In this document: positions 1-64,000 of the stretch, one piece after another
How positions within the stretch are numbered: position 1 is the first letter of the stretch
How the letters are laid out: each line of letters starts with the position of its first letter
From: an uncultured Actinomycetota bacterium
Lineage (GTDB): Bacteria > Actinomycetota > Actinomycetes > Streptosporangiales > Streptosporangiaceae
Assembly: GCA_963759545.1 (NCBI GenBank)
Contig: CAVXAB010000015.1
Location: 45,055-109,054, forward strand
Length of the DNA: 64,000 nt
Reading direction: 5' to 3'
The notes under the pieces: model-generated
Told to the model about the DNA's origin: nothing
The model's database searches: none
What the model saw: only the letters and a program-made list of their open reading frames with translations
Made by a program: the position numbers and the translations under genes

Positions 1-144
1 GAAAAGGCGCAGGTCGAGCTCCTTCTCCAGCGCCTGCACCTGGGCGGTCACGGTGGACTGGACGAGGTGCAGGCGCTCTGCGGCGGCGGTGAGGTTCTCG
101 GTCTTGGCGACGGTGGCGAAGGTGCGCAGCAGTCGGGTGTCCAT
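1..144 (-). CDS. LysR-family transcriptional regulator, N-terminal part (runs off the window)
   Basis: Manual translation from ATG at 144: MDTRLLRTFATVAKTENLTAAAERLHLVQSTVTAQVQALEKELDLRLF, a typical LysR HTH. Not in the ORF track. Confidence 0.9.
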   Translation of the reverse strand, partial: MDTRLLRTFATVAKTENLTAAAERLHLVQSTVTAQVQALEKELDLRLF

Positions 145-164
145 GCCCCGACGATAGTCCTAGC

Positions 165-181
165 CATCGTAGATGACGATG
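165..181. promoter_or_regulatory. Candidate LysR box (T-N11-A within the palindrome CATCGT-AGATG-ACGATG)
   Basis: Dyad in the short divergent lysR/phzF spacer; T167-N11-A179. Confidence 0.55.
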
Positions 182-237
182 GAAATGATCGGGATCCATC
201 GTTTGTCTGGATGTCTGTGCGGTGCCAGGGTAGGGGC

Positions 238-1131
238 ATGAGCCTGAATACACGCCCCGAGATCCTGCGCTACTCCGCCTTCAGCACCGACTCCGCCGGC
301 GGCAACCCCGCCGGTGTCGTGCTTGACGCCGCCGCGCTTGACGATGCCGCCATGCTCGCGACCGCCGCCGAAGTCGGCTACTCGGAGACCGCGTTCGTCA
401 CCGTAGGGGACCAGGCGGCGCGCCGGTTCCGGCTGCGCTACTTCAGTCCGCTTGCGGAGGTCGCCTTCTGTGGTCACGCGACCGTCGCCACCGCGGTGGC
501 CCTGGCTGAGCGGGTCGGCCCAGGTCCGCTCGCCTTCGACACACCGGTGGGTGAGATCGCCCTGGACACTTCGGTAGCGCTCGGGGGTTCCGTGACGGCG
601 ACGCTCACCAGCGTTCCCACCCGCTCCCGGCCGGCGAGCGAAGCAGAGGTACACGCCTCACTCGCGGCCCTGCGCTGGTCCGCGGAGGATCTTGACCCGG
701 CGTTGCCGCCGCATGTCGCCTTCGGCGGAAACGAGCACCTGGTCCTGGCTGTGGCAACCCGCGAGCGTCTCGCGGCCCTGGACTACGACTTCGATGCTCT
801 GGCCGAGGTGATGCACCGTCACGGCTGGACCACACTCCAGCTGGTGTGGCGTGAGACCCAGGAGCTCTTCCATGCCCGCGACCCCTTCCCGGTCGGGGGT
901 GTCATCGAGGACCCGGCCACCGGCGCCGCGGCCGCCGCCTTCGGCGGTTACCTGCGTGCCCTCGGCGCCCTCCCACCCTCCGGTGCCTTCACCATCCTCC
1001 AGGGGGAGGATCTCGGCCGGCCCAGCGTGCTCCGGGTCGAGGCATCCCCCACGGACGCGCGCGTGCGAGTGAGCGGCCAGGCGGTGCCGATCGCGGGTGC
1101 AAACGCGAGCACCGCACCCGTCACCCGGTGA
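238..1131 (+). CDS. PhzF-family isomerase/epimerase
   Basis: AFS..GGNPAGVV, SETAF, EVAFCGHAT and EDPATG motifs. Start taken at ATG 238 rather than 67. Confidence 0.9.
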   Translation: MSLNTRPEILRYSAFSTDSAGGNPAGVVLDAAALDDAAMLATAAEVGYSETAFVTVGDQAARRFRLRYFSPLAEVAFCGHATVATAVALAERVGPGPLAFDTPVGEIALDTSVALGGSVTATLTSVPTRSRPASEAEVHASLAALRWSAEDLDPALPPHVAFGGNEHLVLAVATRERLAALDYDFDALAEVMHRHGWTTLQLVWRETQELFHARDPFPVGGVIEDPATGAAAAAFGGYLRALGALPPSGAFTILQGEDLGRPSVLRVEASPTDARVRVSGQAVPIAGANASTAPVTR

Positions 1132-1171
1132 CTCATCGCGTTCGACCAGTGATCACTTCGGATCCACTCAT

Positions 1172-1846
1172 CTAGGGAAGGCGCCAGTCGATCGGGTCGG
1201 CGCCCTGGCTGGCTAGCAGCTGGTTGGCGCGGCTGAACGGCCGGGTGCCGAAAAATCCGCCATGCGCGGACATGGGGCTCGGGTGCGCGGACTCGATGCG
1301 CGGGATGCTGCCAAGCAGCGGGGCGAGGTTCCTCGCGTCGCGGCCCCACAAGATGGCGACAAGCGGCGTGTCCCGCTTGGCGAGGGCGCGGATCGCCTGC
1401 TCGGTGACCTCCTCCCAGCCCTTGCCTCGGTGGCTGCCCGGCTTTTTCGGCTCGACGGTGAGCACCCTGTTGAGCAGCAGGACGCCGCGCTCGGTCCACG
1501 GCGTCAGGTCGCCGTTTGACGGCTGCGGGTAGCCAAGGTCGTCGGCGTACTCGCGGAAGATGTTGACGAGCGAGGGAGGCAGCAGCCTGACACCAGGGTC
1601 GACCGAGAAGCTGAGGCCGACCGGGTGGCCGGGCGTGGGATACGGGTCCTGGCCGACGATCAGCACCCGCACGTCGGCGAACGGCTGCTTGAAAGCGCGC
1701 AGCACCAGGTCGCCCGCGGGCAGGTACCGCTTGCCTTCGGCGATCTGCTCGCGCAGGAACACGCCCACCTGCGTGATCCGGTCCTCGACGGGGGCGAGCG
1801 CTTCGGCCCAGCCCGCCTCAACGATGTTGGTCAACGGCTCAGACAT
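1172..1846 (-). CDS. ung: Uracil-DNA glycosylase (family 1)
   Basis: [17 protein letters not shown] and HPSPMS motifs. Confidence 0.95.
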
Positions 1847-1957
1847 GCCCAGAAAATAGCGCAGTTCATCGACAAAGGAGTGCGAGCAGCAGGGCGCCGC
1901 GCGGAAACAGTAAAGGCGCCCGGCAGTATGCTGCCGGGCGCCCAGAGCCGATGGTTG

Positions 1958-2401
1958 CTACCAGTTCTGATTCTGGCCCTGGTTCTGGTCGGGGTCCATG
2001 TTCTGGTCCTGGTCACCCGTCTGCATGTTCTGGTCCTGACCGCCCATGTTCTGGTCCTGGTTCCCCATGTTCTGGTCTTGACCGCCCATGTTCTGGTCCT
2101 GGTTCCCCATCTGCTGGTCCTGACCGCCCATGTTCTGGTCTTGGCCGCCCATCTGCTGGTTGGGGTCCATGCCCTGGCCGCCCATGTTCTGGTCCTGGTA
2201 CCCCCCGCCGCCCATGTTCTGGTCGCCGGAGTCCTGGGGACCGCCCTGCTGGCCTACCGTGTTCTGCGCGGTCTGCATGTCGCCTTGGCCGCCCTGGCCG
2301 CTCTGACCGCCCTGGCCGAACTGCTGGGCCTGCTGTGCCAGGTTGGGGTCCTTCTGCGCCATGTCCTCGGCTTCGCTCTCGGCCTTATCGAAGATACCCA
2401 T
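1958..2401 (-). CDS. Gln/Asn/Gly/Met/Asp-rich low-complexity repeat protein
   Basis: 147 aa, MGIFDKA start, GGGGAG SD-like sequence upstream, repeated G(G/N)QDQ(N/Q)M heptads. Confidence 0.8.
   Translation of the reverse strand: MGIFDKAESEAEDMAQKDPNLAQQAQQFGQGGQSGQGGQGDMQTAQNTVGQQGGPQDSGDQNMGGGGYQDQNMGGQGMDPNQQMGGQDQNMGGQDQQMGNQDQNMGGQDQNMGNQDQNMGGQDQNMQTGDQDQNMDPDQNQGQNQNW
1997..2222 (-). repeat. 21-nt coding tandem repeat (CATGTTCTGGTCCTG...), six in-register units plus degenerate flanking units
   Basis: Units start at 2024, 2045, 2066, 2087, 2108, 2129. Confidence 0.9.
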
Positions 2402-2936
2402 GATTCTCCCCGGTACTTTTCCGAATGCCGACGATTTGCCAACATTCCGCTTTCGCGCCTAGAGGTAGGCGTGTTCCCCACCTACCCCCGGCATCGGCGT
2501 CTACCCGTGCAAACACGCCAGGGACGCAGAGGTTTTCGCCTACGGTCGCGGTTAGCCTTTACGCAGCGCGCGGAACGGCCGACGGGCTCATCGGTAGTAT
2601 CTGGCGGCTTGTTGAGATCCCCGCCGGCCATTTACCGGTAATTGCTCATTTTCCTGGCAAGTGGGTCAATTAGCCTATTGCACTGGTATTTCAGGAACGG
2701 GTATTTGTCCGCATTTGTCCGTGCGGTCAGGGCCTTGACGCGGCGCCTGCCGTGTCCAGGCGGTGCTGTAACGACATGCCCGGGCTTGCCCTGTGCCTGG
2801 TAAACGGGCTCCTGGGTGGTGCGGACCTGGTAAAAAGGGGTAACCTGCGCATGCGAGCGCGGGTTCAGCGATGGACGTCACTGTCTGTCGTCGTGGGTGC
2901 TCTGCTTGGAGCCGGACACATGGAACGATGGGGCGC

Positions 2937-3614
2937 ATGAAAGGACGTGTGCTGGTCGTCGACGACGACGCGGCGCTCGCGGAGATGCTTGGCATCGTGC
3001 TCCGCGGTGAAGGGTTTGAGCCGACGTTCGTCGCGGACGGGGACAAGGCGCTTGACGCCTTCCGCGACACCCGGCCGGATCTCGTGCTGCTTGACCTAAT
3101 GCTGCCTGGCTCTGATGGCATCGACGTATGCCGCCAGATCAGGGGCGAGTCGGGCGTACCGATCGTGATGCTGACCGCCAAGACGGATACCGTGGATGTC
3201 GTGCTCGGGCTCGAATCGGGTGCCGACGACTACATTCTCAAGCCATTTAAGTCCAAGGAGCTGGTCGCCAGGATCAGGGCGCGGCTGCGGCGCACAGACG
3301 AGCCGGCCCCCGAGATGCTGCAGATCGGCGACGTGTCGATCGACGTGGCGGGCCACTCGGTCAAGCGGAGCGGCGAGACGCTGAGCCTTACGCCGCTTGA
3401 GTTCGACCTGCTGGTCGCGCTCGCGCGCAAGCCGCGGCAGGTGTTCACCCGTGAAGTGCTGCTCGAGCAGGTCTGGGGCTACCGGCACGCGGCGGACACG
3501 CGCCTGGTGAACGTGCACGTGCAGCGGCTGCGGGCCAAGATCGAGCAGGACCCGGAGCACCCCGAGATCGTCGTGACGGTGCGTGGTGTCGGCTACAAGG
3601 CGGGACCTGGCTGA
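2937..3614 (+). CDS. mtrA: OmpR-family response regulator MtrA
   Basis: MKGRVLVVDDDAALAEMLGIVLRGEGF...DTRLVNVHVQRLRAKIE; followed by a kinase and lpqB. Confidence 0.95.
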   Translation: MKGRVLVVDDDAALAEMLGIVLRGEGFEPTFVADGDKALDAFRDTRPDLVLLDLMLPGSDGIDVCRQIRGESGVPIVMLTAKTDTVDVVLGLESGADDYILKPFKSKELVARIRARLRRTDEPAPEMLQIGDVSIDVAGHSVKRSGETLSLTPLEFDLLVALARKPRQVFTREVLLEQVWGYRHAADTRLVNVHVQRLRAKIEQDPEHPEIVVTVRGVGYKAGPG

Positions 3615-3621
3615 TCGACGG

Positions 3622-5415
3622 ATGGAGCAGCGGTCGGCGGAACGCGTACGGCGCGACCAACCGGATGTGCGCGAGGCGTGGGAAATGGCGCTCCGGCGCA
3701 AGAAGTGGGTGCGCTGGATCGTCAGCTGGCTGCCGCACCGGCTGACAATTGCCGCCCGCACCCTGCTGCGCCTTCAGCACCTGGTCATCGCGAAGCTCCG
3801 GCATCGCTGGCGCCGGTCGCTGCAGCTGCGGGTGGTCGGCACCACCCTGGTGATCTCCGCCACGGTGATCGCGGTGCTCGGCTTCTTCCTCACCGAGCAG
3901 ATCGCCTCCGGCCTGCTGATCAACGCGGAGAACACGGCGCGTGCGCAGGTAGTGACCGGCCTGAACACCGCCCAGTCGCAGTCCGCCCTGACCGCGCCCC
4001 CGAACGACGGGCAGGCCGCGATGCAGGTCATGGCGTCTATCGACCACCTGCTCCAGCCGACCAGCGGTACGGCGAGCTACAGCGTAGCGGTCGGGCTGAA
4101 CGCCGACCTGCGGGCCAAGCCCGGCTACTCGCCCTGGGCGGAGACCGGCTTCGACGCCGGCGCGACGCTCCCTGCCGCCCTAGTCGCCAGCGTCCAGCAT
4201 GAACAGCTCGAGCTAGCGAGCGGCAAGACGGAGAACCTGCTGTACTACGCGCCCACCACGCTTGTCACAAGCGACGGCCAGGGAACGGCCGCGGCCGCGT
4301 TCGGCGTGCCGCTCAACAACTCCTACCAGCTGTACTTCGTGTTCCCGCTCACCCAGGAACAGCAGACCCTGCAGCTCGTGCAGACCACGCTCATCGGCGC
4401 GGGGATCGCGCTGGTGGCGCTGCTCGCGGCGATCGCCTCGCTGGTGACCCGGTGGGTGGTGCTGCCGGTGCGGCACGCGGCGCGGGCCGCACAGCGGCTT
4501 TCCGCCGGCCAGCTTGAGGAGCGGATGGTCGTTGGCGGCGCCGACGACCTCGCCGCGCTCGCCACCTCGTTCAACGACATGGCCGCCAGCCTCCAGGAGA
4601 AGCTGCACGAGCTTCAGGAACTGTCCAAGGTGCAGCGCCAGTTCGTCTCCGATGTCTCGCATGAGCTGAGAACCCCGATGACGACGATCAGGATGGCAGC
4701 GGAGATCCTCTTCGAGTCGCGGGAAGACCTTGACGCGGCGGCGGCGCGCAGCACCGAGCTGCTGCAGAGCCAGATCGAGCGGTTCGAGACCCTGCTCACC
4801 GACCTGCTGGAGATGAGCAGGCACGACTCGAACGTCGCGACGCTTGACGCCGAGCCTGCGGACCTGTGCGACATCGTCCGCAGGAGCGCGGACGACGCGC
4901 AGCAGCTCGCGGAGCGGCGCGGCTGCCGCATCGAGTTCCGGCTGCCCGTGCAAGCGTGCATGGCCGAGGTGGACCGGCGGCGGGTGGAGCGCATCTTGCG
5001 CAACCTGCTGGTCAACGCGGTGGAACACGGTGAGGGACGCGACGTGGTGGTGACCCTGGCGGCGGACAGCGAGGCGGCCGCCATCGCCGTCCGCGATCAC
5101 GGCGTCGGGCTGGCCCCCGGCGAAGAGCAGCTTGTCTTCGACCGGTTCTGGCGCGCCGACCCGTCACGGGCGCGGACGACCGGAGGCACCGGCCTCGGCC
5201 TCGCCATCGCACTGGAAGACGCCCGGCTGCACAGCGGCTGGCTCCAGGCGTGGGGCGAGAAGGGCCGGGGCTCGGTGTTCAGGCTCACCCTGCCGCGGAC
5301 GGCAGGCCAGCGCATCGCGGGCTCGCCGCTGCCGCTTGGCCCAGATGAGGCGGAGGTCATCACCAGCTCCGTCACCACGCTGGAAGCGGACCTTTCAGGT
5401 GGGCACCTTGCCTAG
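3622..5415 (+). CDS. mtrB: Sensor histidine kinase MtrB
   Basis: Two TM segments, HAMP, DVSHELRTP H-box, NAVEHG, GGTGLGLAI. Start uncertain (3583, 3622 or later). Confidence 0.93.
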   Translation: MEQRSAERVRRDQPDVREAWEMALRRKKWVRWIVSWLPHRLTIAARTLLRLQHLVIAKLRHRWRRSLQLRVVGTTLVISATVIAVLGFFLTEQIASGLLINAENTARAQVVTGLNTAQSQSALTAPPNDGQAAMQVMASIDHLLQPTSGTASYSVAVGLNADLRAKPGYSPWAETGFDAGATLPAALVASVQHEQLELASGKTENLLYYAPTTLVTSDGQGTAAAAFGVPLNNSYQLYFVFPLTQEQQTLQLVQTTLIGAGIALVALLAAIASLVTRWVVLPVRHAARAAQRLSAGQLEERMVVGGADDLAALATSFNDMAASLQEKLHELQELSKVQRQFVSDVSHELRTPMTTIRMAAEILFESREDLDAAAARSTELLQSQIERFETLLTDLLEMSRHDSNVATLDAEPADLCDIVRRSADDAQQLAERRGCRIEFRLPVQACMAEVDRRRVERILRNLLVNAVEHGEGRDVVVTLAADSEAAAIAVRDHGVGLAPGEEQLVFDRFWRADPSRARTTGGTGLGLAIALEDARLHSGWLQAWGEKGRGSVFRLTLPRTAGQRIAGSPLPLGPDEAEVITSSVTTLEADLSGGHLA

Positions 5416-7232
5416 GGCAACGACGTCCAAGCCGATCAGGCCGCGGCCGGTGCTCGCGGCGCTGGCGGCGCTCCTCGTCGCCGCGCTGGCCGCCACCGGA
5501 TGCGTGTCGGTGCCCACCGGCGGGCCGGTGGTCTCCTACCCGGTGACCCAGGGGACGGCCGCCCAGAACCAGCCCTACGTGCAGATCCAGCCGCAGCCGC
5601 CTGGCGCCGGCTGGCAGCCGGCGGACGTCGTTCGCGGGTTCCTCACCGCCTCCGCTAGCTACGGAAGTTACCCCCAGGTGGTGCGGGAGTACCTGACCCC
5701 AACCGAACAGAAGACCTGGAATCCGTCCTGGTCAGCGGTCGTGTACAAGTCCGGCCCGAACCCCACGGCGCCGACGTACACGTCCACCGCGAAGAACCAG
5801 AAGACGGCGACGGTAGGGATAACCGGCGCTATCCAGGCGAACCTGCTGGGAAACGGCAACTACTCCGTGCCCTCGGCGTCGGAGCCGGGTGTCTCTCCGA
5901 ACGAGCCGACCTTCCAGCTGACTAATATCGGCGGGCAGTGGCGTATCTCGTCCGGGCCGCAGGAACTGCTCCTCACCAGCAACTCGTTCGCCAACGACTA
6001 CCAGCTCCGTAACCTCTACTTCTTCGATCCGCTGACCAGGGTCCTCGTTCCCGACCCGGTCTACGTGCCGGTGCGGGCCTCGTCCGGCGACCTGATGGAC
6101 GGGCTGGTCAGTGAGCTGATGGCACCGCCCGCTGACTGGTTGTCCCACGGGGCGACGCGGACCGCCTTCCCGCAGAAGACCAAGGTCAGCAACGTCACGC
6201 TGAACGGCGTGACCGCGGTCGTCAACCTCACGGGCACGGCCCTCGGCAAGGCAAGCGATCCCGTCATGGCGCAACTCTCTGCGCAGTTGCTTTGGACGCT
6301 TTCCGGCGCCGCGCCGAGCGGCTCAACCGGCCAGGGGGTGCAGTCAGTGGAGGTCGTGGTGAACGGCAAGCCATGGACGCCGCCCGGCCATGGCAACCCG
6401 ATCCAGCCCACGTCCAAGTGGAACCCGGCATTCGGCGTGAGCACGGAGTACTACTACCTAACCAGCGGCGGGTACCTGACCAGGTGTCCCACCGGGTGTA
6501 CCAGGGGGCAAGGCAAGCCGGTCAGCCTCGCGAGGATCGGCACCGGCTACTCCCAGATCGCGGTCTCCGCCGACGGCACGTACGTGGCCGCGCTGCGCGG
6601 CGGCACGCTCTACGCCGGCCTGGTTGGCGGCCCGCTGACCAAGCGCGGCACCGGATTCGCGTCAGTGAGCTGGGACGTCGACGACGACCTGTGGGCGGCG
6701 CAGAATGGCCAGGTCGTCATGTTCCGCGGCACGCAGAACGTGCGGCAGCCGCTTGCCCAGATGGTTTCCGTCGCCGTGAACCCACCCGCGAGTGCACCGG
6801 TGATCGGGCCGTTCACGGCGCTTCAGGTCGCGCCGGACGGCGTCCGGGTGGCGCTCGTCATGGACGGCAACGAGCTGATCTTCGGCGCTATCTCCCGGCA
6901 GCAGGCGCAGAGTCCGCGGATCACGCTCTCCCTGGTACAGGAGACCGTTCCCGTCGGCACCAACTTCACCGCGCTGACCTGGTACGGCCCCGACGACGTC
7001 ATCGCGCTCGCCGGGCGACGCCGTGACCGATTACCCCGTCAGCGGCGGGACCCCCACCTCCATCCAGGCCGACCCGGGCATGCAGACGATCACGGCAAGC
7101 TACAAGCAGCCGCTGATCGCCGGCTTGTCGAGGGGCACGATGGCCACCGACGCCAGCCTCACCGGCTCCTGGATGCCCATCCCCGGCAACGCCACGCCAG
7201 CCACCGGCATCTCGCCGGTCTATCCAGGGTGA
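5408..7232 (+). CDS. lpqB: Lipoprotein LpqB, apparently frameshifted near 7012
   Basis: Lipobox LAATGC, GerMN-like region, APDGVRVA repeat. The C-terminus continues in another frame (PGDAVTDYPVSGG...SPVYPG*). Confidence 0.85.
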
Positions 7233-7275
7233 CGCCAACCCCGGAGGCTCAAGAGAACCCGCCCCGGAAATCATT

Positions 7276-7291
7276 GTTACAAGTCTGTTAT
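7276..7291. promoter_or_regulatory. Possible MtrA/GlnR-type direct repeat GTTAC-N6-GTTAT
   Basis: 11-bp periodic GTNAY repeat in an AT-rich patch between lpqB and hpf. Confidence 0.35.
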
Positions 7292-7671
7292 GTTCCGCTT
7301 CGGGCCTAAAGTCCAGCCTGACATTTGGCCTCGTAAGAGCTAGCGTTCATGCATGGCACTCGCCCGGGTCCGTGGTTGCGCCGGACAGGTCCGCCGAGCC
7401 GCGCAGGCGGCAAGCGGGTCTACCAGGCAAGCCGATGCCAGCCGCAGGCGAAGCGGTCCACGTAAGGCGACTTTTCGTCGTCCGATCACGGTGCGGCTTA
7501 GAAGTAAGTCCTGCCCCGCCGGGGGGCACATGACGTCCCCCGAACTACGGGAGAAGGGCAGTAGTGGCCATGGAAGGCCGCGAACCTCTCAGCAGGCGGA
7601 TGTGGGGTCGAAGACCAGGTCGGCCGGGCGAGTGCCCACTACCGGTAATCAAGGCCGTAGAGGGGATCGAG

Positions 7672-8541
7672 ATGGAAATCACCTTCAAAGGCAGGCACAC
7701 CAGCGTTCCCGAGCGTTTCCGTAGGCACGCGACCGCGAAGCTGGCCAAGCTAGAGAAGCTCGATCACAACGCGATTCGGATCGACGTCGAGGTGTCGACG
7801 GAGCGCAACCCAAGGCAGGCCGACCGGAGCGAGCGGGTGGAGCTCACGATCAGATCGCGGGGCCCTGCCATCAGGGCCGAAGCGGCGGCCGACGACCGTT
7901 ACGCCGCCCTGGACCTCGCGTTCGCCAAGCTCGAGGGTCGGCTCCGCAAGATCGCCGAGCGGCGCAAGGTAAGAAGCGGGGGCCTGACGGTCCGCTCGAC
8001 GGACGCGCTCACGGCGGTGGCGGCCGGGCCGGCCGACGCGAGGACCATCGCGGCCGAGACGGCCGCGCTCGCGGACGTCGACATCCCGGCGATGCCCCGG
8101 CCCGACGACGCGGCCGTGCTGGCCGGCACGCCGGTCGGTCGCAAGGCGAACGGCAAGGGGAGCGGCAAGCCGAGCGCAAGGGCGGCCGCGAGGGTCGGCA
8201 CCAGGCCGAACGGGCCACGCCGCCCGGAGGCGGTGGTGCCGCTCCCGGCCTTCCCGCGAGACGACGGCGCCGGCCACGACTTCGAGGGCTCCCGGGACGA
8301 GGCAGAAGCGGAGGCAACCTTCTCCGGGGTGCTGCCGATGCAGATGGTGGGCGACGGCCCGCTGATCGTCAGGGAGAAGTTCCACGCCTCGCACCCGATG
8401 ACCATCGACGACGCGCTCCTGGAGATGGAACTCGTCGGGCACGACTGGTTCGCCTACCACGACAGCCAGTGCGGCAAGTTCAGCGTCGTCTACCGCCGCC
8501 GCGGCTACGACTACGGCGTCATCAGGCTCGTTGACGATTAG
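7672..8541 (+). CDS. hpf: Ribosome hibernation promoting factor (long HPF) with extended linker
   Basis: MEITFKGRH...DRYAALDLA N-domain and REKFH..PMTIDDALLEMELVGHDWF..VVYRRRGYDYGVIRL C-domain. Confidence 0.92.
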   Translation: MEITFKGRHTSVPERFRRHATAKLAKLEKLDHNAIRIDVEVSTERNPRQADRSERVELTIRSRGPAIRAEAAADDRYAALDLAFAKLEGRLRKIAERRKVRSGGLTVRSTDALTAVAAGPADARTIAAETAALADVDIPAMPRPDDAAVLAGTPVGRKANGKGSGKPSARAAARVGTRPNGPRRPEAVVPLPAFPRDDGAGHDFEGSRDEAEAEATFSGVLPMQMVGDGPLIVREKFHASHPMTIDDALLEMELVGHDWFAYHDSQCGKFSVVYRRRGYDYGVIRLVDD

Positions 8542-8558
8542 AAATTGCAAAGCAATTG

Positions 8559-8593
8559 CGTACCGCCCCGGCTGGCACTGTCGGGGCGGTACG
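8559..8593 (+). terminator. GC-rich hairpin after hpf (12-bp stem, no long U tract)
   Basis: CGTACCGCCCCG ... CGGGGCGGTACG. Confidence 0.5.
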
Positions 8594-8649
8594 CGTAGCT
8601 TTAGTGACATGTCCTATCCTGTGCGTGAACTGCGAACGCTGCGGAAGGA

Positions 8650-9426
8650 GTGGCCGTGACCGAGCGGTCTCTTGCGGCCAAGAAAAATACGCCTGGCGTG
8701 CCCGCGTCGGGTCCAGTGCCTTCCGTCCCCCCGCCGGCAGAGCCCAGGGCGGGCACGGATCCGATCCGGGTGCTGATCGCGGACGACCATGCCCTCGTCC
8801 GCCGCAGCCTGGAGACGGTCCTGCAGGGGGAGCCGGGCCTTGAGCTGGTCGGCCAGGCCTCCGACGGCCAGGAGGCGGTGCAGATCGCCGGCGAGGTGGT
8901 GCCCGATGTCGTGCTCATGGACATCCGGATGCCCAAGATCACCGGCATCGAGGCCGCGCGCCAGATGAAGGAGGTCGCCCCGTCCGCCAAGATCGTGATG
9001 CTGACGATCAGCGACGAGGAAGAGGACCTCTTCGAGGCGATCCGCGCGGGCGCGAGCGGCTACCTGCTCAAGGACATCCCGCTCGACGAGCTTGCCGACT
9101 CGGTGCGCGCCGTGTACGGCGGGCAGTCCCTGATCAACCCGTCGATGGCGGGCAAGCTGCTCACCGAGTTCGCCACCCTGGCCCGCAGGGACGCCGAGGA
9201 TGAGCCGGCCAAGCACGCGCCGGCACCGAAGCTGACCGAGCGCGAGATGGAGGTGCTCCGCCTGGTGGCCCGCGGCATGAACAACCGCGACATCGCCAAG
9301 GAGCTGTTCATCTCGGAGAACACCGTGAAGAACCACGTGCGGAACATCCTGGAGAAGCTGCAGATCCACTCCCGGATGGAAGCCGTGATGATCGCGGTGC
9401 GCGAGAAGCTGATCGAGATCAGCTAA
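8650..9426 (+). CDS. NarL/LuxR-family response regulator with no adjacent kinase
   Basis: [28 protein letters not shown]...[13 protein letters not shown]. Confidence 0.93.
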
Positions 9427-10757
9427 GCGCCCAGGTCCTTCAACGCCGCCGCAAGCGGTTGGGCCAAGTGAGTCGGCTGCACTCGTTCGGTGGCTACGGT
9501 CGAGCAACCGACCCACAGAGCCGCCTCCGCGAGCGCTCGCGCCATTGGCGCGACGGCCGCGGGCTTTTCCATGAGCACGTTCCTGGCGACGAGCGTGTTC
9601 CCCTCCCTGCCCGGGTCCACCCAGCCCACGATCCGGCCGCCGGCGAGCAGCGGCATCGTGAAGTAGCCGCGCTCGCGCTTCTCCTTCGGCACGTAGGGCT
9701 CGAACAGGTGGCGGTAGCCGAACATCCGCAGCGTCCGCTTCCTGTCCCAGATCAGCGAGTCGAACGGGGACAGCAGCGCCGTGCGGTGCGTGCCGCGCCC
9801 GCCCGCGCTGAGCCAGGCCAGCGCCGCCGGGTCGCCCCAGGCCGCCACCGGCGCAGTGCCAGCCCGGGGGGACGACCCCCCGGAACCCCCCGCCCGGGCG
9901 CCAGGCACGGTCACCGGGACGAGCCCGGCCGCCGCGGCGGCCTCGTCGAGGTGCGGGCCGCTTCGCAGGCCCAGCCGGTACTCGTTGAGCCGCAGGTACT
10001 CGATGAAGTCCGCGTGGGTGGCCACGCCGAGCGCGCGGGTGGCGGTCCCGACCAGGTAGGACAGGCATTCCGCGTCGGTCGGCTCGCGGTCGATCAGTTC
10101 CTTCGGTATGACACGTTCCGGCAGGTCGTAGACGCGCCGCCAGCCGGTGCGCCGCACGCAGACCGCCCGGCCGGTGTCGAGGAGCCACTCGGCGGCGATC
10201 TTCACCTCCGACCAGTCCCACCACGGCCCGCCCGCCTTCGCGCCGCCGAGCTGGGTGGCCGTGAGCGGCCCCTCGTCGCGCAGCCGGGCGAGCACCACCT
10301 CGCAGGTGTCCTCGGAGACCTTGTGCCAGCGCTGCCCGCGCGCGGTGATGGCGCGCCGCCGCATGGCGTAGTACGGCCAGTCCGCGATCGGCAGTATGCA
10401 GGCCGCGTGCGCCCAGTACTCGAACGTCGTCGGCTTCTTCGCGGGCCAGTACGCGTTCTCCACCCTGTCCCGCCCGACCGGCCCGAGCCGCGCGTACGCG
10501 ACGAGCTCGTGCGACCGGGCGAGCACCGAGATCGTGTCAAGCTGCACGGCACTGACCCGCCGCAGCACCCCGGTCACGCCGCCGCGCCGCGCGCCGGCCC
10601 CGAGGAAACCCTGAGAGTAAAGGGTGATCCGCCGCACCTCGTCGGCGCTCAGTGCCGTCATCTCCCGGGGGTGCGGCCGACCGCCCCCGTAGTCCGCGGC
10701 GTCCGCGCCCGCTGCTGTTTCCTGATCATCCCGAACGGGTGCGGCTGACTTTCCCAC
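9423..10757 (-). CDS. YcaQ/AlkZ-like winged-helix DNA glycosylase
   Basis: [45 protein letters not shown] motifs. Start at GTG 10757 inferred from a TACAGT -10 box 7 nt upstream. Confidence 0.88.
9863..9892 (+). repeat. REP-like element (family F1) inside the YcaQ-like coding sequence
   Basis: CCCGGGGGGACGACCCCCCGGAACCCCCCG, nearly identical to the intergenic copy at 60503. Confidence 0.75.
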
Positions 10758-10851
10758 GCCCATGACTGTAGCCGTCGGGTACGACATTCCGGCCCCACAG
10801 CCAGGCGATAGATGCCGCCCGCTTCGTTCAGCGAGCCCATCATTAAGCTTC

Positions 10852-10893
10852 GATATCTAAGACATTGACATCTAACTCTTAGATATCTAAGCT
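10852..10893 (+). promoter_or_regulatory. Housekeeping-sigma promoter (TTGACA-N17-TAAGCT) overlapped by the perfect palindrome CTTAGATATCTAAG
   Basis: -35 at 10865-10870, -10 at 10888-10893, palindrome 10878-10891, extra half-site GATATCTAAG at 10852. Confidence 0.75.
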
Positions 10894-10953
10894 TCTGCTA
10901 TCGCGGCGGCCGGCCCTCGGGCCGCCACGGCACAGCGAGAAGGGACGTGCGCG

Positions 10954-11901
10954 ATGAGCGAAGCCGCAATTGAGGCCAACGGCCTGCGGAAGGCCTTCGG
11001 TGACGTGCTGGCGCTTGACGGGCTGAGCCTGGCAGTGCCCCCCGGATCCGTGCTCGGGCTGCTCGGGCCGAACGGTTCCGGCAAGACCACCACCGTGTCC
11101 ATCCTTGCCACCTCGCTGCGTCCGGACGCGGGCCGCGCGACCGTCGACGGGCTCGACGTGGTGAAAGATGCGGCGCAGGTACGCCGCGTCATCGGCCTGG
11201 CCGGCCAGTTCGCGGCCGTGGACCCCAACTTGACCGGACGGGAGAACCTCAGGCTGATCGGGCGGCTGTCCCGGGTGGGCCGCGCCCAGGCCAGGATCCG
11301 CGCCGACGAGTTGCTCGACAGCTTCGGGCTGAACGCGGCGGCGGGCCGGCTGGTACGCGGCTACTCGGGCGGGATGCGGCGCCGGCTCGACGTGGCCGCG
11401 GCGCTGCTGCACCGGCCGGCGGTGCTGTTCCTCGACGAGCCCACCACCGGCCTTGACCCGGAGAGCCGCTTCGCGCTGTGGGACTCGGTGCGCGACCTCG
11501 CCAGGTCAGGCACCACCGTGCTGCTGACAACGCAGTACCTGGAAGAAGCCGACGCGCTGGCCGATCAGGTGGTGATCATCTCCGCCGGGCGGGTCGCCGA
11601 CACCGGCACGCCCGCCGAGCTGAAGGCCAGGTTCGGCTCGATGGTCTTCCACCTGGACTTCGGCGGGCAGGAGGCCGCGGCGGCCGCGGAAACGGCGCTT
11701 GCCCGCGCGGGCTACCGGCCGCAGCGCGACGGCGCGGGCATCCAGGTCCGGTCCGCCACCGGTTCAGGCGAGCTCACCGGCGTGCTGCGCGCCCTGGACA
11801 GCCGGGCACCCGACCCGGTGTCCGTCGCGGTGCGCGAACCCACCATGGACGACGTATTCCTCTCTCTCACCTCTCTCACCCGCGGAGGCGAAGCAGCATG
11901 A
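10954..11901 (+). CDS. ABC exporter ATP-binding subunit (DrrA-like)
   Basis: GPNGSGKT, YSGGMRRRL, FLDEPTTGLDP. Confidence 0.93.
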   Translation: MSEAAIEANGLRKAFGDVLALDGLSLAVPPGSVLGLLGPNGSGKTTTVSILATSLRPDAGRATVDGLDVVKDAAQVRRVIGLAGQFAAVDPNLTGRENLRLIGRLSRVGRAQARIRADELLDSFGLNAAAGRLVRGYSGGMRRRLDVAAALLHRPAVLFLDEPTTGLDPESRFALWDSVRDLARSGTTVLLTTQYLEEADALADQVVIISAGRVADTGTPAELKARFGSMVFHLDFGGQEAAAAAETALARAGYRPQRDGAGIQVRSATGSGELTGVLRALDSRAPDPVSVAVREPTMDDVFLSLTSLTRGGEAA

Positions 11902-12725
11902 GCACGATCGCAATCACGCCGCGCCCGGTCGCGGCCGGCCGCGTCGCGGCGGCGTCAAGCGCCGTCGCCAGCGCGCTCTCGGACACCGCCGACGTCGCCT
12001 GGCGCAACTTGCTGACTCAGTTGCGCACCCCGCAGGCGCTGGTGTTCGCCACCGTCCAGCCAGTGATCTTCGTGCTGCTGTTCCGGTACGCGTTCGGCGG
12101 CGCGATCCACGTGCCAGGCACGAACTACGTGGACTTCCTGATGCCGGGCATCTTCGCGCAGACGGTCGCCTTCGGCGCGGTCGGCACCGCGGTCGGGTTG
12201 TCCGGTGACCTGCGCACCGGCATCCTGGTCCGCTTCCGCACCCTGCCGATGTCCAGGATCGCCGTGCTCGGTGGCCGGACCGTCGCCGACCTGGCCCGCA
12301 ACCTGCTGGTGGTCGCGGTCATGACCGGCGTCGGCTTCGCCGCCGGGTTCCGCAGCCCGCACGGCGCGGGCGGCCTGCTCGCCGCGCTCGGCCTGGTGGT
12401 CGCGTTCGGCTACGCGCTCTCCTGGGGCTTCGCGTCACTCGGCCTGCGGGTCAGCGACCCGGAAGCGGCGCAGGCCGCAGCGGTGCCCCTGATATTCCTG
12501 CTGGTCTTCACCTCCGCCGCCTTCGTGCCTTCGACGGCGATGCCCGGCTGGCTGCAGGCGTTCGGCACCCATCAGCCGGTCGACGCCCTGGTCAACGCGG
12601 AACGCGCGCTGATACTCGGCGGCCAGGCAGCACACGACGTGCTTATCTCGCTGGCGTGGAGCGGGGGCATGCTAGTCGTGTTCGCCTTCTTCGCCGTCCG
12701 CACCTACGCCCGCATGGGCCGATAA
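11898..12725 (+). CDS. ABC-2 permease (DrrB-like)
   Basis: Hydrophobic; YVDFLMPG, RFRTLPMSR, SAAFVP motifs. Start at ATG 11898 overlaps the upstream stop (ATGA). Confidence 0.9.
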   Translation: MSTIAITPRPVAAGRVAAASSAVASALSDTADVAWRNLLTQLRTPQALVFATVQPVIFVLLFRYAFGGAIHVPGTNYVDFLMPGIFAQTVAFGAVGTAVGLSGDLRTGILVRFRTLPMSRIAVLGGRTVADLARNLLVVAVMTGVGFAAGFRSPHGAGGLLAALGLVVAFGYALSWGFASLGLRVSDPEAAQAAAVPLIFLLVFTSAAFVPSTAMPGWLQAFGTHQPVDALVNAERALILGGQAAHDVLISLAWSGGMLVVFAFFAVRTYARMGR

Positions 12726-12741
12726 CAGAAGGGATCAAGCA

Positions 12742-13125
12742 ATGGCAGTCGAACTGAACCACACCATCGTCCCAGCGCACGACCCGCAGGCATCGGCGCA
12801 GTTCCTCGCCGACATCCTCGGCCTGGTCGTCGATCCGCCGCTGGCGCACTTCACCCCGGTCACGCTGGCCAACGGGGTCAGCCTGGACTTCGATCACCAC
12901 GACCACGTCGACGAGCACCACTACGCGTTCCAGCTGGGCGACGAGGAATTCGATGCCGCCTTCCGCCGGATCAGGGACAGGGGCATCACGTACTACGCCG
13001 ACCCCGCCTGCCGCCAGCCCGGTCAGGTCTATGCAGGCAAGAACGGCCGCAGGGGCACCTATTTCCGTGACCCGAACGGCCACCTCATGGAGATCCTCAC
13101 GCCGGTCGGTGCCGTGCCCGTCTAA
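12742..13125 (+). CDS. VOC/glyoxalase-family protein
   Basis: LNHTIVPA, HYAF, YFRDPNGHLMEI. Confidence 0.9.
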   Translation: MAVELNHTIVPAHDPQASAQFLADILGLVVDPPLAHFTPVTLANGVSLDFDHHDHVDEHHYAFQLGDEEFDAAFRRIRDRGITYYADPACRQPGQVYAGKNGRRGTYFRDPNGHLMEILTPVGAVPV

Positions 13126-13130
13126 CATCT

Positions 13131-13175
13131 GGGGGGCCGGGGGGCCATCCGGGGGTCCAGGGGGCGGGCCCCCGG
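13131..13175 (-). repeat. REP-like element, family F1 variant
   Basis: Minus strand reads CCGGGGGCCCGCCCCCTGGACCCCCGG; lies between convergent genes. Confidence 0.6.
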
Positions 13176-13200
13176 AAACTAATCGGCGCCTGCCGGCGTT

Positions 13201-13461
13201 CTAATACCAGTCTGTGCTCATCGCCTTGGAGAACAAGAGGACGAGGCAGCCGATGATGGCGACGCCAGCGCCGATCCAGAAGATGAGCCAGTCTGGCTTG
13301 GGAATGAAGGCGATTCCGCCGATGATGAAACCGATGATGACGACGATGGTCCCGACCCAGGAGATGGGCCTGCCCGGGTTGTGCTCCAGGTGGCTGGAGC
13401 CGTGCGCCAGCGCTCCCGCGGTGCCCGTGCCCTCCACGGTGCCTGTTGCCTGCTCGGCCAC
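13201..13461 (-). CDS. Small two-TM membrane protein (HGxxPxxW/DUF6704-like)
   Basis: HNPGRPISW followed by two hydrophobic helices; position next to secA is typical. Confidence 0.75.
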   Translation of the reverse strand: MAEQATGTVEGTGTAGALAHGSSHLEHNPGRPISWVGTIVVIIGFIIGGIAFIPKPDWLIFWIGAGVAIIGCLVLLFSKAMSTDWY

Positions 13462-13625
13462 GACTCCTCCTCCAACCCAAAGCTGCCTATGCTGAGGTTG
13501 TCACGAAAATACCGCAACGAGGTCCGGGACTCGGTAGCGGGCCCCCATCTCGCCTACCATGGCAGTCAAAGCCTGTCAGTTGATCCCACGTCCGATGAGT
13601 ACTGCCGCAAGGAGCACGACGAAAA

Positions 13626-16757
<3,132 letters not shown>

Positions 16758-16760
16758 CCG

Positions 16761-16834
16761 CAGGGGGGACGACCCCCCTGCACCCCCCGAGCATGGGGGG
16801 GCTTCGCCCCCCCATATCCCCCCCACGGGGGGAC
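16761..16834 (+). repeat. REP-like composite (family F1) with TTCG hairpin
   Basis: CAGGGGGG-ACGA-CCCCCCTG-CACCCCCCG followed by ATGGGGGGG-CTTCG-CCCCCCCAT. Confidence 0.75.
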
Positions 16835-16925
16835 GTCGCAAAAACCGCTCGCCCCCCGCGCTGTGGCTGAGGTTAGGGCCCGGTGGTTGCTGTAGCAGGC
16901 GATCCACAACCCGGACCGCCCGCGG

Positions 16926-17396
16926 CTACGCCGCTTCGATGTCGGTGCAGAGCCATTGCCTGGGGTGCTCGGCGTGCTCGAGGCGGACGGCGAGGGCCCT
17001 GGTGCGCGGGCCGGTCACCACGACCATGGTCATCTCGATGACGCCGGGCGTCGGCCGCATGGTGAGCACGCGCAGCACCCTGGGCTTGTGCTCGCCGGTG
17101 AACAGCGGCATCAGCCGGTGCAGGTGAACGCTGCCGCGCTTGGACAGCCACGGCGTCAGCTGCCTGACCGGGCGGACGCCCGCCAGGCACTCGACGAGGA
17201 AGGCCGCGAACTGCCCGGGCAGCACGGCACCCGGGTCGGGCGCCTGCGGCTGCGCGTAGCTCGGGCGGGCCGGCTCGCTGCAGCGCGCGGGCTCCTGGTC
17301 GAGCGGCGGCCAGACGTCCGTGAGCGCGATGAGCTGGATCGCGGATTCCTCCCCGTCGGCGGGGCCGCGGGACGCCAGGGCTGGCTCTACGGGCAT
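16926..17396 (-). CDS. Rv3235-family protein
   Basis: LAGVRPVRQL...RALAVRLE...WLCTDIE; convergent with secA. Confidence 0.85.
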   Translation of the reverse strand: MPVEPALASRGPADGEESAIQLIALTDVWPPLDQEPARCSEPARPSYAQPQAPDPGAVLPGQFAAFLVECLAGVRPVRQLTPWLSKRGSVHLHRLMPLFTGEHKPRVLRVLTMRPTPGVIEMTMVVVTGPRTRALAVRLEHAEHPRQWLCTDIEAA

Positions 17397-17507
17397 CGTT
17401 TCCCCCTGGTTGTGGACGGGCCAGTGACAACTGCTTGCGCATTACATCTACTCGCCCCCACCGACATTCCACCGCTGGCGACCATCGGCGGTCGCTAAGC
17501 TTTGCGC

Positions 17508-18059
17508 GTGGCGCACATAGCAGCGCAAGGTGGTGCCAGTGCCGCGGGGGCGGGGCCAAGGAAGCCGCGGGCGGTCAAGGCCAAGCCCAAGGAGACGGCC
17601 GCGAGCAGGTCCGCGACGGCGGCGGCCGCGAAGGGCAAGGCGTACCCGTTCACGGCCGATGCAGGCCGCGCCGCGAACATGCGGGGCAACCGCCGCGCCG
17701 ACACCAAGCCCGAGCTGGCGCTGCGCGCCGCGCTGCACGCCAAGGGCTACCGCTACCGCAAGGACTTCCGGCTCGACCTGCCGCTGCGCCGGGTCCGCCC
17801 GGACATCGCGTTCACCAGCCGCAAGGTCGCCGTGTTCGTCGACGGCTGCTTCTGGCACGCCTGCCCGGACCACGGCAGCAAGCCGAAGAACAATGACTGG
17901 TACTGGTCGCCGAAGCTGGCCAGGAACGTCGAGCGTGACCGCGCCGCCGACGAGGCGCTCACGCAGGCCGGCTGGACGGTGGTCCGGCTCTGGGAGCACG
18001 TACCTCTCACGGAGGCGATAGACGCCGTGGTCGCCGCCGTCGGCCGGCCCCGACGGTAG
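17508..18059 (+). CDS. vsr: Very short patch repair endonuclease
   Basis: NMRGNRRADTKPE, PDIAF, VFVDGCFWHAC, RNVERDR, GWTVVRLWEH. Confidence 0.93.
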   Translation: MAHIAAQGGASAAGAGPRKPRAVKAKPKETAASRSATAAAAKGKAYPFTADAGRAANMRGNRRADTKPELALRAALHAKGYRYRKDFRLDLPLRRVRPDIAFTSRKVAVFVDGCFWHACPDHGSKPKNNDWYWSPKLARNVERDRAADEALTQAGWTVVRLWEHVPLTEAIDAVVAAVGRPRR

Positions 18060-18069
18060 CATTTCGGCC

Positions 18070-18558
18070 ATGCGCGTCTACCTGCCGTCCACGATGCCGG
18101 GCCTGGCCGACATTCTCACCAAGGGCGAGGCGGGCCCGGCCCCGCTGCGCGCCTTCGCGGTAACCCCGGCGCTGCGTGAGGCCTACGCGAGCGGTGACGA
18201 CGAGGAGCTTGAGTACGTGGCGATGCTCGCGGCCGCCAAGCAGTCGCTCCGGCTGCTCGACGCCGACCCAGGTGCGCCGCGCCGCCGCGTCGTCCTCGCC
18301 GCCGACGTGTCCGATGCGCAGGTCAGCTGGCACGCGTACGACGACGAGCCCGCCGCGGTCCTGGTCGGCAGCGAGATCCAGGTCGGGACGATCGCCTCGG
18401 GTCACGTCGACGAGCTGGACGCGGTGCCCGACGTGGCCGCGGCGGCCGACGCGATCACCGCCGCCGACGCGGGCGACGACGACGCCTGCTTCGCGGTCGA
18501 CTCCGCCGAGGCCCACGAGCTCGCCTGGTACGCGACCCAGGAACTCGAGTACCTCTAG
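18070..18558 (+). CDS. DUF6912-like conserved actinobacterial protein
   Basis: MRVYLPST...AFAVTPALRE...EELEYVAM...ELAWYATQE. Confidence 0.8.
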   Translation: MRVYLPSTMPGLADILTKGEAGPAPLRAFAVTPALREAYASGDDEELEYVAMLAAAKQSLRLLDADPGAPRRRVVLAADVSDAQVSWHAYDDEPAAVLVGSEIQVGTIASGHVDELDAVPDVAAAADAITAADAGDDDACFAVDSAEAHELAWYATQELEYL

Positions 18559-18663
18559 CCCCGCCGGGAACCTGGCGGCACCCAGGGCCACTTCATCGAA
18601 TGGCCCGGGCGCACCCAGGGCCAGTTAGCATGAGCGGGTTATCACGTTGTCCCGCTAGGGAAG

Positions 18664-20301
18664 GTGGCCAGCATGGACGCTGTGACCCGGGTTCCCCCGC
18701 CGTTCAACGAGCCGATCAGGCAGTACCCGCCGGGAAGCTCAGACCGTGAGGTACTGAAGGCCAAGATCAAGGAACTATCAGGCCAGCGGGCGGAGCTCGC
18801 GATGACCATCGGCGGCCGGGCCGTCATGGGTTCTGGCGAGCGGGTGGCCGTCGTCCAGCCGCACAACTTCCGGCACGTCCTCGGTGACCTGGTCAATGCC
18901 ACCGACGCGGACGTCGTCGCGGCGATCGCGGCCGCCGGCGGCGCGGCGCGGGCGTGGCGGGCGCTGCCTTTCGACGAGCGCGCCGCCGTCTTCCTCCGCG
19001 CGGCCGACCTCCTCGCCGGCCCGTGGCGCGCGACGCTGAACGCCGCGACGATCCTCGGCCAGTCGAAGTCGGTCTTCCAGGCCGAGATCGACGCCGCCTG
19101 CGAGATGATCGACTTCTGGCGGTACAACGTCGCCTTCGCCAGGCAACTGATCGCCGAGCAGCCGGCGTCCGCGCCAGGCACGTGGAACCGGATGGAGTAC
19201 CGCCCGCTCGAGGGGTTCGTGCTGGCGATCACGCCGTTCAACTTCACCTCGATCGCGGGGAACCTGCCGACCGCGCCGGCCCTGCTCGGCAACGTGGTGG
19301 TGTGGAAGCCGTCGCCGACGCAGCAGCTCGCGGCCCACTACACGATGGCCCTGCTTGAGGCGGCCGGGCTGCCGCCCGGTGTGATCAACATGGTGACCGG
19401 GGATGGCCAGGCGGTCTCCCGCGTGGCGCTTTCCCACCCCGACCTGGCAGGCATCCACTTCACCGGGTCGACGGGCACCTTCCAGCACCTGTGGCGCACC
19501 GTAGGCGGAAATATCCAGAATTATCACGACTACCCCCGCCTGGTCGGCGAGACCGGCGGCAAGGACTTCGTGATCGTCCACCCATCGGCGGACCCCGGCT
19601 CCATCGTGACCACGCTCGTCCGCGGCGCCTTCGAGTACCAGGGGCAGAAGTGCTCCGCCGCCTCCCGCGCCTACCTGCCCGCCTCGCTGTGGGCGGTGGT
19701 CAAGGACGAGCTCATCGCCGCCACGCAGTCGATCGCCTACGGCGACGTGTCCGAGGACCTGTCCCTCTTCGGCGGCGCGGTGATCGATTCACGCGCGGTG
19801 GACAAGCATCGCGGCGCGTTCGACCGGGCGCGGTCCCGCCCGTCGGTCAGCTTCCTCGCCGGCGGCGAGATCGACGACGAGACGGGCTACTTCGTCAGGC
19901 CGACCATCCTGGAGTGCACGGACCCGGCTGACGAGGTGTTCACCACCGAGTACTTCGGCCCGATCCTCGCCGTGCACGTCTACCAGGACGCGCGCTACTC
20001 GGAAACGCTCACCCAGGCCGCCGACGCGGCGCCGTACGCGCTGACCGGCTCGATCCTCGCCACCGATCGCACCGCGATCGCCGAGGCGGCCGAGGCGCTG
20101 CGCTACAGCGCGGGCAATTTCTACGTCAACGACAAGCCGACCGGCGCGGTGGTCGGCCAGCAGCCGTTCGGCGGCGCCAGGGCCAGCGGCACCGACGACA
20201 AGGCGGGCTCGGTCTTCAACCTCATCCGCTGGGTTTCCGCCCGGTCGATCAAGGAGACGTTCGTCCCGCCTACCGACTACCGTTATCCGCACATGGGCTG
20301 A
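18664..20301 (+). CDS. pruA: 1-pyrroline-5-carboxylate dehydrogenase (aldehyde dehydrogenase fold)
   Basis: PFNFTSI, FTGST, GETGGKDF, EYQGQKCSA, EYFGP, QPFGG. Start at 18664 or 18673. Confidence 0.93.
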   Translation: MASMDAVTRVPPPFNEPIRQYPPGSSDREVLKAKIKELSGQRAELAMTIGGRAVMGSGERVAVVQPHNFRHVLGDLVNATDADVVAAIAAAGGAARAWRALPFDERAAVFLRAADLLAGPWRATLNAATILGQSKSVFQAEIDAACEMIDFWRYNVAFARQLIAEQPASAPGTWNRMEYRPLEGFVLAITPFNFTSIAGNLPTAPALLGNVVVWKPSPTQQLAAHYTMALLEAAGLPPGVINMVTGDGQAVSRVALSHPDLAGIHFTGSTGTFQHLWRTVGGNIQNYHDYPRLVGETGGKDFVIVHPSADPGSIVTTLVRGAFEYQGQKCSAASRAYLPASLWAVVKDELIAATQSIAYGDVSEDLSLFGGAVIDSRAVDKHRGAFDRARSRPSVSFLAGGEIDDETGYFVRPTILECTDPADEVFTTEYFGPILAVHVYQDARYSETLTQAADAAPYALTGSILATDRTAIAEAAEALRYSAGNFYVNDKPTGAVVGQQPFGGARASGTDDKAGSVFNLIRWVSARSIKETFVPPTDYRYPHMG

Positions 20302-20322
20302 AAATTCAGCGGAGGGGTTCCG

Positions 20323-21036
20323 ATTCACCGGCTGGTTCTGTGGAACATCGACCTGACGCTGCTCGACGTCGCGAGGGTCACCAGGGCGGCGTACGCCGAG
20401 GCCTTCGCCGCGGTGACCGGCCGCCCGCTCGTCCAGCTGCCGCAACTGGTCGGCATGACCGAGCCGGAGATCTTCTTCGACGCGCTGGGCCGTAACGGCG
20501 TCAGCCTCCGCGCGGACGGGGAGTCCGAGCGGCTGCTCGCGCCGTTCGGCGCCGAGTTCGCGACGCGCCTGGCCGCCCGCAGGGACCTGCTGACCACCGA
20601 GGGCTCCCTGCTGCCGGGCGCGGCCGAGGCGCTGCGGGCCGTGGCGACGCTCGACGGCGTGGTCCAGTCGGTGCTGACCGGGTCGAGCCGCCCGAACGCC
20701 GCGCTCAAGCTCCGCGCCTTCGGCCTCGACCGGTACGTGGACCTGGCCGTCGCCGGATTCGCCGGCTCCGAGCCCTACCCGAAGGGCGCGCTGCTGCGCG
20801 CCACCCGGCTTCGTGCCGAGGAAAAGTACCAGGTCAGCTTCGCGGAGAAGGCGACCATCTACGTCGCGGACTCGCCGCGCGACGTCGAGGCCGCGGCGAT
20901 GGGCGGCGCCACGTCGGTCGCGGTGGCCAGCGGCCGAGCGTCCAGCGCCGAACTTCGCGACGCCGGCGCGGACCTGGTCCTCCCCGACCTCACCAACCCC
21001 GCGCCCCTCATCGCTCTCATCACCGCCCGCCCCTGA
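20323..21036 (+). CDS. HAD-superfamily protein with degenerate motif I (WNIDLT) and no canonical start codon
   Basis: The frame is open upstream of GTG 20413: IHRLVLWNIDLTLLDVARVTRAAYAEAF; later VLTGS and YVADSPRDV. GGAGG lies 7 nt before ATT 20323. Confidence 0.7.
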   Translation: MHRLVLWNIDLTLLDVARVTRAAYAEAFAAVTGRPLVQLPQLVGMTEPEIFFDALGRNGVSLRADGESERLLAPFGAEFATRLAARRDLLTTEGSLLPGAAEALRAVATLDGVVQSVLTGSSRPNAALKLRAFGLDRYVDLAVAGFAGSEPYPKGALLRATRLRAEEKYQVSFAEKATIYVADSPRDVEAAAMGGATSVAVASGRASSAELRDAGADLVLPDLTNPAPLIALITARP

Positions 21037-21495
21037 CCTGGGCACCCGCCACCGGTCCGGCATGTGAGCCCCATCACCGCCCAGCCGCCCGAGTTAGCGC
21101 CGAGACCTTGACCCCTGTACGGGACCGTAGCCTCGGCGTTAACCTCGAAAAGATCGATCTTGGTGTGCTTATGCCGAAAAAGTCCGGCAGATCGCCACGC
21201 GTCATGAAGGCTGGTGGCCTAGTGCGGAAGCTTCTCCTAGGGTCTCCCCAGGAAAACCCCGGTGACCCGGGCGCCCTCACGGTCAGGAAGTGCTCGCTTC
21301 GGACCTTCCTGGTTCTAGTCTGTAGATAGGAGGGCATCAGGGCGCGTCCCATGCGCCCGTTCTTGCGATGCGACAGTGATCCGGATTTCTCGCTAGCGGC
21401 GCAGCCACGGGGGCACCGTGGCCGCCGCCGCATGCCCGTGTGCAGGACGGCACAACGAGGTGCCGTATCGGCCATCACAAAGGAGTGGACAGGCA

Positions 21496-24400
21496 ATGCC
21501 GGAACGCGCGGCCGAGACCAGTCAGGTCTCGGACGACACCAGGGAGGAACTGATCGCCAAGACGGCGGGCGAGTGGCCCGCCGCCAACGGAGGCGTGGCG
21601 CCGCCGGGGGACCTGGGCCGGGCGGTTGGCGACCTGCCTGGCTTCCTCACCGCGTACTACCGGTTCGTCGCCGCCGATGACCTGATCGCGGCGGGGCCGG
21701 CCAGGCTGGCCGCCACCGCGGCGAAGCACGCCGCGCTCGGGGCCGGCCGCCCGCAGGGCCGCGCGGCGGTCAGCGTCCACCCCGCGGCCGACACCTCGCT
21801 GACCGGGGCCCAGACCGTTATCGACATCGTCACCGACGACATGCCGTACCTGGTCGACTCGGTAACGATGGAGCTCAACCGGCACGGCACCGACATCCTG
21901 CTCATCGTGCACCCGGTGCTCAGCGTCCACCGCGACGTCGCGGGAGCGGCGCACGGCACCAGCCATACGGATACCGGCGCGACGGAGACCGACGCGGACG
22001 CGGTCCGCGAGTCCTGGATCCACGTCGAGCTCGGGCACGTCGACGACACCGAGCGCCTCGCCGCCGACCTGCGCCGCGTCCTTGATGACCTGCGGGTCGC
22101 GATGGAGGACCAGCGCCGCATGCGGTCCGCCGCCCGCGACCTGGTCGAGCAGCTCGCCGACGGCGGCCCGGAGGAGGCCGAGGCCAGCGAGCTGCTCGCC
22201 TGGCTGTCGGCAGGCCACTTCACCTTCCTCGGCTACCGCGTCTACGACCTGGTGGGCGAGGACAAGCCGGAGCTGAAGCCCGCGCCGGGCACCGGCCTCG
22301 GCATCCTGCGCCACGACGCGGACTCGTTCGCCGTCAACCCGCCGGGCGGCGGGCGCGGCAGGGAGCGGGCGCGGCTCCTCGTGCTCGCCAAGTCGTCCAC
22401 CCTGTCGACCGTCTACCGGCCCAGTTACCTGGATTACGTCGCCGTCAGGCGGTTCAGCCAGGAGACGGGCGAGGTGATCGGGGAGTACCGCTTCCTCGGG
22501 CTGTACACGCAGGCCGCCTACACCGAGTCGGTCACCCGCATCCCGGTGCTGCGCCACAAGGTCGACCGGGTGCTCGAGACCGCCGGGGTGCCCGCGGACG
22601 GCCACGACGGGAAGGCCCTCATCGAGATCCTCGAGGGCTACCCGCGCGAGGAGCTCTTCGAGATCAGCGCGGAGCAGCTTGCCCCGATCGCGATGGCCGT
22701 GCTCGGCCTCGCCGAGCGCAAGCAGGTGCGCCTGTTCCTGCGCCCCGACGCCTACGGGCGCTACGTCTCCTGCCTGGTCTACCTGCCGAGAGACCGGTAC
22801 ACCACGCAGGTAAGGCTGCGCGCGCAGGAGATACTGCGCAGCGCCTTCGGCGGGGTCTCTGTCGACTACAGCGCGATGGTGGGCAACTCGGCCCTGGCCC
22901 GGCTGCACGTTGTGGTGCACGCCGCGCCCGGCTGCCCGCTCGCCAAAGTCGACCAGGCGGCCCTCCAGACGCGGATCGCCGCCGCGGTCCGCTCCTGGGA
23001 CGATGACCTGACCGCGGAGGCGCAGCGCCAGCTCGGCCCAGAGCGCGCCGCCGTGGTCCTGCGCAGCTGCGCCAACAGCATCCCGCAGACGTACAAGGCC
23101 GACATCATGCCGGCCGACGCGCTGGCGGACCTGGCGGTCGTACAGCGGCTGCGGGAGGAGTCCGCGCCGTTCGCGCTCCGCCTTTCGATCGACCAGAACG
23201 AGTCCTGGCGGCTCCGGGTCTTCCGCCTTTCCCCGCTCACGCTCTCCGACGTGCTCCCGCAGTTGCAGCACATGGGGCTCGAGGTGATCGATGAGCACCC
23301 GTACGAGTTCGGCGACCCGTACCCGTTCTGGATCTACGACTTCGGCATCCGCGGGAGCAACCGCGCCGCGACACCCGCGGAAGCCGACACGATGCGCGCC
23401 GGGTTCGAGGCCGCGCTGACCGCGCTGTGGCAGGGGCAGACCGAGGACGACGACTTCAACGGCCTGGTGCTCAACGCGGACCTCACCTGGCGGCAGGTCG
23501 TGGTGCTGCGCGCCTACGCGCGGTACCTGCGGCAGGCGGGGATCCAGTTCAGCCAGAACTACCTGCAACGGGTGCTGCGCGCCAACCCGAGGATCACGCG
23601 GCTCCTGGTCAGGCTGTTCGAGTCCCGGTTCGACCCGATGCTCCAGGGCGGCGCGGAGGAGCGCTGCACGGCGATCACCGAGGAACTGCGCGGCGCCCTC
23701 GACGAGGTGGTCAGCCTCGACCACGACCGCATCCTCCGCTCCTACCTGGCCCTGATCGAGGCCACCCTGCGCACGAACTACTTCCAGCACAAGGACGAAG
23801 GCCCCGCGCCTTACCTCGTGTTCAAGCTCGCCTCCGAGCGGGTGCCCCTGGTCCCCGCGCCGCGGCCGAAGTTCGAGATCTGGGTCTACTCGCCCCGGCT
23901 TGAGGCGGTGCACCTGCGGTTCGGCGCGGTCGCGCGCGGCGGCCTGCGCTGGTCGGAACGGCCGGAGGATTTCCGCACCGAGGTGCTCGGCCTGGTCAAG
24001 GCGCAGGAGGTGAAGAACTCGGTCATCGTCCCGTCCGGCGCGAAGGGCGGGTTCGTCTGCAAGCACCTGCCCGACCCGGCCGACAGGGACGCCTACCAGG
24101 CGGAGGTGCTCGGCTGCTACCGGACGTTCATCAGCGCGATGCTCGACGTCACCGACAACATCGTCGGCGACGCCGTGGTGCCGCCGTCCGGCGTGGTCCG
24201 GCTTGACGGGGATGACCCGTACCTGGTCGTCGCCGCCGACAAGGGGACGGCGACGTTCTCCGACGTGGCCAACGAGATCGCCATCAGGTACGGCTACTGG
24301 CTCGGCGACGCGTTCGCCTCGGGCGGCTCCGAGGGGTACGACCACAAGAAGATGGGCATCACCGCGCGCGGCGCCTGGGAGTCGGTCCGCTGGCACTTCG

Positions 24401-26382
24401 CGGCGCTGCGGCTGAACCCGGACACCGACGACTTCACGGTCGTCGGCATCGGCGACATGTCCGGTGACGTGTTCGGCAACGGCATGCTGCTTTCCCGGCA
24501 CCTGAAGCTGGTCGCCGCGTTCGATCACCGCCACATTTTCCTCGACCCTGACCCGGACCCCGCGGCGAGCTTCGCCGAGCGGGAGCGGCTGTTCAACCTG
24601 CCCCGCTCGTCGTGGGCGGACTACGACACGGCGCTGATCTCCGCGGGCGGCGGCGTCTGGCCCAGGTCGGCGAAGTCGGTGCCGGTCTCCGCGCAGGCCC
24701 GGGCGGCGCTCGGCCTCGACCCCGCGGTTGTCGCCCTGTCACCGGACGAGCTGATCTCCGCGATCCTGCGCGCGCCGGTCGACCTGCTGTGGAACGGCGG
24801 CATCGGCACGTGGGTGAAGGCTTCGCACGAGACGCACGCCGACGCGGGCGACCGGTCGAGCGACGCCGTGCGGGTCAACGCGACCGAGCTGCGGGCGCGG
24901 GTGGTCGGCGAGGGCGGCAACCTCGGGCTCACCCAGGCCGCGCGGATCGAGTACGCACTGGCCGGCGGCCTGGTGAACACCGACTTCATCGACAACTCGG
25001 CCGGCGTGGACACCTCCGACCACGAGGTCAACATCAAGATCCTGCTCGCCGGGGCGATCGCGGCCGGCGAGCTGCGGCCGGACGATCGCGGCACGCTGCT
25101 GCACGCGCTGACCGACGAGGTGGCCGCGCACGTGCTGCGGCACAACGACGGGCAGAACATGGCGCTCGCCGCCTCCCGCCACCAGGCACCTCGCCTGCTG
25201 CACGTGCACGGCAGGTACCTGCGCCAGCTCCTGCGGGAGAACCGGGTGTCGCTCGAGACCGACGGGCTGCCGGACGAGAAGGAGATCGCGGCGCGGCGCT
25301 CGGCGGGCACCGGCCTGACCACGCCGGAGCTCGCGGTGCTGCTCGCCAATACCAAGATCGCGGCGGGCCAGCAGGTGCTCGCCTCTGACCTGCCGGACGA
25401 CCCGTCCCTGCGGTCCGCGCTCGTCGGGTACTTCCCCGTACCGCTCGCTGAGCGGTTCGCCGACCTGCTCGACGCGCACCGGCTGCGCCGGGAGATCATC
25501 ACCACCTCGGTGATCAACGAGATGGTGGACACCGGCGGGTCGACGTTCCTGTTCCGGCTGGGCGAGGAGACCGGGCTGCCGGTGCCCGACATCACCAGGG
25601 CCTGGCTGGTCGCCAGGGAAGTGTTCGGCATGCGGGTCTTCTGGGAGCAGGTCGAGGCCCTGGCGGGCACCGTGGACGTGGACGCGCGGATCGCGGTCGT
25701 CCTCGAGGCGCGCAAGCTCATGGAACGGGCGACGCGCTGGCTGCTGATGAACAGGCGGCCGCCGTTCGGCATCACCGAGACGGTGAGCTTCCTCGGCGCT
25801 GGCGTCGGCACGGTCCGCTCCGCGATACCCAAGCTGCTCTCCGGCAGGGACCTGTCCGGCTTCGAGGAGCGGCGCGCCTCCTTCACCAGCCAGGGCGTCC
25901 CCGCGGGGCTGGCGGACGAGGTCGCGGCGATGGTGCCGTCCTACTCGGCGTTCGACATCGTCACCAGCGCGGCGGCGACCGAGCACGGCGTCGAGGAGAC
26001 CGCGGCGGTGTACTTCCTGCTCGCCGACCGGCTGCAGCTTGGCAGGCTGCGCGACCTCATCACCGCGCTGCCGCGCGATGACCGCTGGATGTCGGCCGCG
26101 CGGTCGGCGCTGCGCGATGACCTGTACGCCGCGCACGCCGCGCTGACCAGGGACGTGCTCGCCGTCGGCGGCACCGGTGCCGGGCTGACCGGCGCGTGGG
26201 CGGTGGCCAGCGCCACCGGCAGCGCGACGGACCGGATCGCCACGTGGGAGGCGCAGAACGCGCCTGCCGTCTCCCGCGCGGCGGCGACCCTCGCCGAGAT
26301 CTGGGAGAGCAACCGGTTCACCTTCACCACCCTGTCGGTGGCCGTCCGGGTGATCAGAGCGCTGGTCGCCCCCGGGTCGTAA
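21496..26382 (+). CDS. gdh: Large NAD-specific glutamate dehydrogenase (GDH2 type)
   Basis: About 1630 aa; ARGGLRWS, LVKAQEVKN, YLVVAADKGTATFSD, GYDHKKMGITARGAW, DFIDNSAGVDTSDHEVNIKI. Confidence 0.96.
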   Translation: MPERAAETSQVSDDTREELIAKTAGEWPAANGGVAPPGDLGRAVGDLPGFLTAYYRFVAADDLIAAGPARLAATAAKHAALGAGRPQGRAAVSVHPAADTSLTGAQTVIDIVTDDMPYLVDSVTMELNRHGTDILLIVHPVLSVHRDVAGAAHGTSHTDTGATETDADAVRESWIHVELGHVDDTERLAADLRRVLDDLRVAMEDQRRMRSAARDLVEQLADGGPEEAEASELLAWLSAGHFTFLGYRVYDLVGEDKPELKPAPGTGLGILRHDADSFAVNPPGGGRGRERARLLVLAKSSTLSTVYRPSYLDYVAVRRFSQETGEVIGEYRFLGLYTQAAYTESVTRIPVLRHKVDRVLETAGVPADGHDGKALIEILEGYPREELFEISAEQLAPIAMAVLGLAERKQVRLFLRPDAYGRYVSCLVYLPRDRYTTQVRLRAQEILRSAFGGVSVDYSAMVGNSALARLHVVVHAAPGCPLAKVDQAALQTRIAAAVRSWDDDLTAEAQRQLGPERAAVVLRSCANSIPQTYKADIMPADALADLAVVQRLREESAPFALRLSIDQNESWRLRVFRLSPLTLSDVLPQLQHMGLEVIDEHPYEFGDPYPFWIYDFGIRGSNRAATPAEADTMRAGFEAALTALWQGQTEDDDFNGLVLNADLTWRQVVVLRAYARYLRQAGIQFSQNYLQRVLRANPRITRLLVRLFESRFDPMLQGGAEERCTAITEELRGALDEVVSLDHDRILRSYLALIEATLRTNYFQHKDEGPAPYLVFKLASERVPLVPAPRPKFEIWVYSPRLEAVHLRFGAVARGGLRWSERPEDFRTEVLGLVKAQEVKNSVIVPSGAKGGFVCKHLPDPADRDAYQAEVLGCYRTFISAMLDVTDNIVGDAVVPPSGVVRLDGDDPYLVVAADKGTATFSDVANEIAIRYGYWLGDAFASGGSEGYDHKKMGITARGAWESVRWHFAALRLNPDTDDFTVVGIGDMSGDVFGNGMLLSRHLKLVAAFDHRHIFLDPDPDPAASFAERERLFNLPRSSWADYDTALISAGGGVWPRSAKSVPVSAQARAALGLDPAVVALSPDELISAILRAPVDLLWNGGIGTWVKASHETHADAGDRSSDAVRVNATELRARVVGEGGNLGLTQAARIEYALAGGLVNTDFIDNSAGVDTSDHEVNIKILLAGAIAAGELRPDDRGTLLHALTDEVAAHVLRHNDGQNMALAASRHQAPRLLHVHGRYLRQLLRENRVSLETDGLPDEKEIAARRSAGTGLTTPELAVLLANTKIAAGQQVLASDLPDDPSLRSALVGYFPVPLAERFADLLDAHRLRREIITTSVINEMVDTGGSTFLFRLGEETGLPVPDITRAWLVAREVFGMRVFWEQVEALAGTVDVDARIAVVLEARKLMERATRWLLMNRRPPFGITETVSFLGAGVGTVRSAIPKLLSGRDLSGFEERRASFTSQGVPAGLADEVAAMVPSYSAFDIVTSAAATEHGVEETAAVYFLLADRLQLGRLRDLITALPRDDRWMSAARSALRDDLYAAHAALTRDVLAVGGTGAGLTGAWAVASATGSATDRIATWEAQNAPAVSRAAATLAEIWESNRFTFTTLSVAVRVIRALVAPGS

Positions 26383-26383
26383 G

Positions 26384-26489
26384 TCAAAATCAAAGATCAA
26401 GGTCGCAAGTCGTCCGAACGGTTCAGTGTTTCACCGCTCGGCGACCCATGACACCACGGAGCGGGGCCGGCAATCCGCCCCCGCTCCGC
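26384..26489 (+). repeat. Dispersed element, family F3 (A-rich / TCCGAACGG / GCGGGGCCGGC)
   Basis: Motifs at 26413 and 26461; same spacing as the copy at 38484/38532. Confidence 0.6.
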
Positions 26490-26501
26490 TCAGTTGCGGC
26501 T

Positions 26502-27620
26502 TCAGCAGAGGCCGCTGAGCCGCGGGAGCCTGGTCACAAAGCACAAGTCCGCCGGGCGGCCAAGGGCAAGCGGGCTTCGGAACGGGACCGGGTGCGCCGT
26601 GTTGAATTGGCACGGCCCTCCGGCCGCTGACGGGCAGATCGCCGCCGGCTTCGGCAGCGGCCCGCCCGGGATCAGCTTCAGGTTCGGCGCGACGGCCGCG
26701 GGGAGCGAGACCTGGCGGAATCCGGCGGGGACGGGCACGGTGAGCTCGGCCAGGTTCTGCGCGGTCGGCGGCAGCCAGGTGAAGTCCGCTGTCTGCTGGA
26801 GACCAGGCGGGCCGTAGGGTGAGCGGACGGCCACGCGCACCGGCAGGTACGTGCTCGGGTCGACCCAGATGGTCTCGGCGAGCGGGCTGCCCGCGCGGCT
26901 CGTCAGCTTGATCGCATTGGTTCCGTCCACCGTCTGCCGGCCGGCCACGGTCAAGGTCCCGCACGAGACCGCGGTGCGCAGCGCCGTGGCCACGGTCGTG
27001 GGCAGCGAACTGGCGGAGGTGCTTGTGCCAGGCAGCCCGAGCCGGAACAGCGTCGGGAAGCCGGCGACCGCCGGCCCGCAACCGCGCTTGGCGGAGGGCG
27101 TACCGAACGCCAGCCCGGTCGGCTGGCCAAGCCCTGGCTGGCGTGCCCAGGTCTTGGTCGGGTAGCTGACCAGGGTGTAGCCGGACGTGGTGCTGAAGCC
27201 CTCGTCGTAGGCCGGATGGCCGGGCGACGAGTACGTGACCGAGCGCCACTCGCTGCCGTTGGACCACTCCTCGGCGGTGGTCGTCGTGGACTTGACGCCG
27301 GGCAGCGCGGGGCCGCTTGTCGTGACCGTCATCTGCGCGATCGTGCCTGGTTCGGCCGCGCTCAGCGCGTTGCTGACGTTCTTGATCACGTACGCCGCAT
27401 CGACGGCCGTACCGCCGGCGCCGTTGACGCCGGGGACCACGGCCACCGCAAGGGCCGCGGCCCCCGCGGCAAGCGCCACCGCCCCTGCGGTCAGCGAGCG
27501 CACGGCCAGCCGCTTGCGGCGCCGCCGCGCGACCAGGTAGGTCAATCCAGCGGGTGCCCGGAGATCAGCGGTGTAGCGCTCCATGCCCTCGCGGAGCAGC
27601 TCTTCGACGTCGGTGTTCAT
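26502..27620 (-). CDS. Single-TM membrane protein cotranscribed with the ECF sigma (putative anti-sigma factor)
   Basis: Short cytoplasmic N-terminus MNTDVEELLREG, basic patch, TM helix, extracytoplasmic beta-rich domain. Confidence 0.7.
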   Translation of the reverse strand: MNTDVEELLREGMERYTADLRAPAGLTYLVARRRRKRLAVRSLTAGAVALAAGAAALAVAVVPGVNGAGGTAVDAAYVIKNVSNALSAAEPGTIAQMTVTTSGPALPGVKSTTTTAEEWSNGSEWRSVTYSSPGHPAYDEGFSTTSGYTLVSYPTKTWARQPGLGQPTGLAFGTPSAKRGCGPAVAGFPTLFRLGLPGTSTSASSLPTTVATALRTAVSCGTLTVAGRQTVDGTNAIKLTSRAGSPLAETIWVDPSTYLPVRVAVRSPYGPPGLQQTADFTWLPPTAQNLAELTVPVPAGFRQVSLPAAVAPNLKLIPGGPLPKPAAICPSAAGGPCQFNTAHPVPFRSPLALGRPADLCFVTRLPRLSGLC

Positions 27621-27625
27621 GATCG

Positions 27626-28150
27626 CTATTCCTCCCGGCCGCTCATCGCCGCCGTGTCGTTCCACTCATCGGCAAGCTCGCGCATCCGTGTCAGCCCGCG
27701 CGAGACGGCGGACCGCACCGTGCCCTCCGCGCAGCCGAGGACCGCCGCCGCCTCGGCGTCGGTCAGCTGCTCCCAGTACCGCAGCACCAGCGCGGCCCGC
27801 TGCCTGGCAGGCAGCCGCAACAGCAGCCGGACCAGGGCGTCGCGCAGGTCAACGTCGCCGGCCGGGTCCGGCGTTGGCCGCAGGTCGGTGCGCAGCAGGC
27901 GCTCCTTCTGCCGCCACCGGCCCGCCCGCCGCTTGCCGTCGATCGCCAGGTTGCACAGCGTCCGGCGCAGGTAGCCCTCGGGGTCACCGTCGAACCGGCG
28001 CCACCGCTGCAGCAGCCGCTCGACCGCCGTCTGCAGCAGGTCCTCGCCGGCCTCCCGGCCGCCGGCCAGCAGCACGGCGGTGCGCAGCAGGTGATCGGCG
28101 CGCTCGGCGAGGAACTCCTCAAGCTCCGCCGTACTCCGGTCGGCCGCCAT
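27626..28150 (-). CDS. ECF sigma factor, SigE (SCO3356)-like
   Basis: EDLLQTA, EGYLRR, LPARQRAALVLRYWEQLTDAEAAAVLGCAEGTVRS. Confidence 0.9.
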   Translation of the reverse strand: MAADRSTAELEEFLAERADHLLRTAVLLAGGREAGEDLLQTAVERLLQRWRRFDGDPEGYLRRTLCNLAIDGKRRAGRWRQKERLLRTDLRPTPDPAGDVDLRDALVRLLLRLPARQRAALVLRYWEQLTDAEAAAVLGCAEGTVRSAVSRGLTRMRELADEWNDTAAMSGREE

Positions 28151-28427
28151 CCAGCTCTCCTCCCGGTTTCCTCCCAGTTCGCTATCCAAGTACGAAGAAC
28201 CGGCCGCAACCGTTCCACTCGGGCGGCAAGAAATCGCGATCGCCACGGTGTCCCCGCGCCCGGCCGGCGGCCGGGCGTTTGCTTAGGAGCGCGCGCCGCA
28301 GCACTAGGCGAGGGAAAAGCACGTGCAGGGCGCAATGCCGTTGACTTACGTGGTGCGTGAGGGCCCTGCGTGGCCTGGTGGGCGGTGCATTGGCGCCAGG
28401 CGCGGCGTCATTGAGGAAGATTTCCTT

Positions 28428-28527
28428 GATCATGTGGATTCCGCATCAAATGAGCTGCGGAATCCACATGATCATGGTCCGGGCCGCGATGCCGCCGGGA
28501 CAAACCGGGCGGAACGGACAAGCGGCC
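28428..28527 (+). repeat. GATC-bounded palindromic element, family F2, copy 1
   Basis: Perfect 18-bp stem GATCATGTGGATTCCGCA / TGCGGAATCCACATGATC; similarity to the 47896 copy extends for about 100 nt. Confidence 0.8.
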
Positions 28528-28685
28528 GTCTCTACCTCGGTCTCATGGCTCTGGCCGGCGCCACGGCGGCCCTGCATCGGGCGCCAGCACGCCAGCACCA
28601 ATCATGGCCACTGGCTAAGCAAGCAATGGTCACCAGGTTAAGCAAAGCCGCACCGTCCGCTCGGAGGCAGGTAGCGCCCTTCGTG

Positions 28686-29888
28686 CTAGGACGCGGAGGC
28701 GCTGGTCAGCCCGCCGCCGATGGCGATGACCTGGATCTTGGCGTTGCCTGAGGCCGGGTCGACGGCCGCGAACGAGAGCGTCTGGCTGGCGGAAAGCTGA
28801 ACGAGCGGGGCTGGCCGGCCAAGCGGGAGCAGCATCTGCACGTCAACGGGCACCTGGATGGGCAGGCCGGAGTGGACCGGGTTGGCCTTGTTGATCACGT
28901 CGGGGACGGCGACCGTGGTGTTCAGCGACATCGCGTAGAAGACGAGGGCGCCGCCCGCGGCGGTGCGCAGCGCGAACTGCGGAAGGCTGGACCCGTCGAG
29001 TTCCCACTGGTAGACGTCGCCGCGCGGTGCCCTCAGGCCGCCCGCGTGGTTGACGGCGCCCTGGTACATGCCGGTGGTGAGCGGGCCGTCCGCTACCGCC
29101 CTCGTGGCTGCGCTTGCCGGGCCGTCATCGACTACGCCCGCTTGGAGCGGACCGGCGTCATCGGGCTGCGCCACCAGCGACGCGTCCGACAGCGGTACGG
29201 TCGGGACAGATCCGGCGCTGCCGGCCGCCAGTCTGGGCGGCGTTACCCCGGACGGGAGCTGCGAGATGCTCGCGAGCAGCCACGGCGCTCTCGCGTCGGC
29301 CTGCTCGAACAGCATGAGCGCCGGGCCGTGCAGCGGCACCTGCGCGCCGCCGACCCCGGTGGCCGAGCTGTCAGTGCCGCGGAGCGCCCGGTTGACGGAA
29401 GCGACGAAGAAGCGCGGGTAGCCGGCCGCCGCTGGCAGGTAAAACGTGGGCGCGCCATACGTGTAGACGGCAAGGCCAGGCTGGACGCTGAGGGAGCTGC
29501 TGTAGGCGCCCTGGGCGTCCGGCGAGGTGCCGTTCACGACCACGCCGTGACTCGCCAGCGTCGCGGTCAGCACTGCCTGCTCGACGCCGGTGACCAGGGA
29601 GAGCAACGGCGATGCGAGTCGCGGCGATACCGCCTTGGCCGCGGTGGCGACATAGCGGTCGAAGACCTGGCGGGCCCGGTCCGCGGTGATGGCGGGCGAG
29701 GCGGTGCCCGGTGAGGCGGTGCCCGGCGAGGCGGTGCCCGGCGCGCCGGCCGTGGCGCTCGTGCCCGAACCCGCCGACGTGCAGGCCGCGGTGGGCAGCA
29801 CGGTGGCAAGCGCCGCTGCCAGCGCGAATGCGGGGGCGGAGCTCAGCGGGCGCCACCGCGGGCGCGCCAAGGGCTTCCGATGTGCCAC
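28686..29888 (-). CDS. Hypothetical lipoprotein
   Basis: Signal peptide with lipobox-like LPTAAC, GTASP repeats, GC3-biased codons; no family recognised. Confidence 0.7.
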
Positions 29889-29971
29889 GAATGCGGAGGA
29901 TACCTAAGTCAACCGGCCTTCGGCGCGTCCTGGATACGCTGACGGGCCCGTATTCGCGTAGGCTTTCCGAC

Positions 29972-31084
29972 ATGGCAGCTACCGATCCCGCCGATGAGAT
30001 ATCGGAACTGTCGTCCAAGCTCGACACGATCGAGGCCGTAGTCGATCCTGAGGCGATGCGCACCGAGGTCCTTGACCTGCGCGAGCAGGCCGCCGACCCG
30101 TCGCTCTGGGAGGATCAGACGCGGGCACAGCAAGTTACCCGGCGGCTGTCCTACCTTGAGGGCGAGCTGAACCGGATGGAGAGCCTCCGGCAGCGGCTCG
30201 CCGACATCAGCGTACTGTTCGAGCTTGCCAACGACGAGCACGACCAGGCCACCGCCGACGAGGCCGTCGCCGAGCTTGCCGCGGTGCGCAAGGAAGTCGA
30301 CCTCCTTGAGATCCGCACCCTGCTGAACGGCGAGTACGACGCCCGCGAGGCGCTGATCACGATCAACTCGCAGGCGGGCGGCGCCGACGCGGAGGACTTC
30401 GCGGGCAACCTGCAGCGGATGTACCTGCGCTGGGCGGAGCGGCACAAGTACCCGGCCGAGGTCTACGACGTCTCCTACGGCGAGGCGGGCATCAAGTCCA
30501 CCACGTTCGCGGTGAAGGCCCCCTACGCCTACGGCACGCTCCGCGGCGAGCAGGGCACCCACCGCATGGTGCGCATCTCCAAGTACGACAACCAGGGCCG
30601 CCGCCAGACGAGCTTCGCCGGCGTCGACGTGGTGCCCGTGGTCGAGCAGACCGACCACGTGGACATCCCCGACGACGACATCCGCGTGGACGTGTTCCGC
30701 TCCTCTGGTCCCGGCGGCCAGGGCGTCAACACGACCGACTCGGCGGTGCGGATCACCCACAAGCCGACCGGCATCGTGGTCTCCTGCCAGAACGAGCGGT
30801 CCCAGATCCAGAACAAGGCCTCCGCGATGGCCGTCCTGCAGGCCAAGCTGCTTGAGCGCCGCCGCGAGGAGGAAGCGCAGGAGCTGAACGCGCTGCGGGG
30901 CGACGGCGGCCGCGCCTGGGGATCGCAGATCCGCAACTACGTCCTGTACCCGTACCAGATGGTGAAGGACCAGCGGACGGGCTACGAGACCTCGCAGGCG
31001 GAGTCGGTGCTCGACGGCGCGATCGACGACTTCATCGAGGCGGAGATCCGCTGGCTGCGCCGCGAGGAGAAGGAATCCGACTAG
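29972..31084 (+). CDS. prfB: Peptide chain release factor 2 (continuous ORF, no programmed frameshift)
   Basis: [43 protein letters not shown]. Confidence 0.96.
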
Positions 31085-31095
31085 CCGCGGCGCCG

Positions 31096-31276
31096 GTCAA
31101 GTCAAGTTAAAAAACAAGCAGATTCCGAACGGGATCGTGCGCTGCTTAGTCACGCACGGACTTCTCCTGGCGGGCGAGCGGCGGGCGCCGGCCCCGCCCG
31201 CCAGGCAGAAAATGAGACGCGGGGGAGTCGGCCGCTTACGTTCGGGATAACTCTTTTGCTTTATTGCTTTTGATCT
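31096..31276. repeat. Family F3 element(s) forming imperfect terminal inverted repeats
   Basis: A-rich tract plus TCCGAACGG at 31124 (+); CGTTCGGGA plus T-rich tract at 31239-31276 (-); internal GCCGGCCCCGC at 31187. Confidence 0.6.
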
Positions 31277-31290
31277 GCGTGCAGCCGCCG

Positions 31291-31476
31291 CTAAGCAAGT
31301 ACGTGGGTCGCGATGAGGAGGCCCAGAAGTAGCAGCAGTGCGGCCGCAATGAGCAGTTGCGGCGTGAGGGTCGGACCGTGGTGGTGGACCTCGGCGCGGG
31401 AAGCGCGGCAGACCGGACAGCGGGCCTCGATCACGGGGCCCCCGCAGTGTGCGCAGATCAGATGCTCGCAGCTCAT
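31291..31476 (-). CDS. Small protein with two CxxC pairs and a C-terminal TM helix
   Basis: MSCEHLICAHCGGPVIEARCPVCR...LLIAAALLLLLGLLIATHVLA; divergent from ftsE. Confidence 0.7.
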   Translation of the reverse strand: MSCEHLICAHCGGPVIEARCPVCRASRAEVHHHGPTLTPQLLIAAALLLLLGLLIATHVLA

Positions 31477-31695
31477 CTGGAACCCCTTCCTGTGGTGGTG
31501 CCCCGGCGCACTTGGCGTGATCTGGAGCCTTAGCTGCCAGTTTCCCCCTAGACTGTTCCCTGGCTAAGCCAGGTTACCCGCAAGTTGCCAGCTAAGCCGC
31601 AATACCCGTGTGGCGGTCGGGCCCTGCGTGAGCGCGGTTCCCGGCCCGACAAGCCAGTCCTGCATTAAGGCGACGAGAGATCCTGTGATGGTCCT

Positions 31696-32385
31696 GTGAT
31701 CGAGTTTCAAAACGTCACCAAGATCTACCCGAACCAGAATCGGGCCGCCCTGGAGAACGTCGACATGACGATCAACAAGGGAGAGTTCGTCTTCCTCGTT
31801 GGCCCGTCTGGGTCGGGCAAGTCCTCCTTCCTGCGGCTGATTCTCCGTGAGGAGCGGCCGAACGAAGGCCAGATCCTCGTCGCCGGCAACGACCTGGCGA
31901 GACTCACGAACTGGAAGGTCCCGGCGCTCCGCCGCAAGATCGGCTGCGTGTTCCAGGACTTCCGGCTGCTGCCGAACAAGACCGTCGAGCAGAACGTCGC
32001 GTTCGCGCTTGAGGTGATCGGCAAGCCGCGGCGGTTCATCAAGCGCGTGGTGCCCGAGGTGCTCGACCTCGTGGGCCTGGAGGGCAAGCACGACCGCATG
32101 CCCGACGAGCTGTCCGGCGGCGAGCAGCAGCGGGTCGCGATGGCCCGGGCGTTCGTCAACCGGCCGATGATCCTGCTCGCCGACGAGCCGACGGGGAACA
32201 TCGACCCGGCGACCTCGATCGGCATCATGAAGGTCCTCGACCGCATCAACCGGACGGGGACGACGGTCGTCATGGCGACCCACGACGCCGCGATCGTGGA
32301 CTCGATGCGCAAGCGCGTGATCGAGCTTGAATACGGCAAGGTGGTCCGCGACCAGAATCGCGGTGTCTACGGCCAGAACTACTAG
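31696..32385 (+). CDS. ftsE: Cell-division ABC ATPase FtsE
   Basis: [41 protein letters not shown]. Confidence 0.96.
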
Positions 32386-32477
32386 GTCAGCACTGCTAGC
32401 GGCCGTTTTATTACGGTCCGCTTACCGGGTGCCTGGATAGACGGCACATGACTCACCAGGGATGAGATAAGGCGAGT

Positions 32478-33383
32478 ATGCGTTCAAACTTCGTGTGGCA
32501 GGAGATCTGGGTCGGGCTGCGCCGTAACCTCACCATGACCGTCGCGCTCATCGTCGTGGTGGCGATCAGCTTGTCACTGCTCGGCACGGGGCTTCTCTTC
32601 GTCAAGCAGGTCAACAGCACGCGCACGTACTGGCAGAGCAAGGTGGAGATCTCGGTCTACCTCTGCTACGCGGACAGCGCGAACCCGAACTGCCACGGTC
32701 CGGTGACCCAGGCGCAGACGACGGCGCTTGAGCAGCGGCTGCAGTCCATGTCTCAGGTCCAGACCGTCACCTACGTGTCGCAGGCGCAGGCCTGGGCCCT
32801 GTACAAGCAGGCGTTCGCCAACGACCAGTCGTACGTCTCGACGCTCAAGGAGACGGACATGCCGCCGTCGCTTGAGGTCAAGCTGAACAACCCGTCGGCC
32901 AGCTACAACATCGTGGCCAGCGCGGTCACCGGCGCCCAGGGCGTGGACTCTGTCATCGACGAGATGAACATCCTGGACAAGTTCTACCATCTGCTCGGCG
33001 GCCTGCGGAACGCGGTCGTCATCGTGGCGCTGATCCTGGTGGTCGCAGCCATCTTGCTGGTGGCCAATACCATCCGGCTGTCCGCGTTCAACCGGCGGCG
33101 GGAGACGGGCATCATGCGGCTGGTCGGCGCGTCGAACTTCTACATCCAGCTGCCGTTCCTGCTCGAGGGCGTGATCGCCGGGCTGCTCGGCTGGGTGCTC
33201 GCGGCGGCACTGCTCGTCGGGGTGAAGTCGTTCCTGCTCAACAGCCTGCAGCAGTACTTCAACTACAACGTCGGCCTGTCGACGGCAGACCTGATCGAGG
33301 TCATCGTGCTCGCGATGGTCGTCGGAGTGGCGCTCTGTGGCGTAACGTCGTTCGTGACGCTCCGCCGTTACCTGCGCGTTTAG
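32478..33383 (+). CDS. ftsX: Cell-division permease FtsX
   Basis: GLRRNLTMT, RRETGIMRLVGASNFYIQLPFLLEG. Confidence 0.95.
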   Translation: MRSNFVWQEIWVGLRRNLTMTVALIVVVAISLSLLGTGLLFVKQVNSTRTYWQSKVEISVYLCYADSANPNCHGPVTQAQTTALEQRLQSMSQVQTVTYVSQAQAWALYKQAFANDQSYVSTLKETDMPPSLEVKLNNPSASYNIVASAVTGAQGVDSVIDEMNILDKFYHLLGGLRNAVVIVALILVVAAILLVANTIRLSAFNRRRETGIMRLVGASNFYIQLPFLLEGVIAGLLGWVLAAALLVGVKSFLLNSLQQYFNYNVGLSTADLIEVIVLAMVVGVALCGVTSFVTLRRYLRV

Positions 33384-33446
33384 CCTTCGTCGGCTGGGGA
33401 GGTGCCCAGTCGACAGCTTGGCGCGGGAAGGGCCGACAGGAGAAAA

Positions 33447-33911
33447 GTGGCACGCGAGCAGGGAAACAAGGTCATCGCCTCGAACCGGCGGGCCCGGCAC
33501 GACTACGCGATCGAGGACACCTTCGAGGCGGGTATCGCGCTCACCGGTACCGAGGTGAAATCGCTGCGCGCGGGCCGTGCTTCGCTTGCCGATGGGTTCG
33601 CACTGGTCTCTGACGGGGAAGTCTGGCTGCATAACGTTCACATCCCGGAGTACACCCAGGGAACGTGGACGAACCATATGCCCAGACGGACCAGGAAGCT
33701 GTTGCTGCACCGGGGGGAGATCGAGCGGCTGGTCCGGAAGCAATCGGAACAGGGCCTAACGCTGATCCCGCTGTCGCTTTATTTCAAAGACGGCAAAGTC
33801 AAGGTGGAGCTCGCACTTGCCCGCGGTAAACGGACATACGATAAGAGACAAGACCTGGCCAAGCGGGACGCGGCCAGGGAAGTTGAGCGTGCCATGCGGC
33901 GACGACGGTGA
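33447..33911 (+). CDS. smpB: SsrA-binding protein
   Basis: [39 protein letters not shown] start follows AGGAG. Confidence 0.96.
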
Positions 33912-33926
33912 CTCCGGAGGCGGACG

Positions 33927-36239
33927 GTGACTGCGCGCTCTCGTGAGCGGGGAAGCCACGCCGGCCGACCCCGCAATTACGGCTTGCCGTTCGCCGTTCC
34001 CGGGCTGTCCGGGCGCGGGACGCCGGGATCCTTTCTGAACGGCCGGCGATCGGCATCCGCTCCCGGCACGGCTCAGGCTCCCGCTTCGGCCGAGCTGTCG
34101 GGACCGGCGGGGACCCAGGAACCTGGCGCTGCGGGCCCGTGGCCGCCCGGTCCTGGTCCTGGTCCTGGTTTCGGTCCAGGCAACGTCCTGCCGCACCCGG
34201 CCGACGCGCCCGCGCAGCACCCGGGCGGCGCGCCCGCGCAGCACCCGGGCGGCGTTCCCCGCCAGAACGGTGCCCCGTATCCGGGCGGTGGCGTTCGCCC
34301 GGGGGGCCCGCAGCGTTCCGGCGGGGCGGGGCGCGGGCACGGCAGCCGGCACCGCAAGCCCGCGGAGCGGCGGTCCCTGCCATCCAAGAAGCAGCGGCTG
34401 GCGCTCGCGCTCGTGGTCGTCGCCGGCTTGCTCGGCTTTGGCTTCGCTGACGGCTTCGGCGGCGAAGGGTCACCGACCCCGACGGTCGCGAGCTTCTTGC
34501 TCGACTGGCAGACGGGCCATTACGCGGCGGCGGCCGCCCTCACCAACGGTGCCACCACGCAGGTGAGCGCGCAGCTCGCGGCCGCTTACACCGACCTCAA
34601 CGCGAGCAACTCGTTCCTCTCCATGGCGGGCGTCGAGCAGCACGGCGACACCGCGGTGGCCACCTTCAAGGCCACGGTGGACCTGGCGCAGGCGGGACAG
34701 CAGTGGTCTTACACCGGCCACTTCGGGCTGACCTCGAAGAACGGCCAGTGGGTCGTCGACTGGGCGCCAAACCTCATCAACCCGCGGCTCGGCGCGGGTG
34801 ACCGGCTTGCCGTGGTGTCGACGTACGCGCCGCGAGCCGGCGTGCTTGACATGGACGGCCGGCCGCTTGTGGACCTCTCGGCGGACTACCGGATCGGCGT
34901 CTATCCGGGCAAGCTGAAGCACCCGGCCGCGACGGCGGCGAAGTTCAGCCAGGTCACCGGGCTGGACGAGCAGCAGGTGCTCGGGCAGATCGAGTCCGCG
35001 CCGCCAAGCGACTTCCTCCCGCTGCTCACGCTTGACGCGGACGGCTACGGGTCGCTGTGGCCGAAGCTCGCCAAGGTCCCCGGCATGACCTACCAGCAGC
35101 AGAAGCAGCGACTGTTCGACTCCTCCGCCCAGGAGGTGGTCGGCCAGGTCGGCACGGAGAACTCAAGCGTGCTGCGCGAGGAAGGCGCGGCGTACCAGCC
35201 GGGCATGACCGTGGGGTTGACCGGTTTCGAGCAGGCCTTCCAGACCGAGCTGCTCGGCGTGCCGACGACCTCGGTCGTGGTGGTGAACGCGGCCGGGCAC
35301 AGCGTGGCGACGCTCTGGAGTTCGTCGGGCGGCCGCGCCGGGACGCCGGTGCAGACCACGCTGAACACCCAGCAGCAGTCCGCCGCCGTGAACGCGCTCG
35401 AAGGCGCGGGCAACTCGGCGGAGATCGTCGCCCTCGACTGGAGCAGCGGGCAGATCCGCGTCCTCGCGTCGCATGAGGCGGGCAACGTGGCGCTGCCGGC
35501 CGGCGGGGCGCTCAACGCCAAGGTCGAGCCGGGCATGGCCTTCAGCATCGTGTCCGCGGCGGCGCTGCTGTCCAGCGGCGTCGAGGCGAACCACCCGCTG
35601 CCGTGCGAGCCGGTGGCCGACGTCGGCGGCGTGACGTTCACCTACACGCCCGCCACGACGAGCAGCGCGACGCTCGCCTCTGACTTCGCCGACGGCTGCG
35701 GCACCGCGTTCGCGAACATGTCGCGGACCCTGACTCCGCAGCAGCTCGCCAGCGCGGAACGGGGCTTCGGCATCGGCGCGTCCTGGCAGCTGCGGCTGCC
35801 GGCGTTCTCCGGCTCGGCCCCGACGGTGTCCGGCGAGGCGAATGTGGCCGCGCAGGCGACCGGCACCGGCGGCGTGCTGATGAGCCCGCTCGGCATGGCG
35901 ACCGTGGCGGCCGAGGTCGCGGCGGGCGCCGGGCGCTCTCCCGTGCTCCTGCCGACCGACACGCCCGCCACCTGGCAGGCGCCGCTGGCCGGGACGCAGC
36001 TCGATGAGTTGCGGCAGCTGATGCGACTTGCCGTCACGAAGGGATCGGCGCAGGCGGCGAACCTCCCTGGCACCCCGGTGTACGGTCAGGCCGGCGTGGT
36101 CCCGTCGGGGAAGCACTCGTACCTGAGCTGGTTCGTCGGGTACCGGGGCAGCCTGGCCGTCGCCGTGCTCGAGACGGGCAGCACTGCCTCGCAGGCGGCC
36201 GCGGCCCTGGCCGGGAGCTTCCTCAAGGCCGCCGGCTGA
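33927..36239 (+). CDS. Class B PBP-like protein (NTF2-like plus transpeptidase fold) with all catalytic motifs degenerate
   Basis: Pro/Gly-rich N-terminus, TM, APRAGVLDMDG, SPLGMA and SWFVGYRG scaffold motifs. PGMAFS replaces PGSTFK, DGCGT replaces xSCNT, GQAG replaces xKTG. Confidence 0.82.
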   Translation: MTARSRERGSHAGRPRNYGLPFAVPGLSGRGTPGSFLNGRRSASAPGTAQAPASAELSGPAGTQEPGAAGPWPPGPGPGPGFGPGNVLPHPADAPAQHPGGAPAQHPGGVPRQNGAPYPGGGVRPGGPQRSGGAGRGHGSRHRKPAERRSLPSKKQRLALALVVVAGLLGFGFADGFGGEGSPTPTVASFLLDWQTGHYAAAAALTNGATTQVSAQLAAAYTDLNASNSFLSMAGVEQHGDTAVATFKATVDLAQAGQQWSYTGHFGLTSKNGQWVVDWAPNLINPRLGAGDRLAVVSTYAPRAGVLDMDGRPLVDLSADYRIGVYPGKLKHPAATAAKFSQVTGLDEQQVLGQIESAPPSDFLPLLTLDADGYGSLWPKLAKVPGMTYQQQKQRLFDSSAQEVVGQVGTENSSVLREEGAAYQPGMTVGLTGFEQAFQTELLGVPTTSVVVVNAAGHSVATLWSSSGGRAGTPVQTTLNTQQQSAAVNALEGAGNSAEIVALDWSSGQIRVLASHEAGNVALPAGGALNAKVEPGMAFSIVSAAALLSSGVEANHPLPCEPVADVGGVTFTYTPATTSSATLASDFADGCGTAFANMSRTLTPQQLASAERGFGIGASWQLRLPAFSGSAPTVSGEANVAAQATGTGGVLMSPLGMATVAAEVAAGAGRSPVLLPTDTPATWQAPLAGTQLDELRQLMRLAVTKGSAQAANLPGTPVYGQAGVVPSGKHSYLSWFVGYRGSLAVAVLETGSTASQAAAALAGSFLKAAG

Positions 36240-36250
36240 CCCTGTGTTAG

Positions 36251-36340
36251 CCCGGGGGGCGACCCCCGGACCCCCGGTGTCGGCCCCGACGGGCCTGATC
36301 GCAAAAACCGCGATCGTATCAGGCCCGCCGAGGCCGACAA
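36251..36340 (+). repeat. F1 REP plus long hairpin module (GGGCCTGATCGCAAAAACCGCGATCGT)
   Basis: Second module shared with 50099-50190. Confidence 0.7.
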
Positions 36341-36422
36341 GAGCTGCCGGATGACCCGAAGAACAAGAGTTGGGCATGTCCCGGTTGGCGCACACCCGCC
36401 GGGATGTGGCACACTAGCTTCC

Positions 36423-36575
36423 GTGACGACCCAGCTGATCATTATCGGCAGGCGCGTCGGCGAGCTACTCATGGCCTTGGCAGATTTAGCAAAGGCTCGT
36501 AGCGTGCCCGGGGGACGACCCCGGACCCCCGATGCCGGGCTTCGCCCGGCAGGATGGTGCCAGGGCAGGTGCTGA
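36423..36575 (+). CDS. Putative attenuator leader peptide MTTQLIIIGRRVG... (leaderless GTG)
   Basis: CACACT -10 box 7 nt upstream; L-I-I-I run; resembles the actinobacterial ilvB-type leader pattern (...ILVLGKRVG). Confidence 0.65.
   Translation: MTTQLIIIGRRVGELLMALADLAKARSVPGGRPRTPDAGLRPAGWCQGRC
36507..36551 (+). repeat. F1 REP plus TTCG hairpin inside the cimA leader
   Basis: CCCGGGGGACGACCCCGGACCCCCGA TGCCGGGC-TTCG-CCCGGCA. Confidence 0.75.
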
Positions 36576-36580
36576 CGCGC

Positions 36581-36615
36581 AGACCTCTCGCGTTCCGCGA
36601 GGGGTCTTTTTGTTT
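36581..36615 (+). terminator. Intrinsic terminator of the cimA attenuator
   Basis: AGACCTCTCGCG-TTC-CGCGAGGGGTCT followed by TTTTGTTT, upstream of the cimA start. Confidence 0.85.
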
Positions 36616-36669
36616 GCTCTGAAACGCGACGGCCGCCACCAACACGACACGGAAGAAACGGAAGCGACG

Positions 36670-38259
36670 ATGCTCGACGACCAGTTCCACGTCTACGACA
36701 CCACCTTGCGCGACGGCGCGCAGCAGGAGGGCCTGAACCTCACGGTTGCCGACAAGCTGGTGATCGCGAGGCACCTGGACCGGCTCGGCGTCGGCTTCAT
36801 TGAGGGCGGCTGGCCGGGGGCGATTCCGAAGGACACCGAGTTCTTCCGCCGCGCGCAGACCGAGCTTGACCTGCGGCACGCGACGCTGGCGGCGTTCGGC
36901 TCGACGCGTAAGGCGGGTGTTGCCGCCGCCGATGACGCCCAGGTGGCCGCCCTGCGCGAGTCACGCGCCCCCGTCGTCACGCTGGTCGCCAAGAGCCACG
37001 ACCGTCACGTGGAGCTGGCCCTGCGGACCACGCTCGACGAGAACCTCGCGATGATCGCGGACACCGTGCGGCACCTGACCGAAGAGGGCCAGCGGGTCTT
37101 CCTCGACGCCGAGCACTTCTTCGACGGCTACAAGGCCAATCCCGCGTACGCGCTTGAGTGCGTCCGCGCCGCCGCCGAGGCGGGAGCGTCCGTGATCGCG
37201 CTGTGCGACACCAACGGCGGCATGATGCCGACCGAGCTTGGCGACATCGTCCACGCGGTCGTGTCGGGGACCGCGGCGCGCGTCGGCATCCACTGCCACG
37301 ACGACACCGGCTGCGGCGTCGCGAACACCCTGGTCGCCGTCGAGGCGGGCGCCACCCACGTGCAAGGCACCGCCAACGGCTACGGCGAGCGCGCAGGCAA
37401 CGCGAACCTGTTCAGCGTGGTCGCCGGGCTGCAGCTGAAGAAGGGCAAGGTCGTACTCGACGGCGCGGGCATCACGGAGATGACGCGGATCGCGCACGCG
37501 ATCAGCGAGGTCACCAACGTCACGCCGGACAGCCACCAGCCGTACGTCGGCCTGTCTGCCTTCGCGCACAAGGCCGGGCTGCACGCCTCGGCGATCAGGG
37601 TCGACCCGATGCTCTACCAGCACATCGACCCCGAGCTGGTCGGCAACGACATGCGGATGCTCGTCTCCGACATGGCTGGCCGCGCCTCCGTGGAGCTCAA
37701 GGGCCGCGAGCTCGGCTTCGACCTGTCCGGCGACAAGGAGGTCATCGGCCGGGTCACCGACAAGGTCAAGTCGCTTGAGGCCACGGGGTACTCCTTCGAG
37801 GCGGCCGACGCGAGCTTCGAGCTGCTGCTGCGCGACGAGCTCGCGGGGGAGCGCAGGCGGCACTTCACCGTGGAGTCCTGGCGGGTGATCGTGGAGCAGC
37901 GCGAGGACGGCGTCGTCACCAGCGAGGCCACCGTGCGCCTTGAGGCCAAGGGCGAGCGCGTCGTCGCGGTCGGCGAGGGCAACGGCCCGGTGAACGCGCT
38001 CGACCGCGCCCTGCGCGCCGCGCTTGAGCAGACCTTCCCCGAGCTCGCCACCCTGGAGCTGACCGACTACAAGGTCCGCATCCTCGAAGGCTCGGCGGGC
38101 ACCGGCGCGATCACCCGGGTGCTCATCGAGTCGAGCAACGCCGACGGCGACACCTGGTCGACGGTCGGCGTGGACGAGAACGTGATCTCCGCCTCCTGGC
38201 ACGCCCTGGAAGAGGCGGTCACCTACGGCCTGCTGCGCGCGGGCCGCATCCCCGAATAA
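36670..38259 (+). CDS. cimA: Citramalate synthase
   Basis: YDTTLRDGAQQEG, FIEGGWPG, FLDAEHFFDG, LCDTNGG, HCHDD, GYGERAGN, AHKAGLH, regulatory GNGPVNALD. Confidence 0.93.
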   Translation: MLDDQFHVYDTTLRDGAQQEGLNLTVADKLVIARHLDRLGVGFIEGGWPGAIPKDTEFFRRAQTELDLRHATLAAFGSTRKAGVAAADDAQVAALRESRAPVVTLVAKSHDRHVELALRTTLDENLAMIADTVRHLTEEGQRVFLDAEHFFDGYKANPAYALECVRAAAEAGASVIALCDTNGGMMPTELGDIVHAVVSGTAARVGIHCHDDTGCGVANTLVAVEAGATHVQGTANGYGERAGNANLFSVVAGLQLKKGKVVLDGAGITEMTRIAHAISEVTNVTPDSHQPYVGLSAFAHKAGLHASAIRVDPMLYQHIDPELVGNDMRMLVSDMAGRASVELKGRELGFDLSGDKEVIGRVTDKVKSLEATGYSFEAADASFELLLRDELAGERRRHFTVESWRVIVEQREDGVVTSEATVRLEAKGERVVAVGEGNGPVNALDRALRAALEQTFPELATLELTDYKVRILEGSAGTGAITRVLIESSNADGDTWSTVGVDENVISASWHALEEAVTYGLLRAGRIPE

Positions 38260-38460
38260 GCCCTGAGGCGCGCTCCCGGAGCTCCGTCTACCCACGGCGC
38301 TCCGGTCCCGCCCTGCCCTTTGACTGGCTCACGAGGCACATCAGGGCACGGCGGACGCTGGTTGCCCGGCCCGCCCACAAGGCAGACCCGGGCGACGGCG
38401 ACAGCCAGAACCACGGCGGACTCACCAGGCGCCCGTGGCTCGTTAAGGCTCGCGCGTCTC

Positions 38461-38640
38461 AGAAAAACCAAACAACCGCTAACTCCGAACGGATGCGCGC
38501 TTGCACCCGTCCGGCCAACTAGGACAGTGATGCGGGGCCGGCCGGTGGGCGCTCGCCTAGCTACTACCCCGAGGCCCGCACCCTCCCCGTGTGGCGTTGG
38601 GCTGGCTACCGGCCTAACGCCACACGGGGACAGGCGAGCC
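38461..38640 (+). repeat. Family F3 element followed by a long nested hairpin
   Basis: A-rich tract, TCCGAACGG at 38484, GCGGGGCCGGC at 38532; 15-bp stem 38584-38598/38616-38630. Confidence 0.6.
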
Positions 38641-38699
38641 GTGACCAGAGTGGCGTCCACCGCGCCGGCGTGCCGGCGATTCGCCGGTATTGTGGCCTA

Positions 38700-40054
38700 G
38701 TGCGTAATTCTGGCCAGCCGGCGGCCTCGGCCGAGGCCAGAGGCAGCAGACGGAAATGGCAGCGCGGGGCCATCGGACCCGCGCGCTTTGCGATCTCGGC
38801 GCATTTCCTGGTCATGGGGCTGACCGGCGGGGTGTGGATGGCGCGCGTCCCTTCCGCCAAGTCACAGGTGCACCTGTCCGACGGGACCCTCGGCGTCGCG
38901 CTCCTCGCGGTTCCCGTCGGGCTTGTGCTCGGCGCGGCCCTGGCGGAGCGGCTCGTCGACCGCGTGGGCAGCCGCGTGCTCTGCCGGATCTGCGGCGTCG
39001 GCAGTTGCGTGGCGATCGTGACCCCTGGCCTGGCCCACACCCTGCCCGAGTTGATGGCGGGGCTGTTCGTCATCGGCGTGGTCGGCGGAACCCTCGACGT
39101 CGCGCAGAACGCCCAGGGCGTCCGCGTCGAGGCCGCCTACGCCAGGCCGGTGATGACGTCGATGCACGCCTTCTACAGCCTCGGCGCCATCCTCGGCTCG
39201 CTGGCCGGCGGCGGCCTCGCCTGGGCAGGCGTCGCGCTGCTCCCCTCGCTGGCCGCCGTCGGCGTGGTCGGCGCGCTCATCGACGGCACCGCGGGCCCGT
39301 GGCTCCTCGCGGGCAAGCCAGCCCCCGCCGCGCCCGACCGCCCCCGCCGCGCCCCGACCTCGCCGCGCCCGACCTCGTTGGCCCTGCCCTCGGCGGCCCT
39401 GCGCTTGTTGACGCCAGCCTCGTCGGCCGGGAGCACGCCACCCCGGACGCGAGGCGGCGGGTGCGGCGCCTCGTCCTGGCGCTCGGCGTGCTCGGTGTGT
39501 GCGGCCTGGTGGGAGAGGGCGCGGCGGGCGACTGGTCGGCCGTCTACCTCAAGGACAACCTGGGCACCAGCGCAGGTTTCGCCGCCCTCGGCTTCGCCGC
39601 GTTCTCGGTCACGATGACCCTTGGCCGCGCAGTCGGCGACCGGCTCATCCGCAGGTTCGGCGTGGTCTCCGTCATCCGGGTCTGCGGCCTGATCGCGACC
39701 GCCGGCCTCACGCTGGCCCTTGCCACGCCGGTCCCGGCCGTCGCCATCGCGGGCTTCACCGCTTTCGGCGCGGGCCTGTCCATCGTCGTCCCCCAGGTCT
39801 TCGCGGCTGGCGGCCGCGCCGACCCGTTCCGCCCGGGCTCCGGCCTGGCCAGGGTCGTCGGCCTCGGCTACACCGGCATGGCCGCGGGCCCGGCGATCAT
39901 CGGCCTGGTAGCCAACAACATCGGCCTGCACCTGGCCCTCCTCATCCCCCTCGCGCTAGCCGCCTGGATCGCGGTCGCCGCCCCGGCCCTGCGCGCCTCC
40001 GAGGCCCTCAGCCAAGACCCCCGCCTTGCCCAAGCGACCAAGGCCAACGTCTGA
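38700..40054 (+). pseudogene. MFS transporter split by a frameshift in the central linker (about 39320-39400)
   Basis: The first six TMs are in the 38589 frame (GVWMARVP, DVAQNAQG); the second half is in the 38756 frame (EGAAGDWSAVYL, GRAVGDRL). Confidence 0.8.
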
Positions 40055-40162
40055 CCCGGCTACGGGGTAAAGGGACGCGAACGAGACGCAAGCCACGCAC
40101 TCGTCCGGAAGAACGCGCGGACCCGTGCGCACGCCTGACGGCCGCGGGCATACCTTAAGCAC

Positions 40163-40408
40163 ATGGACGACAAAGAGATCATGTCGCGGATCACTGAGCT
40201 GATCGACACCGAGCACGAGCTGCGAAGCCAGCTCCAGCGGGGCGAGCTGAGCACGGAACAGGAGCGGGAGCGTCTTCGTTCGACTGAACAGGCGCTTGAC
40301 CAGTGCTGGGATTTGCTGCGCCAGCGCCGGGCCAAGCGGGAGTTCGGGGAGCGCCCGGAAGATGCGGCCGCCCGGCCGGTGTCTGAGGTGGAGGGATATC
40401 AGCAGTAA
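40163..40408 (+). CDS. DUF2630-family protein
   Basis: MDDKEIMSRI...LDQCWDLLRQRRAKRE...RPVSEVEGYQQ. Confidence 0.88.
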   Translation: MDDKEIMSRITELIDTEHELRSQLQRGELSTEQERERLRSTEQALDQCWDLLRQRRAKREFGERPEDAAARPVSEVEGYQQ

Positions 40409-40409
40409 T

Positions 40410-40436
40410 CCCTAGGGGGACCCCCGTTCCCCGGGC
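40410..40436 (+). repeat. Degenerate F1 REP
   Basis: CCTAGGGGGACCCCCGTTCCCCGGG. Confidence 0.4.
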
Positions 40437-40507
40437 ACGAGCCGCGGCGTTTCTCAGTTCGGTTTGGCGCAAGTAGGCTCGAAAGCGACAGCGAGCAAAG
40501 GAGCATC

Positions 40508-41308
40508 GTGCGTATCGCGAGGTTCGCCAAGGGCGACGGCGTGGCCTATGGCGTGGTTGAGGGTGAGAGTGAGAGCGGCCAGTCGCAGACGATCGCGGAG
40601 CTGTACGGCCACCCGTTCGGGGTCGACCCGGCGGGCGTGCAGTTCACCGGGAACCGTTACCCCCTCGCCGAGGTGCGGCTGCTTGCCCCGGTGCTGCCGT
40701 CCAAGGTGGTAGCGGTCGGCAAGAACTACGCCGAGCACGTCAAGGAGATGGGCGGCACAGAACTGCCCGCCGAGCCGATCTTGTTCCTCAAGCCGTCCAC
40801 GTCGGTGACCGGCCCCGGTGACCGCATCGCCTACCCGGTGAAGATCACCGACCGGGTGGACTATGAGGGAGAGCTTGCCGTAATCATCGGCAGGCTGTGC
40901 CGGGACGTGCCCAGGGAGCGGGCGGCCGATGTCATCTTCGGCTACGCCTGCGCCAACGACGTGACCGCCAGGGACCTCCAGCTCAAGGACGGGCAGTGGA
41001 CGCGGGCGAAGGGCTTCGACACGTTCTGCCCGCTCGGGCCGTGGATGGAGACCGGTGCCGACCCCGCCGACCTGGGCATCACCACGACGGTCAACGGCGC
41101 GGTCAAGCAGCACGCGCGCACGTCTGAGCTGCTGTGGGACGTGCCGTCGCTGGTCGAGTACGTGTCGTCGGTGATGACCCTGCTGCCAGGCGACGTGCTG
41201 CTGACCGGTACCCCGGAGGGCGTCGGCCCGCTGACCGACGGCGACGAGGTATCGGTGACGGTCGAGTCGATCGGGACGCTGACCAACCGGGTAGTGATCA
41301 GGGACTGA
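40508..41308 (+). CDS. Fumarylacetoacetate hydrolase family protein
   Basis: KVVAVGKNY, FLKPSTS, DYEGELA, NDVTARD, KGFDTFCPLGP, LTGTPEG. Confidence 0.93.
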   Translation: MRIARFAKGDGVAYGVVEGESESGQSQTIAELYGHPFGVDPAGVQFTGNRYPLAEVRLLAPVLPSKVVAVGKNYAEHVKEMGGTELPAEPILFLKPSTSVTGPGDRIAYPVKITDRVDYEGELAVIIGRLCRDVPRERAADVIFGYACANDVTARDLQLKDGQWTRAKGFDTFCPLGPWMETGADPADLGITTTVNGAVKQHARTSELLWDVPSLVEYVSSVMTLLPGDVLLTGTPEGVGPLTDGDEVSVTVESIGTLTNRVVIRD

Positions 41309-42116
41309 CGTCGGACGCGGAGAGCAACTCCCTGGTGTAGGGGTGACTGGGTGACCGGAAGACCTGCTCGCGGGCGCCGGCCTCGACGATCTCACCTCCC
41401 CGCATGACCGCAATCCGGTCGCAGAGGTAGTGCACGACCGCGAGGTTGTGCGAGATGAACAGGCAGGAGAAGCCGAGGTCGCGCTGCAGGTCGGCGAACT
41501 GGTTGAGGATGGCGGCCTGCACCGAGACGTCGAGCGCCGAGGTGGGCTCATCTGCCACCAGCAGCAGCGGCCGGGCGATCAGGGACCTGGCCAGCCCGAC
41601 CCGCTGCCGCTGACCGCCGGATAGTTCATGCGGGTAGCTGCCGCGCAGCTGCGCGGAAAGGCCGACCTGGGCCAGCATCTCGTCCACCTCGGCGTTGAGC
41701 TTCCGTCGTGACGTCGGCCGCAGGTGCCGCTGGGCGCGGAGCGGGGCGGCGACGATGTCGGCGACCTTCATCCGGGGATTCAGCGACGAATAGGGATCCT
41801 GGAACACCATGTGCATCTTGGGCCGCAGTGGCGTGAGCTTGCGCCGGGGCAGGTGCGTGATGTCGGCCCCGTCGAGGGCGATCGCGCCGGCGTCCGGTTC
41901 GAGCAGGCGCAGCACGCAGTGCGCCACGGTGGTCTTCCCGCTGCCGGACTCCCCGACGAGGCCGACGATCTCGCCGCGCCCGATCGTCAGGTCGACGCCC
42001 GCCACCGCGTGCACCGCGCCGCCGCCGGCCGAGCGGGGCACGCGGAACGCCTTGCGCAGCCCAGTCACCGTGAGCGCCGGGCACTCCGCGCTTGTGTTCG
42101 TGTCGCTCGCGTTCAT
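41298..42116 (-). CDS. Opp/Dpp ABC ATP-binding subunit (DppF-like)
   Basis: [35 protein letters not shown]. Confidence 0.92.
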   Translation of the reverse strand: MNASDTNTSAECPALTVTGLRKAFRVPRSAGGGAVHAVAGVDLTIGRGEIVGLVGESGSGKTTVAHCVLRLLEPDAGAIALDGADITHLPRRKLTPLRPKMHMVFQDPYSSLNPRMKVADIVAAPLRAQRHLRPTSRRKLNAEVDEMLAQVGLSAQLRGSYPHELSGGQRQRVGLARSLIARPLLLVADEPTSALDVSVQAAILNQFADLQRDLGFSCLFISHNLAVVHYLCDRIAVMRGGEIVEAGAREQVFRSPSHPYTRELLSASDVSP

Positions 42117-43148
42117 GTCGCCTGTGCTCGTGGCGCGGCCTCCCGCGCCGGATCGGGGATACGGTCGAGAACGCAGGCGGCCCGGTGCGCCTCACCCGTC
42201 GTGTCGCCCCGCGTGACCTGACGGAGGGCGGGCTGGCCGGTCAGGCACCGGGGCTCAGCGTGCGCGCAGCGCGGGCTGAACACGCAGCATGCGGGCTCGG
42301 CGCGCAGCAGCGGCACCTGGCCGGCGATCGGCGTCAGCCGCCGGGTCTCGGCGTTGCTGTCCGGCTGCGGCACCGCGCCGAGCAGCCCGGTCGTGTAGGG
42401 GTGGGCCGGCGACGCGAGCACTTCGGTGGTCGGCGCCTGCTCGAGCACGTACCCGGCGTACATCACCACCACCCGGTCGGCCATGCGGCTGACCACACCG
42501 AGGTCATGGGTGATGAGCAGCACCGACATGCCGAGGGAGCCGCGCAGGTCCCGCAGCAGGCTGAGGATCTGGGCCTGGATCGTCGGGTCGAGCGCGGTCG
42601 TCGGCTCGTCGGCGATCAGTACTTCGGGGTCGCAGGCGACGGCCATGGCGATCATGACCCGCTGCCGCATCCCGCCGGACAGCTGGTGCGGGTAGGACCG
42701 CAGGTGCCGCGCCGCGGACGGCATCCGGACCAGGTCGAACAGCTCGAGCGCCCGGGACCTGGCGTCCGTCCACGACAGCCCCTGGTGCCTGCGGAGCACC
42801 TCGGCGACCTGGCGGCCGACGGTCAGCGACGGGTTGAGCGCGGTCATCGGCTCCTGGAAGATCATCGCGATCGTGGCGCCGCGGATGTCGCGCAGCCGCC
42901 GCGGCGAGGCCGCGCGCAGTTCTTCGTCACGGAACCAGATGCGCCCGGTCACTGCGGCGCCGGCCGGTTCAAGGCCGAGCACGGACAGCCCGGTCAGCGT
43001 CTTGCCGGAACCCGACTCGCCGACGATGGCGAGCACCTCGTTGTCGTGCAGCGAGAGCGACACGCCGTTGACCGCGAGCACCGGGCCGTGGGCCGTGTGG
43101 AAGCTGATCCGCAGGTCCTCGATCCGCAGCAGCGGGGTCTCTGCTCAT
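42113..43148 (-). CDS. Opp/Dpp ABC ATP-binding subunit (DppD-like); natural ATG at 43148 is out of frame by one base
   Basis: In-frame [14 protein letters not shown] precedes the GTG at 43081; [17 protein letters not shown]-terminal HPY and Cys cluster. Confidence 0.85.
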
Positions 43149-44044
43149 CGCCGCCCCCGAGGGTTGAGCGCGTCGGTGATGCCGTCGCCGAACAGGTTGA
43201 AGCAGAGCGCGGTGAGGAAGATCGCGACGCCTGGGAAGACCCCGAGCCAGGCCGCCTGGTACAGGTACTGCTGCGCCTGGGCGAGCATCCCGCCCCAGTC
43301 CGCGGTGGGCGGCTGGACGCCGAGGCCGAGGAACGACAAGATCGCCGCGCCGACGATCGAGGCCGGGATGGCGACCGTGGTCTGCACGGTAACCGGGCGA
43401 AGCACGTTCGGGAGGATCTGCCGCCGCAGGATCGTCAGGTCGCGCTCGCCGTTCACCAGCGCGGCCTGGACGTACTCGAGGCCGCGTACCTCTAGCGTCG
43501 CGGCGCGGGCGATCCGGGCGATCTGCGGCACCTGCGCGACGCCGAGCGCGAGCACCGCGGTCCACAGGGTGGGCTGGGAGATCGCGGCGAGTCCGACGGC
43601 GAGCAGCAGGAACGGGAAGGCGAGCAGCACGTCGGCAACCCGCATCAGCAGCGTGTCAACCGGCCCGCGGAAGTACCCGGCGATCATTCCGTACGGCAGC
43701 CCGACCGCGGTGCCGAGCAGCGTAGAGACGATTCCTGCGGCGAGTGTGGTGCGCGCGCCGTAGAGCATCCGGGACAGCACGTCCCTGCCGAGCTGATCGG
43801 TGCCGAGCAGGTGGTGCGGGGACAGCGGCGGGGCGAGCACGAGGGCGAAGTTCGGCGCGTTCGGGTCGTACGGCGCGGCGAGCGGGCCGAATACGGCGAC
43901 GAGCACGACGATGACCGAGCCCACTGCGCCGACCATCGCCAGCGCGCTGAACCGGGGGCGCGTCCTGGCGGCGCGGACCATCCGCGCCGCCGCTCGCGCG
44001 CCGAGCGGTGCCGGAACGCCCGGCCCGGCGATCCCCGCGGTCAC
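43145..44044 (-). CDS. Opp/Dpp ABC permease (DppC-like)
   Basis: LGTDQLGRDVLSR, EAA loop, ILPN, LSFLGLG..PPTADWG. Confidence 0.92.
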   Translation of the reverse strand: MTAGIAGPGVPAPLGARAAARMVRAARTRPRFSALAMVGAVGSVIVVLVAVFGPLAAPYDPNAPNFALVLAPPLSPHHLLGTDQLGRDVLSRMLYGARTTLAAGIVSTLLGTAVGLPYGMIAGYFRGPVDTLLMRVADVLLAFPFLLLAVGLAAISQPTLWTAVLALGVAQVPQIARIARAATLEVRGLEYVQAALVNGERDLTILRRQILPNVLRPVTVQTTVAIPASIVGAAILSFLGLGVQPPTADWGGMLAQAQQYLYQAAWLGVFPGVAIFLTALCFNLFGDGITDALNPRGRR

Positions 44045-45003
44045 GCGGCACTCCTGCCGACGGTGACCCGCAGCCGCGGGTTGATGAGCGCGTAACACAC
44101 GTCGGTGAGCAGGTTCACGATGATGTACCCGGCGGCGGTCAGCAGCACCGCCCCTTGCAGCGTCGGGTAGTCCCGCTGGTAGACCGAGTCGAGCGTGAGC
44201 TGTCCGATACCGGGGATGTTGAAGACCTCCTCCACGGTCACGATGCCGGCGATCAGGCCGCCGAGCTGCAGCCCGACCACCGTGACCACGGTGACGAGGC
44301 TGTTGCGCAGCGCGTGAATCCAGATCACCTGCGATTCGCGCAATCCCTTGGCGCGGGCGGTCCGCACGTAATCGGCGCCGAGCGCCTCGATCATCGCCGC
44401 CCGTGTCTGCCGCATGAGCACCGCGGCGAGCCCGGTGCCGAGCACGATCACCGGCATGACCATGTGCGACAGGTTCCCGCCGAGACCGCCGCTCAGCGGC
44501 ACGAAGCCACCGGACGGCAGCACGTGCAGGTGCACCGCGAAGATCAAGATGGCCAGGATGCCGAACCAGAAGTGCGGCAGGGAGAGCCCGCCGAGCGCCG
44601 CCGCGCTCGCGACCCAGTCGGTGACGCGCCCCGGCCGGACGGCCGCGGCGACGCCGGCGGGGACGCCGAGCGCGACGGCGAACGCCAGGGCAAGCACCGC
44701 GAGCTCAAGCGTAATCGGCAGGCGCTGCGCGAGCTGCGTGGCCACCGGGATGTCGGTGACCGGCGAGGTGCCCAGCTGCCCGCGCAGCACCTCGCCGATC
44801 CACCGCGCGTACTGGACGGGCAGCGGCTGGTCGAAGCCGTACCGGTGAATGGTCGCGGCGAGCGCCGCCGGGTTGGTGGAGTCCGCCGACAGCGCCGTCG
44901 CCGGACCGCCGGGGAGTGCGTGCACGGCGCCGAACACCACGATCGTCGCGAGCAGCAAGGTGACGAGCGCGATGAAGGTGCGCCGCGCGATGGCCCAAGG
45001 CAA
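44041..45003 (-). CDS. Opp/Dpp ABC permease (DppB-like)
   Basis: PLPVQY, DYVRTARAKGL, HALRNS, EEVFNIPGIG, RDYPTLQG. Confidence 0.92.
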   Translation of the reverse strand: MPWAIARRTFIALVTLLLATIVVFGAVHALPGGPATALSADSTNPAALAATIHRYGFDQPLPVQYARWIGEVLRGQLGTSPVTDIPVATQLAQRLPITLELAVLALAFAVALGVPAGVAAAVRPGRVTDWVASAAALGGLSLPHFWFGILAILIFAVHLHVLPSGGFVPLSGGLGGNLSHMVMPVIVLGTGLAAVLMRQTRAAMIEALGADYVRTARAKGLRESQVIWIHALRNSLVTVVTVVGLQLGGLIAGIVTVEEVFNIPGIGQLTLDSVYQRDYPTLQGAVLLTAAGYIIVNLLTDVCYALINPRLRVTVGRSAA

Positions 45004-46629
45004 TCAGCCCACCTGCGCGTACTCGAGCCGGATCAGCCCGTCGGGGAAGTACTGCACGCCGGTGACGTTCTTGCTGACCCCGAGGTAGTACTTGTCGTAC
45101 CACAGGTAGATGATGTTGAGTTCCTGGTGCATCAGCTGGACGGCCTGCGTGTAGATCTGCTGTCGCTGTGCGGTGGACGTGGACGCGCGGGCCTGCAGGA
45201 GCAGGTTGTTCAGCGCCGGGTAGTCCGCGCCTGTGTAGTTGAGCCCGGCGCCCGGGTACCAGTCGCTGAAGATGTTCTGGTCCGGGTCGATCCGGCCCGA
45301 CCAGCCGATCTGGTACATCTCGAAGTCGCCGGCCGCCGCCCTGGACAGCGTGGTGGTGAACTCAAGCGGCTGGAGGGTCACGGCGAAGCCGGCCTGCGCC
45401 GCCATCGACTGGATGATCGAGCCGATCTGCAGCTCAAGCGGGGCGTTCTCCAGCATGAGCGTGACGTGGACCGGCGTCTTGAGCCCGGTAGCCGCGATGA
45501 GGCTCTTCGCCTCGGTGATGTTCTGCGCGGGACACGGGACGCTCACCGCCCACGGGCTGTTTGGCGGGATTGGCGTGCAGCCGGGCGTGTAGAGCCCGTC
45601 GAAGGCGACCTGGTTCAGCTGCGCGCGGTTCAGCGACAACTCGAACGCCTCGCGCAGCGTGGGGTGCGTGGCGAACGGGTTGCTCGCGGTGCCGTAGGCC
45701 TTCAGCGACCCGTTCACGTTGCCGGTGTTGATGTCTAGGCCCTCGTAGCCAAGCGAGTTCTGGCCCTCGACGGTGGTGCTCGCGTTGTTCTGCAGCGTCT
45801 TGACGTCCTGGGGCGCGATCTGGTCACCTATCTGGATCTGACCCGATTCCAGGTCGGCCGCCATCGTGCTCGGATCCGAGATGACCTCGAAGGTGACCGT
45901 GGACAGGTGCACGTGGGACTTGCCGTAGTAGTAAGGCGACTTCTTCAGCACGATGGTGTCCAGGCTGGGCCGGGAGGAGAACTCGAACGGTCCGACGCAC
46001 ACCGGGTCCTGCGCGAAGTTGTTGCCCAGCTTGGCCAGCTGCTTCGGCGAGAGGATCATGCCGGCCCGGTCGGCGAGGACCGACGTCAGCGGGGCGAACG
46101 GCTTGGACAGGTGCAGCACGACGGTATCCGGCCCGGTCACGGCGACGCTGGTCACGCCCTTGAGCTCGCTGGCGCGGTTGGACTGCGGGTTGGTCAGGTA
46201 CCGGTCGATCGTGGTCTTCACCGCCGCCGCGTTGAATGGCGTGCCGTCGTTGAACAGGATGCCGGGCTTGAGGTTGATGGTGTAGGCGCGCCCGCCATCG
46301 GTGATGACCGGGAGCGAGGCGGCGAGCTGCGGCACGATCTGCAGCCCGGCGTTGATGTCGTACAGCTTCTGGCACATGTTCGCGAACACCGTGCGCCCGA
46401 CGAAGGTGGCGGCCGTCGTCGGGTCGAGGGCGTCGGGCGCTTCAGCGAGGCCAACGGTGATGCTGCCCGACCCGGCCGAGGCGGTGGAGCCGCCGCCGCC
46501 GCCGCTGCTGGTGGTGGCCGGCGCGGTGCAGGCGGCTAGCCCGGCGAAGAGCGCCACCGCTGCGGCGGCGGCAATCAAGTGATAGGGGAAGCGCAGAGTT
46601 GATCTGGCTTTCAGCCGAGGGTTCACCAT
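45004..46629 (-). CDS. Family 5 ABC substrate-binding lipoprotein
   Basis: Lipobox LAAC, LDPT, GILFNDGTPFNA, GPFEF, GWSGRIDPD. Confidence 0.9.
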   Translation of the reverse strand: MVNPRLKARSTLRFPYHLIAAAAAVALFAGLAACTAPATTSSGGGGGSTASAGSGSITVGLAEAPDALDPTTAATFVGRTVFANMCQKLYDINAGLQIVPQLAASLPVITDGGRAYTINLKPGILFNDGTPFNAAAVKTTIDRYLTNPQSNRASELKGVTSVAVTGPDTVVLHLSKPFAPLTSVLADRAGMILSPKQLAKLGNNFAQDPVCVGPFEFSSRPSLDTIVLKKSPYYYGKSHVHLSTVTFEVISDPSTMAADLESGQIQIGDQIAPQDVKTLQNNASTTVEGQNSLGYEGLDINTGNVNGSLKAYGTASNPFATHPTLREAFELSLNRAQLNQVAFDGLYTPGCTPIPPNSPWAVSVPCPAQNITEAKSLIAATGLKTPVHVTLMLENAPLELQIGSIIQSMAAQAGFAVTLQPLEFTTTLSRAAAGDFEMYQIGWSGRIDPDQNIFSDWYPGAGLNYTGADYPALNNLLLQARASTSTAQRQQIYTQAVQLMHQELNIIYLWYDKYYLGVSKNVTGVQYFPDGLIRLEYAQVG

Positions 46630-46784
46630 AAAGACATGATTAGCCTTCGACGCAAAAATGATAAGTACGTGATTTGTTAAATGTAATCGACTAAGATCAC
46701 AAGGCTTTACACCGGAAACTCTAGCCACAACAGATACGCACACCCCGCGCCCGCAACCACGCGCCAGCCACATCAGGCAAGGCC

Positions 46785-47753
46785 TCAGATAGGGAAGTGC
46801 CGCCGCAGGTGCTTCAGCTGCGGCTCGGCGTGCGCGTGCGGCACGCTGTGCCCGCTGTACGGGTACACGATGATGTCCTTGTCCGCGGTTATCTCGTTAT
46901 AGGCGGCAAAGACCGTCGAGGGCGGGCAGATGTCGTCCATCAGCCCGACGCTGACCAGGGTCGTCGCCGTGATCCGGCGGGCGAGCAGCGCGCAGTCGAC
47001 GTAGCGCAGCGTGTTCAGCGCCGTGTCGATGAGCGCGACGTTCTCCGCGAGGAACTCCGGGATCTCGGTGTACGGCGCGTGCGGCGCGAGGGTGATCGCC
47101 CGCTGGATGTCGCACAGGAACGGGACGTCCGCGTGGCACACGCTCACCGCGTCCCGGTGCAGCGCCGCGGCGGCCAGCGCCAGCCCGCCGCCCTGACTGC
47201 CGCCGCTGACCGCGACGGTCGCTTCCGCGCCGGCGAGCTCGAGCGCGACGTCCACCGCGCGCGCCGCGTCGGTGAACATCCGGGTGTAGTAGTAGTCCTC
47301 TGGCGTGGTGATGCCCCGGGTCATGACCAGCGAGTTCTCGGCGCCCGTGCCGCCCCGGCCGTCCGGGGTGGCGCCGGTTGACCAGCGGCCGCCCTGTCCG
47401 CGGCTGTCCATGACGAGCACCGCGTAGCCGAGTGCGGGCAGCAGGAAGTGCTCGGACGGCGCGCCCCGGCCGCCGCCGTAGCCGATGAACTTCACCACGA
47501 CCGGCGAGTTCGCCTGGCCGCCGGGCTTGATGTACCAGGCACGGATCGGGTCGCCGCCGGCCCCGGAGAACTCCACGTCGAACACCTGGAACGGGCGGTA
47601 GACGTCCGGCTCGTGCGGCGTGAACGTGGCCGGCCGTGCCTGCGCCCGCGCGTGATCCAGGCGCTTGGCCCACCACTCGTCGAGCCCTTCCGGCTCCTGC
47701 GTGCTCGTACGGTACTCGCGCAGCCGCTCGAGCGGCATGTCATACCAAGGCAT
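46785..47753 (-). CDS. Acetylxylan esterase / cephalosporin-C deacetylase (CE7, AXE1)
   Basis: MDSRGQG, GGSQGGG, PYTEI, VGLMDDICPPST, YPYSGH. Confidence 0.92.
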   Translation of the reverse strand: MPWYDMPLERLREYRTSTQEPEGLDEWWAKRLDHARAQARPATFTPHEPDVYRPFQVFDVEFSGAGGDPIRAWYIKPGGQANSPVVVKFIGYGGGRGAPSEHFLLPALGYAVLVMDSRGQGGRWSTGATPDGRGGTGAENSLVMTRGITTPEDYYYTRMFTDAARAVDVALELAGAEATVAVSGGSQGGGLALAAAALHRDAVSVCHADVPFLCDIQRAITLAPHAPYTEIPEFLAENVALIDTALNTLRYVDCALLARRITATTLVSVGLMDDICPPSTVFAAYNEITADKDIIVYPYSGHSVPHAHAEPQLKHLRRHFPI

Positions 47754-47895
47754 GCGTCGTAACCTATCTGCTCTTACCGGCAGTTGCCTGCCAGCCTGAT
47801 CTCAGTCAGCACGAAGTCACGGAAGGTCGCAAGGCAGCGCACTCACTGTTCGGTGAGACGGCGCAGTCGGAAGGAAGCAGCGGCGTTTTCGTTCC

Positions 47896-47995
47896 CATGT
47901 GGATTCGGCATCAAATGAGCTGCGGAATCCACATGATCATGGTCGGGCGGCGGTGCCGCGCCCGGACAATCCGGACGAAACGGGCGCGGCGGCCA
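47896..47995 (+). repeat. Palindromic element, family F2, copy 2
   Basis: CATGTGGATTCGGCA-TCAAATGAGC-TGCGGAATCCACATGATCATGGTC..., same loop as 28428. Confidence 0.8.
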
Positions 47996-48120
47996 CGGTG
48001 GTCGCGCTAACGCGCTCCGGCTGGGACCGGCGCGCCGACGGAGCGGAGGCCCGCCTCAGTTACGACTCCGGGTGGGAGGTCGTGCTTGGCGCGTACGGCT
48101 CCACGGCTGCCACGTGACTC

Positions 48121-50070
48121 CTAGCTCTCGGCGATCTTGAAGACCTTGACTCCGAACGGGTGCAGCGTGACCGTGTCCGTGACCTCTGTCTCTCCGAGCG
48201 CGGTCAGCCCCAGGGGCGGCGCGAGTTCGCCGGCCGCGCTGAGCGCCGGCTTGACGGTCAGCGTCTCGTCGGCGTGGCTGACGATCACCGCGTACCGCGT
48301 CCCGTCGCGGTGCACGAGGACGTCGCAGGCGACGTCCGGGTCCTCGACGGTCACGGTCCTGCGGATCCCCGCGTGCGTGGCGAGTGCGGAGTAGAGCGCG
48401 ACCGTCGCGTCCGGGTTGACCCGGGCGACGGCCGAGGCCATGTACTCGAGCGGGTAGGTGCACAGAAGCAGGGCGCCGCGGCCTGTCTGGCGGCGCAGGA
48501 TGGCGGGGCGGCCGTGCGCGTCGGTGGCGATCACTTCCGCGGTCGTCGGGATCACGGGCAGGTAGGAACGCGCGTGCTCGTTACCCGCGACCGGGAACGT
48601 GAGCGCGGTTCCCCTGCTCAGGCCGCCGAAGTCCCTGGCGAGGGTGATCTCGACGAGCTCGTCGGTGATCGGGTCGACGAGGCCGACGTCGAGCTGGTGC
48701 CTGATGCCGAAGAGCTCGTTCATCGCACCGTACGACGGACCGCGGTGCCAGGGCACGTCGCCGGCGCAGTAGGAGACGTAGACGGTCGCGCCGTCTTCGG
48801 CGAGGCGTTCGAGCGTGGCGGCGGTGGGGGCGAGGAACTGCTTGACCGACGGCGCGAGGTAGAGCCGGGCACCCGGCTCGATGCCGTCGGTTTCCCTGGT
48901 CAGCTTGGGTGGCAGGTCGGCGAGCCGCGCGGCGATGTAGGACTGGTGAAGTCCCCTGGCGACGGCCACGTGGCTGTCAGGCGAGGTGAACGGGAACTGG
49001 TTGTCCAGGTAGGCCGAGACGATCAGCGCCGTGTCGGTGTCCGCGCGCTCGCAGTTGGTGTGGTCAATGGCCTTGAGCGTCTGCGCGAAGGACTTCATCT
49101 CGGTGAGCGTGGCCTTGGGCGTGCCGTGCGCGTCGGTGAGCCCGAAGTTCTGCTCGAACGCGTGATGGCGGTACGGGTCCTGGTGCGGGAGGGCGAAGTC
49201 GGTGTTGTTCCACGCGATCCACCCGGTCGCGCCGGCGAGCAGCGTGCTGTGCAGCACGTGCCGGTAGTACGTGGCCGCGTTGGCGTCGGAGGCGAAGTCG
49301 GAGCTGACGCCGAACTCCTCCATGATCACCGGCTTGCCGAACGTGCCGGACAGCTCGCAGGCGATGGCGGCGGCGTAGCGCTGCCGGACGGGGTCGTCGC
49401 CGACGGGGTAAGTGTGGGGGCCGAGGAAGTCCGTCATTTCCGATACTTCGGTCAGACGGAAGCCGTTGTCCCTGCCGGTGACCTCGATGCCCCAGGCGCC
49501 GTCGCCCAGCGAGAACGGCTGGTGCCCGCCGGCCGCCCTGACCGCGTCCTTGATGATCCGCGCCCAGGTCGCGACGATCTCGTGATCCGTGTCCGAGCCG
49601 CCGTAGATCGGCATCTCGTTGGTGACCAGCCAGCCCGTGACCGCGGGGTGCGCGTGGAAGCGGCGGACCATCTCGGCGGCGAACCAGGCCTGCCTGCCGA
49701 CCATCCAGACGTCGTTGTAGAGGTGGCGGTCGTTCCGCCAGGCCGGGTCCCAGTTCTCGCCGGACATGTGGCCGACGATGAAGGTGGGAATGGTCGCGAG
49801 ACCCTGCTCGGCGTGCCTGTCGAGGAAGTCGGCGAAGCGCCCGGTCATGGTCTCGTCGATCTCGTACGGGCCGGGCATGAAGTCCGGCCAGTAGAAGAAC
49901 GACCTGGTCATGGTCAGGCCGTGGCGCTTGAGCACGGCAAGCTCCGCGGTGACGACCGCCGGGTCGTAGTGGCGCCACATGAGCGGCCCGCCGGTTCGCG
50001 ACCAGAAGTTCGCGCCGAGCCAGTCCACCGGCACGCCGCCGGCCATGACCCTCGATGTGTTCCTGCGCAT
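48121..50070 (-). CDS. GH5-like (clan A) glycoside hydrolase, possibly beta-mannanase/mannosidase, with C-terminal GH42-like domain
   Basis: GANFW, WLVTNE (acid/base), HTY, PVIMEEFG (nucleophile), AWNNTD. Substrate is inferred. Confidence 0.8.
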   Translation of the reverse strand: MRRNTSRVMAGGVPVDWLGANFWSRTGGPLMWRHYDPAVVTAELAVLKRHGLTMTRSFFYWPDFMPGPYEIDETMTGRFADFLDRHAEQGLATIPTFIVGHMSGENWDPAWRNDRHLYNDVWMVGRQAWFAAEMVRRFHAHPAVTGWLVTNEMPIYGGSDTDHEIVATWARIIKDAVRAAGGHQPFSLGDGAWGIEVTGRDNGFRLTEVSEMTDFLGPHTYPVGDDPVRQRYAAAIACELSGTFGKPVIMEEFGVSSDFASDANAATYYRHVLHSTLLAGATGWIAWNNTDFALPHQDPYRHHAFEQNFGLTDAHGTPKATLTEMKSFAQTLKAIDHTNCERADTDTALIVSAYLDNQFPFTSPDSHVAVARGLHQSYIAARLADLPPKLTRETDGIEPGARLYLAPSVKQFLAPTAATLERLAEDGATVYVSYCAGDVPWHRGPSYGAMNELFGIRHQLDVGLVDPITDELVEITLARDFGGLSRGTALTFPVAGNEHARSYLPVIPTTAEVIATDAHGRPAILRRQTGRGALLLCTYPLEYMASAVARVNPDATVALYSALATHAGIRRTVTVEDPDVACDVLVHRDGTRYAVIVSHADETLTVKPALSAAGELAPPLGLTALGETEVTDTVTLHPFGVKVFKIAES

Positions 50071-50098
50071 GTGGCCTCCTCCGCCAGGCGGCGGCTAT

Positions 50099-50190
50099 CC
50101 CCGGGAGGCGAACCCCCCGTACTCCCGATGTCTGCCCGGCCGGGCCTGATCGCAAAGACCGCGATCGTGCCCGGCCCGGCCGGGCAGACG
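50099..50190 (+). repeat. F1 REP variant plus long hairpin module
   Basis: CCCGGGAGGCGAACCCCCCGTACTCCCG then GTCTGCCCGGCCGGGCCTGATCGCAAAGACCGCGATCGT...GGCCGGGCAGAC. Confidence 0.65.
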
Positions 50191-50223
50191 AGAGGTGTTC
50201 AATGCCGGCCCGGTCGTCCTGGA

Positions 50224-50239
50224 CTATACCGGTTTAGTG
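50224..50239 (-). promoter_or_regulatory. Candidate LacI operator upstream of the GH5 gene
   Basis: Minus strand CACTAAACCGGTATAG; 15/16 identical to 51733-51748. Confidence 0.7.
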
Positions 50240-50439
50240 CAGCGTCGTCCACGGTAGGGGCTGGTTATTGGACGCGTCCCGGACTTACCGGGGATTTTCC
50301 CGGGACTTACCGGGACGCGTCCCGGACGCATCCCGGTTATGCTTAACCGGGACAGCGAATCTCTTCGTCCTGCCCTGCCCAGGGAGTCATCGGTCGGTCA
50401 CGGTCGGGTGGAAGAGGTTCGGGAGATGAGGGGGCCCGG

Positions 50440-51492
50440 ATGAAGCGTCCGACCATTACCGACATCGCCCAGCGGGCCGGCGTGACCAAGGCCGCGGTCT
50501 CCTTCGCCCTGAACGGACAGCCTGGGGTATCCGCCGCGACCAGGGAGCGGATCCTGGCGATCGCCGAGGAAATCGGCTTCCAGCCCAACAGCGCCGCCCG
50601 CGCGCTGACGGTCGGCAGGTCCGGTGTGTTCGGCCTGGTGATCGACCGGCCGGCCCGCACGCTCGGCATCGAGCCGTTTTTCATGCAGCTGGTCTCCGGC
50701 ATCCAGGCCGACCTCGCCGCGCACCAGGTCCTGCTTCAGTTCACGATGACCGAGGACGTCGACGCCGAGATCGAGCTCTACCGGCAGTGGTGGGCGCAGC
50801 GGCGGGTGGACGGCGTGTTCGTCGTTGACCTCCAGGTCGACGACCGCCGGATCGCGGTGATCGAGAAGCTGCGCATGCCCGCCGTGGTGATCGGGACGCC
50901 GCGCGGCGCAGGCTCGCTGCCGGCGATCTGGCAGGATGACCGCGTCGCCGTGGACCTCGTGGTCGGCAACCTCGCGGCCCAGGGCCACCGGCGGATCGCC
51001 CGGGTAGGCGGCCGGGCGTCGTACTGGCACTCGGTGCTACGCAAGGACGCGTTCGCGGCGGCGTCCGCGGCGGCCGGGCTCACCGCGTTCTCCGTCGAGG
51101 CCGACTACACGGCCGAGCACGGGGCCCACGCGACCGTCGGGCTGCTCGGTTCCGCCGAGCCGCCGAGCGCGATCCTCTACGACAACGACGTGATGGCGGC
51201 CGCCGGGCTTGGCGTCGCGCAGCGGATGGGCGTCAGCGTGCCAGACGGCGTGTCGATCGTCTCCTGGGATGATTCCGCGCTGTGCGAGCTCATGCACCCC
51301 GCGCTGACCGCGCTGCGCCGGGACATCGCCGGCGCTGGCTCAACCGCCGCGCGGATGCTGCGCGAACTGGCGGCGGGCGGCCGTCCGGAGAACGTCATGG
51401 AGGCCACGCCGGTGCTCCAGGCCCGGGCGAGCTCTGGTCCGGCAGGCATGCCCGACATCGCGACACCGCGCCGTTCCCGCCTGACGGCCTAG
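50440..51492 (+). CDS. LacI-family transcriptional regulator
   Basis: PTITDIAQRAGVTKAAVSFALNG, FQPNSAARAL, VSIVSWDDS. Confidence 0.95.
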   Translation: MKRPTITDIAQRAGVTKAAVSFALNGQPGVSAATRERILAIAEEIGFQPNSAARALTVGRSGVFGLVIDRPARTLGIEPFFMQLVSGIQADLAAHQVLLQFTMTEDVDAEIELYRQWWAQRRVDGVFVVDLQVDDRRIAVIEKLRMPAVVIGTPRGAGSLPAIWQDDRVAVDLVVGNLAAQGHRRIARVGGRASYWHSVLRKDAFAAASAAAGLTAFSVEADYTAEHGAHATVGLLGSAEPPSAILYDNDVMAAAGLGVAQRMGVSVPDGVSIVSWDDSALCELMHPALTALRRDIAGAGSTAARMLRELAAGGRPENVMEATPVLQARASSGPAGMPDIATPRRSRLTA

Positions 51493-51732
51493 GCGTTGCT
51501 GGTGGCGGCGCCCGGGCCTGTACGGCCTGAGCCGCCCAAGCGGTGTTTTCCGGCGCAGTGGCGTGGCAAGCACCCGTTCTGGATCCTGCTGTCGGGTACC
51601 GGCGGGAGCCTGCTGGCGGCGGTGACCTGCGCCACGGACCGCGTCCGTGACCCCAGAAGCGGACCGCTGAGACCTGATCGCGACCCGAGAGATACAAAGA
51701 CGGCTCTTTACGTAGACGCTGCTTTGGGTTAA

Positions 51733-51748
51733 CACTTAACCGGTATAG
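51733..51748 (+). promoter_or_regulatory. Candidate LacI operator upstream of the sugar ABC operon
   Basis: CACTTAACCGGTATAG. Confidence 0.7.
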
Positions 51749-51965
51749 CCCACCTGTTCAGCGGCGGCATCGGGACGGACGGGACGAAATGGTCTTTCAG
51801 TCCGAAACGGTGACGTCGCACCTAGAACGGACAAAACGCCCCAGGTGGGGGTACCGTCTCGGGGGCGGTCGGCGCGCTGCATTGGCGCGACCGACGTCTC
51901 TACCCCTTGATGGTGTCGGCTCCCGGGGTCATCGCAGGACTTTGCTAGTGAGGAGGCAGGAGCAG

Positions 51966-53760
51966 GTGAGAACTACAAGGAGTAGGACGGGCAGGCGGTG
52001 GCGGTATGGGACCGCCGCCGTTGCCGTGCTCACGCTCGGTGTCGCGAGCGCGTGCAGCAATAGTTCGTCGAGTAGCCCGGCGGCGACGGGTTCGTCGTCA
52101 GCGTCGGCATCGGCATCGGGGGCAGCCGGCAGCGGCGGGACCCTCAGTTTCCCGAGGGCCGAGACGCTGTACACCAGCGGCACGGCCTACGGGCCGCCGG
52201 TGAACTGGAACCCGCTCGACACCGGTGCGTTCGCGACCGGTACGCAGGGGCTCATCTACGAGCCGCTGTACCTGTACGACCCGATCAAGGGCCAGTACGA
52301 GCCGTGGCTCGCCACCGGCGCTGAGGCGTCCGGCTGGCAGGGCAGCACGTACGTGATCAACGTGCGTCAGGGCGTCAAGTGGAGCGACGGGCAGGCGATG
52401 ACCGCCGCCGACGTCGCCTACTCGATCAACCTGGCGCGCACCAACACGGCCGACCCGTACTCGGCCAACGTCGCCACGGTCGAGAACGCGGTCGCCAGCG
52501 GCAACACGGTCACCGTGACCTTCAAGGGCACGCCCGGCTACACCGAGTTCACCGACTACCTGTGGAAGGCCCCCGTCCTCCCGCAGCACATCTGGTCCAA
52601 GATCCCGGCCAGCAAGATCGCGACCGACGCCAACACCCACCCCGTTGGCACCGGCCCGATGACCCTGGACACCGCCAACACCCAGGAAGTCGCCTACCAG
52701 ACCAAGTCGGACTGGTGGGGCACCGCCGCGCTCGGCCTCTCGTTCAAGTTCAAGTACCTCGTCGACATGGTCAACAGCTCCAACAGCCAGGAGCTCGGCC
52801 AGCTCACCGCGGGCAACATCGACTGGTCGAACAACTACCTGCCGGGCATCAACATGCTCACCCAGGCGCAGGGCGGCAACGGCGGTTACACGCTCAAGTT
52901 CTACGGGAACGCCGCGTCGCATTACATGCTGTCGGGCAACACGGTGTGGCTCGAGCCGAACACCACCAAGGCCCCGATGAACAACGTCAACTTCCGCAAG
53001 GCGCTGGCCGCCGCGCTGAACCCGTCGGCGATCGCTCAGGCGGTCTACGGCGGCATCGCGTCGCCGTCCACCCCGACGGGCCTGCTGCCCACGCTGAACG
53101 GCTTCATCGACCAGTCCGTGGTCAGCCAGAACGCCACCACCTACAACCCGGCCAAGGCCAAGCAGCTGCTTGCCGCGTCCGGCTACAACGGCCGCACCCT
53201 CACCCTCGAGGCCCCGCAGGGCTGGTCCGACTGGAACAGCGCGCAGACGGTCATCGCGCAGGAGCTGAACGCGGTCGGCATCAAGGTGCAGGTCACCGAG
53301 CCGTCGTTCAACCAGCGCACGGCTAACATCACCAACGGCACCTACGACCTGGCGCTGGACAACAACGCTGGCCTGGACTCTTCACCGTGGTCCTACTTCC
53401 AGCGCGTCTACCAGCTTCCGATCCAGAAGGAGCAGTCCGCCCAGCTCAACTGGGAGCGGATCAGCTCGCCGGCGGACTGGAACCTGGTGCAGCAGGCGGC
53501 CGCTACCTCGCCGTCCGACACCGCCAAGCTGAACCAGATCTACTCCACGCTGGAGAAGGACTTCCTGCAGGCGCAGCCGGAGATCCCGCTCTGGTACAAC
53601 GGCATCTGGTTCCAGGGCAACACCCAGTACTGGTCCAAGCTTCCCGTCGAGCACGAGCAGCAACGACCAGAACATCCCGGCCATGTGGAACGGCTACATC
53701 GGCGCCATGACCACGGTCCCGGCGCTGGCGCAGCTCACTCCGGTCAAGCAGTCGAGCTGA
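51966..53760 (+). CDS. Family 5 oligosaccharide-binding lipoprotein with a +1 frameshift at 53637-53638
   Basis: Lipobox VASAC; FPRAETLYTSGTAYGPPVNWNP. Removing one A restores YWSSFPS...PAMWNG...VKQSS* ending at 53760. Confidence 0.85.
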
Positions 53761-53803
53761 CAAGCATCGGCTACCGATCGCATTAACCACTAGCGGTCCT
53801 CGA

Positions 53804-53847
53804 ACGACCCGCTCCCCGGCCCTGTACCGGGCCGGGGAGCGGGTCGT
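53804..53847 (+). other. Perfect 19-bp stem-loop between the SBP and permease genes
   Basis: ACGACCCGCTCCCCGGCCC-TGTACC-GGGCCGGGGAGCGGGTCGT. Confidence 0.8.
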
Positions 53848-53886
53848 GAGGGCCGTTGAACCACATCCGGGAGCTGGAGCCAGGCA

Positions 53887-54882
53887 GTGCGGCGATATCT
53901 GACAAGGAAAATCATTACGTACGCGTTGGCGTTCTTCATCGGCGTCACCGTTGACTGGGCGCTCCCGCACTTCATGCCGGGCGACCCGATCCAGGGAATG
54001 CTCGCCAAGTACAACGTTTCGAACACCGCGGGATACCAGGCGCTCTACGCGCAGTTCCAGGCGTCCTACGGCCTCAACGTGTCGCTGTGGCAGCAGTACC
54101 TGAACTTCTGGCACGGCGTGCTGACCGGCGACTTCGGGCAAAGCATCTTCGCCCAGGGGGCCACGGTCAGGTCGCTCATCTTCTCGGCGATGCCGTACAC
54201 GCTCGCCCTGCTCGTCCCGGCCGTGCTGCTCTCCTACGTCCTGGGGAACCGGCTGGGCGCGGCGGCGGCACGCCGCAAGCTGCTCGACAACTCCGTCCTG
54301 CCGCTCGGCTACGGCCTGCAGGCGATCCCCTACCCGTGGCTCGCCTTGGTGGTCGTCTACCTGTTCGGCCCGCTGTGGCACCTGTTCCCGACGTCCGGCG
54401 GCTACGACGAAGGGCTCGTTCCGCACTTCGACTGGGCGTTCATCTCCTCCGCGCTCGACCACTGGTTCCTGCCGTTCCTCACCGTGTTCCTGGTGAGCCT
54501 CGGCGGCTGGGCGATCGGCATGCGGAACCTGGTCATCTACGAGCTTGAGAACGACTCCTCCCGCTACCTGCGCGCCCTCGGCTCCAGCGAGCGGGTGGTC
54601 CGCAGGTACGCGTACCGGAACGCGTCGCTGCCCCAGCTCTCCGGGCTCGCGCTCTCGCTCGGCGTGATCATCGGCGGCAACATCGTCACCGAGGTCGCCT
54701 TCCAGTACCCCGGCCTCGGCAACCTGATCTTCAAGGCGATCGGTGCCCAGGACTACTTCCTGCTGCAGGGCATCTTCATCTTCATCGTCATCGGTGTCCT
54801 GCTCGCGAACTTCATCATTGACCTGGTGTTCCTCTCGGTTGACCCGAGGACGCGGCTGAGCATGCAGGGGGCCACGGCATGA
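53887..54882 (+). CDS. Opp-type ABC permease (B subunit)
   Basis: MPGDP, QQYLNF, GDFGQS, YAYRNA, EVAFQYPGLG, QDYFLLQG. Confidence 0.92.
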   Translation: MRRYLTRKIITYALAFFIGVTVDWALPHFMPGDPIQGMLAKYNVSNTAGYQALYAQFQASYGLNVSLWQQYLNFWHGVLTGDFGQSIFAQGATVRSLIFSAMPYTLALLVPAVLLSYVLGNRLGAAAARRKLLDNSVLPLGYGLQAIPYPWLALVVVYLFGPLWHLFPTSGGYDEGLVPHFDWAFISSALDHWFLPFLTVFLVSLGGWAIGMRNLVIYELENDSSRYLRALGSSERVVRRYAYRNASLPQLSGLALSLGVIIGGNIVTEVAFQYPGLGNLIFKAIGAQDYFLLQGIFIFIVIGVLLANFIIDLVFLSVDPRTRLSMQGATA

Positions 54883-55811
54883 GCGAGTCCATCAGCCAAG
54901 CGCCGGCTCCGGAGGTCGCCACCACCGGTCTGCCGGGTGGACCGGCCAGGGTGGCGGCCGCGCCACCTAAGCGCAACGAGTTCATCTACTACGGGCTGCG
55001 GAACCCGAAGCTGCTCTTTGGCCTCACCGTGGAGGTCCTCCTCGTCCTGGCGGCGATCATCGCACCGTTCTTCGCCAAGTACGCGCCGCTGGCAACCACC
55101 AACATGGCTGTGCAGCACCCGGGCAGCACCTTCTGGCTAGGGACCGACCTCAACGGCTACGACATGTACTCGCAGCTCACCTACGGCCTGCGTGAGTCCT
55201 ATCTGATCGGCGCGCTCGGCGCCTTGTTCGCCACCATCGTCGGCCTGGTGATCGGCTTCCTCGCTGGCTGGCGCGGCGGCTGGCTGGACGAGATCCTGCA
55301 GCTCATCACCAACGTCTTGGTGATGATCCCCAGCCTCGTGCTGCTCATCGTGATCGGTTCCTACCTGACCTCGCGGAGCGTCCTGTTCGAGGGCACGTTC
55401 ATCGGCCTGACGACCTGGCCGTGGGTGGCCAGGGCGGTCAGGGCACAGACGTTCTCGCTGCGCAGCCGCGAGTACGTCGACCTGGCCCGGCTGTCAGGGA
55501 AGCGGCCGGTGTCGATCGTCGTCAAGGAAATCGCGCCGAACATGGCGTCTTACCTGTTCCTCGTCATCATCCTGCTGTTCGGCAGCTCCATGCTGATCGC
55601 GGCCAGCTACGACTTCCTCGGGCTCGGCCCGAGCCAGACGGTCTCGCTCGGCTACATGATGAACCAGGCAGCGAGCAACTCCGCGCTCTTCTATCACATG
55701 TGGTGGGTGTTTATCCCGCCGGGTGCGGTGCTGACCCTGATGGTCTTCGCGCTGCTGATCGCGAACGTCGGCCTCGACGAGGTCTTCAACCCGAAGCTGA
55801 GGGAGCAATGA
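54879..55811 (+). CDS. Opp-type ABC permease (C subunit)
   Basis: FWLGTDLNGYD, REYVDLARLSG, EIAPN, DFLGLG, DEVFNPKLR. Confidence 0.92.
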   Translation: MSESISQAPAPEVATTGLPGGPARVAAAPPKRNEFIYYGLRNPKLLFGLTVEVLLVLAAIIAPFFAKYAPLATTNMAVQHPGSTFWLGTDLNGYDMYSQLTYGLRESYLIGALGALFATIVGLVIGFLAGWRGGWLDEILQLITNVLVMIPSLVLLIVIGSYLTSRSVLFEGTFIGLTTWPWVARAVRAQTFSLRSREYVDLARLSGKRPVSIVVKEIAPNMASYLFLVIILLFGSSMLIAASYDFLGLGPSQTVSLGYMMNQAASNSALFYHMWWVFIPPGAVLTLMVFALLIANVGLDEVFNPKLREQ

Positions 55812-56818
55812 GCGTTAGCGTTGAGAAGCTCTCCGTGGCGTACCGCAGCCACCGCGGTGACGTGACCGCTGTCGACAACGTCAGCTTCTCCCTGGCCGAC
55901 GGTGAGATCATGGGCCTGGCGGGCGAGTCGGGCAGCGGCAAGTCCACCCTGGGGAATGCCCTGGTCTACCTGGACGCACGGATGAAGACGACGGGCGGCA
56001 AGGTCGCCGTGGATGGCAGGGAACTGCCGATCGCGGACAACAACGCCATGCGCCGCCGCCGGATGACCGAGGTCTCCCTCGTCCCGCAGTACGCGATGTC
56101 CGCGCTCACCCCGACGCGGAAGATCGGCAAGCTGATCAGCGACCTGCTCAAGTCGCACCACGTCAAGGACAAAGACGCGGTCTACACCGAGCTGAGGCGC
56201 CGCCTTGAGCTGATTGGCCTGAAGGAGGACGTTCTCAGCAAGTACTCGTTCGAGTTGTCCGGCGGCATGCGGCAGCGGGTGACGATCATCATGTCCACGC
56301 TGCTGAACCCGTCGCTGCTTGTCGCCGACGAGGTGACGTCCGCGCTCGACGTGTCCACCCAGCGTGCGGTCGGCGAGATGCTGGTAGAGTTTCGCGACCG
56401 CGGCTACATCAAGTCGGCCATTACGATCACCCACGACCTGTCGATCCTGGCGCAGATCGCCGACTCCATCGCGATCATGTACGCGGGCCGGCTGGCGGAG
56501 CGGGCACCGACGTCAGTGCTGGTGGACAGCCCGCTGCACCCCTACACCCAGGCGCTGCTCGCCTCGCTGCCCGAGGTGGGGGTGCGGCACGACCAGGTGA
56601 CGCTGACCGGAATACCTGGCCGCCCGCCGTCGCTGGTGAACCCGCCGTCCGGCTGCCGCTTCCGCGAGCGGTGCCCGTTCGCGTTCGCGAAGTGCACGGA
56701 GACCCCGCCGTTCGAGGAGATCAAGCCGGGCCACCTGGTCGCGTGCTGGAAGGTCAGCCAGGAGCAAGCCGAGACGGCCGCGACCGCACCGGGACTGCCC
56801 CTGAAGGAGCAGGTATGA
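55808..56818 (+). CDS. Opp-type ABC ATPase (D subunit)
   Basis: [38 protein letters not shown]. Confidence 0.92.
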   Translation: MSVSVEKLSVAYRSHRGDVTAVDNVSFSLADGEIMGLAGESGSGKSTLGNALVYLDARMKTTGGKVAVDGRELPIADNNAMRRRRMTEVSLVPQYAMSALTPTRKIGKLISDLLKSHHVKDKDAVYTELRRRLELIGLKEDVLSKYSFELSGGMRQRVTIIMSTLLNPSLLVADEVTSALDVSTQRAVGEMLVEFRDRGYIKSAITITHDLSILAQIADSIAIMYAGRLAERAPTSVLVDSPLHPYTQALLASLPEVGVRHDQVTLTGIPGRPPSLVNPPSGCRFRERCPFAFAKCTETPPFEEIKPGHLVACWKVSQEQAETAATAPGLPLKEQV

Positions 56819-57867
56819 CGACGCTAAAGCTCGACCAGGTTTCCAAGCTCTACCCGTCGACCACCCGGGGCGGGGGGCTCACCCCGGCGCTGCGCAAGGT
56901 CAGCTTCGAGCTGAAGCCGGGCGAGGTCATCTCGCTGATCGGCGAGTCGGGCAGCGGCAAGACCACGATCGGCAAGATCCTGCTCCGGCTGACCAAGCCC
57001 ACCTCGGGCACGGTGACCTTCGACGGCAAGGACATCGCGTCCTACACCTCGCGCGGCCTGAAGGACTACTACCGGAAGGTGCAGGGCGTCTTCCAGGACC
57101 CGTTCAGCTCCTACAACCCGGTCTACCGCGCGGACCGGGTCTTTGACCTAGTGCGCTCGTCGTACTTCCCGCAGGTCAGCGACAAGGAGTGGTCGGCCAA
57201 GATCGAGGCCGCGCTTGACGCGGTCGCGCTGAACCCAGGAGACGTGCTCGGCAAGTACCCGCACCAGCTGTCCGGCGGGCAGCAGCAGCGGCTGCTCATC
57301 GCCCGCGCGCTGCTGCTGGACGTGAAGGTGCTCATCGCCGACGAGATCATCTCCATGCTGGACGCGTCGACGCGGGTGGACGTGCTGAACCTGCTGGTCA
57401 AGCTCAAGCGGCAGGGGCTGGCGATCCTGTTCATCACCCACGACCTGTCGCTCGGCAACTACGTGTCGGACCGGACGATCATCTTGCGGCACGGCGCGAT
57501 CGTGGAAATGGGCGCGACGGGGAAGATCTTCGGCAACCCGCAGCACGATTACACGAAGATGCTGCTCACGGCGGTACCGGAGCTGCACAAGAAGTGGCAG
57601 CACGTCCCGCTCGACCCGGACTTGGCTTCCGCCAACGGCGCGACCGCGGCCATGGCCAGCCCGAACGGCAAGGCGGCCACGGCGCTCGCGCACGCCAGCA
57701 TGCTCGACGAGATCACCCACGGGGAGCAGGTGGTGAAGCGCGACCTGCGCGCGGTGTTCGGCGGCGGGCGGGCCGTGGCAAGCGGCAAGTCCCAGGTGGC
57801 GGTGGCCCTCGAGCCGCCTGTCCTGCACGAGTTCGAACCCGACCACCTGGTAGCGGAGCCTGAGTAA
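56815..57867 (+). CDS. Opp-type ABC ATPase (F subunit) with atypical C-terminal extension
   Basis: [33 protein letters not shown]. Confidence 0.9.
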   Translation: MTTLKLDQVSKLYPSTTRGGGLTPALRKVSFELKPGEVISLIGESGSGKTTIGKILLRLTKPTSGTVTFDGKDIASYTSRGLKDYYRKVQGVFQDPFSSYNPVYRADRVFDLVRSSYFPQVSDKEWSAKIEAALDAVALNPGDVLGKYPHQLSGGQQQRLLIARALLLDVKVLIADEIISMLDASTRVDVLNLLVKLKRQGLAILFITHDLSLGNYVSDRTIILRHGAIVEMGATGKIFGNPQHDYTKMLLTAVPELHKKWQHVPLDPDLASANGATAAMASPNGKAATALAHASMLDEITHGEQVVKRDLRAVFGGGRAVASGKSQVAVALEPPVLHEFEPDHLVAEPE

Positions 57868-58045
57868 CCCGTGTTCTGGTTCCTTCAGGCGGACGGTCCT
57901 CGGGTAACGGGGCCGGAGCGGGGCGGCGGGCGCACCCCCGCCGCCCCGCTCCTCCGGTAACAAGGTTCGGGTTGGTTCGCTCTGGGACGCGGGATTCGAT
58001 ACACTACATCGGCGCGGTCAGGTAGCTCCGAAGCCGTGTGACCAG

Positions 58046-58117
58046 TGGGGTATAGGGTAATTGGCAGCCCGACAGATTCTGGCTCTGTTAGTCTAGGTTC
58101 GAGTCCTGGTACCCCAG
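58046..58117 (+). tRNA. tRNA-Gln (anticodon CTG), CCA not encoded
   Basis: Acceptor TGGGGTA/TACCCCA, anticodon arm ACAGA-TTCTGGC-TCTGT, T-arm CTAGG-TTCGAGT-CCTGG. Confidence 0.97.
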
Positions 58118-58126
58118 CAAAACTCA

Positions 58127-58170
58127 GGCGACCCAAGTGCTGCGAGACAGCACCGGGTCGTCTCTTTTTT
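58127..58170 (+). terminator. Intrinsic terminator after tRNA-Gln
   Basis: GGCGACCC..GTGCTG / CAGCAC..GGGTCGTC stem followed by TCTTTTTT. Confidence 0.8.
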
Positions 58171-58213
58171 GTTCATGAGGTCTCCGGCGACTCGGCGTCT
58201 AGCCTGGCCCGGG

Positions 58214-58597
58214 CTACCCGCCAGCCCGCGGCGGGACAACAGCGCGGGAAGCGTCACCGCGGGCGGGCGTGACATGGCGCTCGCCCCACGCGCGTAGCGC
58301 GCCGAGGACCGGAGTGAGTTCCCGGCCGGCGTCGGTGAGCAGGTACTCATCGCGCGGCGGGTGGTCGCAGTACCGGCGGCGCTCGATGACGCCGGCCTCC
58401 TCGAGCTTGCGTAGCCGTAGCGCAAGGGTCTCCCGCGGTGCGCCGGTATTCACCTGGATGTCCTTGAACCGGTGCACGCCGAAACCGATCTCCCGCAGGA
58501 CGAGCAGGCTCCAGCGTTCCCCGACGACCTCCAGCGCGTCGGCGATGGAGCAGACCCGGGGACGCCCGAGATTAGACGGTTCGCTTTTCTGACTCAC
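58214..58597 (-). CDS. HxlR-family winged-helix regulator
   Basis: CSIADALEVVGERWSLLVLRE, RLRKLEEAGVIERR, EYLLTDAGREL. Confidence 0.92.
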   Translation of the reverse strand: MSQKSEPSNLGRPRVCSIADALEVVGERWSLLVLREIGFGVHRFKDIQVNTGAPRETLALRLRKLEEAGVIERRRYCDHPPRDEYLLTDAGRELTPVLGALRAWGERHVTPARGDASRAVVPPRAGG

Positions 58598-58696
58598 ATT
58601 GCTATGATAGCCCTTGCTGGTGAGTTCAGAAATCGAACTTACCTAACCCCGGGCGATCGCACCCCGCGAGAGCCCTGAGCGAGCAAGGAGCAGCGA

Positions 58697-59452
58697 ATGT
58701 CCTCAATCCTGATCACCGGAGCATCCAAGGGCATCGGCCGGGCCGCCGCCGTCGAGCTAGCCCGGCGCGGCCACCGCGTCATCGCCACCGCGCGCGACCC
58801 GCGCGCCCTGAGCGGCCTCGACGTCGACCAGCGGCTGCGCCTGGACGTAACCGACCAGGCCAGCGTCGACGCCGCCGTTGCGCAGGCCGGCGAGATCGAT
58901 GTCCTCATCTCGAACGCAGGCGTCATCTTCCGCGCGGCGGTCGAGGCCAGCCCGGTCGCCGAGATCGAGCGCCTCTACGCGCAGAACACCGCCGGCGCGA
59001 TCCGCGTTACCCAGGCCGTCCTGCCGCAGATGCGCGAGCGCAAAAGCGGGCGGCTGGTCTTCGTCTCCAGCGTCGGCGGGCGGACCGTGTTCCCGGGGAA
59101 CGCCGCCTACGCGGCCACGAAGTGGGCCCTTGAGGCCTTCGCGGAGGCGCTCGCCATGGAACTCGCCGACTTCGGTATCGACGTCACCCTCGCTGAGCCT
59201 GGCCCGGTCAGCTCTGGCGCCCTGGACGACCCGCTCGCCTACCGCCTGCCCGATGACCCGTACGCGTTCCTGTTCGCATCGGGCGGCATCCCCGCGGCGA
59301 CGATGATCAGTTCAGAGGAGGTCGCCGCGGCCCTCGCGGACCTCGCGGAGCGCCCCGCCGTCCCGCTTCGGGTACCCATCGGGTCGGTGGCCGAGAAGGT
59401 GCTCGCCGCCCGGGACGCCGCTCCCTACGACCGGCCCTTCGTCCGTTCCTAA
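58697..59452 (+). CDS. Short-chain dehydrogenase/reductase
   Basis: ITGASKGIG, SNAG, VSS, YAATK. Confidence 0.93.
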   Translation: MSSILITGASKGIGRAAAVELARRGHRVIATARDPRALSGLDVDQRLRLDVTDQASVDAAVAQAGEIDVLISNAGVIFRAAVEASPVAEIERLYAQNTAGAIRVTQAVLPQMRERKSGRLVFVSSVGGRTVFPGNAAYAATKWALEAFAEALAMELADFGIDVTLAEPGPVSSGALDDPLAYRLPDDPYAFLFASGGIPAATMISSEEVAAALADLAERPAVPLRVPIGSVAEKVLAARDAAPYDRPFVRS

Positions 59453-59541
59453 CCGTGGCCGGCCTCATGCCCCGCGGTCGCGTCCGCCGTCGCCCCGCTT
59501 CGCGGGGCGACGGCGCGGGTATCAGGTGCATCGTGGGTCAC

Positions 59542-60270
59542 GTGCTTGTACAAGCTGCTCTTAACGGCGGGACGACGCGGGCTGCGCATCCCGCCGTGCC
59601 GCTCACTCCCGCTGAACTCGCCGCGGATGCGCGGGCCGCCGCCCGGGCCGGGGCCGGGGCGTTTCACGTGCATCCGCGGGACGAGTCCGGGGCGCAGACG
59701 CTTGAGGCGGAGCATGTGCTCGCCGCGGTGGCGGCGGTTCGCGGTGCAACGGGATTGCCGGTTGGGGTGACCACCGGGATCTGGACGGTGGACGGGGACG
59801 TTCAGCGGCGGCTGGCTCTCGTCCAACGATGGACAGGCCAGGACCGCCCGGACTACGCCTCGATCAACATGAACGAGCCGGGCATCGAGGAACTAGCCGA
59901 CCTGCTCGCCAGCCTGGGCATCGGGATCGAGGCGGGTGTCTGGACGGCCGCTGACGCCCGGGTGCTCGGGGCGAGCGGCTTCAGTGACCGGCTCGTGCGG
60001 GTGCTCATGGAACCAGAGGGACTTACGTCCGCCGAGGCCGTCACGTCCGCCGGCGCGGCCGCGGCGGAGCTGTCCAGGATGGGCATCGTCGCTCGTCAGG
60101 TACGCCACGGGTATGACCTCGCGACCTGGGACGTGCTCCGCGCCGCCGTCGCGGACGGCCAGGACATCCGGATCGGCCTTGAGGACACGACGGTGCTGCC
60201 TGACGGCTCGCCCGCGTCAGGGAACGCCGACCTGGTCGCGGCGGCCGCCCGCCTAGCCTCAGAATCCTGA
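59542..60270 (+). CDS. Beta-keto acid cleavage enzyme (BKACE/DUF849) family protein
   Basis: VQAALNG, AFHVHPRD, PDYASIN, IRIGLED. Start at 59533 or 59542. Confidence 0.88.
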   Translation: MLVQAALNGGTTRAAHPAVPLTPAELAADARAAARAGAGAFHVHPRDESGAQTLEAEHVLAAVAAVRGATGLPVGVTTGIWTVDGDVQRRLALVQRWTGQDRPDYASINMNEPGIEELADLLASLGIGIEAGVWTAADARVLGASGFSDRLVRVLMEPEGLTSAEAVTSAGAAAAELSRMGIVARQVRHGYDLATWDVLRAAVADGQDIRIGLEDTTVLPDGSPASGNADLVAAAARLASES

Positions 60271-60372
60271 CCTGACCAAGGCTGCTAGCTGCGGAAATGG
60301 CCCGTGTTGGCTCCACTCACCCAGAGGCGGTATGGTGTACCTCGCCGGGGATGCGGAACCCCCGGCGACTTC

Positions 60373-60445
60373 GGCCCCGTCGTCTAGAGGCCTAGGACGT
60401 CGCCCTCTCAAGGCGGTAACGCCGGTTCGAATCCGGTCGGGGCTA
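60373..60445 (+). tRNA. tRNA-Glu (anticodon CTC), CCA not encoded
   Basis: Acceptor GGCCCCG/CGGGGCT, anticodon loop CTCTCAA, T-arm GCCGG-TTCGAAT-CCGGT. Confidence 0.97.
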
Positions 60446-60452
60446 CATCGGC

Positions 60453-60493
60453 ACGAGGCCCCTGCCCGCGGAAAGCGCGGGCAGGGGCCTCGT
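60453..60493 (+). terminator. Perfect 18-bp hairpin after tRNA-Glu
   Basis: ACGAGGCCCCTGCCCGCG-GAAAG-CGCGGGCAGGGGCCTCGT. Confidence 0.65.
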
Positions 60494-60502
60494 AGCTTTA
60501 CA

Positions 60503-60620
60503 CCGGGGGGACGACCCCCCGGACCCCCCGGTGCGGGGCTTCGCCCCGCGAGAGGGTGGGCTTCGCCCCGCGGGGAGTGGGTGGCTTCGCCCCGCGAGGG
60601 GTGGGCTTCGCCCCGCGGGT
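60503..60620 (+). repeat. F1 REP followed by four tandem GGCTTCGCCCCGCG units
   Basis: CCGGGGGG-ACGA-CCCCCCGG-ACCCCCCGG, then repeated TTCG-loop units. Confidence 0.8.
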
Positions 60621-60638
60621 GCCGGTGCCGTCCTGAAC

Positions 60639-61313
60639 TCAGTGCGCGGCTTTGAAGACGACGCCGAGTGTCTCAAGGCCGTGCAGGAAAAGCTGCACGC
60701 CAACGGCGGCGAGCAGGATGCCGAGCAGCCGGGAGAGCACCTCGAGGATGCTTTCGTGCGTCCGGCGCAGCACCGGCGCGAATACCACTGCGCACAGCGC
60801 GTCAACGAGCGCGACCAGCGCGAACGCCCCCGCGACGACCCACCGCGCGCCCCAGTCGCTCGCTGAAAGCGACACTTCAAGGTCGGCGGCGACCGCCAGC
60901 GGGCTGACCACGAACGGCAGCAGCATCGCCCGGAACCCGGTCCTGAGCGGGTGTGACGGGTCGGCGTCGGCGTCGCCCTCGTCGCCCTCGCCGTCAGGTA
61001 TCGCCGTAGCCGGTGCCTCGGCGTGGTCGAAATGGATGCCGAGCACCAGCCCGACCGCGTAGATGAAGAACACGATGCCAGCGGCCAGCGCCAGGGCGGC
61101 CTGACTGATGTGGAAGAAGGTCGCCAGCCAGGGAGCCGTGAGCGCGCACAGGGTACCCACGATGGCCGCCGTGAACGCGGTGGCCACGGCCACCAGGCGC
61201 AGCGAGCGGACGTCAAGGGTACGGGCGATGTGCGCGAACGAGAGCAACACCTTCTGCGGCCCGGCCAGCGCCAGGAACGTGATGAAGGTGTCGGCGAGGT
61301 TGAGGCTGGCCAT
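60639..61313 (-). CDS. MarC-family membrane protein
   Basis: FITFLALAGP, AAGIVFF, LPFVVSP, SRLLGILLAAVGVQLFLHG. Confidence 0.8.
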   Translation of the reverse strand: MASLNLADTFITFLALAGPQKVLLSFAHIARTLDVRSLRLVAVATAFTAAIVGTLCALTAPWLATFFHISQAALALAAGIVFFIYAVGLVLGIHFDHAEAPATAIPDGEGDEGDADADPSHPLRTGFRAMLLPFVVSPLAVAADLEVSLSASDWGARWVVAGAFALVALVDALCAVVFAPVLRRTHESILEVLSRLLGILLAAVGVQLFLHGLETLGVVFKAAH

Positions 61314-61405
61314 GACTCATGATGATGACGCGGCTACACGCGTAGCACCAGTAACCAGCACCCTTTGTGGTACCTCAGGCGTCGGGGCCGTGTAATATCG
61401 ACTCC

Positions 61406-61471
61406 GTGTCACGGTGGTATTGGCGCTTTACGACGGCTCCGGGTGGAGCCGTGCGTAGTCACGCGCGCTAA
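61406..61471 (+). CDS. Putative leader peptide MSRWYWRFTTAPGGAVRSHAR (leaderless GTG)
   Basis: TAATAT -10 box at 61393-61398, 7 nt before GTG; W-Y-W-R-F cluster; directly upstream of DAHP synthase. Below the ORF-track cutoff. Confidence 0.72.
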   Translation: MSRWYWRFTTAPGGAVRSHAR

Positions 61472-61582
61472 TAGTCACCCGGAGCCAGCCGCGGGCGAGG
61501 CAACGGCCACGTCCGAATTCAGAGGGCGTAGCTGGCTCGCGGAAGACCCCGGGCACAGCGTGCCCAGGAGGAGAAAACCCCG

Positions 61583-62647
61583 ATGTCGCGCGTCAGTGAT
61601 ACCAGGATTGTCGGCTACGAGCCACTGTTGTCCCCTGCTGCCCTGCTCCACGAGCTCCCACTGGGTGAGGCGCAGCAGGAGACGGTGGCGCGGACCAGGG
61701 CTGAGGTCCGCGCGGTGCTCGACGGCACCGACGACCGGCTGCTCGTGGTCACCGGTCCCTGCTCGGTCCACGACCCGAAGGCGGCGCTCGACTACGCGTC
61801 CCGCCTCGCCGGCCTGCGGGAGCGGCTGGCCGACGACCTGTTGATCGTGATGCGCGTGTACTTCGAGAAGCCGCGCACGGTGACGGGCTGGAAGGGCCTG
61901 ATCAACGACCCGGGCATGGACGATTCCTTCGACGTGCACCGTGGCCTGCGCACCGCCCGCCGCCTGCTGCTCGACATCGTGGGCGCCGGGATGCCGGTGG
62001 GCTGCGAGTGGCTTGACCCGATCACGCCGCAGTACATCGCGGACACCGTGACCTGGGGCGCGATCGGCGCCCGCACGACCGAGAGCCAGGTGCACCGCCA
62101 GCTCGCGTCCGGCCTCTCCATGCCGGTCGGGTTCAAGAACGGCACCGACGGCGACGTCCAGGTAGCGGTCGACGCGTGCCGCGCCGCGGCGGTCAGCCAC
62201 ACGTTCTTCGGCGTCACGGCCGCCGGCGCGGCCGCCGTGGTGACCACGAGCGGCAACGCCGACACGCACGTGATCCTGCGCGGCGGCCGCAGCGGCCCGA
62301 ACTACTCGTCCTCGCACGTGACCAAGGCCCTCGACCTGATCTCGGCCGCCGGCCTGCCGCGCCGCATCATGGTCGACGCCAGCCACGGCAACAGCGGCAA
62401 GGACCACACCCGCCAGATCGGCGTCGCCGACTCCCTGGCGGATCAGCTTACGGGCGGCCAGCACGGGGTGGTCGGCGTGATGCTCGAGTCGTTCCTGGTG
62501 GCGGGCCGCCAGAACCCGGGCAACCCGGCGACCCTGACCTACGGTCAGTCCGTCACGGACGCGTGCATGGACATCGAGATGACGACGTCGGCCCTGGAAA
62601 CGCTCGCCGCGTCGGTACAGGCCCGCCGCGGCTCCTCTTCAGATTGA
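61583..62647 (+). CDS. Class I (AroF/G/H-type) DAHP synthase
   Basis: GPCSVHD, MRVYFEKPRTVTGWKGLINDP, IGARTTESQVHR, PVGFKNGT, DASHGNS, SVTDAC. Confidence 0.96.
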   Translation: MSRVSDTRIVGYEPLLSPAALLHELPLGEAQQETVARTRAEVRAVLDGTDDRLLVVTGPCSVHDPKAALDYASRLAGLRERLADDLLIVMRVYFEKPRTVTGWKGLINDPGMDDSFDVHRGLRTARRLLLDIVGAGMPVGCEWLDPITPQYIADTVTWGAIGARTTESQVHRQLASGLSMPVGFKNGTDGDVQVAVDACRAAAVSHTFFGVTAAGAAAVVTTSGNADTHVILRGGRSGPNYSSSHVTKALDLISAAGLPRRIMVDASHGNSGKDHTRQIGVADSLADQLTGGQHGVVGVMLESFLVAGRQNPGNPATLTYGQSVTDACMDIEMTTSALETLAASVQARRGSSSD

Positions 62648-62697
62648 TCCCGAACGACTTCGGCTTTCTCTGGCTGGCGCACCATGACACTGCGGTC

Positions 62698-62789
62698 GCG
62701 GGGGCGGAGGGGATCGCCCGCGCGCTGTCGGCCCACGATGAACCCCGATCGTGGGCCGAACGCGCGCGGACTCACCCCCGCGCCCCCGC
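62698..62789. terminator. Long nested hairpin between convergent genes
   Basis: 12-bp core TCGGCCCACGAT/ATCGTGGGCCGA plus outer GC stems. Confidence 0.55.
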
Positions 62790-62803
62790 TCCTCGCACGT
62801 GAC

Positions 62804-63994
62804 TCAGGCGCGGCGCGACTTGGCGGACTGCAGTATGTAGCGGCCCGCGGCCTCGTAGTGCTCTTCAGACAACGCCAGGTGCTGACGCGCCGCCAGGACG
62901 TTCCGCAAATGCCGCTGCATCGGGTTGGCAAGCGCAAGCACCCGGCCGCCGCCGTACCTGAACAGGTCGCTGACGACCTCGGCGCAGGTTTCTACCGCGT
63001 AGACCGAGGCGGTCGTGACGGCGAGTTGCAGTTCCTCGCCTGGCACCGTGCCGGCGACGGCGCTCGCCCAGGCGGCGGCCATCGCCTCGCGGTGGATGGC
63101 GCGGGCGGCGCGGATCTTGGTCTCGGCGCGACCGAGTTCCTTGTGGAAGACGGCGCGCTCGCTGACGGTGGGGCCGCCGGGGAAGCGGGCCGTGTGGGTG
63201 GCGAGCTCGGTCATGTCGTCGAGGGCACGGCGGGCCAGGCCGATGGCGAGCGGCGGCACCTCGTTGGACACGAAGGCGGGCATGCCGAGGCGGAACAGGT
63301 CGCCGCCGCGGACGGCGGCCGAGCCCAGGTCATAGGTCAGTTCCGACGGGACGAAGATGCCGTCGACGGAGAAGTCGAGGCTGCCGGTGCCCTGCAGGCC
63401 CGCGACGTGCCAGTTGTCGATAACCTCGGCCTGCGCCTTGGGCGCCAGGAAGACGACCATCCGGCCGAACCCGGTATCCGCGGCGCCGTCATCCCCGCCC
63501 GAGGGACCCGGGTCCTCGCCGTCCGGCTTGAACGCACCGATCAGCCAGTCGGCGTGCACGATGCCGCTTGAGAAGCCCCATCGCCCGCTGACCAGGTACC
63601 CGCCCCTGACCGGGTGCCCGGCGCCGCGCGGTGCGAGCTGCCCGGCGACCACGGGCCGGACGCCGTCGGGTCCGGCGCCGAAGATCTGGCGCGCTCCCTC
63701 CTCCGGCAGCCAGCCGCCTGCCAGCCCGTTGCACCCCGCGCCGATCATCGCCGCCCAGGCCGTCGAGGTGTCGACGTAGGCGAGTTCCTCGATCACGTCG
63801 CTGAACTCGACCGGCGCCAGCGGCGTCCCGCCAAGCTCCGCCGGGGTCTTCAGCCAGAACAAGCCGAGCGACCGCAAGATCGCCACCGCGTCGTGCGGGA
63901 GCGTGCGCAGCTCCTCGGCACGGTCCCCAGCGGACTCGAACTTCTCCCTGTTGGCGCGAATCCCCGCGATCAGCTCGTCGCGCAGCTCGGTCAT
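62804..63994 (-). CDS. Acyl-CoA dehydrogenase-fold flavin-dependent monooxygenase (HsaA/C2-like)
   Basis: PAELGG, SGRWGFSSG, WHVAGLQGTGS, MQRHLRN. Confidence 0.87.
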   Translation of the reverse strand: MTELRDELIAGIRANREKFESAGDRAEELRTLPHDAVAILRSLGLFWLKTPAELGGTPLAPVEFSDVIEELAYVDTSTAWAAMIGAGCNGLAGGWLPEEGARQIFGAGPDGVRPVVAGQLAPRGAGHPVRGGYLVSGRWGFSSGIVHADWLIGAFKPDGEDPGPSGGDDGAADTGFGRMVVFLAPKAQAEVIDNWHVAGLQGTGSLDFSVDGIFVPSELTYDLGSAAVRGGDLFRLGMPAFVSNEVPPLAIGLARRALDDMTELATHTARFPGGPTVSERAVFHKELGRAETKIRAARAIHREAMAAAWASAVAGTVPGEELQLAVTTASVYAVETCAEVVSDLFRYGGGRVLALANPMQRHLRNVLAARQHLALSEEHYEAAGRYILQSAKSRRA

Positions 63995-64000
63995 CGTGTG

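Follow-up and report, generated by a model that had tools for sequence, protein, structure and literature searches.

Background

Class B penicillin-binding proteins (bPBPs) are classic beta-lactam targets. The closest described systems to the protein analyzed here are the bPBPs with an NTF2-like MecA_N domain, which include S. aureus PBP2a (MecA), E. faecium PBP5, B. subtilis PBP3 (PbpC), and M. abscessus PBP-lipo, and which share its architecture of anchor, NTF2 domain, pedestal, and transpeptidase domain. These four are accessory bPBPs whose genes do not lie beside a SEDS gene. SxxK, SxN, and KTG are present in all of them, and beta-lactams acylate them, even if slowly, whereas our protein is without all five catalytic residues. 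Among other cell-wall pseudoenzymes, the degenerate LytM factors EnvC and NlpD are controlled by FtsEX. They are alike in concept, by analogy, in that a wall-enzyme fold minus its catalysis has turned regulator and is encoded or acts with FtsEX, but their fold is unrelated to that of the protein described here. In B. subtilis PBP2B, the protein is essential and its catalysis dispensable, as seen in the S309A variant, which shows that the bPBP body is needed and its transpeptidase activity is not (Sassine et al. 2017, PMC5656894). That variant, however, is a laboratory mutant of a canonical divisome bPBP and needs PBP3 for cross-linking, while the loss described here is natural, ancient, complete, and found in an accessory bPBP.

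The gene was found in a stretch of 64,000 nucleotides (the window) from the genome of an uncultured Trebonia bacterium of the Streptosporangiaceae. It belongs to a clade of proteins without catalytic residues, which we call dead. A published description of this clade was not found in the literature searched, with most subscription journals outside its reach, and an earlier mention is possible.

Gene, locus, and predicted structure

The gene is an uninterrupted open reading frame of 770 codons (770 aa), and its GTG start lies 15 nt past the smpB stop (Table 1). In most of ~90 related loci, the first in-frame start is likewise found at 15, 14, 12, or -4 nt from the smpB stop. Upstream are prfB, ftsE, ftsX, and smpB, with ftsE-ftsX-smpB co-oriented with the PBP gene, and the gap between smpB and the PBP gene contains no terminator-like site. 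The order ftsX-smpB-PBP is conserved in every related locus with sufficient flank; in some relatives, a gene for an S41 peptidase lies between ftsX and smpB. The order smpB-PBP-ssrA was found in nine of the ten dead loci tested, and the PBP gene sits between smpB and ssrA in most relatives. In this Trebonia genome, ssrA is on another contig.

Table 1. Positions of the dead bPBP gene, its parts, and its neighbors, numbered from the first nucleotide of the window.
Feature	Position	Strand	Basis
ftsE	31696-32385	+	Pfam
ftsX	32478-33383	+	Pfam
smpB	33402-33911	+	Pfam
Shine-Dalgarno sequence GGAGG	33916-33920	+	6 nt 5' of the GTG start
Dead class B PBP, entire gene	33927-36239	+	Open frame, Pfam, AF2, Foldseek
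Gly/Pro/Arg-rich low-complexity cytoplasmic tail, hypervariable in length (residues 1-157)	33927-34397	+	Composition, charge
In-frame microsatellite-like repeats in the tail: GGTCCT x3.5; 24-nt unit x2.6 encoding APAQHPGG	34146-34254	+	Tandem Repeats Finder
Single transmembrane anchor (~residues 158-177), preceded by RHRK..RR..KKQR	34398-34457	+	Kyte-Doolittle maximum at 158
MecA_N, NTF2-like (residues 182-291)	34470-34799	+	PF05223, E 4.9e-11, 43.4 bits vs cut-off 22
Pedestal/PBP dimerization domain (residues 299-461)	34821-35309	+	PF03717, E 2e-14, 54.9 bits vs cut-off 24.4
Transpeptidase-fold domain without catalytic residues (residues 500-748)	35424-36170	+	PF00905, E 3.2e-17, 63.1 bits vs cut-off 22.1
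Motif 1 remnant PGMAFS replacing PGSTFK (nucleophile Ser to Met, Lys to Ser)	35529-35546	+	Alignments
Motif 2 remnant GCG replacing SCN	35694-35702	+	Alignments
Motif 3 remnant QAG replacing KTG	36087-36095	+	Alignments

The MecA_N, PBP_dimer, and Transpeptidase domains all score over the curated Pfam cut-offs. The protein thus has both the pedestal and the transpeptidase fold of class B PBPs, and one hydrophobic helix preceded by a +15 tail supplies the N-terminal anchor with an extracellular body. As in NTF2-type accessory bPBPs, PF05223 precedes the pedestal and the fold match is full-length. NCBIfam matches point to these families as well, but at scores well short of the equivalog cut-offs for PBP4(5) (75.4 vs 700 bits) and PBP2a (27.8 vs 750 bits). 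The AF2 model has a pLDDT of 92.6 and a pTM of 0.87 and shows order from residue 20 onward in the trimmed sequence. Its top Foldseek matches are PBP2a, PBP5fm, and B. subtilis PBP3, the best being MRSA PBP2a over the full length (E ~1e-34, TM 0.72), with a probability of 1.00 to both PBP2a and PBP5.

The cytoplasmic tail is 23% Gly, 18% Pro, and 11% Arg over residues 1-150, with a net charge of +15 over residues 1-158. Codons 20 to 163 of the PBP frame contain no in-frame start. Among relatives, the tail varies from 37 to 229 aa, with frame and start position beside smpB retained. GC3 (0.78 in the tail, 0.94 in the PBP body, and 0.74 in smpB) is not decisive on whether the tail is coding. Since the start beside smpB is conserved and the length changes preserve the frame, we read the N-terminal tail as coding. 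Together, these analyses confirm the initial annotation in its description of an intact PBP scaffold in an unbroken 770-aa frame with a good Shine-Dalgarno sequence and a Pro/Gly-rich cytoplasmic tail, directly after ftsEX-smpB.

Loss of the catalytic motifs

The MAFFT alignments, which included up to 115 active relatives, show replacements in all three motifs. PPG-STFK has become EPG-MAFS at motif 1 (S537M, K540S), DFAxSCNTAF has become DFADGCGTAF at motif 2 (S590G, N592G), and GKTGTAE has become GQAGVV at motif 3 (K721Q, T722A). MAFS, GCG, and QAG therefore stand where class B PBPs have SxxK, SxN, and K(T/S)G, as had been read from the letters of the gene. PGSTFK, SCN, and KTG are invariant in 115/115 active relatives, and the catalytic motif columns are unambiguous because the flanking positions are conserved. 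C591 (the Cys of GCG) and C560 are invariant among dead and active relatives. A phmmer search against PDB sequences aligned just to residue 516, with the motif columns beyond its reach; these columns were settled by the multiple sequence alignment and the fold search.

The initial annotation would have been overturned by intact motifs elsewhere in the protein, or by orthologs that all keep the motifs together with relaxed selection on this copy. Scanning of the whole protein found, outside the motif 1 column, just one S..K (SFLK at 764, in the C-terminal helix), a sole S.N at residue 270, inside the NTF2 domain, and no K[ST]G, and the loss is common to the orthologs across a monophyletic clade spanning the order (see below). 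The other seven PF00905 proteins of this genome all retain SxxK, SxN, and K[TS]G, making this protein the one in eight with the loss. Judged from its sequence, the protein cannot form an acyl-enzyme, and without one, both peptidoglycan cross-linking and acylation by beta-lactams would be impossible. Covalent binding of penicillin is expected to be negative because the Ser nucleophile is absent. With the fold retained, the catalytic residues gone, and the gene under purifying selection, the protein falls within the definition of a pseudoenzyme.

Distribution and origin of the dead clade

Every Streptosporangiales locus sampled, comprising 45 loci from across the order (40 plus a further five) and ~90 Trebonia-like loci, has one dead ortholog immediately after smpB and in the same orientation. 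A locus search with a 7-sequence dead-clade alignment gave Trebonia-like loci only, and the order and class were sampled by separate genome searches. In 149 of 151 high-quality genomes searched there was one match each, and 38/38 genera were covered. Members of the dead clade by name include Trebonia kvetii, Rhizohabitans arisaemae, Allonocardiopsis opalescens, and Streptosporangium vulgare.

The dead proteins are monophyletic (SH-aLRT 100) and nested among active smpB-linked orthologs (SH-aLRT 99), and their sister is an active family, also from Streptosporangiales (SH-aLRT 94). On this tree, the loss of the catalytic residues has a single origin. The active smpB-linked orthologs, from the sister family and from other actinobacterial families (11 loci), resemble the dead protein in their ftsX-smpB-PBP position and domain set and occupy the nearest tree branches; tmRNA was located in five of these loci, and there ssrA follows the PBP gene. 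They differ from it in carrying PPGSTFK, SCNTAF, and GKTGTAE, are presumably active, and share 32-37% identity with the dead protein. Because these active orthologs hold the same position, the linkage to ftsEX predates the loss of catalysis and is an inherited gene order.

Selection on the dead gene

Using NG86, which is crude on sequences of GC3 ~0.94, dN/dS of the PBP gene, taken by domain on 182 pairs with dS of 0.1-0.6, is 0.47 overall and 0.45 in the transpeptidase domain. Bootstrapping of the dead transpeptidase domain gives values of 0.26-0.42, and the upper 95% bounds are ≤0.58. A whole-frame dN/dS of 0.6 was discarded because non-coding upstream sequence and saturated pairs had entered the estimate. 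In the same 14 genomes, the dead PBP and an active NTF2-type paralog evolve alike (dN/dS 0.45 vs 0.48; dN ratio 1.12). The neighboring genes are slower, at 0.12 for smpB, 0.29 for ftsX, and 0.18 for leuA vs 0.47 for the PBP gene, which is 2-4 times faster.

Column entropy was calculated over 67 dead-clade and 115 active sequences. The former catalytic columns of the dead clade have entropies of 1.7-3.0 bits (3.0 for the motif 1 Ser and 1.9 for the Lys). Mean column entropy in the dead clade is 1.66 bits in the NTF2 domain, 1.90 in the transpeptidase domain, and 1.97 in the pedestal, making NTF2 the most conserved domain; among active relatives it ranks last in conservation (2.54 bits).

Possible roles of the dead protein

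Altogether, we consider this protein to be a pseudo-transpeptidase, an NTF2/MecA_N bitopic bPBP that probably serves wall synthesis as a non-catalytic scaffold or regulator. The proposal made from the gene itself, of a function without catalysis instead of decay, is supported by the order-wide monophyletic loss, a dN/dS well below 1 even in the dead domain, and the confident fold. It descends from an accessory bPBP that was active and was encoded in the same ftsEX-smpB-PBP-ssrA arrangement, and all five catalytic residues were replaced once, in an ancestor of the main Streptosporangiales lineage. Every sampled descendant has retained a single copy, presumably translationally coupled to smpB. 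The protein may serve the wall-synthesis machinery as a structural or regulatory subunit via its membrane helix, NTF2 domain, and pedestal, with the transpeptidase fold perhaps retained as a rigid body. It is through these three parts that other bPBPs contact SEDS polymerases or canonical bPBPs and, at the allosteric site of PBP2a, bind peptidoglycan. Precedents for bPBP function without catalysis are B. subtilis PBP2B (see above) and FtsW, which polymerizes only with its cognate bPBP (bioRxiv 10.1101/358663). However, the accessory NTF2-type bPBPs that have been studied seem to give mainly transpeptidase activity, which counts against a scaffold role. Each of the three SEDS genes in this genome lies next to the gene for its cognate bPBP, so there is no orphan polymerase awaiting a partner, and this too counts against it, as does the faster evolution of the dead gene relative to its neighbors.

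Several other readings have to be weighed against a scaffold or regulator. The dead bPBP may partner a SEDS polymerase or a canonical bPBP without cross-linking, with strands cross-linked solely by LD-transpeptidases or class A PBPs; we regard this arrangement as unlikely. We are similarly doubtful of a peptidoglycan or muropeptide sensor, in which the NTF2-pedestal region or the dead cleft would bind fragments non-covalently and signal via the helix to the tail. In its favor, no other part of the dead-clade protein is as conserved as the NTF2 domain, and every relative has a cytoplasmic tail. In PBP2a, to which the fold corresponds, the allosteric site binds muramic acid and analogues of peptidoglycan (PDB titles 3zfz, 3zg5). 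The tail, however, is of low complexity and variable length with slippage repeats and no conserved motif seen, which makes it a poor signaling output domain. In the dead cleft, residues vary freely, so it is not a conserved ligand site, and no kinase or regulator gene lies nearby. A partner of FtsEX, coupling its ATPase cycle to septal wall remodeling in the manner of EnvC, PcsB, or RipC, would fit the co-oriented ftsE-ftsX-smpB-PBP genes, the missing terminator before the PBP gene, and the conserved gene order, and we find it slightly harder to credit. We set aside FtsEX adjacency as a sign of partnership because active orthologs occupy the same position in other families, with a linkage older than the loss. 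Moreover, it is to smpB, not ftsX, that the PBP gene is coupled, and the gene lies mostly between smpB and ssrA, and the S41 peptidase gene parts ftsX from smpB in some relatives. The FtsX partners known to us use coiled-coil domains, and neither the Pfam matches nor the AF2 model of this protein contains a coiled coil or other FtsX-docking module.

Could the protein still be an enzyme, using other residues or another chemistry in the old cleft, such as that of a non-serine hydrolase, or an activity driven by binding? Some pseudoenzymes recognized from sequence prove to have migrated catalytic residues (PMC10211241), and about two in three of the dead-clade alignment rows inspected have Ser or Thr at position 540. 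Yet no residue exceeds 50% at any of the seven former catalytic columns of the dead clade, and neither SxxK nor K[ST]G is present within the transpeptidase domain. Conservation of ≥90% in the dead clade is seen mostly at Gly, Ala, hydrophobic, and aromatic residues and the Cys pair, nearly all common to active relatives, and we consider retained catalysis very improbable. The remaining reading, a relic on its way to loss whose frame is open by chance in GC-rich DNA, could draw on the faster evolution relative to neighboring genes and on one Trebonia genome in which the copy has at least five frame changes beside intact neighbors and looks truly degraded; this copy suggests that the gene may be dispensable in some lineages. 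One further locus has a single frame change with intact neighbors. Most broken copies were rejected as evidence of decay, because neighboring genes are split too (four loci are examples), suggesting errors of assembly. In ~99 related loci and 45 order-level loci the frame is unbroken, dN/dS is clearly below 1 and equal to that of the active paralog, the start position beside smpB is conserved, and the AF2 model is highly confident. A relic is thus already contradicted, and we give it almost no credence.

Implications

Recent work suggests that the protein body of bPBPs, not catalysis alone, controls SEDS glycan polymerases, and the dead clade is a natural experiment on this point. It offers a dead bPBP in single copy, at a fixed locus, across an order of soil actinomycetes with cultured genera. 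Active orthologs at the same locus in sister lineages allow a clean comparison of active and dead proteins for non-catalytic bPBP function. Genome annotation labels the protein "FtsI / penicillin-binding protein 2", although penicillin binding is not expected from its residues. If the dead protein does partner a SEDS polymerase or canonical bPBP, it would represent a natural, order-wide uncoupling of the bPBP activator from transpeptidase function, one that would be intrinsically blind to beta-lactams.

Motif loss on an intact PBP scaffold

The gene directly downstream of prfB, ftsE, ftsX and smpB encodes a penicillin-binding protein of class B (bPBP) lacking the catalytic motifs SxxK, SxN and KTG; we refer to such proteins as dead and to relatives that keep the motifs as active. 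As the initial annotation had stated, the 770-codon frame is uninterrupted and has a good Shine-Dalgarno sequence. GGAGG is placed 6 nt ahead of a GTG start that sits 15 nt past the smpB stop. The smpB-PBP interval contains no terminator-like site. Genes for a LeuA/CimA-type synthase and for an MFS transporter follow downstream. Within the first part of the LeuA/CimA-type ORF is a strong terminator-like hairpin carrying a T-tract; it fits a leader or attenuator and was rejected as the terminator of the PBP gene, whose 3' end is 340 nt upstream.

Features of the dead PBP, its gene and the neighbouring genes (window positions in nt; domains in residues of the dead PBP)
Feature	Position	Strand	Details
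prfB open frame	29711-31084		457 aa; PCRF domain begins only at residue 117
smpB	33402-33911		third-position GC merely 0.74 vs 0.93-0.94 in neighbouring genes
Dead class B PBP ORF	33927-36239	+	770 codons open
LeuA/CimA-type ORF	36532-38259		ORF downstream of dead PBP gene
Hairpin and T-tract	36581-36607		just within start of LeuA/CimA-type ORF
MecA_N (NTF2-like)	residues 182-291		Pfam, above curated cut-off
PBP_dimer (pedestal)	residues 299-461		Pfam, above curated cut-off
Transpeptidase	residues 500-748		Pfam, above curated cut-off

The NCBIfam PBP2, PBP4(5) and PBP2a models match the protein at no more than a tenth of their equivalog cut-offs. Its AlphaFold2 model is confident (pLDDT 92.6, pTM 0.87, 148-row alignment), and in Foldseek its entire chain matches MRSA PBP2a (E 3e-34, TM 0.72), E. 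faecium PBP5 and B. subtilis PBP3. Searching 1.84 billion cluster representatives yielded 488 relatives at E <= 1e-30. When the full-length relatives were aligned with MAFFT, canonical members had PPGSTFK, SCNTAF and GKTGTAE where the dead PBP has EPGMAFS, GCGTAF and GQAGVV; conserved flanks fix the register. Together, the model, the whole-chain matches and the motif columns indicate an intact scaffold that has lost its catalytic set. The reported loss of all three motifs was borne out by a subsequent alignment, with 67 dead and 115 active sequences: S, K, S, N, K and G are 100% invariant in the active set (T, 97%), and in the dead set the top residue reaches at most 50% at every former catalytic column (entropy 1.7-3.0 bits). 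The transpeptidase domain has no other SxxK or K[ST]G, and the motif columns show a protein predicted to be incapable of acyl-enzyme chemistry. All motifs are preserved in the genome's other seven PF00905 proteins. Across the dead and active sets alike, C560 and C591 are invariant; they probably form a disulfide.

Distribution and ancestral locus

PGMAFS, GCG and QAG are retained, with minor variants, by each of the 120 closest proteins (71-97% identity), whose labels are Trebonia or unnamed soil metagenome. Within the GTDB genus, one ortholog is present in 24/24 genomes (50-86% identity; 20 full-length), and the order ftsX-smpB-PBP holds wherever the flank is long enough among 80 named loci, which come from Trebonia or "Streptosporangiaceae"-labelled MAGs and the isolate Trebonia kvetii 15TR583. 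Across the GTDB order (Streptosporangiales), 149 of 151 high-quality genomes, covering 38/38 genera, have one match at E <= 1e-55. All 40 order-level loci retrieved (at least 34 genera) carry the gene on the same strand, directly 3' of smpB and without catalytic residues, as do deep-branching representatives. Named members include Rhizohabitans arisaemae, Allonocardiopsis opalescens and Streptosporangium vulgare.

A catalytically intact protein occupies the same post-smpB position in another family of the order (f4), in the class-level families f36, f8, f17 and f50, and on one metagenome contig. In a 52-sequence tree (IQ-TREE, LG+C20 PMSF, quick search), the dead proteins are monophyletic (SH-aLRT 100) and sister to the active f4 group (support 94), and both fall within a clade (support 99) containing all smpB-linked active orthologs. 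FastTree with 125 representatives agrees; it also places separate, smaller motif losses in another NTF2-type bPBP branch, outside the Streptosporangiales clade (proteins P0197, from a Nitriliruptorales MAG, P0243 and P0247). The tmRNA gene ssrA follows the PBP gene in 9/10 dead and 5/10 active-linked loci tested; thus, the ancestral layout is ftsE-ftsX-smpB-PBP-ssrA. In the window's own genome, ssrA is on another contig (C22:126528-126918) and the LeuA/CimA-type gene follows instead. A PDZ/S41 (Ctp-type) peptidase gene lies between ftsX and smpB at some loci (L111, L112, L113; 4/42 dead order-level loci). The window has none there; in Trebonia, with both of its S41 genes elsewhere, the locus lacks it.

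Cytoplasmic tail

The Pro/Gly-rich cytoplasmic tail described initially is evident in residues 1-150 (23% Gly, 18% Pro, 11% Arg), with a net charge of +15 over residues 1-158 followed by one hydrophobic helix (~158-177). Codons 20-163 include no in-frame start codon. In most of ~90 related loci, the frame's first start codon lies 15, 14 or 12 nt past the smpB stop or shows a 4-nt overlap with it, while tail length ranges from 37 to 229 residues, the changes being accounted for by in-frame microsatellite-like repeats. These sequence features predict that the hypervariable tail is translated, and the conserved start position predicts translational coupling of the gene to smpB. Two active NTF2-type bPBP paralogs in the window's genome, C17:109477-111906 (-) and C22:211140-213101 (-), have ectodomains 72% identical; the former has a long Gly/Gln/Arg-rich open frame upstream, and cytoplasmic tails that are long and low in complexity may therefore be frequent among this genome's PBPs.

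Selection and constraint

Pairwise NG86 estimates (182 pairs with dS 0.1-0.6) gave a dN/dS of 0.47 over residues 182-770 (NTF2 domain, 0.42; pedestal, 0.55; transpeptidase domain, 0.45); values for smpB, ftsX and leuA were 0.12, 0.29 and 0.18. For the dead transpeptidase domain against four relatives, bootstrap 95% intervals reach at most 0.58. As the fairest control, an active paralog of the NTF2-type bPBPs from the same 14 genomes has a dN/dS of 0.48 vs 0.45 for the dead protein (dN ratio 1.12), so the dead protein is as constrained as an active accessory bPBP. These values (0.45-0.47) agree with the initial view that the gene is not decaying; it is retained and constrained. Within the dead clade, conservation is highest in the NTF2 domain (1.66 bits vs 1.90 for the transpeptidase domain), whereas active relatives show the reverse (2.54 and 1.69 bits); constraint has shifted away from the catalytic cleft and onto the NTF2 and pedestal side.

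One same-genus copy (L029, G015:C2:414540-418586) has at least five frame changes beside single-frame smpB, ftsX and leuA, and is apparently either a true pseudogene or a product of poor local assembly. Most other apparent breaks are in loci where neighbour genes are split too, a sign of assembly errors.

Possible roles

The dead PBP probably serves wall synthesis as a scaffold or regulator without catalysis of its own; the initial annotation had proposed a non-catalytic role, with a scaffold among its examples. The scaffold or regulator role is plausible because the B. subtilis PBP2B protein is essential while its enzyme activity is not (PMC5656894), and because the FtsW polymerase requires its cognate bPBP (10.1101/358663). 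All three SEDS genes in this genome already have an adjoining bPBP, which argues against a simple SEDS-partner model. The locus might suggest a partner of FtsEX, but active orthologs at the same position imply that the ftsEX-smpB linkage is older than the loss of catalysis, and we give this reading lower weight, as we do a sensor. Lower weight also goes to a cryptic enzyme, set beside the loss of all three motifs, and to a relic gene, set beside its measured constraint.

Public annotation names dead-clade proteins FtsI/PBP2 or [quoted passage not shown] Motif-dead NTF2-type bPBPs go unmentioned in a global survey of bPBPs and SEDS proteins from 2025, whose classes are domain-based (PMC12516126), and our full-text literature search found no description of the clade. 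The scaffold or regulator candidate is a natural, ancient, order-spanning pseudo-bPBP, with active orthologs from the same locus on hand for comparison.

Follow-up and report, generated by a model that had tools for sequence, protein, structure and literature searches.

The gene for a class I 3-deoxy-7-phosphoheptulonate (DAHP) synthase, the first enzyme of aromatic amino-acid synthesis, is preceded in the 64,000-nucleotide stretch analyzed here (the window) by a short leader reading frame rich in aromatic codons. This leader probably acts as a ribosome-mediated leader-peptide attenuator of the synthase, in which starvation would favor one of two mutually exclusive RNA helices (C:D) as the ON state. 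The leader is not a chance feature and is conserved across actinobacteria, as judged from aligned sequences, and the window element is a further example of a ribosome-based amino-acid sensor known for the same enzyme in Corynebacterium glutamicum. An earlier note on this DNA had proposed a ribosome-stalling leader switch of DAHP synthase. The comparative evidence and the competing helices support that core, and the parts concerning integration of end products, output and novelty did not stand as worded.

The leader frame and its sensor codons

The elements from the putative promoter box to the regulated gene are as follows.

61393–61398, plus strand: −10-like box TAATAT, recognized from its sequence, 7 nt 5′ of the leader start codon
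61406–61471, plus strand: leader ORF, GTG to TAA, 21 codons, translated as M/V-SRWYWRFTTAPGGAVRSHAR, with the frame kept in relatives
61415–61429, plus strand: sensor codons TGG TAT TGG CGC TTT (W Y W R F), assigned from codon usage and relatives
61566–61573, plus strand: Shine-Dalgarno (SD) sequence AGGAGGAG, recognized from its sequence, with the AGGAGG core at 61566–61571
61583–62647, plus strand: class I (AroFGH-type) DAHP synthase, 354 aa (NCBIfam TIGR00034, 504 bits, E 1.6e-151)

The leader ORF runs from GTG 61406 to TAA 61469–61471, reads V/MSRWYWRFTTAPGGAVRSHAR and starts MSRWYWRF; the synthase starts at the ATG at 61583. The TAATAT box, the GTG 7 nt further on and the 21-codon ORF all lie where the earlier note had placed them. 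Its description of the sensor also holds: four of the five codons at 61415–61429 are aromatic, and TAT and TTT are rare, representing 4.9% of Tyr codons and 3.2% of Phe codons, respectively, in the 33 likely genes of the window. At least four aromatic codons were counted in 10 of the 117,380 stop-free five-codon segments in six frames; these fall at four places, one of which is the leader.

The position of TAATAT suggests that the transcript is leaderless, with a predicted start at ∼61405–61407. The distance from a TAnnnT box to the in-frame start is 7 nt in 40 of the 57 aligned relatives, 6–8 nt in 51 and 6–9 nt in 52, and a TAnnnT box 6–8 nt before an in-frame GTG or ATG points to a leaderless mRNA. 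A simple sigma-70 consensus scan found no full promoter at the locus; such failure is expected for actinobacterial promoters and is not evidence against a promoter.

Among relatives, either GTG or ATG serves as the start codon at a constant position and the reading frame is maintained. The leader stop lies 30–48 nt 3′ of the Phe codon in most of them, and has been lost in four close relatives (L003, L004, L006 and L008). All 53 relatives that were parsed correctly have TTT as the final sensor codon, and Tyr is encoded by TAT in 53 cases and by TAC in three. The sensor appears as WYWRF, YWRF, YWFF, YWWF, YFWF, YRWF, YPYF, WYAYF, WFTYF, YSSF or YRAF; its positions exchange only within W/Y/F or carry neutral residues. 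These leader signatures suggest, at the level of sequence, that the frame is translated and is not conserved as RNA alone. Family-wide, the sensor has just two constant codons, that for Tyr and the last one, for Phe. The earlier proposal that the switch integrates all three end products is therefore not fully supported, as Trp comes and goes.

The leader design is widespread. It stands before class I DAHP synthase at 28 of the first 80 related loci, and the aromatic cluster is kept as such at more than 80 loci. In an even sample of 151 Actinomycetes, 13 genomes carry TIGR00034 and 10 of these have the design (eight by model R1, two more by eye). Of the 38 class I DAHP synthase loci examined in a sample of 151 Mycobacteriales, 35 have it; five small genomes checked in that sample lack class I DAHP synthase. 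R1 with strict filters misses divergent members such as G077 and G097, so that its match counts understate the family, and genome G006, with only a weak match (E 0.009), was left out. A metagenome scan with a 15-mer yielded nine real elements among 120 loci, the rest being mostly chance matches. A cmscan of 61200–61700 against Rfam, with E values of up to 10 admitted, gave nothing above noise (best 16 bits) and no match to the leader models, including Trp_leader and Phe_leader, and no description of this leader family outside Corynebacterium was found in the literature. The design is thus uncatalogued, without an Rfam family of its own.

Competing helices downstream of the sensor codons

Downstream of the sensor codons, the RNA can be divided into four segments and two hairpins.

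61435–61445, plus strand: segment A, GGCTCCGGGTG, beginning 5 nt past UUU, with B or C as partner
61445–61456, plus strand: segment B, GGAGCCGTGCGT, forming a local hairpin A:B (61430–61457, −18.4 kcal/mol)
61476–61489, plus strand: segment C, CACCCGGAGCCAGC, in which 61476–61486 pairs with A and 61482–61489 pairs with D, the two being mutually exclusive
61492–61515, plus strand: hairpin T, enclosed by C and D, −13.7 kcal/mol, with the tail GAATTCAGAGG here
61531–61542, plus strand: segment D, GCTGGCTCGCGG, pairing with the 3′ half of C
61547–61571, plus strand: SD-adjacent hairpin, −14.7 kcal/mol, pairing the first G's of AGGAGGAG

The three competing helix pairs of the earlier note are perfect complements at the positions it gave: ACGGCTCC/GGAGCCGT (61433–61440/61445–61452), A with CACCCGGAGCC (61435–61445/61476–61486), and GAGCCAGC/GCTGGCTC (61482–61489/61531–61538). 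The mutually exclusive helices A:C and C:D share segment C, and A adjoins the sensor codons, the gap from UUU to helix A being fixed at 5 nt (8 nt in some relatives). The duplex energies of the two helices in the window are close (−26.7 kcal/mol for A:C vs −24.4 kcal/mol for C:D). The hairpin noted earlier at the SD sequence was likewise located, at 61547–61571, overlapping the first bases of AGGAGG; its position is conserved in close relatives, and it is local, with no involvement of D. The 111 nt from the leader stop to the ATG contain 8% U, 36% G and 33% C. As the earlier note had said, there is no U-tract terminator: no terminator-like site was found at the locus and no U-tract in the window element.

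The region folds better than 200 of 200 shuffles (z = −3.5). In the comparison of relatives, the aromatic-codon ORF is conserved and both A:C and T covary. Helix A:C is 95.9% paired in 56 sequences, with four pairs changed on both sides, helix T is 95.1% paired with compensatory changes at 10 of 10 pairs, and neither score was reached by any of 500 shuffles; these covariation figures come from related, non-independent sequences and from an alignment (A3) fitted to the model. Nearly all of 55 sequences show C:D complementarity no further than ∼25 nt from T (median z −1.9), and the C:D sequences differ by clade in a co-varying manner. Segment B is present in Streptosporangiales, mycobacteria and Dactylosporangium and absent in some clades. 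Hairpin T corresponds to a U-tailed, terminator-like hairpin of relatives; it resembles a true intrinsic terminator in most of them, but not in the window.

Nascent transcripts of seven, later 13, diverse members were folded with a ribosome mask over Y, F or the stop codon and also minus the 3′ arm of T, and no antiterminator of T emerged. The same folds gave no conserved alternative partner for the 5′ arm of T, and T formed in every state. Since T forms in every modeled ribosome state with no competitor, textbook terminator/antiterminator logic does not describe this element.

Three further candidate features were dropped. An AAGGGCG box pairing with the Arg-Phe codons is not kept in the M. 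colombiense-type, L086 and L087 leaders, and the box instead pairs the T tail or sits in clade-specific hairpins. A −1 frameshift site was ruled out by the lack of a slippery heptamer. Nor does segment C fit as a decoy ribosome-binding site, as its GGAG becomes AGAG in several clades and no correctly spaced start codon follows.

Proposed switch and alternative readings

The comparison of relatives shows a translated-looking leader, an aromatic and rare-codon pattern, the helices A:C and T, and C:D complementarity; from there we infer the transcription start, the stalling, which state is ON and the output step. Transcription would begin at or next to GTG 61406, giving a leaderless mRNA on which a 70S ribosome would translate the 21-codon leader. 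A shortage of charged Tyr-, Trp- or, most of all, Phe-tRNA would hold the ribosome at UAU, UGG or UUU; UAU and UUU are both rare and read by wobble. Once UUU occupies the A site, the front of the ribosome would extend to the 5′ half of A (GGCUC). The 3′ half of C, GAGCCAGC, would then be free to pair with D (GCUGGCUC), and C:D would form a junction enclosing hairpin T, a conformation that would raise DAHP synthase expression. When aromatics are plentiful, the ribosome would reach UAA 61469 and depart, allowing A to pair with C (about −27 kcal/mol); D would then be free and the downstream RNA would adopt a less productive fold. One limit on this scheme is geometric. With UUU in the A site, helix A begins ∼11–12 nt from the first P-site base, at the edge of unwinding, so that A may stay paired.

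Because hairpin T lacks a U-tail here, the output is most likely translation initiation or mRNA fate and not intrinsic termination. The earlier suggestion of SD access or Rho as the output is for the same reason plausible for this genome; against its general form, most relatives have a U-tailed hairpin and modeled SD accessibility hardly changes. In the window it is nearly equal between the two states (0.67–0.71 in one modeling, 0.71 vs 0.78 in another), and full-length thermodynamic folding of this 69% GC RNA produces spurious long-range pairs that make SD accessibility uninformative. When C was forced into C:D in the models, the initiation region gained accessibility in 24 of the 48 relatives and lost it in five, a weak trend. 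In the sister clade L003–L008, D is complementary to the SD region (CUCCCGG vs CCGGGAG); in the window's clade this pairing is broken by a mismatch (CUCGCGG) and amounts to just −8.1 kcal/mol.

A more specific form of the mechanism can be put forward only tentatively, as less likely than not: the switch may be a purely post-transcriptional three-segment toggle (A:C vs C:D), with T as a structural clamp in the ON-state junction instead of a regulated terminator, and with wobble-read rare codons (UAU/UUU in at least 95% where genomes use ∼3–5%) setting the sensitivity. If this is true, the toggle would depart from the textbook terminator/antiterminator scheme as an attenuator logic of its own and would be common to most actinobacterial class I DAHP synthase genes, those of environmental mycobacteria included.

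The same sensor could also be wired the opposite way, although this seems unlikely. Starvation would then preserve A:C as the ON state, and full translation as far as the stop codon would unwind A, letting A:B form in the wake of the ribosome and passing C to D to switch expression off. The fixed 5-nt gap, which sets helix A ∼11–12 nt from the first P-site base, favors such wiring, as ribosome helicase studies indicate that a duplex can persist from about this distance. In Mycolicibacterium, an extended A:B hairpin that takes in the Arg and Phe codons has the lowest energy of all folds when no ribosome is present, and masking by a stalled ribosome moves A to C. Pairing chains traced by eye in mycobacterial and L105-type leaders (D:E, then E vs the SD region) also fit A:C as the open state, but such chains are fragile in RNA so GC-rich. 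Against the opposite wiring, a ribosome stalled at UUU is expected to mask GGCUC of A at the least, the forced-state folding leans toward C:D as the more open conformation (the 24 vs five relatives above), and free D is directly complementary to the SD sequence in the L003–L019 clade.

Whichever state is ON, the output could be Rho-dependent termination or polarity, with Rho loading on an unstructured, untranslated C-rich stretch between the leader stop and the synthase start. This reading concerns the output step only and is compatible with the mechanism favored here. The absence of a U-tract in this genome and the ∼110 nt of untranslated RNA with 33% C past the leader stop speak for it, as does a precedent in Mycobacterium tuberculosis, where Rho and translated uORFs are reported to shape premature termination (bioRxiv 10.1101/2022.06.01.494293). 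G nevertheless exceeds C in this stretch, which is strongly structured in every modeled state and would be a poor Rho-loading site; we consider Rho output quite improbable.

It is very improbable that the conserved block serves purely as RNA, as a riboswitch or a site for protein binding, with an incidental ORF, or that YWRF is a TnaC-like arrest peptide sensing free aromatics. In favor of such readings, TATTGGCGCTTT is almost invariant, synonymous sites included, across Trebonia, mycobacteria, Dietzia and others. Family-wide, however, the block varies (TAT CCG TAT TTT, TAT TGG TTT TTT, TAT CGA TGG TTT and TAC AGC TCG TTT, among other versions) in ways that keep aromatic identity and U-ending codons and not the sequence, which fits codon-level selection and neither an RNA motif nor an arrest peptide of fixed sequence. 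The reading frame, the alternation of start codons and the stop codon within the loop are likewise retained, and there is no Rfam match.

Relation to known attenuators

The claim that this arrangement had not been described does not hold. An attenuator formed by the leader aroR before aroF (cg1129, a class I DAHP synthase) of C. glutamicum has been described and tested (Mentz et al. 2013, PMC4046766; Neshat et al. 2014, as summarized in PMC11802643). According to that summary, ribosomes stalled at Phe/Tyr codons raise expression, the Phe codon is decisive, and the leader responds to Phe and not to Tyr. Such a response in a leader homologous in kind argues against three-product sensing; the decisive Phe codon fits the universally kept final UUU of the present family.

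Like the window element, aroR is an actinobacterial leader ORF, short and rich in aromatic codons, that lies directly 5′ of the gene for a class I DAHP synthase. In aroR the motif is Phe-Tyr-Phe without Trp, whereas the window has W-Y-W-R-F, and aroR is described as acting on transcription read-through, whereas the hairpin of the window has no U-tail and no antiterminator was found. The two leaders were compared by description; homology of the leader RNAs is indirectly likely, because the class I DAHP synthase loci examined in Mycobacteriales, the order to which Corynebacterium belongs, carry this design so regularly (35 of 38). The aroR leader of one industrial species would then be the local form of a design shared by the upstream regions of most class I DAHP synthase genes in Actinomycetes. 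Removing aroR is already practiced in C. glutamicum to increase flux to aromatics (PMC7356990), and the same engineering handle probably exists in many actinomycete producers. The family raises two questions: whether a ribosomal sensor is tuned by the almost exclusive choice of rare Tyr and Phe codons that end in U, and how an attenuator functions with a terminator-like hairpin that lacks an antiterminator and, in some lineages, a U-tail too.

The enterobacterial leaders trpL, pheL and pheM (Rfam Trp_leader and Phe_leader) resemble the window element in that the leader ORF has clustered cognate codons, the helices exclude one another and the stop codon directly precedes the middle segment. In these classical attenuators the terminator (3:4) competes with an antiterminator (2:3), whereas T lies inside the C:D loop and competes with nothing; an intrinsic terminator as one of two alternative structures, which marks the classical attenuator, is not what the window contains. 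The mRNA of the window is also apparently leaderless, unlike those of the enterobacterial systems. The leader peptides leuL, trpL, thrL and metL of Streptomyces lividans (PMC8079986) are leaderless and likewise belong to a high-GC actinomycete, and several of them are followed by hairpins lacking a U-rich tail; none of them is aromatic-general or tied to DAHP synthase.

Attenuation at the level of the SD sequence by leaderless short ORFs has also been described before, in mycobacteria, where ribosomes stalled on leaderless polycysteine sORFs open an SD-sequestering duplex (Canestrari et al., bioRxiv 10.1101/834739). These sORFs resemble the window leader as leaderless sensory short ORFs of actinobacteria, with leaderlessness a prediction in the present case. 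They sense cysteine and not aromatics, and the sORF pairs with the SD region directly, whereas any link from switch to SD sequence in the window would be indirect and is putative. The polycysteine mechanism is the one that the earlier note had inferred for the window element.

The leader upstream of DAHP synthase

The source actinomycete (69% GC) has Trebonia MAGs as nearest relatives, with DAHP synthase identities of 84–90%. All features of the leader lie in the 269-nt spacer between a divergent transporter gene and the class I DAHP synthase gene. The TAATAT box, the GTG-initiated ORF with its TAA stop, the three helix pairs and the Shine-Dalgarno (SD) hairpin are each found where the earlier note had placed them.

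Features of the leader region (window coordinates)
60639–61313, minus strand: NAAT/MarC-family transporter gene, divergent
61393–98: TAATAT box
61406–61471, plus strand: leader ORF, MSRWYWRFTTAPGGAVRSHAR*, GTG at 61406 and TAA at 61469–71
61433–40/61445–52, 61435–45/61476–86 and 61482–89/61531–38: three perfect complement pairs
61435–61445, 61445–61456, 61476–61489, 61531–61542: RNA segments A, B, C and D
61492–61515: hairpin T, between C and D
61547–71: hairpin touching the SD AGGAGG
61583–62647: class I DAHP synthase gene (TIGR00034, 504 bits)

The leader element is a real, well-conserved and uncatalogued regulator of an already known kind. The earlier note knew of no description of the arrangement, but an aromatic leader in the same position is described: in Corynebacterium glutamicum a Phe-Tyr-Phe leader precedes class I DAHP synthase (Mentz 2013, PMC4046766), and it has been deleted in production strains (PMC7356990). 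According to Neshat 2014, as summarised in PMC11802643, Phe limitation relieves this attenuation and Tyr limitation does not. Leaderless short ORFs govern SD access via stalled ribosomes in mycobacteria (bioRxiv 10.1101/834739), and leaderless leader peptides without U-tailed terminators occur in Streptomyces lividans (PMC8079986). For the Phe and Tyr genes of Actinobacteria, a 2005 survey reported no RNA elements (PMC1262725), full-text literature searches found no description of the family outside Corynebacterium, and the family is absent from Rfam 15. Folding of diverse members found no antiterminator, the U-tail is lost in the window, and the rare-codon signature is striking.

The leader region of the window contains no U-tract, as had been claimed, U making up 8% of the 111 nt preceding the ATG. 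The supposed rarity of TAT and TTT is likewise borne out, these being 4.9% of Tyr codons and 3.2% of Phe codons in the window's genes. Folding of the leader stretch beats 200 of 200 shuffles (z = −3.5), and across all six frames of the window no more than four places have at least four aromatic codons in five. This count also surfaced at least five repeated Phe-Trp-x-Trp-Phe codon blocks (such as TTC TGG TCC TGG TTC) at 1971–2200 on the plus strand, probably a repeat within a protein. Separately, leader and DAHP synthase both start with Met-Ser-Arg, encoded by near-identical nucleotides (GTGTCACGG at 61406–61414 versus ATGTCGCGC at 61583–61591; ATGTCACGC in the related loci L001 and L137), which could be a coincidence or a trace of the leader's origin.

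Signs of translation, and distribution of the leader

Among 57 aligned elements, 51 have a TAnnnT box 6–8 nt (mostly 7) upstream of an in-frame start codon. Across all 57 the start codon is GTG in 37, ATG in 18 and TTG in 2 (both TTG among four loci parsed out of frame). The reading frame and a stop 30–48 nt past the Phe codon are retained in most. Nearly all changes at the sensor positions are exchanges between W, Y and F (WYWRF, YWRF, YWFF, YWWF, YFWF, YRWF, YSWF, YPYF, WYAYF, WFTYF, YSSF, FAF). The final sensor codon is TTT in 53 of 53 correctly parsed elements, and helix A starts 5 nt (8 nt in some) after it; the Tyr codon is TAT in 53 cases and TAC in 3. An RNA motif or arrest peptide of fixed sequence would not be expected to vary like this. 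The variation is explained by selection for aromatic codons and for U-ending codons that are read slowly. Tyr and the last Phe are the only constant residues of the cluster, and Trp may be missing, so the proposed sensing of all three end products would hold for the window copy and is not a rule of the family. In L003, L004, L006 and L008, all closely related to the window, the leader has lost its stop (TAA to TTA): in L004 it reads on into the DAHP synthase ORF without a change of frame, in L003 it overlaps that ORF out of frame for 132 codons, and the aromatic clusters are weakened in L006 and L008 (WYRRF, RYQRF). These may be decaying or rewired switches, or MAG errors.

The same leader precedes related class I DAHP synthase genes in several actinobacterial groups.

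Leader motifs by group
Trebonia and other Streptosporangiales: WYWRF
Mycolicibacterium and Mycobacterium: YWRFI.APGGA
Dietzia: same leader present
Dactylosporangium: GYRAF
Solirubrobacterales: YFYFWRF*, PYWRFS*

A covariance model built from 28 upstream elements matches a single copy in the genome of the window. Across 151 evenly sampled Actinomycetes, it placed copies beside class I DAHP synthase in 8 of 13 enzyme-bearing genomes, and two more carry the leader on inspection (YFWF and WFAYF); the conservation of the aromatic ORF that the earlier note had proposed to check extends to 10 of the 13. The remaining three, G050, G104 and G127 (L240–L242), all from the window's own family, lack it on inspection: their class I DAHP synthase scores as high as the window's, with no aromatic leader within 400 nt upstream, and the element has been lost or replaced. 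In a 151-genome Mycobacteriales sample the enzyme is present in 48 genomes, and an aromatic leader of the same design occurs at 30 of the 30 best-scoring loci and at five of eight further loci inspected. The three exceptions among these 38 loci (L277–L279; G186, G169, G280) are divergent paralogues that score lower (E about 1e-110), come from genomes of very high GC content and may serve secondary metabolism.

In three other genomes of the window's family (G080, G148, G002), from which TIGR00034 is absent, the same RNA scaffold (A, C, U-tailed T and leaderless start) stands elsewhere than before a class I enzyme, with leaders reading MGRYSSF... or MNRCFAF... (L089, L091, L092). At L092 the gene that follows encodes a 410-aa protein with weak type I-beta DAHP synthase matches and, at its C-terminus, a chorismate mutase domain. 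A second aromatic gene has thus come to use the scaffold.

RNA helices and the output step

Helix covariation, also raised by the earlier note, was examined in 56 distinct sequences aligned to the model. In helix A:C 95.9% of positions are paired and four pairs are altered on both sides, and hairpin T is 95.1% paired with compensatory changes at ten of ten pairs, figures that are generous because the alignment was fitted to the same structure and the sequences are related. None of 500 shuffles reached either score, and slid controls were about 40% paired. Of 55 elements, nearly all have a segment complementary to C about 25 nt or less from T (in two it lies farther out), with a median z of −1.9 against shuffles. 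The C/D sequences differ by clade yet stay complementary (GGAGCCAGC/GCUGGCUCC, CCCAGAGCCGGC/GCCGGCUGUGGG, CUUCAGAGCCAGCC/GGCGGGCUCUGCAAGG, CCGGAGCCC/GGGCGCCGG). A:C and C:D share segment C and are mutually exclusive, and their predicted energies in the window are close (−26.7 and −24.4 kcal/mol). The local A:B hairpin of the earlier note is real (−18.4 kcal/mol) but restricted to certain clades.

In most clades T carries a tail reading UUUCGUCAUU, UUUUGU or UUUUUUG and, by sequence, looks like an intrinsic terminator; the tail is not U-rich in the Trebonia clade (window, L001, L002, L137, L140, L178) and in L003–L008. Nascent transcripts were folded for 7 and later 13 diverse members, masking a ribosome positioned on Y, on F or on the stop codon, and no structure competing with T was found. 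Since T also lies within the C:D loop and D is transcribed only after T, the textbook terminator/antiterminator scheme is inapplicable. The A/C/D toggle is retained where the U-tail is lost, and its output must therefore act downstream of T. In the sister clade L003–L019, D (CUCCCGG) directly complements CCGGGAG of the SD region; the window's clade, with CUCGCGG, has lost this pairing (−8.1 kcal/mol), and modelled SD accessibility in the window is nearly equal between states. When C:D is forced, the initiation region becomes more open in 24 of 48 relatives and less open in 5, a weak lean toward C:D as the ON state. The classical polarity is the favoured reading: a ribosome stalled at UUU would cover the 5′ half of A, C would then pair with D, and expression would rise. 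This polarity is inferred, as are the part played by T and the step affected, which may be translation, Rho action or the stability of the mRNA. At one locus, L243 (G077), T is absent: directly after the leader VQRVYFWF..., C (GAGCCGG) pairs with D (CCGGCUC) in a simple hairpin whose loop spans 7 nt, a variant that supports C:D, not T, as the core of the switch.
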